Shown: positions 1 through 64,000, counted from the stretch's first letter. The stretch: 64,000 bases of DNA from Myxococcota bacterium (GCA_036338695.1 JAYZBQ010000048.1:160001-224000), one strand, 5' to 3'. The notes: generated by a model not told the origin, from the letters alone. A program made the numbers and translations.

Positions 1-2
1 CG

Positions 3-827
3 CTCGGCGCCACCGGCGACCCACAGGTGGCGTACCGCTGCGGCGCGCTGCTTGGGCGCGAGCTAGCGGCGCTCGGTTTTTCGATTAATTTCGCACCGAT
101 CCTCGACATTCACACTAACCCGGCCAACCCGGTGATCGGGGACCGCGCCTTTGCGACCTCTGCGCAGGCGGTCATCGACATGGCGCTACCATTTGCGCGG
201 GGGCTTCAAGACATGGGGGTTGCGGCGTGCGGGAAGCATTTTCCAGGTCACGGAGACACCGACACCGACTCGCACTTAGCGCTCCCCGTCCTCGATCATG
301 ACGAGCACCGCCTAGCGACCATTGAATTGGCGCCCTTTCGCGCCGCTGCAGCGACCGAGATGGCGTCGATGATGACGGCGCACGTGGTCATCAAAGCCTA
401 CAACGAGGAGCACCCGAGCACACTGGACGGGCGCGCCCTATCGCTTCTGCGGAGGCAATACCGCTACCCCGGCGTGATCATCTCGGATGATCTCGAGATG
501 GCTGCGATCGCTGACCGTTACTCGATGTCCGAGGCGATCGAGCGCGGCCTGCACGCCGGGATCGATCTCTTCCTCGTGTGCCGACGGCGAGATCGAGTCG
601 AAGAGAGCATCGAGGCGGTCATCAAGCTCGCTGAGCAGCCCAAAACCGCTGCGCTCGTCGCCGCCGCCGCACGCCGCGTCGAGTCGATGATCAAGCGCTA
701 CGTCGGAAGCCCCGCACGCCCGCATCTTCGCGACGCCAAGCGCCTCCTCAAAGCGGTCCCGCTCCCGTCCAATCTCGCATCGACTCCGGGCGGTTATGAC
801 CCGACAGAGACCGCCGAGCGGGTGTGA
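3..827 (+). CDS. nagZ: Beta-N-acetylhexosaminidase (GH3), 5'-truncated by window edge
   Basis: NFAPILD, IGDRAF, KHFPGHG-x-T-x-x-DSH, MTAHV and ISDDLEM motifs; frame is open back to base 3. Confidence 0.92.
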   Translation, partial: LGATGDPQVAYRCGALLGRELAALGFSINFAPILDIHTNPANPVIGDRAFATSAQAVIDMALPFARGLQDMGVAACGKHFPGHGDTDTDSHLALPVLDHDEHRLATIELAPFRAAAATEMASMMTAHVVIKAYNEEHPSTLDGRALSLLRRQYRYPGVIISDDLEMAAIADRYSMSEAIERGLHAGIDLFLVCRRRDRVEESIEAVIKLAEQPKTAALVAAAARRVESMIKRYVGSPARPHLRDAKRLLKAVPLPSNLASTPGGYDPTETAERV

Positions 828-858
828 CACACGCAACCGATTCTGGTAGGCAGACCCT

Positions 859-1446
859 ATGAAAAAGCCCCGGCAACACCTCCGCCTCGACTTTCAACGT
901 CGCGCCGCGCAGACGACGCCGGCGACTCGCCTAGACGCCAGCCGCAAACGCCTTCTGGCGTTGGCGCTTGGCGCCTCGCTTGGCGGCGCAGCCGCGTGCG
1001 GCGATCTCGAGACCATCCCAGCGCCCGACGCCGGGGTCGTCGACCCACCCAGCGATACGGGTGCGTCATCGGACGCTGCGACGGCGCTCACCGACGCGGG
1101 CTTTCTGCGCGATGCGAGCGAGCGCAACGACGCCGGTGAATCGACCGACGACGGGGGCTTGACCGATGCAGGTGAACAGCCCCCCATGCCGATGCCAGAA
1201 GACGCCGGGGACGCAGAGGATGGCGACACCGGGGTGGTCCCGCCCATGCCGCCCCCACGCGACGCAGGGGTCTCGCCGCGCGACACAGGCGTCTCACCGC
1301 GCGACACGGGCACTTCCTCGCGTGACACCGGCGTCTCTCCTCGGGATACGGGCGTCGTCCCGCCGATGCCGCCGCCGCGCGATACGGGCATCTCACGTCG
1401 AGACATCGGCGAGTTACGGCGCGATGTCGGGCGCGAGGTCCCTTGA
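859..1446 (+). CDS. Low-complexity repeat protein, probable lipoprotein (DAG/DTG and PPMP repeats)
   Basis: Basic N-region, hydrophobic stretch, lipobox-like AAA-C; RDxG repeats with synonymous variation between units; stop overlaps next start (TTGA). Confidence 0.75.
   Translation: MKKPRQHLRLDFQRRAAQTTPATRLDASRKRLLALALGASLGGAAACGDLETIPAPDAGVVDPPSDTGASSDAATALTDAGFLRDASERNDAGESTDDGGLTDAGEQPPMPMPEDAGDAEDGDTGVVPPMPPPRDAGVSPRDTGVSPRDTGTSSRDTGVSPRDTGVVPPMPPPRDTGISRRDIGELRRDVGREVP
1225..1440 (+). repeat. Degenerate 21-bp coding tandem repeat (RD[ATIV]Gxxx x8) with two DTGVVPPMPPP units
   Basis: cgcgacgcaggggtctcgccg / cgcgacacaggcgtctcaccg / cgcgacacgggcacttcctcg / cgtgacaccggcgtctctcct etc. from 1258. 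Confidence 0.9.
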
Positions 1447-2399
1447 CCAAAGCGCCAGAGCGCTGGCTGGCTGACCTGCTGCTTGAAGGCGCCCCGCTCG
1501 ACGAGGTCGAGCGGCAACTCCAAGCGGCTGGGTTTGCGACAGACGAGGCGCTTCAAGCGATCGAAACCGTGCTGTGCTCACCGATCTTCCAGGCGGCGCG
1601 TCCCAAGGTGCAGCTCGCTCAGCGCCTAGCCGCAGCCGCCGAGCTCCACCTCCAAGTCACCGAGGACGGCGGCCCTGTACCCCGGTACAACCAGCTCACG
1701 GCGGAGCGCTTTTACAGCACGTGGCTGCGCCATCATCAGCCCGTCGTCCTCGAGGGGTTTGCGCAGCACTGGCCCGCCCTGAGTTGGACGCCTCAGAGCA
1801 TCGCTGAGGCGCTCGGCGACGAACCGATCGAAGTGCTGTCGGGGCGCACGTCGGCAGACCATCCAGATCGCGACTATCGTCAGCTCAGGCACTCGATGGT
1901 CCCTCGAGATTTCGCGGCGCTGATCGAGTCGTCGGGCGCGTCCAACGACGTCTACCTCGTCGCCCGAAACCACCTCATGCAGCGACCCGCTGCAGTACGC
2001 CTTCTCGACGACATACCGATCTCGAGCGACTGGGTGCGGCGCGACAACCTGAGCACCTGCTGCAGCTTGTGGATGGGACCCGCCGGCACCTTTACCGCCG
2101 CACATCACGACACCTGCAGCGCCCTGTTCGTGCAACTTGTTGGGCGCAAGCGCTTTGAGCTGGCGTCGCCTCTTCAGATCGACGCCCTGAGCGAGTTAGA
2201 GCCTTACTACCTCAGCCACCGCAATCTGAACGACGTCTGCGACGGCGTTCGTATCGCCGAGCTTGAGCCAGGCGACGCGTTGCTGCTCCCCGTGGGCTGG
2301 TGGCATCAAGCGACGGCGCTGAGCGTCTCCGTCGGTATGAGCTTTAACGGCTTGCACGTGACCAACCGATTCGACGCCTACTGCCCTGGCCGGCTCTAG
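1443..2399 (+). CDS. JmjC/cupin-like Fe(II)/2-oxoglutarate-dependent oxygenase
   Basis: QPVVLEG..WPA..W N-part, LWMGPAGT, HHD (HxD) and LEPGDALLLPVGWWHQ distal His. Confidence 0.88.
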   Translation: MTKAPERWLADLLLEGAPLDEVERQLQAAGFATDEALQAIETVLCSPIFQAARPKVQLAQRLAAAAELHLQVTEDGGPVPRYNQLTAERFYSTWLRHHQPVVLEGFAQHWPALSWTPQSIAEALGDEPIEVLSGRTSADHPDRDYRQLRHSMVPRDFAALIESSGASNDVYLVARNHLMQRPAAVRLLDDIPISSDWVRRDNLSTCCSLWMGPAGTFTAAHHDTCSALFVQLVGRKRFELASPLQIDALSELEPYYLSHRNLNDVCDGVRIAELEPGDALLLPVGWWHQATALSVSVGMSFNGLHVTNRFDAYCPGRL

Positions 2400-4315
2400 G
2401 CGACTCGGGCGCGATGATCGAGCAATAACACCCAAGCCTCGGCGGCGAGAAAGACCAGCGCGAGCAGCAGCAAGAGCGGCCACAGCGGCTGGCGCTCCGT
2501 CGAGCCGACACCGCCCTCACCCGCAGCTGCGACGACCTCGGCGAAGGGCAAGCTCTCACGCGGGTCCGCTCTGAGCTCAACGGCTAAGCCCTCATCACGC
2601 TGCTGCCACAGGCCAAGCGATGGCGGCTCAAAACTGAGCTGGTCGTCGAGCAACTGCCCGCGCGCCACGCCCCCTTCGGCGCGTCGAAAGACGGGATCAT
2701 CCGTGACCTCAGCGACCGTCCACACCTGCCCGGGCACAACGCTCGGGCTCAGCTGAGTGGCGACGGCACCCGAGAGCCGGCGCAGCGCGCCTCTCAAAAG
2801 CGGCACGAACCCTGGGCGAATGGCGAGGTCGGCATCATCTCGGTCGATGCTCGTCGTCAGCAGCGCAACCTGACCAGACCCCACGGGCTGCTCAATCCAA
2901 AGCGGCCTGCCGTCGCTCATACGCCACCGCACACCCGCCTGTGCGTCGACGTTGAGACCCTGCCAGATCATGGTCCTGAGCAACCCTGCGCCTCGCTCAA
3001 GCCCGAGCTGGCGCGTCCACTCGAGGTTCGGCGGAGCAGCGCTCAGCGCCGCCCGCTTGCTGACCTCGCCGTCCGGATCCTTCGCGGCCCAGCGCGCACG
3101 CGGCACCGCAGGCAGGATCGGCCCGAGCGCTCGCTGCAGCTCCAGCGGGTCCGTGTTGGAGCCGACGCTGATCAACACCCCGCCACCTGCGCGGGCAAAA
3201 CTCATCAACGCTTGCGCAAAACTCGGGTCAAGCCGGGCGACGTTCGCGAGCAGCACGACGTCCGCCTCTTGGAGCGGCGCGCGGTGCTCCTCACCCGCCG
3301 AGACCGACTCGAGGGTAAACGGGTCGTGATGATCAAGGGCCCGCGCCGCTTGACCGACATAATAGAGCTCGTCCGCATAGGCGGAGTCACGCGCATCGCC
3401 GTTGACCGCGAGCAGCCGCGTCGGACCGCTCGCGACCAAGAGGCTTTGGCGCCGATTGTCCGCTGAGCGTGGGTCCTCCGGGAGGCGCAGCTCCAGCCGG
3501 TACCGGCCGGGCTCAAGACCCAGGGTCAACTGAGCGACTGCGCGCCCGCTCGCCGGCAACGTCACGCGGGTTGCGGCGCGCGCCTTGCCGTCGACCAACG
3601 CCTCCACACGCACCGGACCCGGCGCGCCCACGACCTCGACCTTGAGCTTGTAGCTGTTTCCGCCGCGCCGGCTCAAGGTGACCTCACCCAAGCCACGATT
3701 GCTGGTGCCTTCGTCGGGCTTGGAGACCCGCTCGATCGGCGCATCACCGATAAACGACGACCAGCCGTCGGTGAGCACGAGCGCCGACTCGGGCAGCGAC
3801 GTAGCGCAGGCGGAGAGACCGGCGACGCCGAGCGGCTCAAAGGACCCCACCTCAGCGGCGACGCGCACCCCAGAGCGAGGCTCGCCGACCAAAGGCTTCA
3901 ACCCCTTGACGGTGCACAGTGAGAGGCTGACCGGGCGCCGGTCCGCCTGCGCCTGAGCGCTGGCGAGGGCGCGCTCAAAGAAGCTGCGTCCGTCCTCGCC
4001 GCGCGTGCCCATCGAGCCGCTCCCATCGATCAGGAGCGCCAGGGCGCTGCGATCCGCCTGCGCCGGCGTTGCGTCGCGCCCGAGCTGAGGCTGCAGCAGC
4101 GCCAAGATCAAGCAGAGCACCCACGCCGTTCGGAGCGCCAGCAACAACCATCGCCTCAGCCGCATACGCCGCTCTTGGCGCTTGAGCGCTCGAAGGAGCA
4201 GCCCGATCGGTGCGAACTCCATCGGTCGAGGCGGACGTCGCGTCAGCAGATGAATGATCAAGGGCGCGCTCACAAGCGCCAAAAGCGGCCAGAATACCAG
4301 GTTGAGGAAGCTCAC
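2396..4315 (-). CDS. BatA-domain / vWA membrane protein
   Basis: N-terminal MSFLN..PLIIHLL..F BatA signature, LLIDGSGSM MIDAS, VLTDG, C-terminal LWPLLLL TM. Confidence 0.85.
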   Translation of the reverse strand: MSFLNLVFWPLLALVSAPLIIHLLTRRPPRPMEFAPIGLLLRALKRQERRMRLRRWLLLALRTAWVLCLILALLQPQLGRDATPAQADRSALALLIDGSGSMGTRGEDGRSFFERALASAQAQADRRPVSLSLCTVKGLKPLVGEPRSGVRVAAEVGSFEPLGVAGLSACATSLPESALVLTDGWSSFIGDAPIERVSKPDEGTSNRGLGEVTLSRRGGNSYKLKVEVVGAPGPVRVEALVDGKARAATRVTLPASGRAVAQLTLGLEPGRYRLELRLPEDPRSADNRRQSLLVASGPTRLLAVNGDARDSAYADELYYVGQAARALDHHDPFTLESVSAGEEHRAPLQEADVVLLANVARLDPSFAQALMSFARAGGGVLISVGSNTDPLELQRALGPILPAVPRARWAAKDPDGEVSKRAALSAAPPNLEWTRQLGLERGAGLLRTMIWQGLNVDAQAGVRWRMSDGRPLWIEQPVGSGQVALLTTSIDRDDADLAIRPGFVPLLRGALRRLSGAVATQLSPSVVPGQVWTVAEVTDDPVFRRAEGGVARGQLLDDQLSFEPPSLGLWQQRDEGLAVELRADPRESLPFAEVVAAAGEGGVGSTERQPLWPLLLLLALVFLAAEAWVLLLDHRARVA

Positions 4316-5190
4316 CGGATGACCCCCTCAAGGAGCCGGCGGATGGGTTCGATCGGGCTTTGACCGGTCCGGCAGGGGACGAAGCGAACACCGGCGCTCG
4401 CAGCCGCAGCGAGGCATTCGGCGTCAAAGCGCGCCAGCTCCTCAAGATAAGCGGCTCGTAGCGCCCCGGCGTCAGCCACCAACGGCGCCTCACCCTCGAG
4501 CCCTGTAAAGCGGATCGGCCCTCGGTAATCGAAGCCGAGCTCATCTTCAGCCAAGACCCGCAAGACCACGAGGTGCCAGCCCCTCGACCGGAGCTCAGAG
4601 AGCTGCCGCCAGAAGGTCTCATCGACCGACAAAAGGTCACTGACGATGACACCAAGCCCCCGCTCAGAGCGCTCCGCAAGGGCGCCGAGCGCTGCGCTCA
4701 AGTCCGTCTGCCCCTCAGGCGTGATCTGCTCAAACGTTTGCGCTGCGGTGTCCAACTCGGCGATCTGTCGAAGGCGCAGCTTGGCGCGCGGCACGCCAGC
4801 GACCGCGTGCAGTTCGGCGGCGTCCCCACCGAGGCGAGCGCAGTAAGCCGAGGCCAAACCAAGCCAGCAAGCGTACCGCCACTTGGACACCGGCTCACCC
4901 GTGCGCATGCTCGCTGAGGTATCGATCAGGGTGTGCACGCTCAGGCGTCGCTCAGCGCGCTGCTCGCGCACGAGGACACGCGCCGAGCGTGCCGAGGCGC
5001 GCCAGTCCACTCTTGCGGGTTCATCACCCGAACGAAAAGCCCGGTGCTCCACGAAATCCCCGCCGCCTTGAACGCCGCGCGCGGCGTGCGCGCCCAGCGG
5101 CACCGCCTCCACCAAACGGCGGACCTGGAGGTGGAGCCGACCCAGCCGGCTGAGCTCCTCGATCAGGTCTTTGGTGGACTCGATGGGCAC
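4312..5190 (-). CDS. DUF58 domain protein (MoxR partner)
   Basis: DFVEHRAFRSGD..RVDWRASAR, IDTSASM, VIVSDL; directly downstream of MoxR. Confidence 0.92.
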   Translation of the reverse strand: MPIESTKDLIEELSRLGRLHLQVRRLVEAVPLGAHAARGVQGGGDFVEHRAFRSGDEPARVDWRASARSARVLVREQRAERRLSVHTLIDTSASMRTGEPVSKWRYACWLGLASAYCARLGGDAAELHAVAGVPRAKLRLRQIAELDTAAQTFEQITPEGQTDLSAALGALAERSERGLGVIVSDLLSVDETFWRQLSELRSRGWHLVVLRVLAEDELGFDYRGPIRFTGLEGEAPLVADAGALRAAYLEELARFDAECLAAAASAGVRFVPCRTGQSPIEPIRRLLEGVIR

Positions 5191-5195
5191 CGACT

Positions 5196-6164
5196 TTACG
5201 CGATCAGTCGAAGCGCCACGTCGGCGCCGGTAAGGCCTTCGGACTCCGCCCGGAAGTTCGGGATCAATCGGTGCCCGAGCACGGCCGGTGCGACCGCCCG
5301 AAGATCGCTCATATCGGCGGCGGGGCGTCCCTGCATGAGCGCTCGAGCGCGCGCCGCATGCACCAGGAACTGGCTCGCCCTCGGACCGGCGCCCCAGCGC
5401 AGGTAGGTGCGCACGAGCTCCGGAGCCTCCTCACCGGGGCGGCTGCTGCGCACCCAGGCCACGGCGCGCTCGACCAAGCCCTGATCGACGGCCACCTGAT
5501 TGACCAGCGTCTGGATCTCCGCAAGGCGAGGGGCCGACCAGACCGGGTCAACCGGCGCCGCTAAGTCAGCCTGCGTCAGCGCCGCGATCCGGACCTCATC
5601 CTCTGCGCTGGGGTAGTCCACGTGCAGCTGCATCAAGAAGCGATCGAGCTGTGCCTCTGGCAAGGGATACGTACCCTCCTGCTCGATGGGGTTCTGGGTC
5701 GCAAACACGTGGAATGGCTGACCCAGATCATAGCTCGTCCCGGCGACGCTGACGCTGCGCTCCTGCATAGCCTGAAGCAGCGCCGCTTGGGTCTTAGGCG
5801 GCGTGCGGTTGATCTCATCAGCGAGCACCAACTGGGCGAAGATCGGCCCCTGCAGAAACCGAAACGAGCGCTTGCCCTCATGCTCTTCAAGCACCTCTGA
5901 GCCCAGGATATCAGCCGGCATCAGGTCCGGCGTGAACTGAATGCGCGAGAACGCCATGCCGGTGGCTTCAGCTACGGTGGAAACCAGCAACGTCTTCGCC
6001 AAGCCGGGGACCCCGACGAACAACCCGTGACCACCGCCGACCAAGCAAGTGATCAGACCATCGACGACCTGTTCTTGACCGACGATGCGCTTGTGGATGC
6101 GGGCGCGCAACTCGCGCACATCTGCAGCGACACGCTCGAGACTGTGTTGCAGTTCTTGGCTCAT
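5196..6164 (-). CDS. moxR: MoxR-family AAA+ ATPase
   Basis: GVPGLAKT, RIQFTPDLMPAD, LADEINRTPPKTQAALL, ATQNPIEQEGTYPLPEAQLDRF. Confidence 0.96.
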   Translation of the reverse strand: MSQELQHSLERVAADVRELRARIHKRIVGQEQVVDGLITCLVGGGHGLFVGVPGLAKTLLVSTVAEATGMAFSRIQFTPDLMPADILGSEVLEEHEGKRSFRFLQGPIFAQLVLADEINRTPPKTQAALLQAMQERSVSVAGTSYDLGQPFHVFATQNPIEQEGTYPLPEAQLDRFLMQLHVDYPSAEDEVRIAALTQADLAAPVDPVWSAPRLAEIQTLVNQVAVDQGLVERAVAWVRSSRPGEEAPELVRTYLRWGAGPRASQFLVHAARARALMQGRPAADMSDLRAVAPAVLGHRLIPNFRAESEGLTGADVALRLIA

Positions 6165-7945
6165 GGTTTTTCCTTTAAATCAACGGTCAGCGTGGTGGTT
6201 TTACCCAGCACAACCTGGACATCGAGGCTGCGCTCAAGGCTGAGCGCGGTGTTACGGAGTGTCACCCGGCGTGTCCCCACCGGGACCGGGTAATCGGTCA
6301 AGGGCGTGGCGCGCTTGAGCGGCTTATCATCGATGAGGACGTCGGCCCACGGGGTGCTCGTGATCGAGAGGAAGCCGACATCACCCTGGTGATCCTTCTC
6401 GCCGGTCGCGGGTAGCTCGCGACGCAGAACCTCGAGGGCGCGGGTCTCACGGGTGACGATCTCGTCGAGCTTGAGCTCGGTGGCGGCGATGCGCATCCCT
6501 TCGTGCACCTCAGGGTCGAAGGGGTTGATGGCGTTCGCCCGCCTGTAGGCGTCGAGCGCCTGCTCGTAGGCCTTGGACTGGATCGCTAACCTACCGAGCA
6601 GGACGTGAGTGCGTGGATCGTCTGGGTTACGCGTCGCGCTCTGACCCAGCACTTCTTGCGCACGCTCTAGCTTCTTTGCGGCGATCAGGCACGAGGCGAG
6701 GCGGTGCACCAGCCCCGGATAACCCGGCCCGGCGCGCTTGAGGCTGCGTTCATACTCGATGGCGGCGGCGGCGCGATGCCCTCGACGGTACAAGAGGTCA
6801 CCGAGGCGCGCGTAGCGACCCGCCTCACCGTCCGGCCGATCAGGGTCGTCGTCGTCGACGGCGGCGCGGTTGGTGCCAAAGGCGATCGCCGGCTTCGTCA
6901 CGCCGTCGCGTGTCTCAAAGGGTCGCTTTTTGAGCCAGGCGCTCCACCTCGACTCGAAGGTTTTAAGATCGGCGCCCGTGACGGCCCGAAACGCTCGATC
7001 GAGGTTGCCGCCGGAGGCTTTGAGTCCGTCGAGCAGCCCGAGGATCGCCTTGTCCGAGTAGGTCTCAAGGAGATACTCGATCGCCGTGTGCACCTCAGCA
7101 AAGGCGGTCGCCGTAGCCTCCTGGCTTGGCAAGTACGCCATCGACGGCGACATCTGCTCAAACGTGATCAACTCATCTTTGTTGACCGCCCTCGCCAGGA
7201 GCCCAGCAGAGCGCGGGGAGAGCGGCTCACCAAAGGGCTTACGCCAACCCGACTCGTGGTACTTGGCGAGCCCTTCGTGCAGCCAGACAGGGACCGTGTT
7301 GTGGCTCTTACGACTGATCAAGAGGTGGATCAGCTCGTGACTGACCGTATCCAGCCAGTCGTAGCCTCGCAACGTCACCCGCGGCGTGATGATCATCAAG
7401 CGATCAAATTTGCACAATGCGATCGTCCCTGAGGTCTGGATGGACTTGAGATCGAGCGTCGAGACGCGGCTAAAGGCTTTGGTTGACGGGTACACCTCCA
7501 CCACCAAGGGCGCGTCGATCGTTAGACCAAAGCGCGGCGCTAAGCGATCGATGGCGTCATTCAGCCCAGCGAGGAGGTACGGAGCGAGCACCTCATCCGG
7601 ACCCGGCGCCATCCGAACGATCGCCCGCCGGTCTCGATATTCCGTAAAGTCTTTGGTGACGAGGTACGTCTCACGGATCAGTGAGTACATCGCCGGCTCA
7701 CGCCCCGTCGCCGCTTTGGCGCGGCGCATCAGATCCATTGCGTCGGCATAGCGCTGTTGGTGAAACTTCACGCGCGCAGCGGCCGCTTGAATCGCCGGAA
7801 GATCGGGGAGCGCCTCGAGCAAGGGCTCGACCGCTTTGGCTGCGGCGTCCACCTGCCAGGCGTTGAGCAGAGCCTGAACCTGGCGCTCAGGGCCCGCCGT
7901 CGCGACCTGCGAGACGCTCAACGCGATCAACAGCCACCATCTCAT
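6161..7945 (-). CDS. Secreted TPR / peptidase MA-like / PEGA domain protein
   Basis: Signal peptide, TPR-like helices, HELIH (HExxH) plus WLHEGLA, C-terminal ITSTPWADVLID..TP PEGA-like motif. Confidence 0.85.
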   Translation of the reverse strand: MRWWLLIALSVSQVATAGPERQVQALLNAWQVDAAAKAVEPLLEALPDLPAIQAAAARVKFHQQRYADAMDLMRRAKAATGREPAMYSLIRETYLVTKDFTEYRDRRAIVRMAPGPDEVLAPYLLAGLNDAIDRLAPRFGLTIDAPLVVEVYPSTKAFSRVSTLDLKSIQTSGTIALCKFDRLMIITPRVTLRGYDWLDTVSHELIHLLISRKSHNTVPVWLHEGLAKYHESGWRKPFGEPLSPRSAGLLARAVNKDELITFEQMSPSMAYLPSQEATATAFAEVHTAIEYLLETYSDKAILGLLDGLKASGGNLDRAFRAVTGADLKTFESRWSAWLKKRPFETRDGVTKPAIAFGTNRAAVDDDDPDRPDGEAGRYARLGDLLYRRGHRAAAAIEYERSLKRAGPGYPGLVHRLASCLIAAKKLERAQEVLGQSATRNPDDPRTHVLLGRLAIQSKAYEQALDAYRRANAINPFDPEVHEGMRIAATELKLDEIVTRETRALEVLRRELPATGEKDHQGDVGFLSITSTPWADVLIDDKPLKRATPLTDYPVPVGTRRVTLRNTALSLERSLDVQVVLGKTTTLTVDLKEKP

Positions 7946-10851
7946 CGTACGAGCTCCCTGTAATAGCGATCAACCGCCGGCTTATCCGGCCCCGCAAAGC
8001 CCTCACGCCAGGCGTCCATAATCTCATCTCGCCAGGCTCCCGGAACCCCCTCATCAGCGTCTGGAATCTCGACGCGGTCACCCGAACGCCGACCGCGCCC
8101 GTCGCGTCCACCCGGCTGTTGTCCCGACCGCCCCTGAGACCCACCCGAGCCCCACGGCATCGGCATCCCGGAAGCGCCCTGGCCTTGACCGTTCTGCATC
8201 TGCTTCTCGAGCCCCTCAAGCGCTGAGAGCACACGCCCTTGGGCTTGATCTGCGCCTGGCGCATCCGCCTGCCCCAGCGCGCCGCCCGCAGCTGACGACG
8301 CCGCAGAGGCTTCGCCCATCGCCTTCATCGCCTCGTCCCCAAACATCGGCGCCATCTCGTTGAGCTCATTCATCATCTCAGCGAGCTTCTCGAGCCGGTC
8401 GCCCACGCCTTTCTGCTCGCGCTGCGCGCTGCGCAAGCGCTGGCGCTCCGCGCGGTTCATCAGCTGGTCTTCGTCTGGCAAGAGCCGCTCGAGCAGGGCG
8501 ATCGCCTCACCCACCCGCTCCATCGCCAGCCGTTGGTGGCGCTTCATTTTGGGCTCCTCGATCATGAACGCCAAGGTCTCGAGCAGCCCCTCGCTGCGGC
8601 GCAGCACCTCGAGCGCCTCCATAAAGCCGTCGGCAGCGAGCGCCTTATCGACAAACTGAAGCCGCTCATCGACCCCGTCGACACGCGACTTCATCCACGG
8701 GCCAAGACCGCTCATCTGCGAGAGCGACCCGCGCGCTTCAGCGAGCAGCTTCTGGAGCTTCTGACGCAGCTGATCGAGCCCACCAAAACGCTCCAGCTGA
8801 CGATTACGAGCCTCCTTGCGCAGGCGCTGAACGCCGGCGCGCAGCTTCTCTTGCTGATCGCGAATCATGCGCATCTGGTCTTGGATCGCCTTGCCCTTAG
8901 CGGCCGCTTCTCGCCACTCCTTGCCGCCAAAGCGCTCAGAGGCCCCTTTAACTTGTTTCTCGACCTGACCAAGCGCTTGGCTCATGGCGTCGAGCGCAGC
9001 GAGCGCCTCTTCCACCTTCCCTTGGCGCACCATCGCCTCGAGGTTGTCCAGCTCTTTCGCCACCGAGCGCTGCTCGAGGGCGTCGCGATTGATGTACTGG
9101 CGCCCGACGCGTTTTTCGAGCTTCGCCATCTTCTTTCCAAGCTCATCAAGGCGCCTCCTGATGGCGCGGATCGAGGCGATGATCTGCTCCTTGAGCCCCT
9201 CATCATCAGCCGACGCTCGATACCGCTCGACCAGCTTCTGCAGCGCCGCTCGCTCACGCTTGACCTCTTGCTGGAGCCGATTGAGCTGGCTCAAGCGGCG
9301 CTTGCTGACCAGGTCATCAAGGAACAGGAGGTCTCGCTCCATGCGGTTCTCCATCTGAGCCGCCGTAACCTGCCCGGCTCCATAACGCTCGGTCGCTTCG
9401 GTCAGTCGTGTGACCACCATCGAGACCGCCCGCTCGAGATCGCCGGCGTCCAAGCGTCGGTCGCTGAGCTGCTTGGCGAGCTTGTCGCCCTTCTTGAGCG
9501 CTACCGCCGTCGCCTTGACCCACGCCGGCGCCGGCTCGCTGCGCAGCAGCAACGGCGCCAAGCGATCGGTCAGCGACTCGACGAAGCGGTCGAGCTGAGC
9601 GAGCAGCTCATCCAGCCGCTTGCTCGGGTCGAACAGGTGGATGCGATGCCACCGGCTGCGCCCGGTACGCGGCCCCGTGACGTTGTTGTTGTCCGCCATC
9701 TCGACGACCCAGTTGAGCGTATCGCCAGGGCGCATCCCGAGCTCACTCAGGATCAGGACCCCCTTATGACGAATGTTGGCGCCCAATCGGTCGAGCTTGA
9801 TCGGTCGCCGAACCTCCTCGGCGCTACCCTCCATCCGCGTGATCAGCTCGGCGGAGGCGATCCCATGATCATCCTGCGCCTCGATCAGGTACTCCACCTC
9901 CTTAGCGGTCTCGAGCTCGAGTGGCTGCTCAGGGAAACGGCGGAGCACTTTGGGCGGCTGATCAGGGTATACCTTCAGCCCATGCCCTTCTCGCTCAACC
10001 GCCTCCTCGCCGCCGACGGTGAGCGCAAAGCGATAGGTGCCGGAGGTGCGCGCCACAAAGCGCCCCGTCAGGGTGCCTCCCTCGTTCACATCAAGCACCA
10101 CGCGCACGCCATCGACCAGCAGCGCAGCAGCCTCTGGGGCGCGTGCAAGACTCGGCGTCACGGTGAGCTCCACCTCAGTGCCTTCGGGGACCTCAAGCTC
10201 ACCGTCGCTGCCGAGCAGCTGCTCGGGCGACCGGTTGAGGTAGGCGGGGTAATGGAGCGTGAAGTCGAGCTGGCGCAGCTGCGCGAGCCCACGCTGCGCC
10301 GCCGCCTGTTGCGCGCCCGTCGACCACTGATCGAGGAACCGCTGCGAGGCGCTCGGCCAGGTCAGCGCTGCGCTCACGGCGGTCACCAACCACAAACCGG
10401 CTGCGCCGATCACCCAACGACGGTTTAGATCATACAGAGGTTCTTTCTCGACCCCGCTTAGGTCGGTTGTCCCGCCACGAATCGCGAGGGCCACCGCCTC
10501 GTCACTGCCCGCTGCGATCCGCCCAAACGCAAGCTCGGTTGCGCTGACCTGAGCGGGCGTTAGCTGCCCGCTCACCACCAGCCGCGCTACCACCTCGCGT
10601 GCGCTCAAAGCGCCCCACCGGTTCCGCTGCAGCCGACGAAGGATCCAAGGCAGCGCGCTCAGCGCGACCACCAACGTCACCAGCATCACCTGGCGCCCAG
10701 CGATCCACTCAGAGGCTGTGACGAGAGCCAACACAAACGCAAGCTGAGCGAGCCCGAGGCCAGCGGCGAGCAGCGCCACGTGATCACGCCATGCGAGCCG
10801 TGCGCGCAGGCTGGCGATCCCTTTCCTTATCTGCTCAGCTTCGCTCTGCAT
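7942..10851 (-). CDS. DUF4175-like membrane-anchored coiled-coil protein
   Basis: Three N-terminal TMs, YPAYL and DQPP..AQDDHGI Ig-like motifs, long coiled coil, Gly/Gln-rich tail ending RYYRELVR; ATG 10851 preferred over the track start 10899. Confidence 0.8.
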   Translation of the reverse strand: MQSEAEQIRKGIASLRARLAWRDHVALLAAGLGLAQLAFVLALVTASEWIAGRQVMLVTLVVALSALPWILRRLQRNRWGALSAREVVARLVVSGQLTPAQVSATELAFGRIAAGSDEAVALAIRGGTTDLSGVEKEPLYDLNRRWVIGAAGLWLVTAVSAALTWPSASQRFLDQWSTGAQQAAAQRGLAQLRQLDFTLHYPAYLNRSPEQLLGSDGELEVPEGTEVELTVTPSLARAPEAAALLVDGVRVVLDVNEGGTLTGRFVARTSGTYRFALTVGGEEAVEREGHGLKVYPDQPPKVLRRFPEQPLELETAKEVEYLIEAQDDHGIASAELITRMEGSAEEVRRPIKLDRLGANIRHKGVLILSELGMRPGDTLNWVVEMADNNNVTGPRTGRSRWHRIHLFDPSKRLDELLAQLDRFVESLTDRLAPLLLRSEPAPAWVKATAVALKKGDKLAKQLSDRRLDAGDLERAVSMVVTRLTEATERYGAGQVTAAQMENRMERDLLFLDDLVSKRRLSQLNRLQQEVKRERAALQKLVERYRASADDEGLKEQIIASIRAIRRRLDELGKKMAKLEKRVGRQYINRDALEQRSVAKELDNLEAMVRQGKVEEALAALDAMSQALGQVEKQVKGASERFGGKEWREAAAKGKAIQDQMRMIRDQQEKLRAGVQRLRKEARNRQLERFGGLDQLRQKLQKLLAEARGSLSQMSGLGPWMKSRVDGVDERLQFVDKALAADGFMEALEVLRRSEGLLETLAFMIEEPKMKRHQRLAMERVGEAIALLERLLPDEDQLMNRAERQRLRSAQREQKGVGDRLEKLAEMMNELNEMAPMFGDEAMKAMGEASAASSAAGGALGQADAPGADQAQGRVLSALEGLEKQMQNGQGQGASGMPMPWGSGGSQGRSGQQPGGRDGRGRRSGDRVEIPDADEGVPGAWRDEIMDAWREGFAGPDKPAVDRYYRELVR

Positions 10852-10980
10852 CTTGCCTTTCCAACGCCTTTTGGGCGAAGTCGGACTTAAGCACAACACG
10901 GCAACTCAGACGGAGCTTCCACCGCCTTTGCTTTTCAGCCCAATCCACCTCACTTGGACGTTGTTTGAATAGGATGCTGC

Positions 10981-11613
10981 ATGTCGTCGTCGATCTCTGA
11001 GGAGAAAGAACGCTCAAAGGACGAAGAGCAGGCGCTCATCGCCCGAGCCTCAAAGGGAGATCACGCAGCTTTTCAAAAGCTTGTGGAGCGTTACCAAGGG
11101 AGGATGTTCGCCGTGGCGCTGCAGTTTGCGAACGATCGAGATCGAGCCGAAGAGCTCGTCCAAGAGGCGCTCGTGCGCGCCTGGACTAACCTCCCTCGCT
11201 TTCAAGGCGGCGCCAGCTTTTTCACGTGGGTCTACCGGATCATGCACAACCTCAACATCGACCACCACCGACGCCAGCAGCGTCGCAAGGTCGGTGAGTA
11301 CGACGACTCGGTCGGTCGCGCCATCGTCGAGCATGGGGTGGGTCACGCTGGCCAACCCCTCGAAGATGGCGCCCGAGCGACCCACCGAGCTCAGCTGCGC
11401 CAATTAATTTCGACCGGCCTCGAACAAATCTCAGAGGCCCATCGTCAAATCCTCGTGCTGCGTGAGATCGAAGAATTAAGTTACGAAGAGATCGCCGAGG
11501 CCATAGGGGTCCCCAAAGGGACGGTCATGAGCCGTCTCTTTCATGCGCGGCGTAAACTTCTGGAGGTGATGCAGCCGATGTTGGAGCGGGAGGATATCCA
11601 TGTGGAAGGATGA
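10981..11613 (+). CDS. ECF sigma-70 factor
   Basis: GDHAAFQKLVERY, AEELVQE, FFTWVYRI, LSYEEIAEAIGVPKGTVMSRLFHAR. Confidence 0.95.
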   Translation: MSSSISEEKERSKDEEQALIARASKGDHAAFQKLVERYQGRMFAVALQFANDRDRAEELVQEALVRAWTNLPRFQGGASFFTWVYRIMHNLNIDHHRRQQRRKVGEYDDSVGRAIVEHGVGHAGQPLEDGARATHRAQLRQLISTGLEQISEAHRQILVLREIEELSYEEIAEAIGVPKGTVMSRLFHARRKLLEVMQPMLEREDIHVEG

Positions 11614-12127
11614 CCTCGAGGGGTTGATGCTGCTTCACGACGGCGTGCTCGACGGCGAGCACGAGGCGCTCCTACGCGCGCGCATTCAGGACGAACCTGA
11701 GCTCGCTGAGCAATGGCGAAGGCTCACCGCGCTCAGTCAGGCGCTGGAGCACGAGCTGCAGGTTGAGCCGCCGCCGGACTTCGTACAAGATCTCATGGAG
11801 CAGGTGCGCCAGACACCTCAAGTTGCCCCAAGCCTTACGAGCCGGCTCTTTGAGTTTTTGAGCCGCCCGATCGCCGTCCCGGCGGCGGCGGTCGTGGCCG
11901 CGATCGCCTTGTGGTCGCTGGGGTTACCCGATGCGGTCACCCCGAGCCACGTCGCGGCGCCCGCTTCGGCCGCGGTCGGCGCGCCGCCGGAGGCGCTCGT
12001 AGCCGGTGAAACAGAGATCGAGTCAATCGATAACCCAACCGATTATAATGTACTGGTCCTCGCCGCGCCGGGCAGTCCGAATCGCATGATTTGGATCTCT
12101 CAGCGGCAGATCAGCGATGAGGGATAA
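11600..12127 (+). CDS. Putative transmembrane anti-sigma factor
   Basis: Overlaps ECF stop; anti-sigma-like N-terminus (HDGVL), one TM, extracytoplasmic tail; no ZAS HxxxCxxC. Confidence 0.72.
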   Translation: MWKDDLEGLMLLHDGVLDGEHEALLRARIQDEPELAEQWRRLTALSQALEHELQVEPPPDFVQDLMEQVRQTPQVAPSLTSRLFEFLSRPIAVPAAAVVAAIALWSLGLPDAVTPSHVAAPASAAVGAPPEALVAGETEIESIDNPTDYNVLVLAAPGSPNRMIWISQRQISDEG

Positions 12128-12128
12128 A

Positions 12129-12563
12129 ATGATACGTTGCCTGACCCTTTCGTTCGCTGTCGCCTTCGGGTTCATGAGCTCGGACGCGGCGGCGCAGTCG
12201 CAGTACAAGATGAGCATCCGAGTGATCCACGCCACTAAGGACGGCACCCGGGTTGACCCAGGCGTCGTCGACCTCAAGGCGGACCTAGCTCAGCTCGCCT
12301 TTACCTCATTTAGGCTGCTCGATGGGCACACCAAAACGGTGTTTGACCGAGAGGTCGTCGCCTTGGAATTCCCTGGCTCGCGCTGGCTTGAGGTGCGCAC
12401 GCGAGGCGTCGCTAAAGACGGCTCCTTGAAGGTCTCGATGAAGGTCCGAGACCTGAAATTCAAGGCCAAGGCTAAGGTCGGCGCAGGCAGCACCGTTTTG
12501 CTCGGTGGCCCGCCCCACCAAAACGGCTCCATCATCTTAGCGGTGACCGCCACCCAGCTGTAG
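12129..12563 (+). CDS. Secreted hypothetical protein of the ECF operon
   Basis: Signal peptide ending AAA-Q; beta-rich mature part ending TVLLGGP..GSIILAVT. Confidence 0.7.
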   Translation: MIRCLTLSFAVAFGFMSSDAAAQSQYKMSIRVIHATKDGTRVDPGVVDLKADLAQLAFTSFRLLDGHTKTVFDREVVALEFPGSRWLEVRTRGVAKDGSLKVSMKVRDLKFKAKAKVGAGSTVLLGGPPHQNGSIILAVTATQL

Positions 12564-13343
12564 CTACTGCCCTCGAAGGCGCGAGTTGGTCGAGCGCAAC
12601 CGCCGCACCAGCACGCGGCTCACCAGCTCAAAGAAGATGGCGCGAAACTCGTGATCCGCCGCCTGCAGCGTGTCTTGGCGGACCTTGAGCAACACAGACG
12701 TCTCGGTCGCAACGGCGCGTGCCTCACGCGGCTTGTTTTCAAGCATGCCCATCTCTCCAAAGATGCCGCCGCTGGTGACCGCCTCAAGCTCCGTCTCACC
12801 CAGCCGCAGCGCGATCGAGCCGGCCAGGACGAAGAACATGGCGTCGGCCGCAGCGCCCTCCTCAAAAAGCACCTCATCTTCGTGAATCTGAACCGCGCTG
12901 GCACCGTGGAGTAGGTGCACCATCGCCGCTTCGCTAAAAGTCTGAAACCCAGGCGCCGCCAGCAGCCGAGATAAGAGCTGGTTCTCTTCGCGCGGTTTAC
13001 GATAGCGCGCCACCGCCTGGGTCAGCGCCGCCGCCGTGACCGGTGGTGGAACAACCTCGAAGCCCTCGTGCCCGCCCGCTGGATCTCCGGCGTCCCAACC
13101 GAGGAGAAAAACAGGCGCTTGAGACGCCTCTCGAAGGCTCGTGACCACCTCTTCATCAATCGTCAAGCCGGGCAAAGGACCATGCAAGATGATGAGCCCA
13201 TAGTCCTCGTTTTTGAGCTCGCTCAGGGCGCGCCAAAATTCAGGCAGGTAGACCAGGTTGTCGTAGCCGAGCGGCTTGAGCGCCCGCTCAAACAAGCGAC
13301 TCAGCGCTGAGCCGCCGCTGACATAAAGGACTTGCCGGCTCAT
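12564..13343 (-). CDS. Degenerate receiver domain + cyclic-nucleotide-binding domain protein
   Basis: REC-like N-terminus lacking acceptor Asp (LIILHGPLP); LFEEG, FGEMGML..PREA phosphate-binding cassette; no HTH. Confidence 0.8.
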   Translation of the reverse strand: MSRQVLYVSGGSALSRLFERALKPLGYDNLVYLPEFWRALSELKNEDYGLIILHGPLPGLTIDEEVVTSLREASQAPVFLLGWDAGDPAGGHEGFEVVPPPVTAAALTQAVARYRKPREENQLLSRLLAAPGFQTFSEAAMVHLLHGASAVQIHEDEVLFEEGAAADAMFFVLAGSIALRLGETELEAVTSGGIFGEMGMLENKPREARAVATETSVLLKVRQDTLQAADHEFRAIFFELVSRVLVRRLRSTNSRLRGQ

Positions 13344-13345
13344 CG

Positions 13346-14965
13346 TCAGGACCCCTCCCTCTTGTAGAGGCTCACCATCGGTACCCCCTCCAGGCTCTCA
13401 ACCGCAACCAGTGTCGAGTCACTGCGTCCTCGCACGGCGCTCAAGATCCAGTCGCTGTCCGGCTGATGAAACGCAAACCACCAATCCGCCCGGCTGAGGT
13501 TCATGGTGAAGCGGAGGTCGCTCCGTAAGAGCCCCTCTCGCTGGTACGCCTTGAAGGCGTCTTCGTTGGTACGGTCCCAGAAGATCACGGCCCCCTGCTT
13601 GGCCTCTTCATTGATCTGGGCGAGCAGCTGACGGCTTGCGCCGCCCCAGAACTGGCGCTGGAACCCGAGCGACGCCGCGCCACGAAGCCCCCCGGCGAGC
13701 TCCGTGTAAGCGCCGATGCCGTGCGGGTGTGCGCGCGCGGTGCTCAAGGCACCCGGGGCCACCAACCCGGCGATCAACGCCACACCGTACAGAGCGTGAC
13801 GATGCATCAGCTGGCGCACAAGGGGCTGGCAAAACTGCGCAGCGAGCAGACAGCCAAAGGGCAGCGCGTTCATCCAATGCTTGGTGCCGCCGAAAATCGG
13901 GACGCTCGGTGCGGCGATCAAGACGACCGGGACCAACAGATTCAGAGCGATAAAGGCGGTGCGCCCGTCCTCTGGCTCGCGCCCCCACCACAGATCGCCC
14001 CACAGCGTCTTGAAGGCGCCGAACAAGCCGCCGAGCATCGTGACGACAAGCGGAAGCGACAGGGTCATCGCCCACATCACCCAAGGAAACCCCCGGGGAA
14101 AGGGCGGCTCCCAGAGGCTTTCGCCCCAATAACGCACCGGGTAGTGCTCATGGTGCAGATGAAAACCGAAATACCACGAGATCCGCCCGACGGGATCGGG
14201 CCACAGGTACGGCCAGTGCGCTAGAAACACGAGAGGACCGATCACGCCCATAAAGAACACCCACCAAGGGATGACCGGCAGCGCGAACCCATCGGCGCCA
14301 TCGGCCTGTGCTCGGCGAAAGCTCGTGAGCCACCGCTCACGGTGAATCCAGAGCCAATGAAAGAACAGCAAGATCGGGAAGAAGAGGACGTTGTGCTTGG
14401 TGGCGATCGCCAGCCCGAAGACCAGACCCAAGCGAAGGTGGTGCCCCTCTCGATAGAGCCACGCGAGCGCCACCGCCAACCACATCGTGGTCACGCCTGC
14501 GTCGAAACAAGCCATCTGACCGTGATAAAAGTAGCGCGGCGAGCCTGCGAGAAAAAGCGCCGCCAACCAGCCGACGGTCGGTCCACAAAAACCGACCCCG
14601 AGGAGGTAGGTCAGCGAGACGCCCAAGGCGCTCATCAACATGCCCGGCAGGCGCATCGCGCTGATCTCGGACATCCAGCCGAGCGCCTCGTGAAACAGAC
14701 CGTTCGATCCAGCGAACAGAACCTTCATCAGCACAGGGTGCTCGTGGTTGTAGCTCCAGTGGCGGTCGATCTCGGCGCGGGTGAAGGCTTTAGCTGGCGA
14801 GCTGGCGAGGACACGAAACCACCCTGAGTAGTCGTGCGCTGCTTTGAAGTAGTATCCCTCGTCGCGCGTCACGCCGGTCTGCAGCTGCGCCAAGAACAGC
14901 GCCAGCAGGTAGACGCAGCCCAAACCCAGCGCCGAGCGTCGATGCAACGAGCTGATCGCGTTCAT
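13346..14965 (-). CDS. GT-C fold (PMT/ArnT-like) glycosyltransferase
   Basis: TRDEGYY acidic motif after TM1, HPVLMK, GLAIATKHN, many TMs; ATG 14965 forms ATGA overlap with upstream stop. Confidence 0.85.
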   Translation of the reverse strand: MNAISSLHRRSALGLGCVYLLALFLAQLQTGVTRDEGYYFKAAHDYSGWFRVLASSPAKAFTRAEIDRHWSYNHEHPVLMKVLFAGSNGLFHEALGWMSEISAMRLPGMLMSALGVSLTYLLGVGFCGPTVGWLAALFLAGSPRYFYHGQMACFDAGVTTMWLAVALAWLYREGHHLRLGLVFGLAIATKHNVLFFPILLFFHWLWIHRERWLTSFRRAQADGADGFALPVIPWWVFFMGVIGPLVFLAHWPYLWPDPVGRISWYFGFHLHHEHYPVRYWGESLWEPPFPRGFPWVMWAMTLSLPLVVTMLGGLFGAFKTLWGDLWWGREPEDGRTAFIALNLLVPVVLIAAPSVPIFGGTKHWMNALPFGCLLAAQFCQPLVRQLMHRHALYGVALIAGLVAPGALSTARAHPHGIGAYTELAGGLRGAASLGFQRQFWGGASRQLLAQINEEAKQGAVIFWDRTNEDAFKAYQREGLLRSDLRFTMNLSRADWWFAFHQPDSDWILSAVRGRSDSTLVAVESLEGVPMVSLYKREGS

Positions 14966-15747
14966 CGGACCCACCCGGCGGCGAGACCAAGCTCCGCGTC
15001 CGTCCAACCGTCAAGCTGGACCTCAAGCTGGACGACCCCTTGGGCATCAGCGCGGCGCGCAAACGGCACCAACCCAGCGCGTCCACCCACATCCGCACGG
15101 ATCGGCTCCGCGTCAATCCAGCGATACGACGCCTGGCCCCGAGCGTGTCGCCGACCGTGTCCCGTCCACCCGAACCCGCCGACGAGTTGAGCGTTTGGCG
15201 CGCCTTGAAACCGGAGGGTCATCCGCTGCGCCTTGACCGTCACCTTTTGACCCCACGCAAAACGCCCATCAAACGCCAACTCGGTGGACGCGACGCGTCC
15301 CGACGCGTCCGAGCAGCGCGTGCGCTGAGCGCTCAATTGGCAGGCAGCCAGCGCCGGAAAAGCCCTCGGCGTGACCTGCGAGTCGCTGCCATAGAGCCGA
15401 GCGACGAGGCCCCCCGCCTCGACGACGCGGCGCACGGAGAAACCAGGCACAGGCGCCCAGCCAGGCGCACCCTGACGCTCAAAAACCCACAGACGCTCAA
15501 AGGGGCGACGCAGATCCTGAAGCCCAAGGCGCTGAGGATGGCTCGGGAGCTCCTCGGTGAGCGCAAGCGCCCAGTCCTGCTCCCACCCTGGGAGATAAGC
15601 GAGCTCATCGCCGGGCTCGACCTCCGCGCGCACCCGCTCGATCAGCGCCGCCCGGTCGTCGTCGCTCGGACGCTCCAGCCACGTCCAGAGTTGAACACTC
15701 CAGGCGACGGCGAGCGAGCCCACGATCAGCGCGGTTCGCACCATCAC
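14962..15747 (-). CDS. Membrane-anchored hypothetical protein
   Basis: N-terminal hydrophobic anchor; 4-bp overlaps with both neighbours. Confidence 0.65.
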   Translation of the reverse strand: MMVRTALIVGSLAVAWSVQLWTWLERPSDDDRAALIERVRAEVEPGDELAYLPGWEQDWALALTEELPSHPQRLGLQDLRRPFERLWVFERQGAPGWAPVPGFSVRRVVEAGGLVARLYGSDSQVTPRAFPALAACQLSAQRTRCSDASGRVASTELAFDGRFAWGQKVTVKAQRMTLRFQGAPNAQLVGGFGWTGHGRRHARGQASYRWIDAEPIRADVGGRAGLVPFARRADAQGVVQLEVQLDGWTDAELGLAAGWVR

Positions 15748-16943
15748 CGAGCGCGGATCGCCAGCGCGCCGCTCAAGCCGACCATGACATCTACAACAGG
15801 CTCTTCGATACCGCCTAGCATACGTCGCATACGCCTTAACTTGAGCCAGGCAGCAAGCCCTTTAGTGATCTGCAGACGCCCTTCGCCTTGCGCATACCAG
15901 CTCGGCGGCTCGCGCCCGGTCTCCCAGCGACCGGCGGCAACGTAGAGCGCGCCGCGCTGAGCGACTGTCCAATTGAGGCGGCCCTCCAAGCGCTCCATGC
16001 TCTCATCGCCAAACGGGTCGCTCGAGGCACGCAGCGTCAGACCGTGACCTTCGACATGACGGAGCGTGACGTTGGCGCCAAACCCGAGGGCGTCGCTTGC
16101 GGGCGGTCTGACGAAGTGCTGCTCATGGCGAAAAAGGGCGTAGAGGTTGTCGTACGGCCCGGCGGGTAACCCATCCGGGCTCCGGCGGGTCTCAAGGCGC
16201 AGGTTCAGGCGCCATTGGCGCTCAAACCAGGTCGCCAAAACGCCGCCATGAAGTCGATGACGAGCCGCCCAGGCCGGCCCAAGGCCCATCACAGCGTCGA
16301 GGTAGAGCCCGACGCGGTGATCTCGCCAGCGCCACAGGCTCTCAACGTCCAAACCCAAACGTCCATCGAGCCCTCGCTCCTGAGGCGCAGCGGGGTCGGG
16401 ATCGATCGCGACGGTGGCGGCGACGCTCGGGATCCAGGTGCTGGTTTGATCGAGCGCCCTGAGCGCGTAACGCAGGTGCGAAAAGACCAAGCTCGGATCG
16501 GTGACTCGGTCGAGCGCCACTTCGACGGCGACACGCGGCGAGCGCCAGACTCCAGACAAGCCAGCCGCCGCATGGTCGGGATGCCCGCCCGCTCGATAAC
16601 CATCGATGATGCTGCCATGCCCCGCCGAAAGGACCAAGCGACCCCCGCGAAGCTCAAACTGGTCTCGCACCCACTCGAGCGACTCGAGCACCGACGAAAA
16701 GTCACCGAGCTGATCCCAATCGCTCTGGCGCAGCTTAGGGTCCGGCGTCAGGAGATAACGCACCGGAACAGCGAGCCGCAGCTTCCAGTCCTTCTCGACG
16801 AGACCGAGCTCTGCGCGCACCTCAATCCCAGCGCCTTGATCAAGATAGCCGACGCCCACACCCAACCCAGGCTGTGCGACGAGTCCGGCGACTAGAAGTT
16901 GAAGCGCAACGCCCACGAGTTCCTCCCGCTTAAAGGCTTGCAT
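15744..16943 (-). CDS. Hypothetical protein, possible outer-membrane beta-barrel
   Basis: Amphipathic beta-strand pattern rich in G/W/Y/R; first gene of a coupled operon. Confidence 0.6.
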   Translation of the reverse strand: MQAFKREELVGVALQLLVAGLVAQPGLGVGVGYLDQGAGIEVRAELGLVEKDWKLRLAVPVRYLLTPDPKLRQSDWDQLGDFSSVLESLEWVRDQFELRGGRLVLSAGHGSIIDGYRAGGHPDHAAAGLSGVWRSPRVAVEVALDRVTDPSLVFSHLRYALRALDQTSTWIPSVAATVAIDPDPAAPQERGLDGRLGLDVESLWRWRDHRVGLYLDAVMGLGPAWAARHRLHGGVLATWFERQWRLNLRLETRRSPDGLPAGPYDNLYALFRHEQHFVRPPASDALGFGANVTLRHVEGHGLTLRASSDPFGDESMERLEGRLNWTVAQRGALYVAAGRWETGREPPSWYAQGEGRLQITKGLAAWLKLRRMRRMLGGIEEPVVDVMVGLSGALAIRAR

Positions 16944-16986
16944 CGGCCCATCGACTGGCTAGGTTGAATGCAAAGAGGAAGAAATC

Positions 16987-17844
16987 ATGTGGAATCAGTT
17001 TAAGACGCTCCTGCTCCTCGCGACCATCACGGGTCTCTTGGTCGTTGTCGGTGGGGTGATCGGCGGACGCGGCGGGATGATCCTCGGGCTTGGCCTCGGG
17101 GCGATGATGAACCTCGTGAGCTGGTGGAAGAGCGACTCACTCGTCATGGCGATGACCGGGGCGCGCGAGGTCCCGGAGGGCTCGATGCCCGAGCTCCATG
17201 CGATGGTGGGTGAGCTCGCGATGCGAGCCGGCATCCCACAACCCAAACTGCTCTACGTCGACGACGCGACCCCGAACGCCTTCGCCACAGGGCGGTCGCC
17301 TCAGAGGGCTGCGGTCGCTGTGACCCGAGGCCTCGTGCAACAGCTCGACGAGCGCCAGCTTCGAGGGGTCATGGCGCATGAGTTCGCCCACATTATCCAG
17401 CGCGATACGCTCATCTCGGCGATCGCCGCCACGGTCGCTGGGGCGATCACGCTGCTCGCCAATATGGCGCAGTGGGCTGCGCTCTTTGGGGGCGGACGTG
17501 ACGGCGAGCGTCACCCGCTGGCGCTGGTCGCGACGGCGCTCTTGGCGCCGATCGCTGCCATGCTCGTTCAGATGGCGATCAGCAGGACGCGCGAATACCG
17601 CGCCGACCGCGTCGGCGCCGAGCTCTGCCGAGATCCGTTGGCTCTCGCCTCGGCGCTTGAGGTGATCGATCAGACGGCACGCCGCCACGCGCAGCGGGGC
17701 ATGGTGCAAGCCAACCCGAGCACCAGCCATCTCATGATCCATGGTCTGAACTTCGGCGGCTTGGGGCGCCTCTTTGCGACCCACCCGCCGATTCCGGCGC
17801 GCGTGGAGCGGCTGCGACAGATGGCGAGTCGCCAAGCGTTCTAG
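16987..17844 (+). CDS. htpX: Zinc metalloprotease HtpX (M48)
   Basis: NQFKT N-terminus, PNAFATGR, HEFAH, ISRTREYRAD, FATHPP. Confidence 0.95.
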   Translation: MWNQFKTLLLLATITGLLVVVGGVIGGRGGMILGLGLGAMMNLVSWWKSDSLVMAMTGAREVPEGSMPELHAMVGELAMRAGIPQPKLLYVDDATPNAFATGRSPQRAAVAVTRGLVQQLDERQLRGVMAHEFAHIIQRDTLISAIAATVAGAITLLANMAQWAALFGGGRDGERHPLALVATALLAPIAAMLVQMAISRTREYRADRVGAELCRDPLALASALEVIDQTARRHAQRGMVQANPSTSHLMIHGLNFGGLGRLFATHPPIPARVERLRQMASRQAF

Positions 17845-17921
17845 GCGACAGCCTCGCCGCTCGATCCTACTGGAACACCACAAGAAGCGACTGAGCACGG
17901 TCGTTGCGACCACCGTGCATC

Positions 17922-18248
17922 ATGCTGCACCTACCGCTCGTCCATCTACTCCTGCGCATCCCGCCACTGGTTCACCTGCTGTGGATCCACCCTCCGAGCG
18001 TCTGGCCGCTCGAATCGCTGGTGCTCATCTACCTCCAGATCAGCGCCACCACCGCCGGGCTCGTCTGGCGGTCAAACCCGTCCACACTGAGCGCCTGGCG
18101 GCAGCTCGAGGGGATGCACTGCTGCGGTTGGTTGATCGCCACGCTCTGGGGCTCCCTGGCGCTGCCACATGGTGGCGTCCTGTCGGCGCTGACGAGTCTG
18201 ATTGCCGCTTGTCTGATCCCCTCAACGCAGGGCACGAGACGGTCATGA
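17922..18248 (+). CDS. Small hypothetical membrane protein
   Basis: Hydrophobic ORF filling the gap; its TGA overlaps the next ATG (ATGA at 18245). Confidence 0.45.
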   Translation: MLHLPLVHLLLRIPPLVHLLWIHPPSVWPLESLVLIYLQISATTAGLVWRSNPSTLSAWRQLEGMHCCGWLIATLWGSLALPHGGVLSALTSLIAACLIPSTQGTRRS

Positions 18249-19237
18249 TACCCACCGCGCTCTGGATCGCCGCCTGGACCTGCTCCGCTTTTGAGCCGCC
18301 TGAGCTGGTCGGTCGTTTTCATGACCTGGCGATTGACGAAGCCTCCGGTCTGACTTTTCAAGCCTCGGGTGCTGGCTTTTGGACCCACAACGACTCAGGC
18401 GACGCAGCGCACCTCTATGCGCTCGACCTCGAGGGTAAGCCGCTCGGCATGATCGAGCTCGAAGACACCCTCGCTATCGACTTTGAGGATCTCAGCGCAG
18501 GCCCGTGCGGCGACGAACGCTGCCTCTACGTTGGGGACATCGGAGACAACGCAGCGCGACGAGATGCGATCACGGTTTATCGCCTGATCGAGCCCGAACC
18601 ACCCGGGCCGGGTCAGACCCTGACCCAACGTCCTGAGCGGCTGATCCTAAGCTATCCGGATGGACCCACCGACGCTGAGGGGCTGGCGGTCGATCCTCGA
18701 ACGGGAGATGTCCTGATCATCTCAAAAAACCGCGACGAACCCACGAGCGCGGTCTATCGCCTCGCAGCGAGCGCTTGGGAGCGATCAGCGCCTGTTGTGC
18801 TTGAACGGCTGGGTCAGATCGCCTGGCAAGGTGAGGGGCTCGCCGCCCAAGCGACGGCCGCCGAGATCGACCCAACCGGTACACACCTCTTCGTCCAAAC
18901 CTACACCCAAGGGCAGCGCATCAAGCTCGAGCGAACACAGGGCGTCATCGACCGTCTCGGCGATCGGGAACCCTTTACGCCGTGGAGCCTTGGTCAATGC
19001 GAGGCCATGACCATCAGCCTCGATGGCGCTGCGCTTTGGTTCACCTGCGAGTCATCACCTGCTCCCCTTGCGCGCGCTCGGTGCCTCAGCCAACCCAGCC
19101 CACCGACGACCCAGCCCACCCCACCGGAAGGGTGTTCGAGCTGCCACCAATTTGCCGCTTCGATCTGGGGCGCTCTTGCCATCATCGCTTTGCGGCGGCG
19201 CTCAAAGGGCGTACAAGGCAGGCGGAGGTCGATTTGA
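18245..19237 (+). CDS. Secreted beta-propeller-like protein with MYXO-CTERM-like tail
   Basis: EASGL, WTHNDSG, DFEDL, LYVGDIGDN, YPDGPTDAEGL; Pro/Thr linker then GCSSC-hydrophobic-LRRR; true start 18245 rather than 17774. Confidence 0.8.
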   Translation: MIPTALWIAAWTCSAFEPPELVGRFHDLAIDEASGLTFQASGAGFWTHNDSGDAAHLYALDLEGKPLGMIELEDTLAIDFEDLSAGPCGDERCLYVGDIGDNAARRDAITVYRLIEPEPPGPGQTLTQRPERLILSYPDGPTDAEGLAVDPRTGDVLIISKNRDEPTSAVYRLAASAWERSAPVVLERLGQIAWQGEGLAAQATAAEIDPTGTHLFVQTYTQGQRIKLERTQGVIDRLGDREPFTPWSLGQCEAMTISLDGAALWFTCESSPAPLARARCLSQPSPPTTQPTPPEGCSSCHQFAASIWGALAIIALRRRSKGVQGRRRSI

Positions 19238-21150
19238 GCGTTCGATGGTCGGGACTCAACACCCGCTTCTCGCCAGGCGAAATTCTCGTCTTGCCCAAGC
19301 TCGAGGCGACCCCCAAAGAAGAGACCATCCGCATCTTGATCGCGGATGACGACCCGATGATTCCGGACATGCTGAGCGAGCGACTCCGGCTCAGCATCGG
19401 CGAAGACCGGGTCACCCTGCTCACGACCAACAGCGCCGAGAAGGCGCTTGCGCTCTTGTTTGAGCAGCCCGTCGACCTGCTCCTGACCGACTACGATTTT
19501 AGCCAAGGCGGCCGCGCCGAGGGGATGAACGGGCTCGCGCTCTTGCGCGCCATCGAGCAGCACCGCATCGTGGTCACGACCATCTTCATGACCGGTTTCG
19601 GCGACGAAGAGGTCGCGAAAAATGCGATCCTTGAAGGCGCCTCAGACTACCTGACCAAACCCGTCCTCAAAGGGCTCACACAGGTGGTCGAGCGCTGCAT
19701 CGAGCGCCACCAAGACAAGCTGCAGGTCGCCGCGCTGCGCAACGCCGCAACCTTGCTTGAGATCTCCGAGGCCCTGAACCAGCCGGGCGGACAAGGGCGT
19801 GGCGCTGAGCTGATTTTGGAGGCGAGCCTCAAAGCGATCGATTGCGACCTCGCCTGGGTGCGTATGACCAGCCCGATCGAAGGCGTCCCAGAGCTGCGGC
19901 GGGTCCTGACGAAGTCGAACGAAACGCCTCTGCCGGATGCGGGCGGCGAGCTGGCGGACGACCCGGCTGCGCGCTTCGCAACAGCCGACGAGATCGCCGC
20001 TCGATTTGGCGACCGCTCGCCGACGCGCCTGTGGATACGACCGCTGGTCATGCAGCGCTCTGAGCAAGGCGAGCAGAAGGTGATCGGTGAGCTCTGCGTC
20101 GCCTATTTTGAGCGCGGTCATCGCTTCCACCCGGGTCGTCAGCAGACGCTTGAGGTCTTGGCGCACCATACCGAAGGCCTGCTCACACAGCGCTTTCTAC
20201 GCCATGATCTTGAGCGGAGCTTCAGCCAAACGATCCAAGTGCTCGTCCAGGCGCTCGAGATGCATGACGAATACACCGCAGGCCACAGCGACTGGGTCGG
20301 GGTCTATGCTCGACTCGGCGGCCTGGCGCTCGGCTGGGATCGACGTGCGGTCGCACGCGCCGGGCACGCTGGGTTGCTTCATGACATCGGCAAGGTCCGG
20401 CTCGACTCGTCGATGATCAATCACCCCGGCAAACTGACCGATGAGCAGTTTGAACATTTTCGTGCCCACCCGGTCGTCGGCGCCGAGATGCTCAAACCCT
20501 TGACCAGCATGGAGGATATTCTGCCGGCCGTCTGCTGGCACCATGAGCGCTTTGAGGGTGGCGGCTACCCATCGGGCGTGGCGGCGTCGCTGCTGCCCCC
20601 CTTAGCCCGTCTCATGTGCATCGCCGACTCGTACGATGCGATGACCAGCCACCGAGCGTACCGCCGAGCTCGAAGCCACCACGAAGCGATCGCCGAGCTG
20701 CGCCAGTGCGCAGGGACCCAGTTTGACCCCGAGATGGTCGAGCCCTTTATCCTAGCGACCGCCGCCTTTCGAAGGATGCTCGGCGCCTGGGCGAGCGCCC
20801 TCATCCGTGAGCGCAAGATGATCGCACCTCAGGCGCTGGAGTCAGCGCTCGCCGGGCTCTTTGATACCCCCTTCAGCGATCACGAGCTCGGGCTCGACGT
20901 CTCGCAGCCTGTAGGAACCCACGAGGGATCGGTCGAGACGTCGCTCCCCTTCGACCTCGAAGACCTCGCGCAGGTGTTCTTTAGCTTGGAGTCGAGCCTT
21001 GAGCAGGCAGCGGCGCTTTTCCTCGCATCGAGCGGCGACGCGCCGAGCGCAACCGAGCTGATCCAACGCCTCGAAGAAGGCGCCCAACGCAGCGACCAAC
21101 GCATCGAGCGATTGATCGCCGAGGTCTACTCGGAGCATCGCCCTGAGTAG
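19234..21150 (+). CDS. Response regulator with GAF-like and HD-GYP phosphodiesterase domains
   Basis: ILIADDD, LLLTDY, FMTG, YLTKP receiver; YTAGHS, LHDIGK, HHERFEGGGYP, IADSYDAMTS; TTG 19234 with GGAGG and TTGA overlap. Confidence 0.92.
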   Translation: MSVRWSGLNTRFSPGEILVLPKLEATPKEETIRILIADDDPMIPDMLSERLRLSIGEDRVTLLTTNSAEKALALLFEQPVDLLLTDYDFSQGGRAEGMNGLALLRAIEQHRIVVTTIFMTGFGDEEVAKNAILEGASDYLTKPVLKGLTQVVERCIERHQDKLQVAALRNAATLLEISEALNQPGGQGRGAELILEASLKAIDCDLAWVRMTSPIEGVPELRRVLTKSNETPLPDAGGELADDPAARFATADEIAARFGDRSPTRLWIRPLVMQRSEQGEQKVIGELCVAYFERGHRFHPGRQQTLEVLAHHTEGLLTQRFLRHDLERSFSQTIQVLVQALEMHDEYTAGHSDWVGVYARLGGLALGWDRRAVARAGHAGLLHDIGKVRLDSSMINHPGKLTDEQFEHFRAHPVVGAEMLKPLTSMEDILPAVCWHHERFEGGGYPSGVAASLLPPLARLMCIADSYDAMTSHRAYRRARSHHEAIAELRQCAGTQFDPEMVEPFILATAAFRRMLGAWASALIRERKMIAPQALESALAGLFDTPFSDHELGLDVSQPVGTHEGSVETSLPFDLEDLAQVFFSLESSLEQAAALFLASSGDAPSATELIQRLEEGAQRSDQRIERLIAEVYSEHRPE

Positions 21151-21253
21151 CAGCGCGAGCGACCGCCTCATCCTCCTGGATGCGTATCAACGCGCCGCGC
21201 GCCTCGGCTGTGAGACGCAGTGGTACGCCGACCTCCTACAGAGCGATCCGCTC

Positions 21254-21877
21254 ATGGAGGTCCTTACCCCCGCACAGAGCTGGCCCCACGCTGCGCTCAC
21301 GCTCGTTGGGAGCGAACTCCTGGCTGCGTTTCGTCCCTACCCGCGCGATCTGGCGACCCAGTTGTTGCCACCTGGCGCCAACGACCGTGACCTTGAGGTC
21401 GCCGCTGAGCATCTGATCGCAGCGCACCCAGAGCTACTCGCTGAGCGGCTCGAGCAGGAGCGCCGGTACGGCATTGATTTTGCGCCAGAGGGGCATGCTC
21501 ATCTGTCAGGGCAAGCGCTCGACCGCAGCGGCTTGGCGTCCTGTCTCAGGACCCTCTGGGTGAGCAGAAAAGCGCCGGAGACCTTGATCGGCTTTGCGTC
21601 GCTAGCGGACGCACAAGCTGGTCAGGTTTCGAGCGATTGGATCCTCATCCATGACCCACACGCGCCGGACCGGCTTCCGCGGTCGCTGACCTGCCCGCAC
21701 ACGCAGCGCACCCTCTCGCTCGCCGGTTCCGATCGAACGCAGCTGATCGATCGAACGCGCCCGCCCCTGTATCAGCTCTGGTCGTGGCTGGAGCCCTGCG
21801 TCGAGGCAGGTGGAAAGGTCCTGATCGGCAACGACCGAGAGACACTGCTCAAGGCTTGGGCGAAGGCTTGGTTTTAG
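21254..21877 (+). CDS. Hypothetical protein (may start at CTG 21143)
   Basis: Host-like codon usage; frame open from 21116. Confidence 0.65.
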   Translation: MEVLTPAQSWPHAALTLVGSELLAAFRPYPRDLATQLLPPGANDRDLEVAAEHLIAAHPELLAERLEQERRYGIDFAPEGHAHLSGQALDRSGLASCLRTLWVSRKAPETLIGFASLADAQAGQVSSDWILIHDPHAPDRLPRSLTCPHTQRTLSLAGSDRTQLIDRTRPPLYQLWSWLEPCVEAGGKVLIGNDRETLLKAWAKAWF

Positions 21878-23397
21878 CGGGCGGTCACCTCGGCCACCAC
21901 CCGGCGGATCACCGTCACGTCGATCGTGCCCGGATAGGTGAGTTCACCCTCGATCCGCTCTTTCATCGAACCTGCGAGCCGCTCCATCTCTTCAGGGCTC
22001 ACCTTGACGCGCCGGCCGCTGCGATCTTTCATCGCAAGCAGGACGCGCAGCTCTCGCCCGCCCCGCACGGTGTACGCGTTCTCGACCTTGTGCGGCTGAC
22101 GACCGATGCGCTCTAAATCGCGCACCAGGGTCTCGTGATGTTCACCGCCTTGCACGCGCGCCCCCGGGCGAGCACCCGAGATGGCGTCACCCGCAGCGAC
22201 CAGAAAAGGCTCAAGACCGATGGGTGGTTCATCGCCGTGGTGTGCGCCGATGCAGCTCGCTACTCGGTCGTCCTCGTCCTCGGCTCGCGCCACCTCAGCG
22301 CCGAGCACGGCGTGCCCCCCCTCGACCTCGTGCGTCATCGATTTGCCGATGTCGTGCATCAAGCCGCCGCGCCGAGCGACCTGAGGATCAAGGTCAAGCT
22401 CCCAGGCGAGCATCCCGGATAAAAATCCGACCTCTGCGGCATGCCGCCACTGGTTCTGGCGATACGAGTGACGGTAACGCAGTCGATCAAGCAATCGCCG
22501 GCGCTCACCGGTCACCGCGCCCGCGCCGAGCTCCTCGATCGACCGCTGTGAGCAGTCATAGGACTCCCGGCGCATCGCCTCACTGATCGTCTTTTTCAAA
22601 CCGAGGAAGACCTTTGCGTCCACCGGACCTCGCAGCATTTTGGTCAAAATTCTCTGGCTCGTCTCTTTCATCAACGGGTCGGCGCCGCGGATCGAGATCA
22701 TGTCCTCACGATCGGTCGTCTCGAGCGTCATCCCGAGCTCCGCCTCAAACGTCTCGCTCAGCGCCAACAAAGCCTCGCGACGCTCTGCGTCTTCGACCCG
22801 GATGGACGACCTGAGGCGGTCGACCGCGTGACTCTCGTTGTAACGCTGGACGCCCAGCGTGATCAGCTTACGGGCTTCATTCTCCACGTCGAGCTCGAGG
22901 CGAGTCCGCTGCTCGCGCTCCCGGCGAACCGAGCGGTCCTGCTCATGATCAACGAGGCGATGCGTCAGGCCGACGACGAACTCATCGGGCTCGACCTCGG
23001 TCATAGCGATCAGGCGCTCGGTCATCTCCTGGCGCGCCACATCGAGCCGCTTCGACGTACCGGAGCAGCGGTCTTGCAAGCTCTGAACGCGGCGGCGCTT
23101 GGCGTCGACGGCGCTCCGCGTCGCCTCGGTGTGCTGCACATCGACCGGGTCGAGGACAAGGTGCTCGAGCTCAGCGCGAAGGCGCTCAACCTGGCTCTGG
23201 CGTTGCTTCAGCTCTTTGCGCCGACGACGGAGACGAAATCGCCACTTACGCTGAATCCGCCGACGGAGCGCTCGCTCCGCCTCTTGGTACTCGCCGAGGG
23301 CTTCATCCCCCTCGTCAAAGGCCTCGCCCGAGCGCATCATCATCCCAAGCGCCAACCCGACACCCAGGGCGACCCCACCTGTCAGAAACAACACCAT
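21874..23397 (-). CDS. rny: Ribonuclease Y family protein with degenerate KH domain
   Basis: N-terminal TM, coiled coil, RLRYRHSYRQN, HAAEV, MHDIGK, AHHGD, DAISGARPGAR, YPGTIDVTVIR. Confidence 0.85.
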   Translation of the reverse strand: MVLFLTGGVALGVGLALGMMMRSGEAFDEGDEALGEYQEAERALRRRIQRKWRFRLRRRRKELKQRQSQVERLRAELEHLVLDPVDVQHTEATRSAVDAKRRRVQSLQDRCSGTSKRLDVARQEMTERLIAMTEVEPDEFVVGLTHRLVDHEQDRSVRREREQRTRLELDVENEARKLITLGVQRYNESHAVDRLRSSIRVEDAERREALLALSETFEAELGMTLETTDREDMISIRGADPLMKETSQRILTKMLRGPVDAKVFLGLKKTISEAMRRESYDCSQRSIEELGAGAVTGERRRLLDRLRYRHSYRQNQWRHAAEVGFLSGMLAWELDLDPQVARRGGLMHDIGKSMTHEVEGGHAVLGAEVARAEDEDDRVASCIGAHHGDEPPIGLEPFLVAAGDAISGARPGARVQGGEHHETLVRDLERIGRQPHKVENAYTVRGGRELRVLLAMKDRSGRRVKVSPEEMERLAGSMKERIEGELTYPGTIDVTVIRRVVAEVTAR

Positions 23398-26300
23398 CAG
23401 TCCTCATCGGTCAGTACCGGTGGTAAATCGTCGCTGAACTCGTCCTCCGGCGCAAGGGCCGTTTCGTCCTGTGCGTCGGCGGCTGCTTCAGCGGGTCCAG
23501 GCTCGGTGCGGTGCGTCTCGACCACCACAGGTGCTGGCGCAGTAGTTGCCTCGACCGCTGGCTCAGGCTCCGCGAGCACCTCGACGATCTCAGGCAGCAG
23601 CGTCAGATCGGCGGCTGCCGACCTCGGCGTTGGCTTGGGCAGTTTGGGTCGCGGTGTGGGCTGAGGTATTGCGGGCACTTGGTCAAGAATCTCGACGGAG
23701 CCGCTGCCCGCCTCATCGGCGTTGGCATCCGCTGCGCTCTCATCGCCTTGAAACACACCCATCTTCTCGAGCGTCTTGCGCATCTTAGACATCACTTGAT
23801 GCGCCTTACGCAGCCGCTCGTTGCTCTCCTTGAGGAGCCGCTCGCGGCGATGCCGCTCGGCGCTCAGTTGACGACGAAGCTCGCCCACCTCCTCGGGTTC
23901 GGCGACCGGCTGCGGGAGTTGACTGAGCTGGAGGTCACGCGTCGTCGACGCAAGCCGCTCCTCCACCTGCGAAAGCTGGTCACGCATGGCGCGATCCGCG
24001 CTCTGCGCGTCCTGTCTCGACGCCGCAAGCTCTTCTTTGAGCGCGGCGAGCTCGGCGACCTTTGAGCGCACTTTCACCTCGGCGGTCTCGAGCCGCTCGC
24101 GTAGGCGACTCACCTCGAGCTCATGCACCTCAGCCTGACGCTTGGCGAGACGCGCGGGTTCGGCGTGACTGCGCTGAAGCTCCTCGATGCGACGCTGCGC
24201 CTCGGCGAGCTCCTGCTCTTTACCGTTGAGTCGGCCGTGCATCTCGTCCAGACGACCTCGCACGTCGGTGACCAGCTGCTCGCGCGCCTGGCGGAACTGT
24301 TTGAACTGCGCCTCAAGCTGACCTCGGTCCTCTTGGTATTGCGCCATCGCCGAGCGCTGGTGACGCAGATCCTCCTCGGTGCTGCGGAGGTTGCTGCGAA
24401 GCTCTTTGATCAGGTCGGCCTGCTGCGCCTGCTCATCGCCACGCTTTTGGAGGTCATCGAGCAGCTCCGCGACCCGCTGCTGACCTTCTTCGGCTTGATG
24501 CTCGACCTCGCTCAGGGCCTGCTGTCGGGCGGCCAGCGCCACCTGCAGCTGACCGAGCTCGTCGCGATGCGCATCGCCTTGCCGCTGCAGCTCTTGATCG
24601 AGTTGACGCGCCCGCTCGGCGTCGACCTCAAGCGCCTGGATCCGCTCATGAGCGGCTCTCAAGCGTTCATCGAGACCTTCTGTGCGCGCCTCCTCGGCTG
24701 CCACTTTCTTGCGAAGATCGGCGACGGATTGGCGCTGCTCATCGGCCTGCGTCTGCGCCACCGTCGTCGCCTTCTCGGACTGACTCAGGCGCTCGTTCAG
24801 GTCGCTGCGCTGATGGCTCACTTCCGCAAGTTTACTCTCAAGCTCTTCCACGCGGCGACCAAGCGACTCGTTCTCCGCACGCGCTTGACCCAGCTCGTCG
24901 CGCGCCACTTGCGCCTGCTCACGGCTCGATGCGAGCTCACCTTCACGGCTCTCGATGGCGCTGCGTGCACGGTCAAGCTGTCCTTGAAGCCCACGATGGC
25001 GACCGTCGAGCTCAGCGAGCTGTTCGCGCTGCTGACGCGCCTCGTCGAGCTGAAGGTCATGTTTCGAGCGCAGGCTGTCGAGCTCATGCGTGACCTGATC
25101 TCGTTCGCTCTGCGCCGCGCGCAGGCTCTGCCGAAGGTCTTCGGATTCGACCTCGCGCCCCGCGAGCTCTTCTTCGAGCTCTCGGCGCTGGCTGCGCTGC
25201 TCTTCGAGCTCACCTTGCGAGCGTTGGTGCTCAGACTGGACAAAATTGAGCTGCTTCTCGAGATCGCTGATCTGGCTCTCGCTCTGCGCAAGCTCGGCGC
25301 GCAGCTCGATCAAGGCCTGCTCCTGCTCTCGCTGGTGTTCCTGCGCGCGCGCCAGCTCGTCGCCCTGACCGTCAAGCTGACCGCGTAAGCGCTCAACATC
25401 GGCTAGCAAGCTCTCGGCTTTGCCCTCCACCGAAGCGCAGCGCTCTTTCCAATCGTGAGCCTGAGCTTGAGTCTGCTCCAAGGCGGTCTCAAGCCCCGCG
25501 ACCGTGCTGCCGAGCTCGTTGATCGTCTCATCGCGCCCGCCCAGGTCTTCTTCGATGCTCTCAATGTGTCGCTGCCGCGCCTCAAGGTCGCTGCGGTATT
25601 CAGCGATCTGCTGGCGGTGCTCCTGCGCCTGGCGCTCGATCTGATCGACGGCTTGCTCTCGGCCTTCCGCGGCGCTGCGCAGGCGCCCCTTCAAGTCGGC
25701 CTCGAGCGCTTTCGCTGCGGCGTTGCGTTGAGCCGACTCGTCGAGCCGCTCGCGCAGCGTGTTCATCGCCGCCTCATGTGCCTGCTGGAGCTCCTCAATC
25801 TGACGGCGCAGGGCGCTGATCTCGTCGCGGCGCTCTTGCTCGCGCTGTTGATGATCAACGACGGCACGTTGCGCCGCATCCCGCTCGCGCTGGAGGGTCT
25901 CGTCTTGACCTTCGATGCGCGCCTCGGCGCTGGCAAGCTTTCGCGTCAAGAGCGCGATCTCCTCGCGCAGGCGCTCTTCACGAAGCTCGGCTTGGTTGCC
26001 GCGATCCTCGATCTCGGTCACCAGCTGCGCCACCTCTTGGCGCGCCTCACCAAGCTGCGCCGCCTGACGCTCAAGTTCGGTCTCCAAACGAGTTCGCGTC
26101 GCGATCAGCTCCTCGCGTCGCTCCGCCAGGCTCGCCTCGAGTGAGCTCCTCTGAGACTCGAGGCTCTCAACGTGAACCCGAGCTTCATCGTCTGCGGCGC
26201 GTCGCTCCCCCTGCTCGTGGCGGAGCTGCGCGTCGAGCTCGGCGATGCGCGCAGCGCGCTCTTCTTTGAGCGTCTGCCACTGCTCCTCAGCGGCCTCATG

Positions 26301-27512
26301 CGCCGTCTGCTGAGCCTGAATCTGCTCCTCAAGCTGCGCTCTCAAGGCGCTCGCCGCGCTGATCTGACTCGATCGATCCGCCATCTGATCTGCGAGGCTG
26401 TCGATCTTCGAGTTCAGATCGGCGATGGTCGCTTGGTGGGTGTTGAGTTGATCGCGCTGCTCGGCGATCTTTTTCTCCGCGTCGTCGAGGTGTCCTTTGA
26501 GCGCTTGCTCTGTCGCCTGTTGCTCTTCTTTGAGCGCCTGAGCTGCGCTGCGCTGCTCTTCGCGGGCTTGGCGCTGCTCGGAGATCAGCTGGCTGCGCGC
26601 CTCCTCGGCGAGCTCGAGCTCCCGGCTGAGCTGGGCGATCTCGGTGTCCCGGCGCTCACGCTCAATCCGCGCTCGATCGCGCGCCCTCTCAAGGTCACCG
26701 CTGACCTCTCGTAACCGCTCCTCAAGCTCAGCGCGCAGCGCGCCGCTCGCCTCAAGCTCGCTGCGCCCCTGCACCTCCACCGTCTCGAGCTCCTGCTTGA
26801 GCCGATCGTAGTCGTGACGGAGCCGCTCGAGATCGACGTCCTTTTGGCGAAGGCTTCCGTCCGCTTTGCGCAGCGCCGTCTCACGCTCACGCCATGCTCT
26901 TCGCATCTTTGCGAGCTCGTCTTCCTGACCTCGAAGTCGCTCACGCAGCAGCTCGACCCGGCGGTCTGAGTCGCCCACGAACAGTTCATCGTCGAGCTCC
27001 GCAGCGCTCGGCGCGGGGAGTTCGCTCAGGGACGCAGGCTCCGGCAGCTCAGCCTCGACCTCGACGGGATCATTCACCGCCTGATGTTGGGCGGGTGGAA
27101 CCGACTTATGGTCTGCGGGTCGCTGAGTCAGCTGCTCGATCGCAGCCTCCGTGAGTTCTTCAGGCTCTGGCCACGTCCTAAAATAAGCATCCACGCTTCC
27201 CTTTGCCTCCCGGTGTTTTTCGATCGCTTCATCCGTGAGCTGATCCACCAACAAAAAACAGCTGGGGCGGCGCTGCCCCAGCTCCTCAAGCAGCCGATTG
27301 CAGACCATCAACCCGCCTGGGCCGCGCCGATGCTGGCGGACCAAAACCAGGTCAAAGCCGCCGGCGACGAGGCGGTCAATCGGGTCCTCCTCCTCAAAGA
27401 AGTGGACCTCGATGCGACCGTCGCGCAGGCGGCTCGCCAACGCGTTCGCTTCGTGTTCATCGGACTCGACGATTGCGAGTTTCCAGCGTTCAGGTCGCAT
27501 GGCTTGGGTCAT
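23397..27512 (-). CDS. AglZ/FrzS-like pseudo-receiver + long coiled-coil protein
   Basis: REC-like N-terminus without acceptor Asp (DLVLVRQ), GLMVCNRL and EKHREAK..VDAY motifs, about 1050 aa of E/Q/R/L/A heptads, acidic Pro-rich tail. Confidence 0.8.
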   Translation of the reverse strand: MTQAMRPERWKLAIVESDEHEANALASRLRDGRIEVHFFEEEDPIDRLVAGGFDLVLVRQHRRGPGGLMVCNRLLEELGQRRPSCFLLVDQLTDEAIEKHREAKGSVDAYFRTWPEPEELTEAAIEQLTQRPADHKSVPPAQHQAVNDPVEVEAELPEPASLSELPAPSAAELDDELFVGDSDRRVELLRERLRGQEDELAKMRRAWRERETALRKADGSLRQKDVDLERLRHDYDRLKQELETVEVQGRSELEASGALRAELEERLREVSGDLERARDRARIERERRDTEIAQLSRELELAEEARSQLISEQRQAREEQRSAAQALKEEQQATEQALKGHLDDAEKKIAEQRDQLNTHQATIADLNSKIDSLADQMADRSSQISAASALRAQLEEQIQAQQTAHEAAEEQWQTLKEERAARIAELDAQLRHEQGERRAADDEARVHVESLESQRSSLEASLAERREELIATRTRLETELERQAAQLGEARQEVAQLVTEIEDRGNQAELREERLREEIALLTRKLASAEARIEGQDETLQRERDAAQRAVVDHQQREQERRDEISALRRQIEELQQAHEAAMNTLRERLDESAQRNAAAKALEADLKGRLRSAAEGREQAVDQIERQAQEHRQQIAEYRSDLEARQRHIESIEEDLGGRDETINELGSTVAGLETALEQTQAQAHDWKERCASVEGKAESLLADVERLRGQLDGQGDELARAQEHQREQEQALIELRAELAQSESQISDLEKQLNFVQSEHQRSQGELEEQRSQRRELEEELAGREVESEDLRQSLRAAQSERDQVTHELDSLRSKHDLQLDEARQQREQLAELDGRHRGLQGQLDRARSAIESREGELASSREQAQVARDELGQARAENESLGRRVEELESKLAEVSHQRSDLNERLSQSEKATTVAQTQADEQRQSVADLRKKVAAEEARTEGLDERLRAAHERIQALEVDAERARQLDQELQRQGDAHRDELGQLQVALAARQQALSEVEHQAEEGQQRVAELLDDLQKRGDEQAQQADLIKELRSNLRSTEEDLRHQRSAMAQYQEDRGQLEAQFKQFRQAREQLVTDVRGRLDEMHGRLNGKEQELAEAQRRIEELQRSHAEPARLAKRQAEVHELEVSRLRERLETAEVKVRSKVAELAALKEELAASRQDAQSADRAMRDQLSQVEERLASTTRDLQLSQLPQPVAEPEEVGELRRQLSAERHRRERLLKESNERLRKAHQVMSKMRKTLEKMGVFQGDESAADANADEAGSGSVEILDQVPAIPQPTPRPKLPKPTPRSAAADLTLLPEIVEVLAEPEPAVEATTAPAPVVVETHRTEPGPAEAAADAQDETALAPEDEFSDDLPPVLTDED

Positions 27513-27626
27513 CTTCTACTCTGCCTGATGCTGTCTTAACGCATACGCTATCGGTCGTCAGGTTTTCACACCTCTTTCGTGACCGGGTTTGCTTTGGTAC
27601 CCGGAGGTAAGAGGCGGAGGTCGAAC

Positions 27627-28940
27627 ATGAGCAAAGCGTGGCGTCAGCGGGCCGAGCGCGAACTCAACCGCTTGCTCAGCAGCGCGGCCGCAGCCGGGCT
27701 CTTCGGGCTCACCAAGGCCGGACTCACGCTGGCAGCGACCTCAGGCCCTCTCAAACCAGGCTCGGTCAATCCGCTCGAGGATGAGCTGCAAGCTGCCCTA
27801 CAGCGGGGGCAGCCCTGGGTCTGTGATGACAGCGCTCGATGGCGTCACCTGCTCGAGCCACAACAGCCGGAGGCGCCCTCGATCTGGTGGCCGCTGCAGG
27901 CGCGCGGCGTCAAGCTAGGCTTCGTCGTCGTCATCGGTACACAACTTGATCGCGACGCGGCGTTCCTTGCGCAGTTGAGCCGGACGGCGGGTCACCTCAC
28001 GCAACTGCTCATCCAGCGCCTCGAACATGGACGTGGTCACGCGCTGAACACACCGTTTACCGAAGCTTCAGGGGCACAGGCTGTCGCCTGGCCGAGCGAT
28101 CCACAGCGCCGCCTGTTGCTCGAGCAAGACGACCCCATGCCGACGGGCGGCGCCGCCGTCCGTGACGCTGACATGATGCTTCGATTAGCCCTCGAGAACC
28201 CGAATGGCTCGGCGGCGCGCTGTCTGAGCCGGCTGGACGATTGGCTGACCACTCCGCTGACCAAGCGGTTCTTGGACACGGCTCTCGAGGTGTTGTTGCC
28301 GGTCATGACGCAGCTGCCCAAAAGCCGGCGCCGGGTGCTCAAGCTCATGATCAACGCAGAAGATCAGCGCCTCCGACACGACGCGCTGCATTGCCTCGAG
28401 CGCTGGCCTGACGTCTCCATGGCACGCGAGGTCTTACCCCTCGCCTTCTCCGCTGAAGCGCAAGTCGCCACTGCGGCGGCGCGCGTGCTTGAGCGCTGCA
28501 AAGAGCACTCGAGCTTTACCGACGAGGTGCTCAAGGAGCTGCGTTCGCTGGTCAGCGACCAGCGAGCAGCGCACGCCCATCGCAGGGCGCTCGATCTCCT
28601 CGTGCGCTTCCGAGACCCTGACGCCGTCCCCTTGTTGATCAACGCGCTGAGCCGACAGAACCTCAAAGAGGCGGCTCAGCGCGGCCTCAGCGAGATTACC
28701 CTGATCCGAAACCGCTGGAGCCAGAACGCTTGGCGCAGCTGGTACGCAAAGCATGCCCACGAGCCCAGGAGCCTGTGGTTGCTCGATGCGCTCGACCACC
28801 GTGAGATCGAGGTCCGCTCTCAGGCGATCGCCGAACTCTATGGTGAAACCGGCGAAAATTTTGGGTTCGACCCCAGCGCATCCACCCGCCAACGACGAGC
28901 GGCGATCACGTTGGCGCGTCAAACGATCGCGCCGAGCTAA
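27627..28940 (+). CDS. GAF-like + HEAT-repeat protein
   Basis: WPLQARGVKLGFV GAF-like strand; AVPLLINAL, WRSWY, WLLDAL..EVRSQAIAEL..TGENFGF; ATG 27627 with GGAGG. Confidence 0.7.
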   Translation: MSKAWRQRAERELNRLLSSAAAAGLFGLTKAGLTLAATSGPLKPGSVNPLEDELQAALQRGQPWVCDDSARWRHLLEPQQPEAPSIWWPLQARGVKLGFVVVIGTQLDRDAAFLAQLSRTAGHLTQLLIQRLEHGRGHALNTPFTEASGAQAVAWPSDPQRRLLLEQDDPMPTGGAAVRDADMMLRLALENPNGSAARCLSRLDDWLTTPLTKRFLDTALEVLLPVMTQLPKSRRRVLKLMINAEDQRLRHDALHCLERWPDVSMAREVLPLAFSAEAQVATAAARVLERCKEHSSFTDEVLKELRSLVSDQRAAHAHRRALDLLVRFRDPDAVPLLINALSRQNLKEAAQRGLSEITLIRNRWSQNAWRSWYAKHAHEPRSLWLLDALDHREIEVRSQAIAELYGETGENFGFDPSASTRQRRAAITLARQTIAPS

Positions 28941-29485
28941 GCGCGCGGCCAACCCCGAAACAGCGCACCCAGCGCCCGGGAAAAGCTGTCCTCAGTGGGC
29001 ACCGTCGACGCCTCATCGTTCCGGCGGATATGGCTCATCCCGAGCACCAGCGCACGCAGCGTGCGCCAGGCGTGCTCAGCGTCTGCGCCGGTCAGCCCAG
29101 CGTGCTCAAACACACGCTCCGCGCGCGCCTCTGCGCGCGCGCGCCCAGCAGCGACCGCGGCGCTGCCTTGCATCTCAGGTGCCTCTGCCGCAGCGAAGGC
29201 GGCGGGATGATCGAGGGCGAAGCGCCACCAGCGCCGCGCCAGCTGACGCGGCGTGCTGCCTGCCCGCCCGAGCTCTGCGAACACGTCGGCCAGACCCGAC
29301 CACCCCCGCTGGGCCAAGAGCACCTTCACCGCAAAGAGGTCTGGAACGTGCTTATACAATGACGGCGGCTTGACGCGCAGCGCCGCCGCTAGGTCAGCCA
29401 TCCGTAAGCCGTCCAGCCCGCGCGCCGCCACCAATCCCTCGGCGGCGTCAACGATCCGCTCTACCGTCATGGTTCGACGCATCAT
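28937..29485 (-). CDS. TetR-family transcriptional regulator
   Basis: IVDAA..GLDGLRMADLAAALRVKPPSLYKH HTH. Confidence 0.92.
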   Translation of the reverse strand: MMRRTMTVERIVDAAEGLVAARGLDGLRMADLAAALRVKPPSLYKHVPDLFAVKVLLAQRGWSGLADVFAELGRAGSTPRQLARRWWRFALDHPAAFAAAEAPEMQGSAAVAAGRARAEARAERVFEHAGLTGADAEHAWRTLRALVLGMSHIRRNDEASTVPTEDSFSRALGALFRGWPRA

Positions 29486-29717
29486 CCGGCTCCTGCTGGG
29501 CTAATTCGAATACGCCCTAGGTATTCGGTAACCTCAAGTAGAACTTTAAGGTTCAACGCTGTCAAAGGCGACAAAACATAATAAGATTATATCCAATATA
29601 AACTATAGATACAGTTATTTATAGGTATTTAGCTAATTAGAATAATCCCACTTGTTCGAAACCCCATAGGAGGAACAGTACAGGGTGCCTTGAAACAAGC
29701 TATGATGCGTAGCTGGC

Positions 29718-29757
29718 AAAAAACAAACAGAGCAGCCCAACGATGAGCTGCTCTGTT
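29718..29757 (-). terminator. Intrinsic terminator after tRNA-Pro
   Basis: 11-bp inverted repeat AACAGAGCAGC/GCTGCTCTGTT followed by TGTTTTTT on the minus strand. Confidence 0.8.
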
Positions 29758-29761
29758 GTGC

Positions 29762-29838
29762 TGGTCGGGGCGAGAGGATTCGAACCTCCGGCCTCTTGCT
29801 CCCGAAGCAAGCGCGCTACCAAACTGCGCTACGCCCCG
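29762..29838 (-). tRNA. tRNA-Pro (anticodon CGG)
   Basis: 77 nt CGGGGCGTAGCGCAGTTTGGTAGCGCG-CTTGC-TTCGGGA-GCAAG-AGGCCGGAGGTTCGAATCCTCTCGCCCCGACCA; cloverleaf and encoded CCA. Confidence 0.98.
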
Positions 29839-29852
29839 ATCAACGAGCGCAC

Positions 29853-29881
29853 CGGTTAGATGCTCGCCTCTTGGCCGTCAA
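29853..29881 (-). promoter_or_regulatory. Possible sigma70 promoter of tRNA-Pro
   Basis: TTGACG-N17-TAACCG, 14 nt before the tRNA; weak -10. Confidence 0.3.
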
Positions 29882-29887
29882 TCAGAT

Positions 29888-30565
29888 TCAGGCAGGCGCC
29901 GACCCAAACGCGGTTTTGAGCGCCGAGATGGCCTCCGCATAATCCGGCTGATTAAAGACGGCTGACCCCGCCACGGCGACGTCAATTCCTGCCTCGGTGA
30001 GCGGCCGGATCGTGTCGGGCTTGACCCCTCCATCCACTGAGATCAGAGGGCGGCGTGATGAGTCCATCTGATCGATCATCGCGCGTAAGGCGCGCACCTT
30101 CTCGACGGCGCTCCCAATAAATCGCTGTCCACCGAACCCGGGATTAACGCTCATCAACAAGACCAGGTCGAGCTCCTCTAAGACCCACTCGATGCTCGAT
30201 AGCGGCGTGTGCGGGTTTAAGCTCACGCCCGCCTTCATCCCGGCGGAACGGATCGCTTGTAAGGTGCGATGCAGATGAGGTGAGGCTTCGACATGGACCG
30301 TCAAGAGATCCACGCCGGCGGCTGCAAAGTCCTCGATGTACCGCTCAGGCTCAACGATCATCAGGTGGGCATCAAGCGGTTTGGTCGCCACCTTTTTGAT
30401 CGCAGCGACCACGGGCGCACCAAAAGTGATGTTGGGCACGAACCGCCCGTCCATCACGTCGAGATGAAGCCAATCGGCCCCCGCCCTCTCGACCGCCTCC
30501 ACCTCCTCAGCGAGGCGGGCGAAGTCGCAGGCGAGCAGCGAAGGTGCGATGATACCAGACGTCAT
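29888..30565 (-). CDS. rpe: Ribulose-phosphate 3-epimerase
   Basis: [41 protein letters not shown]. Confidence 0.98.
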
Positions 30566-31842
30566 GAGAACCTCTCCAACACGGCGACGTAGAACCCATC
30601 GCCCTCTCCGTTTAGACCAAAGCAGCCCTGACCCGTAGGAAGACTCGGACGCTCAACCAAGCGGACGTCCGCCTCAGCCAGCGCCTGCGCGATCACCTCT
30701 TCGCCCTCTTCGGGCTCAAGACTGCAGACCGAATACACCAAGCTTCCGCCCGGCTGCAGAACGTCGAGCGCGGCTTGAAGCAGGCGTCTTTGGGTCTTCG
30801 AGTGGGCACGCAATTCCTTGAGCCGGCGACGCTGCCCGATCTCGGGGTGCCGGCGCAATGTCCCGAGCCCGGTGCAGGGCGCGTCCAAGACGATGCGATC
30901 AAAAGGGCCGTGTTCGCCGCAAAGCGCCGCCGCATCGCCGACGATCACCTCCGCGCGAAGCTGGCAACGCTCGAGCGCCTGAGACACCAGCTCAGCTCGG
31001 TGCTCATGCAGCTCAAAAGCGAGGACCTGAGCGCTTGGGTGCAAGAGCGCCAGCTGCGTGGTTTTGCCCCCGGGCGCAGCGCACAGATCAGCGACGCGCC
31101 GCCCACCGGGTGGTAACAAAGGGACGATGCGTGCCGCGTTTCGGTCCTGTACGGTCCAGTCACCCGAGGCGAAACCCGCCAGAGCGCTCGGATCGCCCGG
31201 CGGCAGGCGCATACGATCGGGCGCGCCCGGGATCGGCTCAGCACCGAGTCGCTCACACCACGCCGCGAGGTCGCCTCGATCAAGTCGAGCATCCACAACC
31301 GCTGGCTCAGCGAGCCGGCGCTGCAGCGCGATCGCTCGGTCTGAGCCGAGACGCTTGACCCAGCGCGCAAACAAAGCCTCAGGGGCAGGTCCAAGCAGCG
31401 CGCCGCCCGCGTGATCTTCCACGGCAGCGAGCCACTCGCTCTTCTCGCGCACCACCCGCCGGAGCAGCCCGTTGACGAGGCCGCTGTACCGATGGTGTCC
31501 AGCCTTCTTTGCGGCGCGGACCGCCAGATCCACTGCGGCGTGATCAGGGACCCGGTCTAGGAACAGGATCTGAGCAAGAGCGAGATGCAAAATGCGCTCA
31601 AGCCCAGCCTTGACGCCCCCTTTGCGCGTGCAGCGCGCCACGACAAACCGGAGCGCAGGGCGGCGCCTCAAGACGGTCTGACACAGGTTCATCACCAAGG
31701 CTTTGTCGGGGCCTTCGAGACGTGCGCGTGTCACCTCGTGCCCAAACACCCGGCTCAACCAGGTGCCCTCCTCATCAATGCGCTCGATCAAGCGCAAAGC
31801 GAGCAGTCGAGCGGCGAGCCCGGGTGTCGGTTGAGCCGCCAT
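30562..31842 (-). CDS. rsmB: 16S rRNA m5C967 methyltransferase RsmB/Sun
   Basis: NusB-like N-domain (VNGLLR), DLCAAPGGKT, LDAPCTGLGTLRRHPE, YSVCSL. Confidence 0.93.
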   Translation of the reverse strand: MAAQPTPGLAARLLALRLIERIDEEGTWLSRVFGHEVTRARLEGPDKALVMNLCQTVLRRRPALRFVVARCTRKGGVKAGLERILHLALAQILFLDRVPDHAAVDLAVRAAKKAGHHRYSGLVNGLLRRVVREKSEWLAAVEDHAGGALLGPAPEALFARWVKRLGSDRAIALQRRLAEPAVVDARLDRGDLAAWCERLGAEPIPGAPDRMRLPPGDPSALAGFASGDWTVQDRNAARIVPLLPPGGRRVADLCAAPGGKTTQLALLHPSAQVLAFELHEHRAELVSQALERCQLRAEVIVGDAAALCGEHGPFDRIVLDAPCTGLGTLRRHPEIGQRRRLKELRAHSKTQRRLLQAALDVLQPGGSLVYSVCSLEPEEGEEVIAQALAEADVRLVERPSLPTGQGCFGLNGEGDGFYVAVLERFS

Positions 31843-31904
31843 CGACCCCTCCTTCTCTTCGGCTAGGTGCCGATGGCGGCTGCATCCGTCAACGCCTCTC
31901 GGTG

Positions 31905-32192
31905 TTACGGACGCCTCACCCTGAGGTCGGTGACCCCATCGACGCGCACATAGGGGAGCATTTTGAGCAAGGTGCGACGTCCAATCCCGCGCACTCGGCG
32001 CAGCTGAATCGCCCGACGAAACGGTCTCTTCTGCCGAAGCCGGATGATCGCCTCGGCACGCTTAGGACCCACACCGGGCAAGAGGGACAAGCTCGCAACG
32101 CCCGCTTGGTTAATATTGACCTGGCCCTCAAGCGCCGGCGCTGAGAGCGCAGGAATAGCCCACAAAAGGGCGATGAGGCTGAGGAGTCTCAT
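31905..32192 (-). CDS. comEA: ComEA-like helix-hairpin-helix DNA-binding protein
   Basis: Signal peptide, VNINQA, LPGVGPKRAEAII, PF, LRRVRGIG. Confidence 0.9.
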   Translation of the reverse strand: MRLLSLIALLWAIPALSAPALEGQVNINQAGVASLSLLPGVGPKRAEAIIRLRQKRPFRRAIQLRRVRGIGRRTLLKMLPYVRVDGVTDLRVRRP

Positions 32193-32425
32193 GACGCCCC
32201 CTGCGTCGACGCATCCTGCTCGCGGCGCTCGAACAAAAAGAGGGTCTCTTGGATCGGCAAGGCGTCGAGCCTGAGCTTATAGCCGCCGCGGTCGCGACGC
32301 CAGGCTGCGCCGATGCGGGTGTAGGCTGCGCGCTCCTCGCCGCTGCGATCGGTGTAACCGCGGACGGTGACAACATCGAAACACGGAGCCAATGCGACGC
32401 TCGCCGCAGGTTCTTGATGAGGCAT
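32189..32425 (-). CDS. Small hypothetical protein (YTRIGAAW..LRLDALP motif)
   Basis: AAGGAG RBS; ATGA overlap with comEA; aromatic/basic beta-hairpin motif. Confidence 0.75.
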   Translation of the reverse strand: MPHQEPAASVALAPCFDVVTVRGYTDRSGEERAAYTRIGAAWRRDRGGYKLRLDALPIQETLFLFERREQDASTQGAS

Positions 32426-32464
32426 GATCTTCTCCTTCGCCGTTGAGTCGGCTGGTGTCGGTCT

Positions 32465-32480
32465 TGCGGCTTTTATGCCA
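32465..32480 (-). promoter_or_regulatory. Putative sigma54 -24/-12 promoter for the small protein-comEA operon
   Basis: TGGCATAAAAGCCGCA (GG-N10-GC) about 40 nt before the ATG, AT-rich tract upstream. Confidence 0.5.
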
Positions 32481-32591
32481 CATCAAAAAACATGTATTTT
32501 TAGATGTTTATAAGTATTTTACTGATTCGCTTGCAACGAGCTTGTGTCACGTCATCCTTGGTTGGATACAGCGAGGGACAAGGAGCGAGCC

Positions 32592-35438
<2,847 letters not shown>

Positions 35439-35506
35439 GCCGTCCGTCTTGTCGGCCTGGGCTTGGCCGGGTATCTTCTTCGCCGCTGATTATCGGAACG
35501 AAGACC

Positions 35507-37726
35507 ATGCGCACGACCAGCCTCCTTTGCTGTCTCTTTGCGATCGCTTGCGGATCGGGCGAAGACCCGGTGGACCCGACACGCGACACCGGGCGCACCT
35601 CTACGCGTTTTGACGCCGGCGACGCGCAGGCGGTCTGCGGAAACGGTACGGTCGAAGCCGGCGAGGACTGCGACGACGGCAACCGCTTCAACGACGACGG
35701 CTGCAGCAACACCTGCCAGCGCGCCAATTGCGGAGACGGACAGGTCAACCCTCTCGAGGAAGATTGCGACGACGGCAACCGCGTGGACACCGACGGGTGC
35801 CGAAACAACTGCAGCTATGCGCGCTGTGGTGACGGGGTCACGCGTACGGACCTGCCGACCGACGCGCCCGGCTTTGAGGCCTGCGATGACGGCAACGCCG
35901 TCGAGACCGACGCCTGCTTATCCAGCTGCCAAGCGGCGCGCTGCGGCGACGGCATCACGCGCACCGACCGCGCGCTGGGCGAGCTCGGACACGAAGCCTG
36001 TGACGACGGGAACCAAGACGAGACCGACGGCTGCCTGAGCACCTGCCAACTCCCAAGCTGCGGCGACGGTGAGCTGAGCGAGGGCGAAGCCTGTGACGAC
36101 GGCAACCAAGACAACACCGACGCGTGCCTGAACAACTGTGAGCGAGCGCGCTGTGGCGACGGCGTCGTACGAAGCGACCTCCAACCGAGTGAGCCGAGCG
36201 GTGAGGCCTGCGACGACGGCAACGACGTGGATACCGACGCGTGCACCGCAGGCTGCCGGACAGCGCGCTGCGGCGATGGGATCGTGCGGACCGACCGCAG
36301 CCTCGGACAGGACGGATACGAAGCCTGCGATGACGGCAATGAGATCAACGACGACCAATGCTCCAACCAATGCGAGCAGTCAGCTTGTGGCAACGGGCGC
36401 ATCGAGGCAGGTGAGGCTTGCGATGACGGCAACCAGGTCGACACGGACGCTTGTCGCAACAGCTGCGTTGCGGCGACCTGCGGTGACGGCGTCACGCGCG
36501 AGGACCTCAACGAAGGTCAGGTCGGTTTTGAGAGCTGTGATGACGGCAACCAAGTGGACTCCGACAGCTGCCTGAACCGCTGCCTTTTGGCGCGGTGCGG
36601 CGACGGCGTCAGACGGACCGACCTGCAGCCTGGTGAGGCGGGTTATGAAGTCTGTGACGACGGCAACGAGGACCCCGCAGACGCTTGCGACGGCTGCTTG
36701 ACCACCTGCGCTCGTCACACCAACTGCCCGGGCGACTTTGGCCGCTGCCGAGTCCCCGAAGGGGCGCAGCGCGGCACCTGTCACGACCTGAGACACCACG
36801 CCTGCACGAACGAGACGGACTGCGACTTCACCGACGCAAACGGCGTCGAGACCTTTGCGACCTGCCAAGGGAATCGATGCAAAGCGAGCGAGATGAGCGC
36901 CTGCATCGAAGGGGTCGACTGCGAGCGCAACACCACCTGCCAGACGATCAACAACAGCCGCTATTGCGCTCAAACCTGTGCGCAAAATACCGACTGCCAG
37001 ACCCGCTATGCGTCCTGCCAAATGGTCGAGAACCGCAGGCTGTGCTGGTACAACTTCTGCGGGAACCCGCGCGAGTTGAGCAATGGCTTCAACAACGTCA
37101 ACAATGGCAACCTCGGCGGCAGCTGCGCTGCGGACCTCAACAACCCGCAGGACGGTCACTGCTACGAGGTCGGCGCCGGCAACAACGAGTGGGTCGGGCT
37201 TTGTTTCGAGGGAGGCACGCTGACAGCGGGCTCAGCTTGCCAGCTCGGCGTGGCGCGCAGCAACAACGCGCAGCAGTGCGGGCGCGGGACGATCTGTACG
37301 GGGTTTGACCAGGCTGAGCGCCACCACTGCCGCGCCACCTGCTCGAGGCCCGGCGGGCACGGCAGCATCACCTGCGCTCAGGGCAGCAGCTGCATGGCGG
37401 CGATCGAGAACGACTACTACTTCTTCGCCTGTATTCCTGCCGCTGAGCAGTGTGACATCACGGCTCGCTCGAGCTGCGGCGCCAACGGACGCTGCGCAAC
37501 CCTCCTGACGACTCAGCGAACCAGCCACTGTACGCCGCTCGTCGCCGTCAACGAGCGCGTCGGAGCCGGTGAGGCCTGCACGGGCAACAACCAGTGCCCC
37601 GATGGCTATTATTGCGGCGAAGGGAGCCGGTGCATCAGGGTCTGCGCAAACGATGGGCACTGCGACGGCAACGACCGCTGCTCCATCGAAGGGAACGCAC
37701 CCGTCGGTGTCTGCGCAGCGCCGTAG
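35507..37726 (+). CDS. Myxobacterial cysteine-rich repeat lipoprotein (DUF4215-like)
   Basis: Lipobox AIA-C; ten CG[DN]G..ExCDDGN..DxC repeats; disulfide-rich C-terminal region. Confidence 0.9.
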   Translation: MRTTSLLCCLFAIACGSGEDPVDPTRDTGRTSTRFDAGDAQAVCGNGTVEAGEDCDDGNRFNDDGCSNTCQRANCGDGQVNPLEEDCDDGNRVDTDGCRNNCSYARCGDGVTRTDLPTDAPGFEACDDGNAVETDACLSSCQAARCGDGITRTDRALGELGHEACDDGNQDETDGCLSTCQLPSCGDGELSEGEACDDGNQDNTDACLNNCERARCGDGVVRSDLQPSEPSGEACDDGNDVDTDACTAGCRTARCGDGIVRTDRSLGQDGYEACDDGNEINDDQCSNQCEQSACGNGRIEAGEACDDGNQVDTDACRNSCVAATCGDGVTREDLNEGQVGFESCDDGNQVDSDSCLNRCLLARCGDGVRRTDLQPGEAGYEVCDDGNEDPADACDGCLTTCARHTNCPGDFGRCRVPEGAQRGTCHDLRHHACTNETDCDFTDANGVETFATCQGNRCKASEMSACIEGVDCERNTTCQTINNSRYCAQTCAQNTDCQTRYASCQMVENRRLCWYNFCGNPRELSNGFNNVNNGNLGGSCAADLNNPQDGHCYEVGAGNNEWVGLCFEGGTLTAGSACQLGVARSNNAQQCGRGTICTGFDQAERHHCRATCSRPGGHGSITCAQGSSCMAAIENDYYFFACIPAAEQCDITARSSCGANGRCATLLTTQRTSHCTPLVAVNERVGAGEACTGNNQCPDGYYCGEGSRCIRVCANDGHCDGNDRCSIEGNAPVGVCAAP
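35636..36697 (+). repeat. Ten coding Cys-rich repeats in short and long variants
   Basis: Recurrent tgcggcgacggc and tgcgacgacggcaac. Confidence 0.9.
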
Positions 37727-37732
37727 GTCCCG

Positions 37733-38665
37733 CTAGCCCGCTCGACGCAGGTGCTCGAGATAGTGGTCTTGAGCCTCTTGGCAGCGAATGGTCGCCTCGC
37801 CGACATACTTGTCAGAGACGTCGTAGCCGACAAAGTCTCGCCCCATGCGCGCCGCGGCGATGCCGGTCGTTCCTGAGCCCATAAAGGGGTCCAAGACCAA
37901 GTCACCCTCGGTGCTGCCATACTTCACAAAGAAATCAGCCAACTCCATCGGCATGAGCGCGGGGTGAATGTCCTTCTTGGGGCGCTTCGTCGCCTTGTTC
38001 CAGGTATCCCCCGAGCCCTGACCCGTCGCACCCTTTGAGTAGATCACATTGCCCGGGTCACGACCTTTGGGGTTGTACTTCCAAGCGCGCTTATCCATCC
38101 GGCCCGGTAGCGTCGAACTGCACAGCTTACAGGTCTGATCATGTCCTTGGTAGCGGCTCGGCTCGCGCACCTCATCCTTATAAACCGCATAATGGTCAGC
38201 GTCTTTGACGAAGTGGTAGATGATCTCGTTGACGTTTTTGAGGCGCCGCCGATAGTTGTCCGGTTTGGGCCGTGTTTTCGTCCAATAGAAGGGCTGGACG
38301 TAATCAAACCCAAGCTCCTCCACCGCGACGATCGGGATCTTCGCCTCGGTCAGGCTAAAACGACCATCGCAGTACTGTCCTTGAAAGTTCAAAAAGAAGT
38401 TACCGCTTGGCTTGAGTACCCGGTGACACTCACTCATGATCGGCTTGAGCGCGGCGATAAACTCATCACCGCGTAGGCGCCCGATGTCACCGTCAGCGGT
38501 GTGGTAGACCTTACGCGCCTCATAGGGCGGCGAGGTAAAAATCAAGTCAACCGAGGCGTCAGGCAGATCAGCCATCTGCGCGGCGGAACCATGAAAGATC
38601 GTGTTACGATAAGACAAAGTGAAGACTCCGATACCCGGTCGAGAACCCGGGGTTGTCGAAGCCAT
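37733..38665 (-). CDS. Orphan amino-DNA methyltransferase (beta class, probably N4-cytosine)
   Basis: SVDLIFTSPPY before VLDPFMGSGTT; RVLKPSG, HPA; likely start TTG 38617 with GGAG. Confidence 0.92.
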   Translation of the reverse strand: MASTTPGSRPGIGVFTLSYRNTIFHGSAAQMADLPDASVDLIFTSPPYEARKVYHTADGDIGRLRGDEFIAALKPIMSECHRVLKPSGNFFLNFQGQYCDGRFSLTEAKIPIVAVEELGFDYVQPFYWTKTRPKPDNYRRRLKNVNEIIYHFVKDADHYAVYKDEVREPSRYQGHDQTCKLCSSTLPGRMDKRAWKYNPKGRDPGNVIYSKGATGQGSGDTWNKATKRPKKDIHPALMPMELADFFVKYGSTEGDLVLDPFMGSGTTGIAAARMGRDFVGYDVSDKYVGEATIRCQEAQDHYLEHLRRAG

Positions 38666-38772
38666 TGTGGAGGAGGATCACCCAAAGTGAAGAAACTGGC
38701 GCGTCGCCATAGGCGGCTCGCACCCTTTCTCCAAAAAATTTAGAGTTCTTGATATAACAGGAGCTTACGAGT

Positions 38773-39498
38773 TTAGAACGCGGCCGCGGCCGCTTGAATT
38801 TCTCGCTCGAGCCAGCGGACGGCGTCGGTCACCGCTTGGATATAGGTCGCCCCCTGACTTCGTCGCGCGCCGCAGGCAGAGGCGAGTCGACAGCCCGTGC
38901 CGCGGTGATGTCCGGGCACACGCGGGTGGCGATAGAAGTGGGGACCACCGTCACGATCGATCAGGACGTCCTCGAGAACATCGCCCTCGCCGTGACCTCC
39001 TTTAACGAGCACCCTGCGCGCGCCGAGCTGCTGGAGGCGACTGCCCAGCTCGACCGGATCGAGCGTAGTTCCGCCCACGAGCTCACGCGCTTCAACCAGG
39101 TTGGGGGTCAGCAGGTCTGCCCGCGCCAGCAGCCGCGCGTAGGAGGGCGCAGACCAGTCACTCTCGTAGACACGAACCCCCGAGGATGTGCGCAACAACG
39201 GGTCGATGATGAGCTCGACCTCATCACCGACCTGGCGCAACAATTCCGTCACCTGCGCCTCATCGCTCAGCCAGCCCACCTTGACCACCTGCGGGCGCGC
39301 CGCACGCAGCACCACGCGCAGCTGCTCGGCGAAAAAGGCAGGGTCGACGGGGTACACGGCGCAGGATGCATCATCCTGCGCTGTCAGCGCGCTGCAGACC
39401 ACCTGAGCCTCGACACCGAAGGCCTGGCAGGCTTGACGATCCGCCAGCAACCCAGCGCGCCCAAGCGGGTCAAGCCCTCCGATACAAAGAAGGCTCAC
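38773..39498 (-). CDS. thiD: Hydroxymethylpyrimidine/phosphomethylpyrimidine kinase
   Basis: GGLDP..AGLLAD, ALTAQ, TPNLVEA, VLVKGGH, GTGC; GTG 39498 overlaps thiE stop. Confidence 0.92.
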   Translation of the reverse strand: MSLLCIGGLDPLGRAGLLADRQACQAFGVEAQVVCSALTAQDDASCAVYPVDPAFFAEQLRVVLRAARPQVVKVGWLSDEAQVTELLRQVGDEVELIIDPLLRTSSGVRVYESDWSAPSYARLLARADLLTPNLVEARELVGGTTLDPVELGSRLQQLGARRVLVKGGHGEGDVLEDVLIDRDGGPHFYRHPRVPGHHRGTGCRLASACGARRSQGATYIQAVTDAVRWLEREIQAAAAAF

Positions 39499-40094
39499 GC
39501 GGACTCCCAGCCTCGCACCAGCTCGCGCAGCGAAGCCACCGGATCCGGCGACGACCACACGGCCGAGATCACCGCAGCGGCCCAAGCACCGGACGCTTTG
39601 ACTTGGCGCACGTGCGCGCCTTTGATTCCCCCGATGGCGACGACCGGCTTGCCTTGAGCCTGCAACACCGCCTCTTCCAGGGCGCGCACGCCGCGTGCGG
39701 GCAGCGCGTCTGCCTTGGAGGCGGTCGGATAGATGGGGCCAAAACCCAAATAGCTCACGCGCGTATCATCAGCAGCCACCTTGACTTGCTCAAGATCGTG
39801 TGTCGACCGACCGATTCGCTGCCCACCAACGCCGGGCGCAACGCCATCATCCTGGCCGAGATGAACGCCAGCAACGCCAGCAACGACCCACTCGGGGTGG
39901 TCATTAACGAAAAGCGGGACGCTCGATGCATTGCAGGCTTCAATGAGCGCGCTGAGTACCGCTGGACGCTGCCGTGCGCCCTTGGCGCGTAGCTGCACGG
40001 CGCAGGGCAAGTCCTGTCCCAGCGCCGTAAAAAATTCACGTGGTGCGGCGTGCGCAGCCGGCAAGTCCCAGATCAGGTAGATCCCACGCTTCAT
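39495..40094 (-). CDS. thiE: Thiamine-phosphate synthase
   Basis: VQLRAK, FVND, GVHLGQDD, GRSTH, GPIYPTASK, PVVAIGGI; ATG 40094 in ATGA overlap. Confidence 0.95.
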   Translation of the reverse strand: MKRGIYLIWDLPAAHAAPREFFTALGQDLPCAVQLRAKGARQRPAVLSALIEACNASSVPLFVNDHPEWVVAGVAGVHLGQDDGVAPGVGGQRIGRSTHDLEQVKVAADDTRVSYLGFGPIYPTASKADALPARGVRALEEAVLQAQGKPVVAIGGIKGAHVRQVKASGAWAAAVISAVWSSPDPVASLRELVRGWESA

Positions 40095-41431
40095 TTCTTG
40101 AGCATCCCGAGCGCTTTGAGCTTCTTGTGCAGGGTGTTGCGGTTCAGCCCGAGCTTGCGTGCAGCTGGCAATTGCTTCCCGCCGCACCGTTCAAGGACCA
40201 GACCGAACAAGCCGCGCTCTACCTCAGCGAGCACCTCGTGGTAGAGACGCTCTGGCAATTCCTCGTCGGCGGGTAAGCTCGCAGCCACCCGTTGGCGCAC
40301 AAGGTCGGCGAGGGGCAGACGCAACCAAGGGCCGCCGACACCGGCCGGCTGGCGCTCAGAGAGCTCCGCATCCACCAGCGGCATCAGCGCCTCGCCGCTG
40401 CGCCGAAGCAGGGTAATCCGCTCGAGGAAATGCCCGAGCTGGCGCACGTTCCCCGGCCACGACTCTTGCTGCAGGCGTTTGATCAAGCGGCGCTCCTGCG
40501 CAAACTGAGGCGCCAGATCCGCCACCAGCTCAGGGACATCCTCAAGACGCTCAGCCAGCGAGGGTACCCCGACGCGATGAACCGCTAGGCGATGATACAG
40601 GTCCGCACGAAACTCGCCGCGCGCAACCAGCGCCTGAAGCGGCTCATGATGCGTCGCCATCACCTGAACATCAACGCGTACGGGCTGCCCACCAAGCGGC
40701 AGGACCTCACCGGTCTCGAGCACCCGGAGCAGGCGCGCTTGCTGCGCCAAGGGAAGATCTCCGACCTGGTCGAGCACTAAGACGCCGCCGTCCGCCTCGA
40801 CAAAGCGTCCGATGCGGTCCTTCGTGGCGTCGGTGAACGCCCCTTCTGCGTGCCCAAACAACTCGGAGTCGAGCAGGCTCTCGGGGATGGCCGCCGCATT
40901 CACCGTGATGCAAGCAACGTGACGGCGGCGACCGAGTTGATGCAGCGCCTGGATCACGCGCTGCTTTCCGACGCCGGTCGCGCCGATGATCAAAATACGG
41001 TGATCGCCGCTGGCTAAGAGCCGGATCTGCTCGCGCAGTGCCCGCATGGCAGCAGAGCCTCCCGTGAGCCCCAGATCATCGCTGAGCTCAGCGGCGCCCT
41101 GCCCCAGAAGAGGTAAGGGCTGATCGGCGCGCAAAAACCCGGCCGCGCCGGCGCTGCTCAAGCGCGTGCGCTGCTCGATCGAATCGCAGCGGAAATAGAT
41201 CGGGAGGTGGCTGGCGCGTGCGAGCAGCTCAATCCCCTCACCGTCCGCCAGCTCAGCGTCGCTCAACACCGCATCAAACGCGCCGCCGATCAGCTCTCGC
41301 GCGGCGCTCATGGTCCCAGCCGCCGACACCTCAAAGCCCGCCGCGCCGTAGGCGAGCATCATCGCCTCGCGCGCTGCCCCGTCGCCCACGACGATGAGTA
41401 CAGCCTTGTTCGTTGCCTCGTTTTCGATCAT
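40091..41431 (-). CDS. Sigma54-dependent (NtrC-family) transcriptional activator
   Basis: Degenerate REC, GATGVGK, SELFGH..GAFTDA, FRADLYHRL, WPGNVRQL, Fis HTH AARKLGLNRNTLHKKL. Confidence 0.92.
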   Translation of the reverse strand: MIENEATNKAVLIVVGDGAAREAMMLAYGAAGFEVSAAGTMSAARELIGGAFDAVLSDAELADGEGIELLARASHLPIYFRCDSIEQRTRLSSAGAAGFLRADQPLPLLGQGAAELSDDLGLTGGSAAMRALREQIRLLASGDHRILIIGATGVGKQRVIQALHQLGRRRHVACITVNAAAIPESLLDSELFGHAEGAFTDATKDRIGRFVEADGGVLVLDQVGDLPLAQQARLLRVLETGEVLPLGGQPVRVDVQVMATHHEPLQALVARGEFRADLYHRLAVHRVGVPSLAERLEDVPELVADLAPQFAQERRLIKRLQQESWPGNVRQLGHFLERITLLRRSGEALMPLVDAELSERQPAGVGGPWLRLPLADLVRQRVAASLPADEELPERLYHEVLAEVERGLFGLVLERCGGKQLPAARKLGLNRNTLHKKLKALGMLKK

Positions 41432-41461
41432 GGACCTCGCCAAGACTTATGGAGTGTCCCT

Positions 41462-42661
41462 ATGCAACATCAGGAAGTCGTTCTCGTCGAGGCCCTTCGA
41501 TCACCGATCGGTCGGCTCGGAGGTCAGCTCGCCAATGTCCGGCCTGATGACCTGCTCGCAGAGGTGGTTCGCCAGGTCGTTACGCGCAGCGGTATCGACC
41601 CGAAACTGATCGACCAAGTCTACGCCGGCGCAGCCAATCAGGCAGGTGAAGACAACCGCAACGTGGCGCGCATGGCGACGCTGCTCGCCGGGTTGCCGGA
41701 CAGCGTCCCTGGGGTGACGGTCAACCGGCTCTGTGCGTCCGGACTCGAGGCGGTCGTCCAAGGCTATCGCCAGATCGCTCTCGGCGAGGCGCAGTGCGTG
41801 GTCGCAGGGGGCGTCGAGAGCATGAGCCGGGCTCCCTACGTCCTGGCCAAAGCGTCCAAAGCCTTCCCCGTCGGCGGTCTCGAAGCCCAAGACACCTGCC
41901 TTGGGTGGCGGTTCAAGAACCCGAAACTCGAAGCCATTTTCCCGCTCGAGGCGATGGGTTGCACCGCTGAAAACCTCGCCGACGACTATCAGATCAGCCG
42001 CCGCGAACAGGATGAATTTGCGCTCGCGTCTCAGAACAAGGCGATCGCTGCCATCGACGCCGGCGACTTCAAGCGCGAGATCGTGCCCATCGAGGTCGCT
42101 TATCGAAAGCACACCGAGACGGTGGACACCGACGAGGGGCCGCGACGCGGCTCGAGTCTAGAGGCTCTCAGCGGCTTGCGCGCCGTCTTTCGAGGCGGCG
42201 GAAGCGTCACAGCCGGCAACGCGTCCACGCTCAACGATGGCGCCTCTGCGCTGATGGTGTGCAGCCGAACATTCGCCGAGGCGCATGGGCTCAAAGTACG
42301 CGCCACCGTGCGCAGCGTGGGCAGCGCCGGGGTCGATCCAACCCGCATGGGGATCGGGCCCGTCCCGGCGAGCCAGCAAGCGCTCAAGCGCGCCGGCTTG
42401 AGCGCCAGCGACCTTGACCTGATCGAGCTCAACGAAGCCTTCGCAGTCCAAAGCCTTGCATGCATCCGAGAGCTCGAGCTCGACCCAGCACGCGTCAACG
42501 TGCGCGGCGGCGCCATCGCGCTCGGACACCCCTTAGGCTGCTCCGGGGCGCGTATTCTCACCACGCTGCTGCACGCGCTCGAGGACCGCGATCAATCGCT
42601 CGGCCTCGCCACCCTCTGCGTCGGCGTGGGTCAAGGGCTAGCGATGATCATCGAGCGTTAA
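41462..42661 (+). CDS. Acetyl-CoA C-acyltransferase (thiolase, PcaF/PaaJ-like)
   Basis: NQAGEDNRNVARM, NRLCASG, NEAFA, GHPLGCSG, LCVGVGQG. Confidence 0.95.
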   Translation: MQHQEVVLVEALRSPIGRLGGQLANVRPDDLLAEVVRQVVTRSGIDPKLIDQVYAGAANQAGEDNRNVARMATLLAGLPDSVPGVTVNRLCASGLEAVVQGYRQIALGEAQCVVAGGVESMSRAPYVLAKASKAFPVGGLEAQDTCLGWRFKNPKLEAIFPLEAMGCTAENLADDYQISRREQDEFALASQNKAIAAIDAGDFKREIVPIEVAYRKHTETVDTDEGPRRGSSLEALSGLRAVFRGGGSVTAGNASTLNDGASALMVCSRTFAEAHGLKVRATVRSVGSAGVDPTRMGIGPVPASQQALKRAGLSASDLDLIELNEAFAVQSLACIRELELDPARVNVRGGAIALGHPLGCSGARILTTLLHALEDRDQSLGLATLCVGVGQGLAMIIER

Positions 42662-44099
42662 TCGCCTCGATCAAGCGCTCGTGGATGCCGCCAAAGGCGC
42701 CGTTGGACATGACGACCACCAGATCCCCCGGGCGCACGCTCTGCGCCACCTCACGAACGATCGTCTCGACGTCTGGGCCAAACTCGGCCTCAACGCCGCG
42801 CAGCCGCAACCCAGCGACGAGGTCTTCGGGTAAAAACCGCTCCGCCTCAGGCAGCTCGGCGGCGCGCGCATTAGCGGCGATCCAGACCCGATCGGCGGCA
42901 TCGAAGGCTTCGGTATAGGGCTGCTGAAAAACCTTCCGGCAGCTCGTCGCAGAGCGAGGCTCAAATAAAGCAAAGATACGCTGATCTGGATGCCGCTCGC
43001 GAACACCTTCAAGGGTCGTCGCCACGGCGGTTGGGTGGTGGGCGAAGTCATCGAACACGGCGACGTCGTGCGGTCGCCCGCGCAGCTCCATGCGGCGCTT
43101 GACCCCCCTAAAGGCGCGCAGTCCCTCGGCCAAGGTACCATGATCCACCCCGAGCGTTCGACACACCTCATAAGCCGCGAGCGCATTGGCGACGTTGTGC
43201 CGACCGTACACAGGAATCAGGAGGTCCCCGATCGGCTCATCGTTCCGCCAGAGACTGAGCGTGTACCCCTCATCGGTTGCGTGGAGGTCGCGCAGCTCAG
43301 GTCCTGGATAACCGCCGTACGGTCGCACCTCCAGCCCGGCGGGTGCCCGCTCGGCGGTCGCCATCGCGCCCGGATCGGTTGCGCAAGGTAAGAGGCTCCC
43401 CTGACGTGAAGCGACGAGCTGAGCGAGGAGATCAAAGGCGGCCTCGACCTCGGCGAGGTCGGCGTAGATGTCGGCGTGATCAAACTCGACGCTCGTCAGC
43501 ACGGCGGTCTGAGGTTGGTAGTGCTTAAACTTGGGGACCTTGTCGAAGTAGGCGGTGTCGTATTCATCGCCCTCGAGGACCACGAACGGTCCCTGGCCGA
43601 CGCGAAAGCTCCGGCCGAAGTTGAGGGGGATACCGCCCACGAGGAAGGTCGGGTCGAGCTTTGCGAAGTGGAGCAGATGAGCGACCATCGAGGTGGTCGT
43701 GGTTTTGCCGTGGGTGCCTGCGAGGACCACGGCATGCTTATCGTGAAGGAAGAGGGCACCGAGCGCGCGCGGAAAGCTCGTGTGGACAAAGCCTCGGTCG
43801 CGAACGGCTTGCGCCTCGGGGTTGTCACGACGGATCACGTTACCGACGATGACCAGGTCGGGCTGATGATCGAGGTTGGATGCTTTGTAGCCCTCCATCA
43901 GCTCAATGCCGAGCGCTTCAAGCTGGGTCGACATCGGCGGATAAACGCCTGCATCCGAGCCGGTCACTCGATACCCCTTAGCGCTGAGCATACCGGCAAA
44001 GGTACCCATCGCCGTGCCACAGATCCCGAGGATGTGGATCGAGCGGACGTGGCTCAGATCCGGCAAATCAGACGTATCGATGGCTTTGCTCACACGCAC
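42648..44099 (-). CDS. mpl: Murein peptide ligase
   Basis: GICGTAMG, VYPPMS, GTHGKTTT, EGDEYDTAYFDK, DDFAHHPTA, MSNGAFGGIH. Confidence 0.95.
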   Translation of the reverse strand: MRVSKAIDTSDLPDLSHVRSIHILGICGTAMGTFAGMLSAKGYRVTGSDAGVYPPMSTQLEALGIELMEGYKASNLDHQPDLVIVGNVIRRDNPEAQAVRDRGFVHTSFPRALGALFLHDKHAVVLAGTHGKTTTTSMVAHLLHFAKLDPTFLVGGIPLNFGRSFRVGQGPFVVLEGDEYDTAYFDKVPKFKHYQPQTAVLTSVEFDHADIYADLAEVEAAFDLLAQLVASRQGSLLPCATDPGAMATAERAPAGLEVRPYGGYPGPELRDLHATDEGYTLSLWRNDEPIGDLLIPVYGRHNVANALAAYEVCRTLGVDHGTLAEGLRAFRGVKRRMELRGRPHDVAVFDDFAHHPTAVATTLEGVRERHPDQRIFALFEPRSATSCRKVFQQPYTEAFDAADRVWIAANARAAELPEAERFLPEDLVAGLRLRGVEAEFGPDVETIVREVAQSVRPGDLVVVMSNGAFGGIHERLIEAINAR

Positions 44100-44166
44100 C
44101 TCCGCTCCCTTAGGCGCTATCGGCCCCTCGCGAGCAGGTCTTTACTTGAGCACGGCGTGCGTCGCC

Positions 44167-44631
44167 CTAGACCTCAAACCCCGAGAGCTCTGCGCCCATA
44201 AAACGCAGGTACAACATCACGTCGAGGGGGTCATAGGTCTGGCTCAGCGTCGAAGCCAGCGCCTGCGCGGCGTCGGCGTCGAGCTCGCTGATCCCATCGA
44301 GTTCGGCGTCGGTCAGACCGTCTTGGTGGTCGATACCGAGCTCATCGAGCGCAGCGCCGAGCAGCGAGCGCTTACCCATCAGGTAGACCCGAATCAGCTC
44401 CTCTGCGAGCTGTTGTCCGTTGCCGTCCTCATCGCCGACGCCTGCGAAGGCTCGCTGCAGCTTCAAGATACGCGCCGGGTCTTTGCCTGGGAGCAAAGAC
44501 GACGCCGTCTTTTTCGCTTTCGGGATGGAGAAGCGAGCAAAAAGGGTCTCACGCGAGCGCCTCGGACAGGCAGCCAGCACCCGACCAAAAAACTCCTCGG
44601 GCATCTCTCGAATCAACTGCGAAGGGATCAT
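44167..44631 (-). CDS. Hypothetical protein
   Basis: AAGGAG RBS, host-like codon usage, LDELGIDHQDG motif. Confidence 0.7.
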   Translation of the reverse strand: MIPSQLIREMPEEFFGRVLAACPRRSRETLFARFSIPKAKKTASSLLPGKDPARILKLQRAFAGVGDEDGNGQQLAEELIRVYLMGKRSLLGAALDELGIDHQDGLTDAELDGISELDADAAQALASTLSQTYDPLDVMLYLRFMGAELSGFEV

Positions 44632-44700
44632 CAGCCACTCCTTACAGGGAGCGACCTAACGGAAAATCAGCGTCGGTTCTAGCGCGCCTTGCCGGCTTAT

Positions 44701-45330
44701 CTAGACCTCTTCGTCCACGCCCTGCTCAGCCTGTGCATCGAGGGTGGCGTTCTCTTGGGGCGCCACGCCATCAAGCCCTGTATCGGCCACCGTCGGCTCG
44801 GCTACGGCGGGCGCTACAAGCTCGCCGGCGTCAGCGATGGCCTGGTCGTACTCCGCGCGTTCGATGCCTCCGTTGCGGTCCGTATCGAGCGCGTCCATCC
44901 CGAGCTTGGCGGCGACCTCAGCGATGGTCGAGCGAAAGGAGGTATCTTCCGGGAGCCGGTTGAGCGTCCCACGCTCGAGCTCACGAGCCGAGATGGCGCC
45001 GTCTTTGTTCGCGTCGAGCTCGGTAAAAGCTGCGTCCGCGAGCTGGGGGTCGATCCGGCCTTGGGCGTCTTGCACGTCGCCGGGCATGACGTCCTTAGCG
45101 ACGCCGCTGAACTCGTTCCAAGTGACCTTACCGTCTTTGCTGGTGTCGAGGTTGTCGATAAACGCGGAGGACGCCTTATCGTGTACGATCCCAAAGAGAC
45201 CCGCTTTGACGCCCGCATCTTTGAGGTGGCTCTTCACCTCGCCCTTGGAGATCGCCTCGTCCTGATTGCGGTCCATCCGATTAAAGAGTCGGTCAAAGGT
45301 TTGGGGCTTGTTCCCTACGCGGTTCGGCAT
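44701..45330 (-). CDS. Four-EF-hand calcium-binding protein
   Basis: DRNQDEAISKGE, DTSKDGKVTWNE, DANKDGAISARE, DTDRNGGIERAE loops; GGAGG before ATG 45330. Confidence 0.88.
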   Translation of the reverse strand: MPNRVGNKPQTFDRLFNRMDRNQDEAISKGEVKSHLKDAGVKAGLFGIVHDKASSAFIDNLDTSKDGKVTWNEFSGVAKDVMPGDVQDAQGRIDPQLADAAFTELDANKDGAISARELERGTLNRLPEDTSFRSTIAEVAAKLGMDALDTDRNGGIERAEYDQAIADAGELVAPAVAEPTVADTGLDGVAPQENATLDAQAEQGVDEEV

Positions 45331-45426
45331 GGTCCCTCCGTCTCTAGGGAGCATTATCGTCACAACGGGGCATAAGTTGCCAGGGGTCGAGCGAAATTTC
45401 TGTGCCTGCGCTGCCCGCGCACGACC

Positions 45427-46311
45427 TCACGTCTTGTCGTCCTCAACAAAGGCGAGGACCTCCGAGAGGCGATCGATAGGCAGCGTCACTCGGTTGCGCA
45501 TCCCACCGCCGAGCCCAAAGACCGCCGTCAGGTCAATGGGGTTGTCGAGCGCCGTGGCGACGCTCACGCGCCCATCACCCCCTACAAAAACGCCATACTC
45601 GGCACGCTCCTGCGCTAGCAAAAGCGCCTGCGTGCGATCAATTTTACGCTTCGCTTGACGGACATCCACCCACCACGCCCGCCCCACGCGCTCGCCCTTG
45701 AGCACCGACGCCACGGTGCGCTCGACTCGTTGCGCATACTTGGCCGCCGCTTCATCAACGGCGCGCGCAACCGCAACCGGCTCAGCAGGGCGGGTGAGGC
45801 TCGTGAGCACCATACGCAACATCGGCTCATCGTGACGTACAGCCAAGGCAGCTGCGAGGCGCTCCGCGCGTGCGCTCGCCACGCCGACGCGCGAGTCGAT
45901 GGCGCGGGCGTCGGCGTCGCAGCCAGGGTAGGGCTCGACGCCCCCGTTTAGGAACTTGGCAGCGGACGCGATCCCGTCAAAATCCGAGTGGCAGACGATG
46001 GTGTCCACCGAGCCGGCTTGCGCCACGCGCTCAGGGGTGACCAGCTCCGGGCAGCCGGGGTGTGCCGCCCTCGGGACCAACACAAAGCGCGCATCCTCGA
46101 TGTAGTCGCCATGGCGCTCATGGGTGTGGTGATCAATCCACAGCTTGAGGCGGTCCCCCAACCCTAGGATAAACGGCTCCGTGATCCGCTCAAAACTGCG
46201 GCTCCCTTGCGTGGCGCAAAAACCGATATCGAGCACGACCACGGCCTGTCCCAGCTCTGAAGGAGCAGGCAACCGATAAGGCGCCGCAAAGAAAACATCT
46301 GCGTCGATCAT
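45427..46311 (-). CDS. DHH-like phosphoesterase family protein
   Basis: VVVLD, WIDHH, CHSDFDG..S, C-terminal GGG. Confidence 0.7.
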   Translation of the reverse strand: MIDADVFFAAPYRLPAPSELGQAVVVLDIGFCATQGSRSFERITEPFILGLGDRLKLWIDHHTHERHGDYIEDARFVLVPRAAHPGCPELVTPERVAQAGSVDTIVCHSDFDGIASAAKFLNGGVEPYPGCDADARAIDSRVGVASARAERLAAALAVRHDEPMLRMVLTSLTRPAEPVAVARAVDEAAAKYAQRVERTVASVLKGERVGRAWWVDVRQAKRKIDRTQALLLAQERAEYGVFVGGDGRVSVATALDNPIDLTAVFGLGGGMRNRVTLPIDRLSEVLAFVEDDKT

Positions 46312-46320
46312 GGTCTGATC

Positions 46321-47082
46321 CTACCGTGCCAGGAAGCCGCTGACGACCTCGGCAAAGGTCTTTGGGTCCTCGACCGGCACGGCGTGCCCAAGCCCCTCGA
46401 GCGCGACGAACCCACCCCGCTGCAGACGCTGCGCGTTGCGCTGCTGCTCGACGGCGAGCGCAAAGCGGTCCTCAGCGCCGGCGACCACCAGCGTCTCCGT
46501 CACCAACGCCTCGAGCTGAGGGGGGTGATCGTTGAGAATCCCGAGGATCAGGCTCCGGATCCCTTCGGCGCTGTTGCGACGCACGGTCGCCTGAACCATC
46601 TGCGCCGGCTCCACGCCCCGCAGCAGACCATCACCGATAATCCAAGGCATCGCCGCCCACCCAAGCGCCTCGAGGCCGCCTCGATCAAGCGCCTCCAACC
46701 ATGACTCAACGACCAACCGCGCGACCGTCCCAGCCCCCAAACTTGTGGAGGTCAGCACCAGCTTGTTTACCCGCTCCGGCTGACTCGACGCCATCTGCAG
46801 CGCCACGCGCCCGCCATACGAAAACCCGCACAGGTCGAGGGAGCGGATGCCGAGACCATCCAACCACCGCCAGACGACCTGTGCCTGCGCCTCGGGAGTC
46901 CCGCTAGGAAGCGGCTCCGTCCCCGCTTGGCCGGGAAGATCCGTGAGCAATACGCCGTGCCCGAGTGTCGCGAGGGCGCGGCCTGCCGTCGTCCAGTTCG
47001 CGGTCGTCTGGGTCAATCCGTTGAGGCAAAGGAGCGGCGGCCCCTCACCGAGGCGCCTGAGCTTGAGGGTGCGCTCAGTCAT
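46321..47082 (-). CDS. Alpha/beta hydrolase
   Basis: GEGPPL, DLPGQ, GFSYGG nucleophile elbow, GAEDR, LGHAV. Confidence 0.92.
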   Translation of the reverse strand: MTERTLKLRRLGEGPPLLCLNGLTQTTANWTTAGRALATLGHGVLLTDLPGQAGTEPLPSGTPEAQAQVVWRWLDGLGIRSLDLCGFSYGGRVALQMASSQPERVNKLVLTSTSLGAGTVARLVVESWLEALDRGGLEALGWAAMPWIIGDGLLRGVEPAQMVQATVRRNSAEGIRSLILGILNDHPPQLEALVTETLVVAGAEDRFALAVEQQRNAQRLQRGGFVALEGLGHAVPVEDPKTFAEVVSGFLAR

Positions 47083-48136
47083 CTCGACGCAGATCCGGTG
47101 GGCTCTTGATCCCCTGTTCCACGCTTCGAGCCGGCGCAGCCCCCAGCTCGAGCGGCCGATCCAGCGTCACCCAGTCCATCCCGCCGCGTCCGTCTGCGAC
47201 CACAAACCAGAGGCGAACCCGTGCGGGCACCGCCTCCGTGCGCCCTTGGGTGTTGAGCGCCCAGGTCACCTCGACCGGGTAGTATTCGGGCTCCTCGGCG
47301 GTCGAGTCGAAGGTACGCACCGGCTTCTGGTCGGCGCCGAAACGGCCGTCGGTTCGGTAAAACCTCATGTTCATGCGCTCGCGCCGCTCCTCGATGCGCA
47401 CGCGCTCTTCGATCTCCTCGGGCGTCAGGCTGTCGGCTTGGCTCGGGTCAACGCCGGTAAAATCGATACGCAGCGCTTGGAAGTCTTGCCGGTGTACTTT
47501 GTCGATGGCGAGCCGAAACAGGTAATCCGTATTGGCTTGAAGCGCCGCCTCCTCGGCGACGGGCGTGAGCACATTTTGTGCATCGAGGGTGAACACCTCA
47601 AGCGGCGGCAACACGGGGTTACGGTTTCGTGTCATCTCAAAAAACTGATCGGCGGTCGGGTCGGCCGGGTTGGGCGCCGGTTTGACCACCAGGCGCTTGA
47701 ACGCACGGTCTTGCTCACCGCCTAAGCGATCTTTGATCTCAAGCGTGAGCCGCTTCCAATACCCCGCGACGAAGTTGAATTGCTCGACCTCCTCTTGCGG
47801 CAGGGTCTCTGGGACCGCGTAGACGAGCTCATCGGCGGTGCTGATCACCCGCTCGCGGCTGCGATCACGGCACCAATCTCGGCTCTCACCCCCGTCGCCC
47901 CCCTCATCATCGAGGCGCTCACAGTCGAGCCAGGTCGAGTCGATCACCCCGTCAAAACCCACCGGCAGTGCCACTAGCGGGGTCACCCTGACGGTGTCGC
48001 CGATGCGCGCCTCGGGCGGCTCGATCTTCATGGCCAGCACGCGGGGGCGATAGATGTCCCCTTCCGACTCCAGCTCATACACCGTGCACGCGCTCGTCAG
48101 CAGCAACGCCAGTCCGAACCACCTCACCATGACCAC
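47075..48136 (-). CDS. Lipoprotein associated with TonB-dependent receptor
   Basis: Lipobox TSA-C, PRVLAMKIEPPE, NRNP, LWFVVADGRGGMDW. Confidence 0.75.
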   Translation of the reverse strand: MVMVRWFGLALLLTSACTVYELESEGDIYRPRVLAMKIEPPEARIGDTVRVTPLVALPVGFDGVIDSTWLDCERLDDEGGDGGESRDWCRDRSRERVISTADELVYAVPETLPQEEVEQFNFVAGYWKRLTLEIKDRLGGEQDRAFKRLVVKPAPNPADPTADQFFEMTRNRNPVLPPLEVFTLDAQNVLTPVAEEAALQANTDYLFRLAIDKVHRQDFQALRIDFTGVDPSQADSLTPEEIEERVRIEERRERMNMRFYRTDGRFGADQKPVRTFDSTAEEPEYYPVEVTWALNTQGRTEAVPARVRLWFVVADGRGGMDWVTLDRPLELGAAPARSVEQGIKSPPDLRRDD

Positions 48137-50727
48137 TCGATTCCAAAGCTCGGGAAGAAAGGTACCCCAGCGATCCCCGAGTAGGCACGCTGGTCATACT
48201 GATAGATGTAGAACTCGATGTTTTGACGGTTGGTGAGGTTGAGCACGTCGACGTACCAGATAAACGCGTTGCGCTTCTCGGAGCTCTTTTTCTCGAGGCG
48301 CAGGTCCATCTGAAAGAAGTCCGGCAAGCGGTCACTGCGGCGCTCGCCGCGCAACGGACGATAAAAGCGGGCGTCGACATCGAAGCGGGCGCCAAAGCGA
48401 GGTGTTGTGGGGTTCCCCGTGATCCAACGAACCGTCGTCCCAAGCGACCAGCCACGACCCCACTTGTAGCCTAAAACCGATGACAAAATATGCGTCTGAT
48501 CCAGCGCAAACAACGTCCACCCCTCGTCCGGGTCGCCGCGGTCAAAGCGCTCCGAGCGGCTCAAAGTGTAGGCGAGCCAGCCGTACAGGGGCCGCGGGCT
48601 TGGGCGATGCCTCAACATCACCTCAACGCCGTACGCCCGCCCGTCACCGTTGTTGATCAGCCCAGGCTCTGAGCCGCCGGCGACAAAGTCAGGGTTCCCG
48701 CCGACGAGGTCGAACATCTTTTTGTAAAACAAGGTGAGGTCCGCGTGAAAGAACGGGTCAGGACGATACTCGTACCCCAAGCCGTACTGCCACGTGCCTT
48801 TGAGCTTGAGCTCGGGGTTACCAAAACTATCCGACAGCTCTTGCGGCTCCGGCAGCTTGGAGTACTTACCGCCGCTCATCTTGAGCAGGTGGCGATCTTT
48901 GGGCGCCAACATCAGCCGAGCCTGAAGCCGAGGCTCCACCGAATAACGCCGCTGACCCTCCCAGACATAGGCGTCAAAGCGCACGCCCGGGAGCAGCGTG
49001 AGCCGACCGAACAGACGAGTCCTGAGGGTCGTGTGCAGACCATAACCCGCTCCTCGGTCCGACTCGTCGGTTTTGACGACGCCGAGATCCTCGGTGACGG
49101 CGCCGCCGGGGAACGTGCGCTCAAAACCTCCAAACACGGGCAGCTGCGTCTCGAGACCCAAGTTCTGAAAGCCTAGGTCGACGCCAGTGACGACATGCGT
49201 CTGTTTCGAGAAGCTGTACTTCAGATCCGAGCGGATCCCCAGCTCATAGATCCCAGCGTCCCAGTAGATGTCTTCGCCGAACTCACCGCCGGTGAACTGA
49301 TACCCCAGAAAGACCAACCCCTTGAGCTCAAGCGGTTTGGAGAGCTTGACGCGCCCATCGGCGACGAGTCGATGGACGCCGCCATGGATACCGAGACCGG
49401 GCGGCTCACCGTTGCGCCGGGCGGCGTCATCATCGGTCGCAGCGAGCACGAGGACGTCGTCGTACCCGTACATACGAACGCCCGCTCGCGTGCCCCCCTT
49501 TTTGTAGTCGAGTCGCGCCTGATAATCCCAGTAGATCGGTTGGATGCTCGCGTCCGGACCGCCCACCACGCTGGTCGCGAGCGGCAGCAAGACGTCGATG
49601 TACGATCGTCGACCGCTCAAACCGAAGCTCAAGTCCTTACGGCCTGCGACCGGCCCCTCGAGGCGAAACCCTGAATCGAGAAGGTCAACGTCGATCTTTC
49701 CGGACAGCCGGTCGCCCTTGGCGGGGCGGGAGCGCACCTCCACGATGCCGGCGATCGAGCGCCCGTAATGCGCCCCGAAGCCGCCAGGCAAAAAGTCCAG
49801 CTGATCGACAAAGTCGGGGTGAATCACCGACGGGCCGCCGCCTAGGTGAAAGAGCGCAGGGATCGGCACACCGTCCAGGTAGTAGCCGCTATCTTGTGGC
49901 TCTGCCCCGCGCACGACCAGACCGCCGCCGCCGCCGAGGAAGGGCGTTCGGGCGACCCCCGGCAGACGCTCAACGGCGCGGATGGGGTCCCCGAAGGTGC
50001 CCGGGACGCGCCCGAGTTCTTCAGCCTCCAGGATGCGCCGCGTCATGTGCGTCTCTTCCTTGCGACCCCGCACCACGGTGCGCAGCGCATTGCTCGCCCG
50101 CGGGCTGAGATACAGGGTCAGCTCGACCGCCTCATTCGGTTTCAAGGTGATCTCTTGCTGACGCGGAAAATAGCCGGGCGCGCTCGCTTGAAGGGTGCAC
50201 AACCCATCAGCGACCCCGCGTAACGCAAACCGCCCGCGCTCATCGGCTTGTGCGTCGACGTCTTGCCCGACGCAAGTCACATCAGCCGATGCGAGCACCA
50301 CCCCCGTTCCACCTTCGCGGATCCTCCCACTGATCCTCACGGGCTTGGGCTTTTCAACCTTCGACGCCTCAGGCGCAGGGTGCTGAAAATCAGCCTGCCA
50401 GGTGATGCGAACGGGGACCGTCCCTTGGGCGGTGGCGCCCGGGATAAAGGTGTAGTGCGGCATCACCGCAAACGCAGCCTGCGCAAACGCTGGGTCGTCA
50501 CAGGTCTGAACGGTGATCTCCTGGACTAACCCCGCGTCGTCGATGTCAACGATGAGGACACACGAGCCGTCTTTCCCTGTCCCGATGAGGGCTTGAGGGT
50601 ATTCTGGGTTCTGGCCGTTGATCAGCTCGGGCATCTGGATGAGGCCGCCAGCTGGCGCTGGCGCCGCATCGGGGGCGCCGGCGTTCGAGTCTGTGTTGAG
50701 CGCCGCCAAGAGAGCGAAAACCAGCAC
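48124..50727 (-). CDS. TonB-dependent receptor with N-terminal TonB-C and carboxypeptidase-regulatory-like domains
   Basis: PEYP TonB-C-like module, ISGRIRE..DERGRF, plug [18 protein letters not shown], barrel [12 protein letters not shown], terminal aromatic residue. Confidence 0.92.
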
Positions 50728-50845
50728 CTATTCGACCTCCACGAGCGGGGTAGCCGCAAATGACAGGGCTTGCCAATTGAGATCGAGGACTTGTGGACGG
50801 CTGCAGGCTGCCTACGTTGAGACTCGCGCCACGCGAGGTGAGACG

Positions 50846-51907
50846 ATGAGCCAAGACTATTACGAGGTACTCGGTGTTGACCGCAACGCCGACGCCCGGA
50901 CCATCAAAAAGGCGTACCGCAAAATCGCGCTCGCCAACCACCCCGACCAAAACCCAGACGACGCCGAAGCCGAGGCGCGCTTTCGCGCCGCGAGCCAAGC
51001 CTATTCAGTGCTCAGCGATGACGAGAAGCGCAGCCTGTACGATCAATACGGGGAGGCAGGCCTGAGCGGTGGCGGACCGAGCATGCACAACATCAACATC
51101 GAGGATATCTTCGGCAGCTTCGGCGATATCTTTGAGGGCATGTTCGGCGGCAGCGGTCGGCGCCAGCAGGGACCACGGCGTGGCGCAGACTTGCGCATTC
51201 GCGTCCCGGTGACTTGGCAACAAACGATCGACGGCGCCTCTCGCAGCCTCAACATCCCTCGGCATGACGCCTGCGGTTCGTGCGAGGGGACCGGCTCGGC
51301 GAGCAAAGCGCCACCGACGCTCTGCGGTCACTGCGGCGGCAGCGGGCAGGTGGCAGCGCGCCAAGGCTTCTTTGTGATGTCGACGCCCTGTCCCCACTGC
51401 TCAGGACAGGGCTACGTCATCGCCGACCCCTGCTCGGCCTGCGCTGGGACCGGCAAAGAGCGGACCGAGGCCACGGTCAAGATCGACATCCCAGCGGGCG
51501 TCGACAATGGCATGCAGATGCGCCTACGCGGCGAAGGCGAGCTCGGCGATCCGGGTCAAGCGCGCGGTGACCTCTTGGTCGTCTTCCAGACCCAACCGCC
51601 TCCCGACGGCTGGGAGCGAGACCGAAAAGACCTGCACCACCTACTGCCCCTAGAGCTTCCGGATGCGGTGCTCGGCGCCCAACACACCATCGAGGGCCCT
51701 CGCGGCGAGCTCAAAGTCACCGTGCCCGCCGGCGCGAGCGAAGGGCAGACGATCACCCTGCGCGGCGAAGGGCTCGATGACGTTGAAGGCGGCCGGCGCG
51801 GTCACGTCGTCCTGCACGTGGGCTTGTCGGTCCCTCAAAAGCTGAGCCGGCAGCAACGCAAGGCGTGGGAGAAGCTGCGAGAGCAGTCGCGGTCGTCACG
51901 CCACTAG
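50846..51907 (+). CDS. dnaJ: Molecular chaperone DnaJ
   Basis: [13 protein letters not shown] region, four CxxCxGx[12 protein letters not shown] 50846 with GAGGTG. Confidence 0.93.
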
Positions 51908-52249
51908 GCGGGCGCAGCGCAGCCCCGCCCAGACCGCCAGCAAACCGCCGACGACGCTGATCACGGCGTAGGTCAGCACCAGCGAGAGCGGCTTCGTCTC
52001 GAGCAGCTCGACCATGAAGGTCGAAAAAGTCGTCAGGGCGCCGCACAAACCCGCCACAACAAACAGATAAAGCAGAGAATCGTGGCGAACCAGGCTCATG
52101 ATCAGGCCAGCCGTAAAACAACCGACTAGGTTGGCGGCAAGGGTGCCTACAGGGAGCGCCTGCCCATGGTTGAGCCCGCCGAGCGCCCACCTCAGCGCGG
52201 CGCCCATCGCCCCCCCCAACATTACAACAAGATACTGTTTTAACAGCAA
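51896..52249 (-). CDS. crcB: Fluoride efflux channel CrcB/FluC
   Basis: [30 protein letters not shown]. Confidence 0.92.
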
Positions 52250-52415
52250 AATAGACTGTCTCGCCGGGCTGGAAATAGACTTCTGATCGGACGCTAATGC
52301 TGGCGCAGATCGCTTGTCAATAGCGACGCGAAAAGCTCGGACTTCCGAACTGGAGGCCCGCCGTTTTATCTGCTATGCTGCCCAAAGCAGGGTGCCCTGG
52401 CACCAAGGAGGCTTA

Positions 52416-52931
52416 ATGCAGGATCTTGAATTCGCTGTCGGTGACCTGGCGGTCTACCCAGCCCAAGGCGTAGCGAAAGTGGTCGCGATCGAATCCAGAG
52501 AACTGGGCGGTCAGGAGTCAACCTTCTACGTCCTGCGCGTGCTCGACAACAACATGCGCGTGATGGTCCCAGTGACCAAGTCGGTTCAGGTCGGACTGCG
52601 CGGCTTGGTAGGCGATGACGAGATCGAAGCCGTGTACGAGATCCTCCGAACTCGTGAGCTTGCGGTCGATCGGACGACGTGGAACCGCCGGCAGCGCGAG
52701 TACACGGAGAAGATCCGCTCAGGGTCGATCTTTGAGGTCGCTGAGGTGATGCGAGATCTCTGCCTGCTCCGCACCGGGAAAGACCTCAGCTTTGGTGAGC
52801 GGAAGATGCTCGATACCGCTAAGGGTCTGCTGCTCAATGAGCTCAGCGTGGCGCGCGACATCGACCCGCAGATCATTGAGGATGAGTTTGAAGAGATCTT
52901 CGTAGAGGCAGACCCGGAGGCGGTCGCCTAA
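52416..52931 (+). CDS. carD: CarD/CdnL family RNA polymerase-binding regulator
   Basis: FAVGDLAVYPAQGV, VGLR, WNRRQRE, LSFGERKML; no AT-hook tail (CdnL type); AAGGAGG RBS. Confidence 0.95.
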   Translation: MQDLEFAVGDLAVYPAQGVAKVVAIESRELGGQESTFYVLRVLDNNMRVMVPVTKSVQVGLRGLVGDDEIEAVYEILRTRELAVDRTTWNRRQREYTEKIRSGSIFEVAEVMRDLCLLRTGKDLSFGERKMLDTAKGLLLNELSVARDIDPQIIEDEFEEIFVEADPEAVA

Positions 52932-52959
52932 CGCATTCGAGCGGCTTAACGAACCGAGC

Positions 52960-52994
52960 AGACACGCGCCGACCGCCGGCGCGTGTCTTTTTTT
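52960..52994 (+). terminator. Intrinsic terminator after carD/cdnL
   Basis: 12-bp stem AGACACGCGCCG/CGGCGCGTGTCT, 5-nt loop, T-run. Confidence 0.9.
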
Positions 52995-54444
52995 AGCGTC
53001 GCTGTCGGACGATCTCGACCGCCTGATAGATAAGCACCAGCTCGCGCAGCAGCGAATCCGCTCGACCTCCCATCGCCTCGACCTCGGAGCGCACGGCGTC
53101 GATCACCGACCAGGCGAAGGTCTCATCGGCTGAGCGATCGACCAGCTGCTGCAGCGCGTCGATCACGTTGATCAACTGAGCGGCCATCCGAATCGAGGGC
53201 TCCGTCTCCTCAAGCGCCGGAACATCTTGCGGCGCGAGCGAGACGCCCGACTCATGCTCTACGCTCTGCCCGGCCTCGTCTTGGTAGACCACGTGACCAA
53301 AGAAGATGGGGTCACCTGGCTGGTCAGCTCCCGCCTCGAGCGCAAGCCGCAGGAACATACCGCCGCCACCGCGCGACAAGAAGACGGTCGGGACCGTCAA
53401 ACCGATGCAGCGCCCGGCTGGCTGACCATCACAACGCCCTGTTCCAGCACCCGCCAAACCATACGCATCAACGATCTCATAGCCGGCCGGCGCCAAGAGG
53501 CTGATCTCAAGGTCATAAGCGAGCGGGGTCACCATCAAGTCAAAGTCACGCTCGAACACGCGACGAATCTTCTCCGGTGTCTCGAGGTGGAAATAGTTCC
53601 CGCCGCGCACCTGCGACACTTGGTTCGCTAGGTCCGCACCAAAATCGATGCCCACGCCAAAGCTGCTCACGCCGATCCCGTCATCGGCTGCCTCCTCAAG
53701 GATGCGGACGAACGAGCGCCCGTCGCGCACGCCCTGGTTCGGGTGCATGTCGGTAAAGAGCATAGCGCGATGAAGCGTCGTGGTTCGATTCTCCTCGGTC
53801 AGGTTCAGGCGCAGCTGCTCAAAGCTTGCGTCCAAACCAGCGCCGATGTTCGTCCCCCCGCCCGCTTGGAGGCGGTCAACGGCGTCGCGCAGGCGCTGTT
53901 TCTCAGACCCAGCCGTCGGGCCGATCAGGACGGTCGCCTCATTATTGAACGTGACCAGACTGAACACGTCGTCGTCGTTGAGCGAATCAACCAAGCTGCG
54001 CAGCGCGTCGCGCGTCGCGCCGATCCGGTCGCCGCTCATCGAGCCGCTGACATCGACCGCCAGGCTGAGGTTTAAGGGCTTGCGCTCAAATGGGGTCTCG
54101 ATCCCCGTATCAAAACCGATCTGGACCAAGGTCTCCGAAGTGCCCTCAACGCCGATCAGGTCGACGGTTCCTACCCGCGCCTCAACGCACAAAGTTTGGC
54201 CGCTGAGGCAGGGCTCGGGGTTGGCAAAGCCTAGGTCATGCTCCGAGAAGATGCCTGCGTAGGTCAGCATCTCCCGGCTCGGCAAACTCCCCCGGTTCAA
54301 CATCTGCCGCGCAGCGCCGATGTCTTGTTGCCCGCCGGGCGTTGCGCCGAGATCCGCCTCTGCGGCAACGCTCGCCATCCCCAAGTCGCTCGAGCCGCAG
54401 GCGGCCGCCAAACCCATCACGCACCAAAACCCGAGCCGTCGCAT
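52993..54444 (-). CDS. vWA-domain lipoprotein (YfbK-like)
   Basis: Lipobox AAA-C, LNLSLAVDVSGSM MIDAS, GGGTNI, MLFTD, GGNY; GAGGAG before ATG 54444. Confidence 0.88.
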   Translation of the reverse strand: MRRLGFWCVMGLAAACGSSDLGMASVAAEADLGATPGGQQDIGAARQMLNRGSLPSREMLTYAGIFSEHDLGFANPEPCLSGQTLCVEARVGTVDLIGVEGTSETLVQIGFDTGIETPFERKPLNLSLAVDVSGSMSGDRIGATRDALRSLVDSLNDDDVFSLVTFNNEATVLIGPTAGSEKQRLRDAVDRLQAGGGTNIGAGLDASFEQLRLNLTEENRTTTLHRAMLFTDMHPNQGVRDGRSFVRILEEAADDGIGVSSFGVGIDFGADLANQVSQVRGGNYFHLETPEKIRRVFERDFDLMVTPLAYDLEISLLAPAGYEIVDAYGLAGAGTGRCDGQPAGRCIGLTVPTVFLSRGGGGMFLRLALEAGADQPGDPIFFGHVVYQDEAGQSVEHESGVSLAPQDVPALEETEPSIRMAAQLINVIDALQQLVDRSADETFAWSVIDAVRSEVEAMGGRADSLLRELVLIYQAVEIVRQRR

Positions 54445-54509
54445 GAAAATCTCCTCATCAACCAACGGAACGTTTGCCAGACCCTGGCTGCGCGTGCAAA
54501 CGCCCGGTC

Positions 54510-55637
54510 ATGATCAAGCCGGTTTGGGGCATCGTCGCAGCTGCAGGCAAGGCGCGTCGCTTTGGGCGCGATAAGCTCGCCCGGCGCCTCGAGGGTGGCG
54601 ATACGGTCCTCGTTCAGTCCTGCAAGCGCTTGCTCGAGGGCGGGGTCGAGCGCCTCGTGATCGTCGGCGACCCTGCCGAGGAACACGGCCTCGAGCAGCT
54701 CGAAGAGGCCCTTTTTGCGGTCGTCCCCGGAGGCGAAGAGCGCAGCGACAGCATCCGCGCAGGGCTTGAGGCCCTCCCCGATGAGGTCGAGTGGGTGGCC
54801 GTTCACGATGCGGCGCGCCCCTTCGTGAGCGCTGACTTGGTCCATGCGGTCATCAAGCAGGGGCAAAAAACCGGCGCCGCCGTCCCGACCCTTGAATGCG
54901 TCGACACCATCGCCGAGATCGAGGGTCATCACCTCAGGAAGCCGCTCAAACGCACACAACTCCGGCGGGTTCAGACCCCCCAAGTGATGAGGCGAGATTG
55001 GCTCGCACAGGTCGTCGAGCAGGCGGCGGCGACCGACGAGTCCAGCGTCCTCATGGCGCTCGGGCATCCCGTGGCCGCCGTGCCCGGTGATGAGGAGAAC
55101 ATCAAAGTGACCTACGCCCGAGATCTCGCCCCGAAGGCGCCGCGTAAAAGCGTCACCGCCATGGGTTTCGATGTCCACCGCTATGACCCTGGCCGCCCCC
55201 TCTACTTGGGGGGGGTGCACCTCGAAGGCGAGGTCGGGCTCGCCGGTCACAGCGACGCCGACGTGCTGCTCCATGCGCTCGTGGATGCGCTGCTTGGCGG
55301 GGTGAGCGAGGGCGATATCGGCACCCATTTCCCGCCGAGCGACGAGCGGTTTCGGGATGCGCCTTCGAGCCGCTTTGTCGAGCACGCGCTCAGGCTGGTC
55401 CGAGCGCGCGGCGCCGTCATCGACCACGTCGACCTCACCGTCATCGGCGAGCGCCCGCGCATGAGCCCCTACCGAGCGGCGATCCGCGCTCGCCTCAGCG
55501 AGCTGCTCGCGCTCCCCATCGAGTCCGTAAGCCTCAAGGCCACGACCACCGAAGGGCTCGGTTTTACAGGCCGAGGAGAAGGGCTTGCGGCGCAAGCGGT
55601 TGTCAGCCTAACGCTTCCGCTCACGACGGGAGCGTAG
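54510..55637 (+). CDS. ispDF: Bifunctional IspD/IspF (MEP pathway)
   Basis: AAG..RFG..K, HDAARP, QTPQ, NIKVT; GFDVH, HSDADV, DIGTHFP, KATTTEGLGFTGRGEG. Confidence 0.95.
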   Translation: MIKPVWGIVAAAGKARRFGRDKLARRLEGGDTVLVQSCKRLLEGGVERLVIVGDPAEEHGLEQLEEALFAVVPGGEERSDSIRAGLEALPDEVEWVAVHDAARPFVSADLVHAVIKQGQKTGAAVPTLECVDTIAEIEGHHLRKPLKRTQLRRVQTPQVMRRDWLAQVVEQAAATDESSVLMALGHPVAAVPGDEENIKVTYARDLAPKAPRKSVTAMGFDVHRYDPGRPLYLGGVHLEGEVGLAGHSDADVLLHALVDALLGGVSEGDIGTHFPPSDERFRDAPSSRFVEHALRLVRARGAVIDHVDLTVIGERPRMSPYRAAIRARLSELLALPIESVSLKATTTEGLGFTGRGEGLAAQAVVSLTLPLTTGA

Positions 55638-55640
55638 GCG

Positions 55641-56381
55641 ATGGACTGCCCAGGATGCGGAGCACGGCTCGAAGCGGACGCCACAAGCTGCCATCAGTGC
55701 GGGATGCGCTTCGACCACGACGAGGAGTTCTCGATCGACTGGGGCGCCATCGACCGCGCCCACCGCCGCCAGCGCCGACCGCTCTCGAGCAAGATCATGC
55801 CGCTGATCCTGTGGACGATCTCCATGGCGATGCTGATCTGGCTCGCCAGCCCCTATCAACCGATCACGCAGTACATCCTCGCTCAGGACGAAGCGGTCGA
55901 TCTGCGACAAGCGCTCAACGACAACCAAGCCTTCCCGCCTGACGGGACCTACGTCAGCGGCAAAGAGCTGGCGCTGGGTTACAAGGGTGCCGAGTGGATG
56001 CGCCTGCGTCGCTTCGGGATCACCCGTGAAGAGGTGGTCTACATCCAGATCATCGGCGCCGTCTGCCCGTACGAGATGCCGCGCGACCGCTGCCGAAAAG
56101 TGCTGATCGAGGTACCGAAATCGAGCGACGAGTTCGACAACTTCAGGCCCGCCACGGTGGTGAACGTGGACGGCCGGTTACGAAAAATCACGAAAGACAG
56201 CGAATTCGCTCCCTTGATCCCCTTTCTTGCCAGCGAGATGCTCATGGACGTCGACGGCGCCTACGTGATCGCGCACGGCGTCCGGCCCCGCTGGGGTCAA
56301 GACGCGTGGACCTTCTGGGGCGTCGTGGCGCTGATCACCCTCTTGCTGGGATTTTTCCTCTGGCGGCTAATCAGGAGCTGA
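55641..56381 (+). CDS. Zinc-ribbon membrane protein
   Basis: CPGCG..CHQCG N-terminus, two TMs flanking an extracytoplasmic domain. Confidence 0.75.
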   Translation: MDCPGCGARLEADATSCHQCGMRFDHDEEFSIDWGAIDRAHRRQRRPLSSKIMPLILWTISMAMLIWLASPYQPITQYILAQDEAVDLRQALNDNQAFPPDGTYVSGKELALGYKGAEWMRLRRFGITREEVVYIQIIGAVCPYEMPRDRCRKVLIEVPKSSDEFDNFRPATVVNVDGRLRKITKDSEFAPLIPFLASEMLMDVDGAYVIAHGVRPRWGQDAWTFWGVVALITLLLGFFLWRLIRS

Positions 56382-56523
56382 CACCAATTCAGCGTTCGCC
56401 AAATCGCAACTTTCTGGCTTTAGTTTTTATTTTTCCGCGCCTATGTAGCGCACGCTATGCGATAGGCTAATCTGTCGCCCGCAAGTTACGGATCGGCGAA
56501 GCGCCGATGAAAGGAAGTTGCCG

Positions 56524-58944
56524 ATGAACTATCGGATGATGTGTGTTGTAATGCTGTCCGGTGCGCTCGCTGCGTGCCAAGGGCCTGCGGGCGCAGACGG
56601 CGCGGCAGGACCCGCCGGCGAAACCGGCCCTCAGGGCGAACAAGGTGTCACAGGTGACAACGGCGCCGATGGTCAAGACCTGGCGGCGCCCGAAGCGGCG
56701 ATCGCCTCGGTTGCGCCCAACGCCTTGCTGGTCGGTCGCACCACCACCCTGCGGATTGTAGGGTACTTCACCGAATGGGATGAGACCACCACGGTCCGCC
56801 TGACGGACGCCGACAACAACGACGTCGAAGGTGTCGAGATCGAGACGGTGCTGGTCAGCGCGGTCGGTCTAGTCGCTAACGTCACCGTCGCAGACTCCGT
56901 AGCGCTCGGCGCCCTCAAGCTGCACGTCTTCACCGGCGAGACCTCCCAGGTCTACATGCCGGAAGGTGCCTCGGTCACCGTCACGGCGACGGCGACCTCC
57001 AGCCAGAGCGAGCTCCAAGCAGGCGAGACCTTCGACATCCTGCTCGAGACCGCCGAGTACATGGCGAGCCCGACCCTCAGCGTCGAAAACTGCGCCGGCG
57101 TGCGCAACGCCTCGATCGGTCGCTACAGCCAGTACAAATTCCGCGTCACCGGCTTCATGCACCCCGCCACCACGCTGGGTGATTGCGCCATGGTGCTCAC
57201 GCAAGACCCCGACACGGATGACGCCTGGTCGAGCGCAGTGGTCGTCACGATCACGGCGCCAGACGTCACCACCTTCACCGAAGGTGCCGCAACGGGTCAG
57301 CTGACCGCCGAGCGCAACTTCCGCACCGTGGCGGTCCCCGCCGGTGCCGGTGAGGTCGTCAGCCTGCGCCACACGATCGACGAAGCCAACAACCTCGACG
57401 GCACGGGCGCCGACATCTACGTCTTTGTCGAGGGCAACTACGAGCCGATCGCCGTGTATGAGGGCGGCGATCGCTGGCTCGAGGCCGCCAGCATCGAGGC
57501 GCGCGAGCTGCTGGTCGTGGTCCAAGACGCCGAACTTGAAGAGGGCGACGATCCGGTCACCTTCAACCTGACGCAGATCACCCCGAACACCACCATGACC
57601 GCGCTTCAAGACGGCGCCACCCAAGGCCAGCGCCTCCCGGCGAACGACGCCGGCGCCAACGAAGCCGGGCGCGGCAGCTGGTACACCATCACCAACGAAG
57701 GTCCGGTCTGGACGACACTGACCATCGCCCCTGCAGACGATACGACCTTTCAGTCGAGCTTCGCCGTGATCAAAGATGACGTCGTCGTCGACACGGGCGA
57801 GACCACTTGGGAGGGTGTACTCGAAGCCGGCACCTACATCCTCGCCGTGCTCGACGACGAGCAGGCGGAAGAGGACGGCGTGCTCAGCTTTGGTGTCGAG
57901 CTCAACCGCACCGTGCTCCTTCAGACGGACGAAAACGGAGCGGCGACGGGCACGCTGCAGACGGACGCAACAGATTCTTATCTGGTGACCGTCCCCGCAG
58001 GCCATGTGGCAACCTTTAGCGCCACGCGCGACGACAACGCCGACATCAACGTGAGCGCCTCGTGGGCGGGCTCCAACGATGTGATCGCAGAAGGCTCGGG
58101 CGATGTCACGGTTCCGTCTGCCGAAGGTGGGCTGTTGTTGGTCCGTCTGTCTGCTGACGGTGATTTGGGTGAGGGGGCCGCTTACAGTGCCTCGTTCAGC
58201 ACACAAGAAGCAGCCGTGTTGGACTTCGACAACGCCAACGAGGGCAGTGTCCCGGCGGATGGTCATGCATGGTTCATGGGATCACTTGAATCAGCAGCGC
58301 TGGTGTCGCTAACGGTTACTCCGGGGAACGCCGAGCACCTGCAAACCACAACAGCGATTTATTCGGGCACCGGTGCCCCGCTGATCAACGGTGCCGACAC
58401 ACTGGAAGCCTCGGTCGCCACCTCATTCTTCATCGCAGTTGGCGATGCTGAGTTCGTCGCGGAGCAGGACCAGTCATTCAGCCTCAATGTAAGCGCTGCG
58501 CCCAACTACATCGCGGACTGCTACGACGAGTCCACCTTGCTGGAAATGCCGGCAAACCAAACCAACACCTGGTCGGTTGAGGGAACGTGGACCAATACAA
58601 CGGCCATCGGTCCCACCAGTTGGAATGGAGCCGCTTACCCGATGGTGCCGTATGCATTGGTGGTACCTCAGGCTTCGACGCTAGACGCCTATCTGGAGGC
58701 AGGGTTTGACACCCGGTTGGTGGTACTGGCTGGCTGCACCACCACAAGCTTCTACAGTGGCAACACGGTAGCTCACAACGACGATGGCAATGACTGGAAC
58801 GGAAACGACCTCGGCCTCCGAAGTGGGGTTAACGGCGTCGCGCTCGAACCAGGCGTTTACCGTGTCGGCGTTGCTACCTACTCGGCTAATGGTGTCGCAC
58901 CAGGCAGTGAGTTCACACTAAACTGGCGCTTGCGAGCGCAGTAG
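56524..58944 (+). CDS. Collagen-repeat surface lipoprotein with Ig-like and PPC-like domains
   Basis: Lipobox LAA-C, 11 Gly-X-Y triplets (56581-56679), acidic beta-rich modules, terminal FDTRL..NDDG..LEPGVY. Confidence 0.85.
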   Translation: MNYRMMCVVMLSGALAACQGPAGADGAAGPAGETGPQGEQGVTGDNGADGQDLAAPEAAIASVAPNALLVGRTTTLRIVGYFTEWDETTTVRLTDADNNDVEGVEIETVLVSAVGLVANVTVADSVALGALKLHVFTGETSQVYMPEGASVTVTATATSSQSELQAGETFDILLETAEYMASPTLSVENCAGVRNASIGRYSQYKFRVTGFMHPATTLGDCAMVLTQDPDTDDAWSSAVVVTITAPDVTTFTEGAATGQLTAERNFRTVAVPAGAGEVVSLRHTIDEANNLDGTGADIYVFVEGNYEPIAVYEGGDRWLEAASIEARELLVVVQDAELEEGDDPVTFNLTQITPNTTMTALQDGATQGQRLPANDAGANEAGRGSWYTITNEGPVWTTLTIAPADDTTFQSSFAVIKDDVVVDTGETTWEGVLEAGTYILAVLDDEQAEEDGVLSFGVELNRTVLLQTDENGAATGTLQTDATDSYLVTVPAGHVATFSATRDDNADINVSASWAGSNDVIAEGSGDVTVPSAEGGLLLVRLSADGDLGEGAAYSASFSTQEAAVLDFDNANEGSVPADGHAWFMGSLESAALVSLTVTPGNAEHLQTTTAIYSGTGAPLINGADTLEASVATSFFIAVGDAEFVAEQDQSFSLNVSAAPNYIADCYDESTLLEMPANQTNTWSVEGTWTNTTAIGPTSWNGAAYPMVPYALVVPQASTLDAYLEAGFDTRLVVLAGCTTTSFYSGNTVAHNDDGNDWNGNDLGLRSGVNGVALEPGVYRVGVATYSANGVAPGSEFTLNWRLRAQ

Positions 58945-58955
58945 GGACTAGATCG

Positions 58956-60410
58956 ATGAAATATTCATTCGTAAGCCTGCTTGCAGGCGCCGCTTTGGTC
59001 GCCTGCGCACCGGGCCCGGACGGCGCTGACGGCGCCGCGGGCGTCCAGGGCGCGCAAGGCGCGCAGGGCGTTCAAGGAGAGCCCGGCGCGCCGGGGGCGG
59101 ACGCCCCCGCCCGTGAGGGGACCATCGTCTCGGTCACCACCGGGCCGGTCGTCGCTGGCGGCAGCGTCGAGATGCACGTCATGGGTCAATACACCGAGTG
59201 GACGGAAGCGCCGACCATCACCACCGAGTACGAGGGCCTGAGCGTCAGCACCGTGGTGACCAGCCCGGTCAGCCTGATCGTGACGATCACGGCGGCTGAA
59301 GACGTGCGCGGCGGCGAAGCGGACCTGATCATGGGTGACTTGCAGCTGCCCAAAACCGTCGAGGTGATCCCGGCGGCGCGTTTTGTCCTCGACGAGGGAC
59401 AAGAGCAACCCTTGCGCCCCGGGCAACCCTTCACAGGGACCATCGTGTTCGCTGAAGGCTTTGGCGCGATCGGCAGCACCGGCGTTCGCTTCAACGCTAC
59501 CGACGAGGACCCGGTCAAGGTCGTCCTGACCGAACAGCTCGCCTTTGAAGGGTCGTCCGATCTCGGGGTCTCCGGGATCACGGTCGAGGGCTTCGTCTCG
59601 CCCAGCGCGGCGTCCGGCGCCAGCGACTGGCGCGTGGTCACCATGGACCAAACGCAGACGATCCCCGTCTTCGATGCCATCCAAGTCGCTGACCAGCCGG
59701 CGGTCGATCTCGCCCTCGGTGGCACGCTCGACGCTAGCCTTGAGACGGGCTTTGGTCTGTTTCGCTTGGTGCGCGGTGAAGCTGGCGTGATCCCGGCCGG
59801 GACCGTGGTGCGCGTCGAGGCGCTGAGCGCGGACTTCCCGGTGACCATGGTCGCCTCGCTCCCCGCTTCTGGGGACGATCCACCGGTCGCGTGGTCGAAC
59901 ACCGACACCGTGGTCGACGTCACGACGAACACGATCGAGTTCATCGCCCCGCGCACCGCCGCCTACTTCCTGAGCATCGACCACGAAGAGGGCAGTGAAG
60001 GCGCTGAGTTCACCTTTACCGCCAGCGCCACCGAAGTTCAGATGCAGGTCGCCAACGGCGAGCCCACCGAGGTGACGCTTGAGCGCCCCGGCCACGGCGC
60101 CTGGTTTGCCCGCCAGATTACTGCTGGGCAACGCGTGACCTGGTCCGCCAGTGTACCGGACGAGAGCGACTACACACCTGCCGCATATATCCTCAGGAAC
60201 TTCACCGATGATGACGGTGTCGACGTCTTCGGTCAGACTCTGCTCATCGGTGGGCAGAGCTTGATCACGGGATGGCGTTTCACCGCCTATGGTCGCGGCG
60301 TTGCGTGGCCGGAGCAATGGGGTGAGTCGCTGTTCATCTGGCGCGTCGTGGACGCTCAGCTAGGCGGCGGCGGCGGCTACACGCTGTCCTTTACGGGGAA
60401 CGTCGAGTAA
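58956..60410 (+). CDS. Collagen-repeat surface lipoprotein, paralog of the upstream gene
   Basis: Lipobox LVA-C, 10 Gly-X-Y triplets (59013-59102), shared I-x-SV...G-x-[FY]-TEW domain. Confidence 0.85.
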   Translation: MKYSFVSLLAGAALVACAPGPDGADGAAGVQGAQGAQGVQGEPGAPGADAPAREGTIVSVTTGPVVAGGSVEMHVMGQYTEWTEAPTITTEYEGLSVSTVVTSPVSLIVTITAAEDVRGGEADLIMGDLQLPKTVEVIPAARFVLDEGQEQPLRPGQPFTGTIVFAEGFGAIGSTGVRFNATDEDPVKVVLTEQLAFEGSSDLGVSGITVEGFVSPSAASGASDWRVVTMDQTQTIPVFDAIQVADQPAVDLALGGTLDASLETGFGLFRLVRGEAGVIPAGTVVRVEALSADFPVTMVASLPASGDDPPVAWSNTDTVVDVTTNTIEFIAPRTAAYFLSIDHEEGSEGAEFTFTASATEVQMQVANGEPTEVTLERPGHGAWFARQITAGQRVTWSASVPDESDYTPAAYILRNFTDDDGVDVFGQTLLIGGQSLITGWRFTAYGRGVAWPEQWGESLFIWRVVDAQLGGGGGYTLSFTGNVE

Positions 60411-60432
60411 CGCTCAACGCCCCCTCACCGAC

Positions 60433-60472
60433 GCACAAACCGCTCGCCATTTGGCGGGCGGTTTGTGCTTTT
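60433..60472 (+). terminator. Intrinsic terminator after the collagen-lipoprotein pair
   Basis: GCACAAACCGCTCGCC / GGCGGGCGGTTTGTGC stem followed by TTTT. Confidence 0.88.
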
Positions 60473-60489
60473 GATAGCCGGTAGCGCCC

Positions 60490-60505
60490 CGGCACGAAGC
60501 GCGCT
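60490..60505 (+). promoter_or_regulatory. Possible sigma54 -24/-12 promoter
   Basis: CGGCACGAAGCGCGCT (GG-N10-GC); ATG follows about 12 nt later. Confidence 0.35.
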
Positions 60506-60516
60506 AACGTTCCGAT

Positions 60517-63186
60517 ATGATGATCCTACGCTCGCTTGCGCTCTTGTCGCTCCTTTGCTCCCTGGCCTGCACGCAGGCCGAGCCCAGCGTCGATGCGGGG
60601 TCGGTCGATGCCGGCGTCGCCGACGCCGGTCCCGAAGACGCCGGCCGTCAGACCATCGGTCCCAACCCGTGCGACTGCACCGGGCTGCAGCGCTGCGACC
60701 CAGAGTTCCTCGACTGCGTCGAGCCAGAGGTCTGCGAAGAGGACGAGGACTGCCGCGGCGCGCGGATCTGCGTGCGCGGCGGATGCTATGACTGCTGGGG
60801 TGAAGAGCTGGCTGCATGCGTCGGCGGGCAGCTGTGCAGCAACGACGGCACCTGCCAAAGCGCTGCGCAGTGCGAAGACGCCTACGACTGCATCGACGGC
60901 CTCAGCTGCGGAGAGGATCTGCGCTGCGGTCCACCGGAGCCCTGCGACGCCGACGAGCTCGAGCCCAACAACCGACCGCTCGAGGCGCGCCGTATTGGCA
61001 GCGTCCACAAAGGGCTTTGGACCTGCGGTCAGGGGGATTGGTACAAGGTCCGCCTGCGCAAACGCGCCGTGATGGTGCGGCTGCGTGCGAGCAACGGCGC
61101 GCTCGATCCAAACAACCTCCCGATGGTCACGATCTACGATGGCGCCGCTCGCCGCCCGCTGGCGGTCGGAGCGCAAGAGGGCACGCGAGTGATCGCAGCT
61201 CTGCTCGGTGAGCCCATCGGTCAGGATGTGCTGGTCCACGTGCTCTCGCCTGAGGCCTTTCGTTATGACCTCTCGATTAAGCACCTGAATGACTTTTGCC
61301 CCGTGATCGATGCTGAGCCGAACAACACCAGCAGCATGGCGCTGCCGGTCTTGCTCGGGGCCGAGACCCTCGGGAGCCTGTGCGGCGCAACAGAGGAAGA
61401 GGACGACGTCGACTTGTACCAAGTCTCGGTCGCCGAGGGGCAGCGGATCGGGTTTATGCTCGAGCAAGGGGGCGCGAACGAGGTGTATCTGAGCCTCCGT
61501 GACGCCGAAGGCGCGCTGCTTGGAGAGGAGCTGACGCTCAGCGAGCGCACCACGCGCGGTGAGCTCGGCGTAGCAGCACAAGCAGGGACAGCTTTTGTGG
61601 CGCTGCGGGGACAAGGCGCGGCTTACCGGCTCCGCATCGGCTTGTTCGGCGCAGCCGGAGATTGCCGAGACGACGCCCAAGAGCCCGACGACCAACCCGA
61701 TTTTGCGCAAGCGCTCGGCGGCGACCCGGTAGAGGGCGTTTTATGCCCGAGCAGCACCGACCATCTCGCTTTTGACGCGCAAGGCGATGACGGCCTGCAC
61801 CTGGTCGTTACCGAAGAGCAAGGTACCGGCTCGAGCTGGATCCTGCGCAGCCCAAGCGGTCAAGCGATCGGGCTGCAGCGGCGCCCGGACGGGTTGCGGC
61901 TCGATCGACAGCGCATGGGCGAGCCGGGTCGGTATCTTTTGATCGGAAGCGGCGGCGCCCAGCGGAGCACCTACCGAGTCGAGCTTGAGCTCGTCGCAGG
62001 TGGCGCCTGCACCCCCGACTTTAGAGACCCGCAAGACGACCAGCGCGCCGGGGCGACCGAGCTCTCCATGAACGCTGGCTCAAGCATCTATACAGCCTGT
62101 GCCGACGCCGACTGGTTCCGTGTGACGCTGCCGAGCGGCTCAGGCCGGGTCAGCCTCAGGCGCTTCTCGTCGACGAGCGTCCCGCTCTCGATGGAGCTCT
62201 TCGCCGCCGAATCCGACAACCCCGTCGCTTCGACACAGGTCGCTGGCAGCGAGGGCGACCGCGAGTTTTCGCTCGAGCAAGGCGGTGAGTACTACCTGCG
62301 CGTGCTCGGAGACGCGAACGTCAGCACCCGATATCAGGTCATGATCATGGGGCCTCCGCCGAGCAACGACACCTGCGCGTCACCCGAGGCGATCCGACTC
62401 CGCCGCGGCGAGCCGCAGGTGCTCATGGGGACGACCGAAGGCGCCCACCACAACGCCGAGAGCGCCTGCGGCGGCTCACGCGCCGGGGACGTTCAGTACT
62501 TTGTCCAGGTGCCCGAAGGTGGCGGCATCGTGCGCTTTGAGCTCGAGACCTTGGCGAATGAGCAAGGGCGACGATACGACCACCTGATCAGCCTGAACCG
62601 GCTCTGCGGAGAGGCGAGCGAGCTGCTCTGCGACGACGACTCTCAGAGCAATTACAACGACCGCATCGAGGCGCAGCTTGACGCGGGCATCTACACGCTC
62701 ACGGTCGATACGCTCAGCAGCTTCTCGGGCGGCTCGCCGTTTCGCCTCACCGCCAGCATCGGCGCGGTCGACGAGCGGCTCCCGCTGATCGCTCCCGGTG
62801 ATGGCTGCAGCGCCAACATTCCGACCTTACCGCTGCCCGAGAACGAGCGCGGGACGATCCGAGTCGCCTCCACGAGCGAGGGCTTATCCGACTCTGCGCG
62901 CGGGAGCTGCGGGTTCACCATCGAAGGCCGCGACGCGTTCTTCGCCTTTGAGTTAAGCGCGGCGGCGGCGGTCCGAGCGGAGGTGCCCTACGCCGGCCGC
63001 TCGACGCTCTACCTACGGGCAGCGGCCTGCACGCTCCCTGTCGACCTCGCCTGCAACCTGAGCTGGCGAGGCAACCAAACCTTAGCGCTCGGCAACCTAC
63101 CCGCTGGGCGCTATGTCCTCATTTACGACCGCATGAGCAACCTTGACGGTCCCTTCACCCTCAGCCTGACGCTTAGTGACCCGTGA
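60517..63186 (+). CDS. Cys-rich / multi-PPC-like surface lipoprotein
   Basis: Lipobox SLA-C, DAG linker, Cys-rich block, repeated EPN[N]/EPDD..DW[YF] modules, NDTC and GDGC modules, LDAGIY and LPAGRY. Confidence 0.82.
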
Positions 63187-64000
63187 AACAGCCAAACCTC
63201 TACAACACCCTCACCAAATCCATTGAACCGCTCAACCCTCGCGACCCGGGTAAGGTCGGCCTCTACGTCTGCGGCGTGACGGTCTACAACCTGTGCCATA
63301 TCGGGCATGCCCGGGCTTACGTGGCCTTTGACGTGCTGGTGCGTGCGCTGCGGCATCTCGGGCACTCGGTCAAATACGTGCGCAACTTCACGGACGTCGA
63401 TGACAAGATCATCAACGCCGCCAACGCAGAGGGTGTCGAGGCGCTCGAGCTCGCCAACCGCTACATTAAGACCTTTCACGAGGACATGCGGGCGCTGGGC
63501 TGCGTCGAGGCGGACGTCGAGCCGCGGGTATCGACCCATATGGACGAGATCATCACCATGGTCGAGCAGCTGATCGAGCGCGGGCACGCATACGAGGTCG
63601 AGGGCGATGTGTACTTCGCCGTCCGCAGCTTCCCGAACTACGGTGCGCTGAGCCGTCGAGACCTCGACGATCTGCGCGCAGGCGCACGGGTCGCGCCCGG
63701 CGAGCACAAACGCGACCCGCTCGACTTTGCGCTCTGGAAAGCGAAGAAGCCCGGCGAGCCTTCGTGGACGTCGCCTTGGGGTGAGGGTCGACCGGGTTGG
63801 CATATCGAATGCTCGGCGATGTCGAGCACGCACCTCGGCTGTGACTTCGACATCCACGGCGGCGGCTCGGACCTCATCTTTCCCCACCACGAGAACGAGA
63901 TCGCGCAGAGCGAATGCGCCACGGGGGAGCGATACGTTCGGCACTGGATGCACAACGGCTTCGTGAACATCGACAACGAAAAGATGTCGAAGTCACTCGG
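63183..64000 (+). CDS. cysS: Cysteine--tRNA ligase, 3'-truncated by window edge (absent from the ORF track)
   Basis: GTG 63183: [75 protein letters not shown]. Confidence 0.98.

Follow-up and report, generated by a model that had tools for sequence, protein, structure and literature searches.

A proline-rich repeat lipoprotein encoded next to a JmjC oxygenase in myxobacteria: a predicted substrate-enzyme pair

In myxobacteria, a lipoprotein gene and the JmjC oxygenase gene beside it form a genuine two-gene system with a patchy distribution, and comparison of both genes with their relatives indicates that the oxygenase probably hydroxylates P-M-x-x-P repeats of the lipoprotein encoded with it. 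In the window (the whole 64,000-nt stretch of DNA that was analyzed), both genes are on the plus strand. The first (859-1446) encodes a 195-aa repeat lipoprotein, which is the predicted substrate based on its sequence and orthologue alignment. The second (1443-2399) encodes a JmjC Fe(II)/2-oxoglutarate (2OG) oxygenase of 318 aa that matches Cupin_8 (E 6e-26) and JmjC_2 (E 8e-11). The TGA stop codon of the repeat ORF (1444-1446) overlaps the TTG start codon of the oxygenase gene at 1443, as reported in a preliminary description of this DNA, and from the resulting TTGA (1443-1446, plus strand) we infer translational coupling of the two genes. To our knowledge, the substrate is known for only a few of the bacterial JmjC protein hydroxylases; the present family encodes its likely substrate next door.

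The repeat ORF begins with a predicted signal peptide II (859-999, plus strand) composed of a long basic N-region, a hydrophobic stretch, and a lipobox-like GGAAA sequence before Cys47 (codon at nt 997-999). Its AAAC site deviates from the textbook lipobox consensus at -3, and the lipoprotein signal is predicted by pattern, from the hydrophobic stretch and Cys47. In an 18-sequence alignment, orthologues are 51-67% identical and Cys47 is invariant in 18 of 18. Both Lgt and LspA are above cut-off in the host genome. A recount agreed with the earlier description of a 195-aa ORF with a basic leader, an AAAC lipobox-like site, and DAG-type motifs, and gave 15 D[ASTVI]G, eight RD[ATIVS]G, and three PPMP motifs. 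The core motif copies are PPMPMP (aa 108-113, 1180-1197), PPMPPP (aa 128-133, 1240-1257), and PPMPPP (aa 168-173, 1360-1377), all on the plus strand, and the longer sequence DTGVVPPMPPP occurs twice (aa 123-133 and 163-173). Residues P128, P129, M130, P131, and P133 are invariant in the 18-sequence alignment, and a relative with 99% identity (P0034) has one core motif copy fewer. The eight RD[ATIV]G heptad spacers (1258-1431, plus strand) are lineage-specific filler and probably not the target. No Pfam or NCBIfam family matched the repeat ORF above cut-off. Over the first 52 codons, six within-genus pairwise comparisons gave 16-26 synonymous differences versus 13-21 amino-acid changes, which are of the same order, and the Pro codons of the motifs vary at the third base within the genus; these two observations indicate that the ORF is kept at the protein level. 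A promoter scan found none.

Conservation of gene order is informative about the pairing. The oxygenase was found in all five family relatives (G001-G005), and the repeat ORF is directly upstream in all four that are informative, the sequence of G005 ending at the partner position. The ORF is 54-66% identical in G001-G003, and in G004, which belongs to another genus, the contig begins within a PPMPPP ORF that overlaps the ATG of the enzyme. The overlap reads GTGA or ATGA in G001, G003, and G004, and the two genes abut in G002. Genes downstream of the pair differ among the family relatives. In a wider contig scan, the best 78 loci of 564 relatives were examined, which are a top slice and not a sample; six had less than 300 nt upstream and were set aside. 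A lipoprotein is directly upstream of the oxygenase in 60 of the 72 informative loci (mostly Myxococcota), which are not independent events because several are close kin and some repeat loci of earlier searches. In these informative loci, the enzymes are 30-61% identical. A same-strand upstream ORF with at least two [APVG]-P-[MQ]-[PAV] motifs was present in 57 of the 72, and three further upstream lipoproteins of this kind had either a single Gln motif (L101) or a core that reads PTAGPC (L111, L122). The rest consisted of one locus with the partner downstream (L092), five Myxococcaceae-type loci, and six in which a partner was not seen. Enzymes of L109 and L133, which fall inside the Met and Gln clades described below, have no adjacent partner. 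At L092 (4975-5560), the partner lies 3' of the enzyme and its Met repeats are in a second reading frame, for which a frameshift in the assembly is the probable cause.

A class sample of 151 genomes (150 drawn evenly from the class of Sorangium, plus So ce56) contained the enzyme in 14 genomes, with 18 matches at E 1e-40. Three matches without upstream DNA were excluded, and a lipoprotein partner accompanied 12 of the 15 informative matches; the three partnerless matches are among the weakest. With the counts from the family relatives and the contig scan, this bears out the earlier proposal that a repeat ORF might be conserved beside homologues of the JmjC protein. The search was also productive in reverse. 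Used as query, the repeat ORF retrieved eight metagenome loci; the JmjC gene is next in seven, the eighth stops at a contig edge, and three of the seven continue into a JmjC protein with only 33-35% identity. Of the 151 class-sample genomes, 11 contained a match to a tandem PPMPPP DNA pattern. Matches outside the JmjC locus were mostly antisense readings of Gly-rich genes and one C-terminal tail, and no JmjC gene was near any of these non-locus matches in the 151 genomes. A looser first DNA pattern was dropped, as Leu/Lys variants and antisense Gly-rich genes matched about as often as the control. Cultured strains with the two-gene unit include Sorangium cellulosum So ce56, Nannocystis, and Paraliomyxa.

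Neighboring genes were compared in 73 loci with crude gene calls and flanks of up to 4 kb, and no third gene was common beyond close kin; the representative of the largest neighbor cluster (11 of 73 loci) is the enzyme gene read in antisense. No leader protease or exporter/transporter is conserved at the 73 loci, so the product is more likely to be the whole lipoprotein than freed core peptides. Upstream of the pair in the window, a GH3 beta-N-acetylhexosaminidase-like gene (3-827) ends 31 nt before the repeat ORF and is preceded by ABC peptide-transporter-like genes, a context kept within the genus only. Downstream is a convergent minus-strand cluster (2396-10899) of genes labeled by sequence reading as vWA/BatA-like, DUF58-like, MoxR ATPase, TPR-peptidase, and long coiled-coil; the final gene of this cluster shares 4 nt with the JmjC gene at its stop.

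Polyproline (PPP) runs stall ribosomes, and together with the stop/start overlap in the family of this pair they could fit a model in which the Pro-rich ORF is a translational sensor whose stalling controls the coupled JmjC gene. This model is very improbable given that the lipobox Cys is conserved, that a gap precedes the enzyme start in most distant loci (among the best 78 of 564), and that Myxococcaceae peptides are encoded on the opposite strand.

The partners share a short motif that is likely to be the part read by the enzyme. The conserved element is x-P-X-x-x-P, where X is Met, Gln, or Thr, and the fuller common element is [IVP]-[PA]-P-X-x-x-P. In 60 of 64 partners, an automatic pattern located a Cys that follows a hydrophobic stretch; four partners are incomplete, and a few Cys picks are wrong. 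The mature parts vary freely in length and filler (acidic, Thr/Gly-rich, or Gly-rich), and the only conserved part of the mature lipoprotein is a motif of 5-7 residues. Among Met motifs (n=276), position +3 is Pro in 93%; among Gln motifs (n=240), positions +1 and +2 vary widely. The Gln and Thr classes share the frame of the Met-class motif, and Thr-class cores contain Cys and His. On a polyproline II helix, positions -3, 0, and +3 would share one face. In the host genome, only one of 56 DAG-rich lipoprotein-like ORFs has at least two x-P-[MQ]-x-x-P motifs, namely the repeat ORF, which upholds the earlier view that PPMP motifs rather than DAG linkers carry the argument. The Thr-class partners (L111, L122, L187, L192) have the same signal region and PTAGPC-x-H, PPTIPC, or PPTAC cores, and the enzymes paired with them group in one clade that has Asp225 and Leu302. 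Runs of RD[ST]G heptads without any PPMP also occur in CxxCH lipoproteins, both in the host genome (G000:C7:20880-21686) and among P0044-P0046.

The oxygenase has an intact HxD...H iron triad, as first described; ligands H221, D223, and H288 are invariant in 16- and 58-sequence alignments. The 2OG residues are Y171, T218, K236, and W210, and H221, D223, H288, Y171, K236, and T218 are invariant across 41 Met-class and 21 Gln-class enzymes. The enzyme is single-copy in the host genome, and no signal peptide is evident in its sequence. NCBIfam had no match for either gene of the pair or for any of 58 enzymes. The AF2 model (pLDDT 87.3) matched JMJD5 best, followed by JMJD7, FIH, and TYW5; JMJD5 is the best match by sequence (E 2e-41) and by Foldseek (E 2e-17, 26% identity). 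An Atlas search gave one match at 0.82, which is a lead only. Arg238/Gln239 of FIH appear to correspond to Tyr255/Tyr256 of the oxygenase. Hardly any variation is seen at Tyr256 in the Met, Gln, Thr, Asn, and His classes.

JMJD5, JMJD7, and FIH are protein hydroxylases; JMJD5 is an arginyl C3 hydroxylase, and JMJD5 and FIH both act at C3 (PMC5862942). Like JMJD5, the oxygenase has HxD...H, Tyr/Lys/Ser(Thr) for 2OG binding, and an equivalent of W310 (PMC5862942). Unlike JMJD5, it has an extra N-terminal helical module, is encoded beside its predicted substrate, and is without two residues of the JMJD5 active site. One is Glu238, which binds the substrate Arg in JMJD5 (PMC5862942) and is a hallmark of the JMJD5 family (PMC2938197); its equivalent is Leu132 here and mostly Thr, Ala, Cys, or Met in the family of the oxygenase. 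The other is the betaIII Asn (N327), which binds 2OG in JMJD5 and is replaced by Ala, Ile, or Val in the family, so the active site is not standard. The oxygenase is not a JMJD5 orthologue. The replacement of Glu238 also bears on whether Asp or Arg of the RDxG heptads, residues among the targets proposed earlier, is hydroxylated in the manner of FIH or JMJD5. The repeat ORF has eight heptads that are conserved within its family, and JMJD5 is the nearest solved relative, yet only 5 of 64 partners contain RDxG two or more times, and Arg is absent from 20 of 64 in their mature part. Moreover, these heptads are also found in CxxCH lipoproteins that do not have the core motif, and the Arg-binding Glu is replaced. 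For these reasons the Asp/Arg target is not supported, and we consider it highly unlikely.

Enzyme residues also covary with the motif residue X. Class labels were assigned by motif count and then hand-corrected for 32 rows, two duplicate loci were removed, and the first tree left out three rows shorter than 300 aa. The most class-specific of 238 columns is position 208, followed by 225 and 302. Position 208 is Ala, Ser, His, Tyr, Gly, and Lys in the Met, Gln, Asn, His, Thr, and other Myxococcaceae classes, respectively, with a mean within-class conservation of 0.98. Positions 208 and 302 correspond to JMJD5 N308 and W414, which were changed to Cys for cross-linking substrate peptides (PMC5862942); such positions are beside, and not necessarily on, the oxidized residue. 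Enzyme clades track X and not host family, with 6 label changes versus 37.1 for shuffled labels on a quick tree of 90 rows from which the pocket columns had been removed. Only two Met/Gln pairs are independent, for which a sign test gives p 0.5 at best. A tree in which the Met and Thr classes form a single clade is not rejected either (p-AU 0.70) and has a better likelihood than the free quick tree; co-inheritance alone could therefore give the covariation, which is suggestive and not proof of co-evolution. The oxygenase of the pair has S208, C225, and N302 at the class-specific positions. S208, Y255, and S300 are Gln-class residues despite the Met partner, and N302 is Met-class. One quick tree nested the family of this enzyme among the Gln class, but a clade test gave no support for an independent Gln-to-Met switch, and that candidate was rejected.

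These results also bear on a rival reading, in which the Pro-rich lipoprotein stays unmodified at the surface or envelope and shares only its regulation with an oxygenase acting on another target. DAG-rich disordered lipoproteins are common (56 in the host genome), the covariation cannot be separated statistically from the tree, and some enzymes are without a partner. However, the two genes remain neighbors where every flanking gene differs, the mature protein is conserved only in its short motif, the class-specific enzyme residues are at substrate-contact positions, and Myxococcaceae relatives retain a peptide with P-X-P, even though it is encoded on the opposite strand. Mere co-regulation is thus unlikely, and modification of the repeats by the oxygenase is the preferred reading.

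The oxygenase begins with an all-helical module (aa 1-75, 1443-1667, plus strand) that is predicted to bind peptide. It is modeled with high confidence (AF2 pLDDT 92.9) and contains helices only. The module had no Pfam family and no Foldseek match at E 0.001; its best fold score (Z 6.0, RepB' primase) is within chance for helical bundles. Matches to the helical portion of PqqD (Z 4.3) and lasso B1 (Z 4.2) were only weak, and residues 1-78 are modeled with four helices and no strand; on these grounds identity as an RRE was ruled out. A module profile matched 720 representatives. Most of the best 150 of these are members or fragments of the JmjC family, and a few are repeat proteins, probably by chance. 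Among P0118, P0145, P0162, P0154, P0176, P0188, and P0169, the module also precedes a 2OG-FeII_Oxy_3 (P4H-like) domain, alone or fused to JmjC; P0162 has it twice before the P4H-like domain, and in P0118 and P0145 it is ahead of both JmjC and P4H-like domains. Its presence on P4H-like enzymes and on JmjC/P4H-like fusions suggests Pro-rich substrates and a division of labor, and the module would bind a Pro-rich chain. Others of these family members have an extra N-terminal domain that by eye resembles an alpha/beta-hydrolase or sulfotransferase (no Pfam family at 1e-4).

In the proposed mechanism, the oxygenase, which is without an evident signal peptide, would modify the precursor in the cytoplasm before export. 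The Pro-rich chain would be bound, perhaps through the helical module, and each P-M-x-x-P would sit in a groove lined by residues 208, 225, 300, and 302 and then be hydroxylated. After modification, Lgt and LspA would lipidate the protein and cleave it at Cys47, giving a 149-residue membrane-anchored peptide with up to three modified sites. The repeats as substrate, hydroxylation as the reaction, and lipidation with export are all deductions from the two genes and their relatives, and our working guess is that the product is a modified surface or envelope peptide. The oxidized atom is the least certain step of this mechanism. C3 of Met is ranked first as a tentative choice. C3 of X is favored because the known chemistry of the clade is C3 hydroxylation of varied side chains and because the P4H-like fusions suggest that another enzyme handles Pro; we also know of no JmjC prolyl hydroxylase. 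Simple C3 hydroxylation is impossible for Thr, and this speaks against X as a target common to all classes. An invariant Pro at -1 or +3 is ranked second, as a rather doubtful candidate; it is favored by this limit on Thr, by the near-invariant Tyr256, which appears to lie near the target-side-chain site of FIH, and by cross-link positions that flank the target. In FIH, Arg238 and Gln239 bind the target Asn (PMC6488082).

The oxygenase could also modify the repeats in another way, for example by oxidizing the Met sulfur or S-methyl group, by desaturating or cross-linking the chain, or by cleaving it and thereby releasing short peptides. The lack of a conserved protease in the 73 loci could be explained by such cleavage, PDB titles annotate JMJD5 as a bifunctional peptidase, and the replaced betaIII Asn and the Cys and His of Thr-class cores fit chemistry other than simple hydroxylation. 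However, a Met-specific chemistry cannot fit the Gln, Asn, His, and Thr classes, and no hydrolysis was found in the JMJD5 study (PMC5862942). These other reactions are quite unlikely compared with hydroxylation, which is still the reaction that we propose. A broader and speculative extension of hydroxylation is a programmable JmjC family, in which the helical module and a swappable pocket (208/225/302) would read one face of a polyproline helix and produce C3-hydroxy-Met, -Gln, -Asn, or -His on co-encoded repeats. If this is true, the family would represent a JmjC-based class of lipid-anchored RiPPs and an enzymatic beta-hydroxylation of protein methionine, of which a literature search found no description; a Myxococcaceae branch would have redirected such enzymes to small peptides that are encoded on the opposite strand, next to CHAT-protease and ECF-sigma genes.

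DAG-RiPPs are signal-peptide-II precursors with repeated cores that are modified by a neighboring enzyme and then lipidated (PMC13056109). The characterized examples DybA and NedA resemble the present pair in having a short precursor with a signal peptide II, a lipobox Cys, and a core in the mature part, an adjacent iron oxidative enzyme, and a product that remains lipid-anchored; the core of NedA is a repeated EGKCG, comparable to the repeats here (PMC13056109). They differ in that an MNIO acts on Cys motifs (PMC13056109), whereas the pair has a mononuclear JmjC enzyme and a P-X-x-x-P core without Cys. Mining for DAG-RiPPs was run on MNIO neighborhoods, and the terms JmjC, cupin, and PMP have 0 occurrences in the main text of that paper (PMC13056109). 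The Cys47 pattern, Lgt and LspA, an adjacent conserved enzyme, and a conserved core motif were all found in the pair, which is best read as a two-gene DAG-RiPP-like unit; membership is provisional because the characterized members use MNIOs on Cys motifs and the modification here is predicted. If it is true, DAG-RiPPs would extend beyond MNIO enzymes, natural enzyme-substrate pairs with five motif-centre residues would be available for studying JmjC specificity, and a first function would be given to a helical module that is also found on bacterial prolyl-hydroxylase-like proteins.

Other bacterial JmjC proteins have been connected to peptide modification. BipG from biphenomycin biosynthesis is a bacterial JmjC enzyme that hydroxylates ornithine within a ribosomal precursor peptide, and it belongs to a nine-gene cluster with a protease (PMC12707348). 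No mention of a lipoprotein or of Pro-rich repeats with BipG was found in the available text of PMC12707348. The survey of Iyer et al. (2010) predicted that bacterial members of the FIH/JMJD5 clade, including myxobacterial ones, are peptide modifiers, in NRPS or ATP-grasp clusters unlike the lipoprotein pair; "lipoprotein" and "Sorangium" have 0 occurrences in the available text (PMC2938197). Bacterial JmjC homologues have also been noted in RiPP-like contexts in PMC12710340, the available text of which does not describe the lipoprotein pair. The open literature, covered as titles and abstract openings, had no description of a lipoprotein-JmjC pair.

Myxococcaceae relatives of the enzyme are associated with non-lipoprotein peptides that are encoded on the opposite strand and contain IVP-N-P or IAP-H-P motifs. 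Loci of this type have two to four tandem JmjC copies beside a gene labeled by sequence reading as a CHAT-type protease (L043:9250-9400 in G014, L046, L049, L056, L058, L059, L102, L112, L113, and L019-L041). A Pro-rich ORF of 45-70 aa with IVPNP motifs and a PxxPPTTPPL tail is on the opposite strand between two JmjC copies. The last tandem copy (L043:7331-8332, P0099, P0112) keeps the N-terminal module without HxD and the distal His, and by this pattern it is likely a dead enzyme acting as a scaffold. At L044:5640-5830, L047:6304-6480, and L059:11293-11469, a small divergent ORF, in which VK[SN]NY is conserved and followed by Cys, adjoins single JmjC copies beside genes labeled by sequence reading as ECF-sigma, anti-sigma, and CHAT-like. 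Loci L057, L060, L062, L063, and L064 form a separate clade in which the divergent peptides consist of PLKS and IAPHPPPP or IPPHPAP repeats, and the enzymes have Tyr at position 208.
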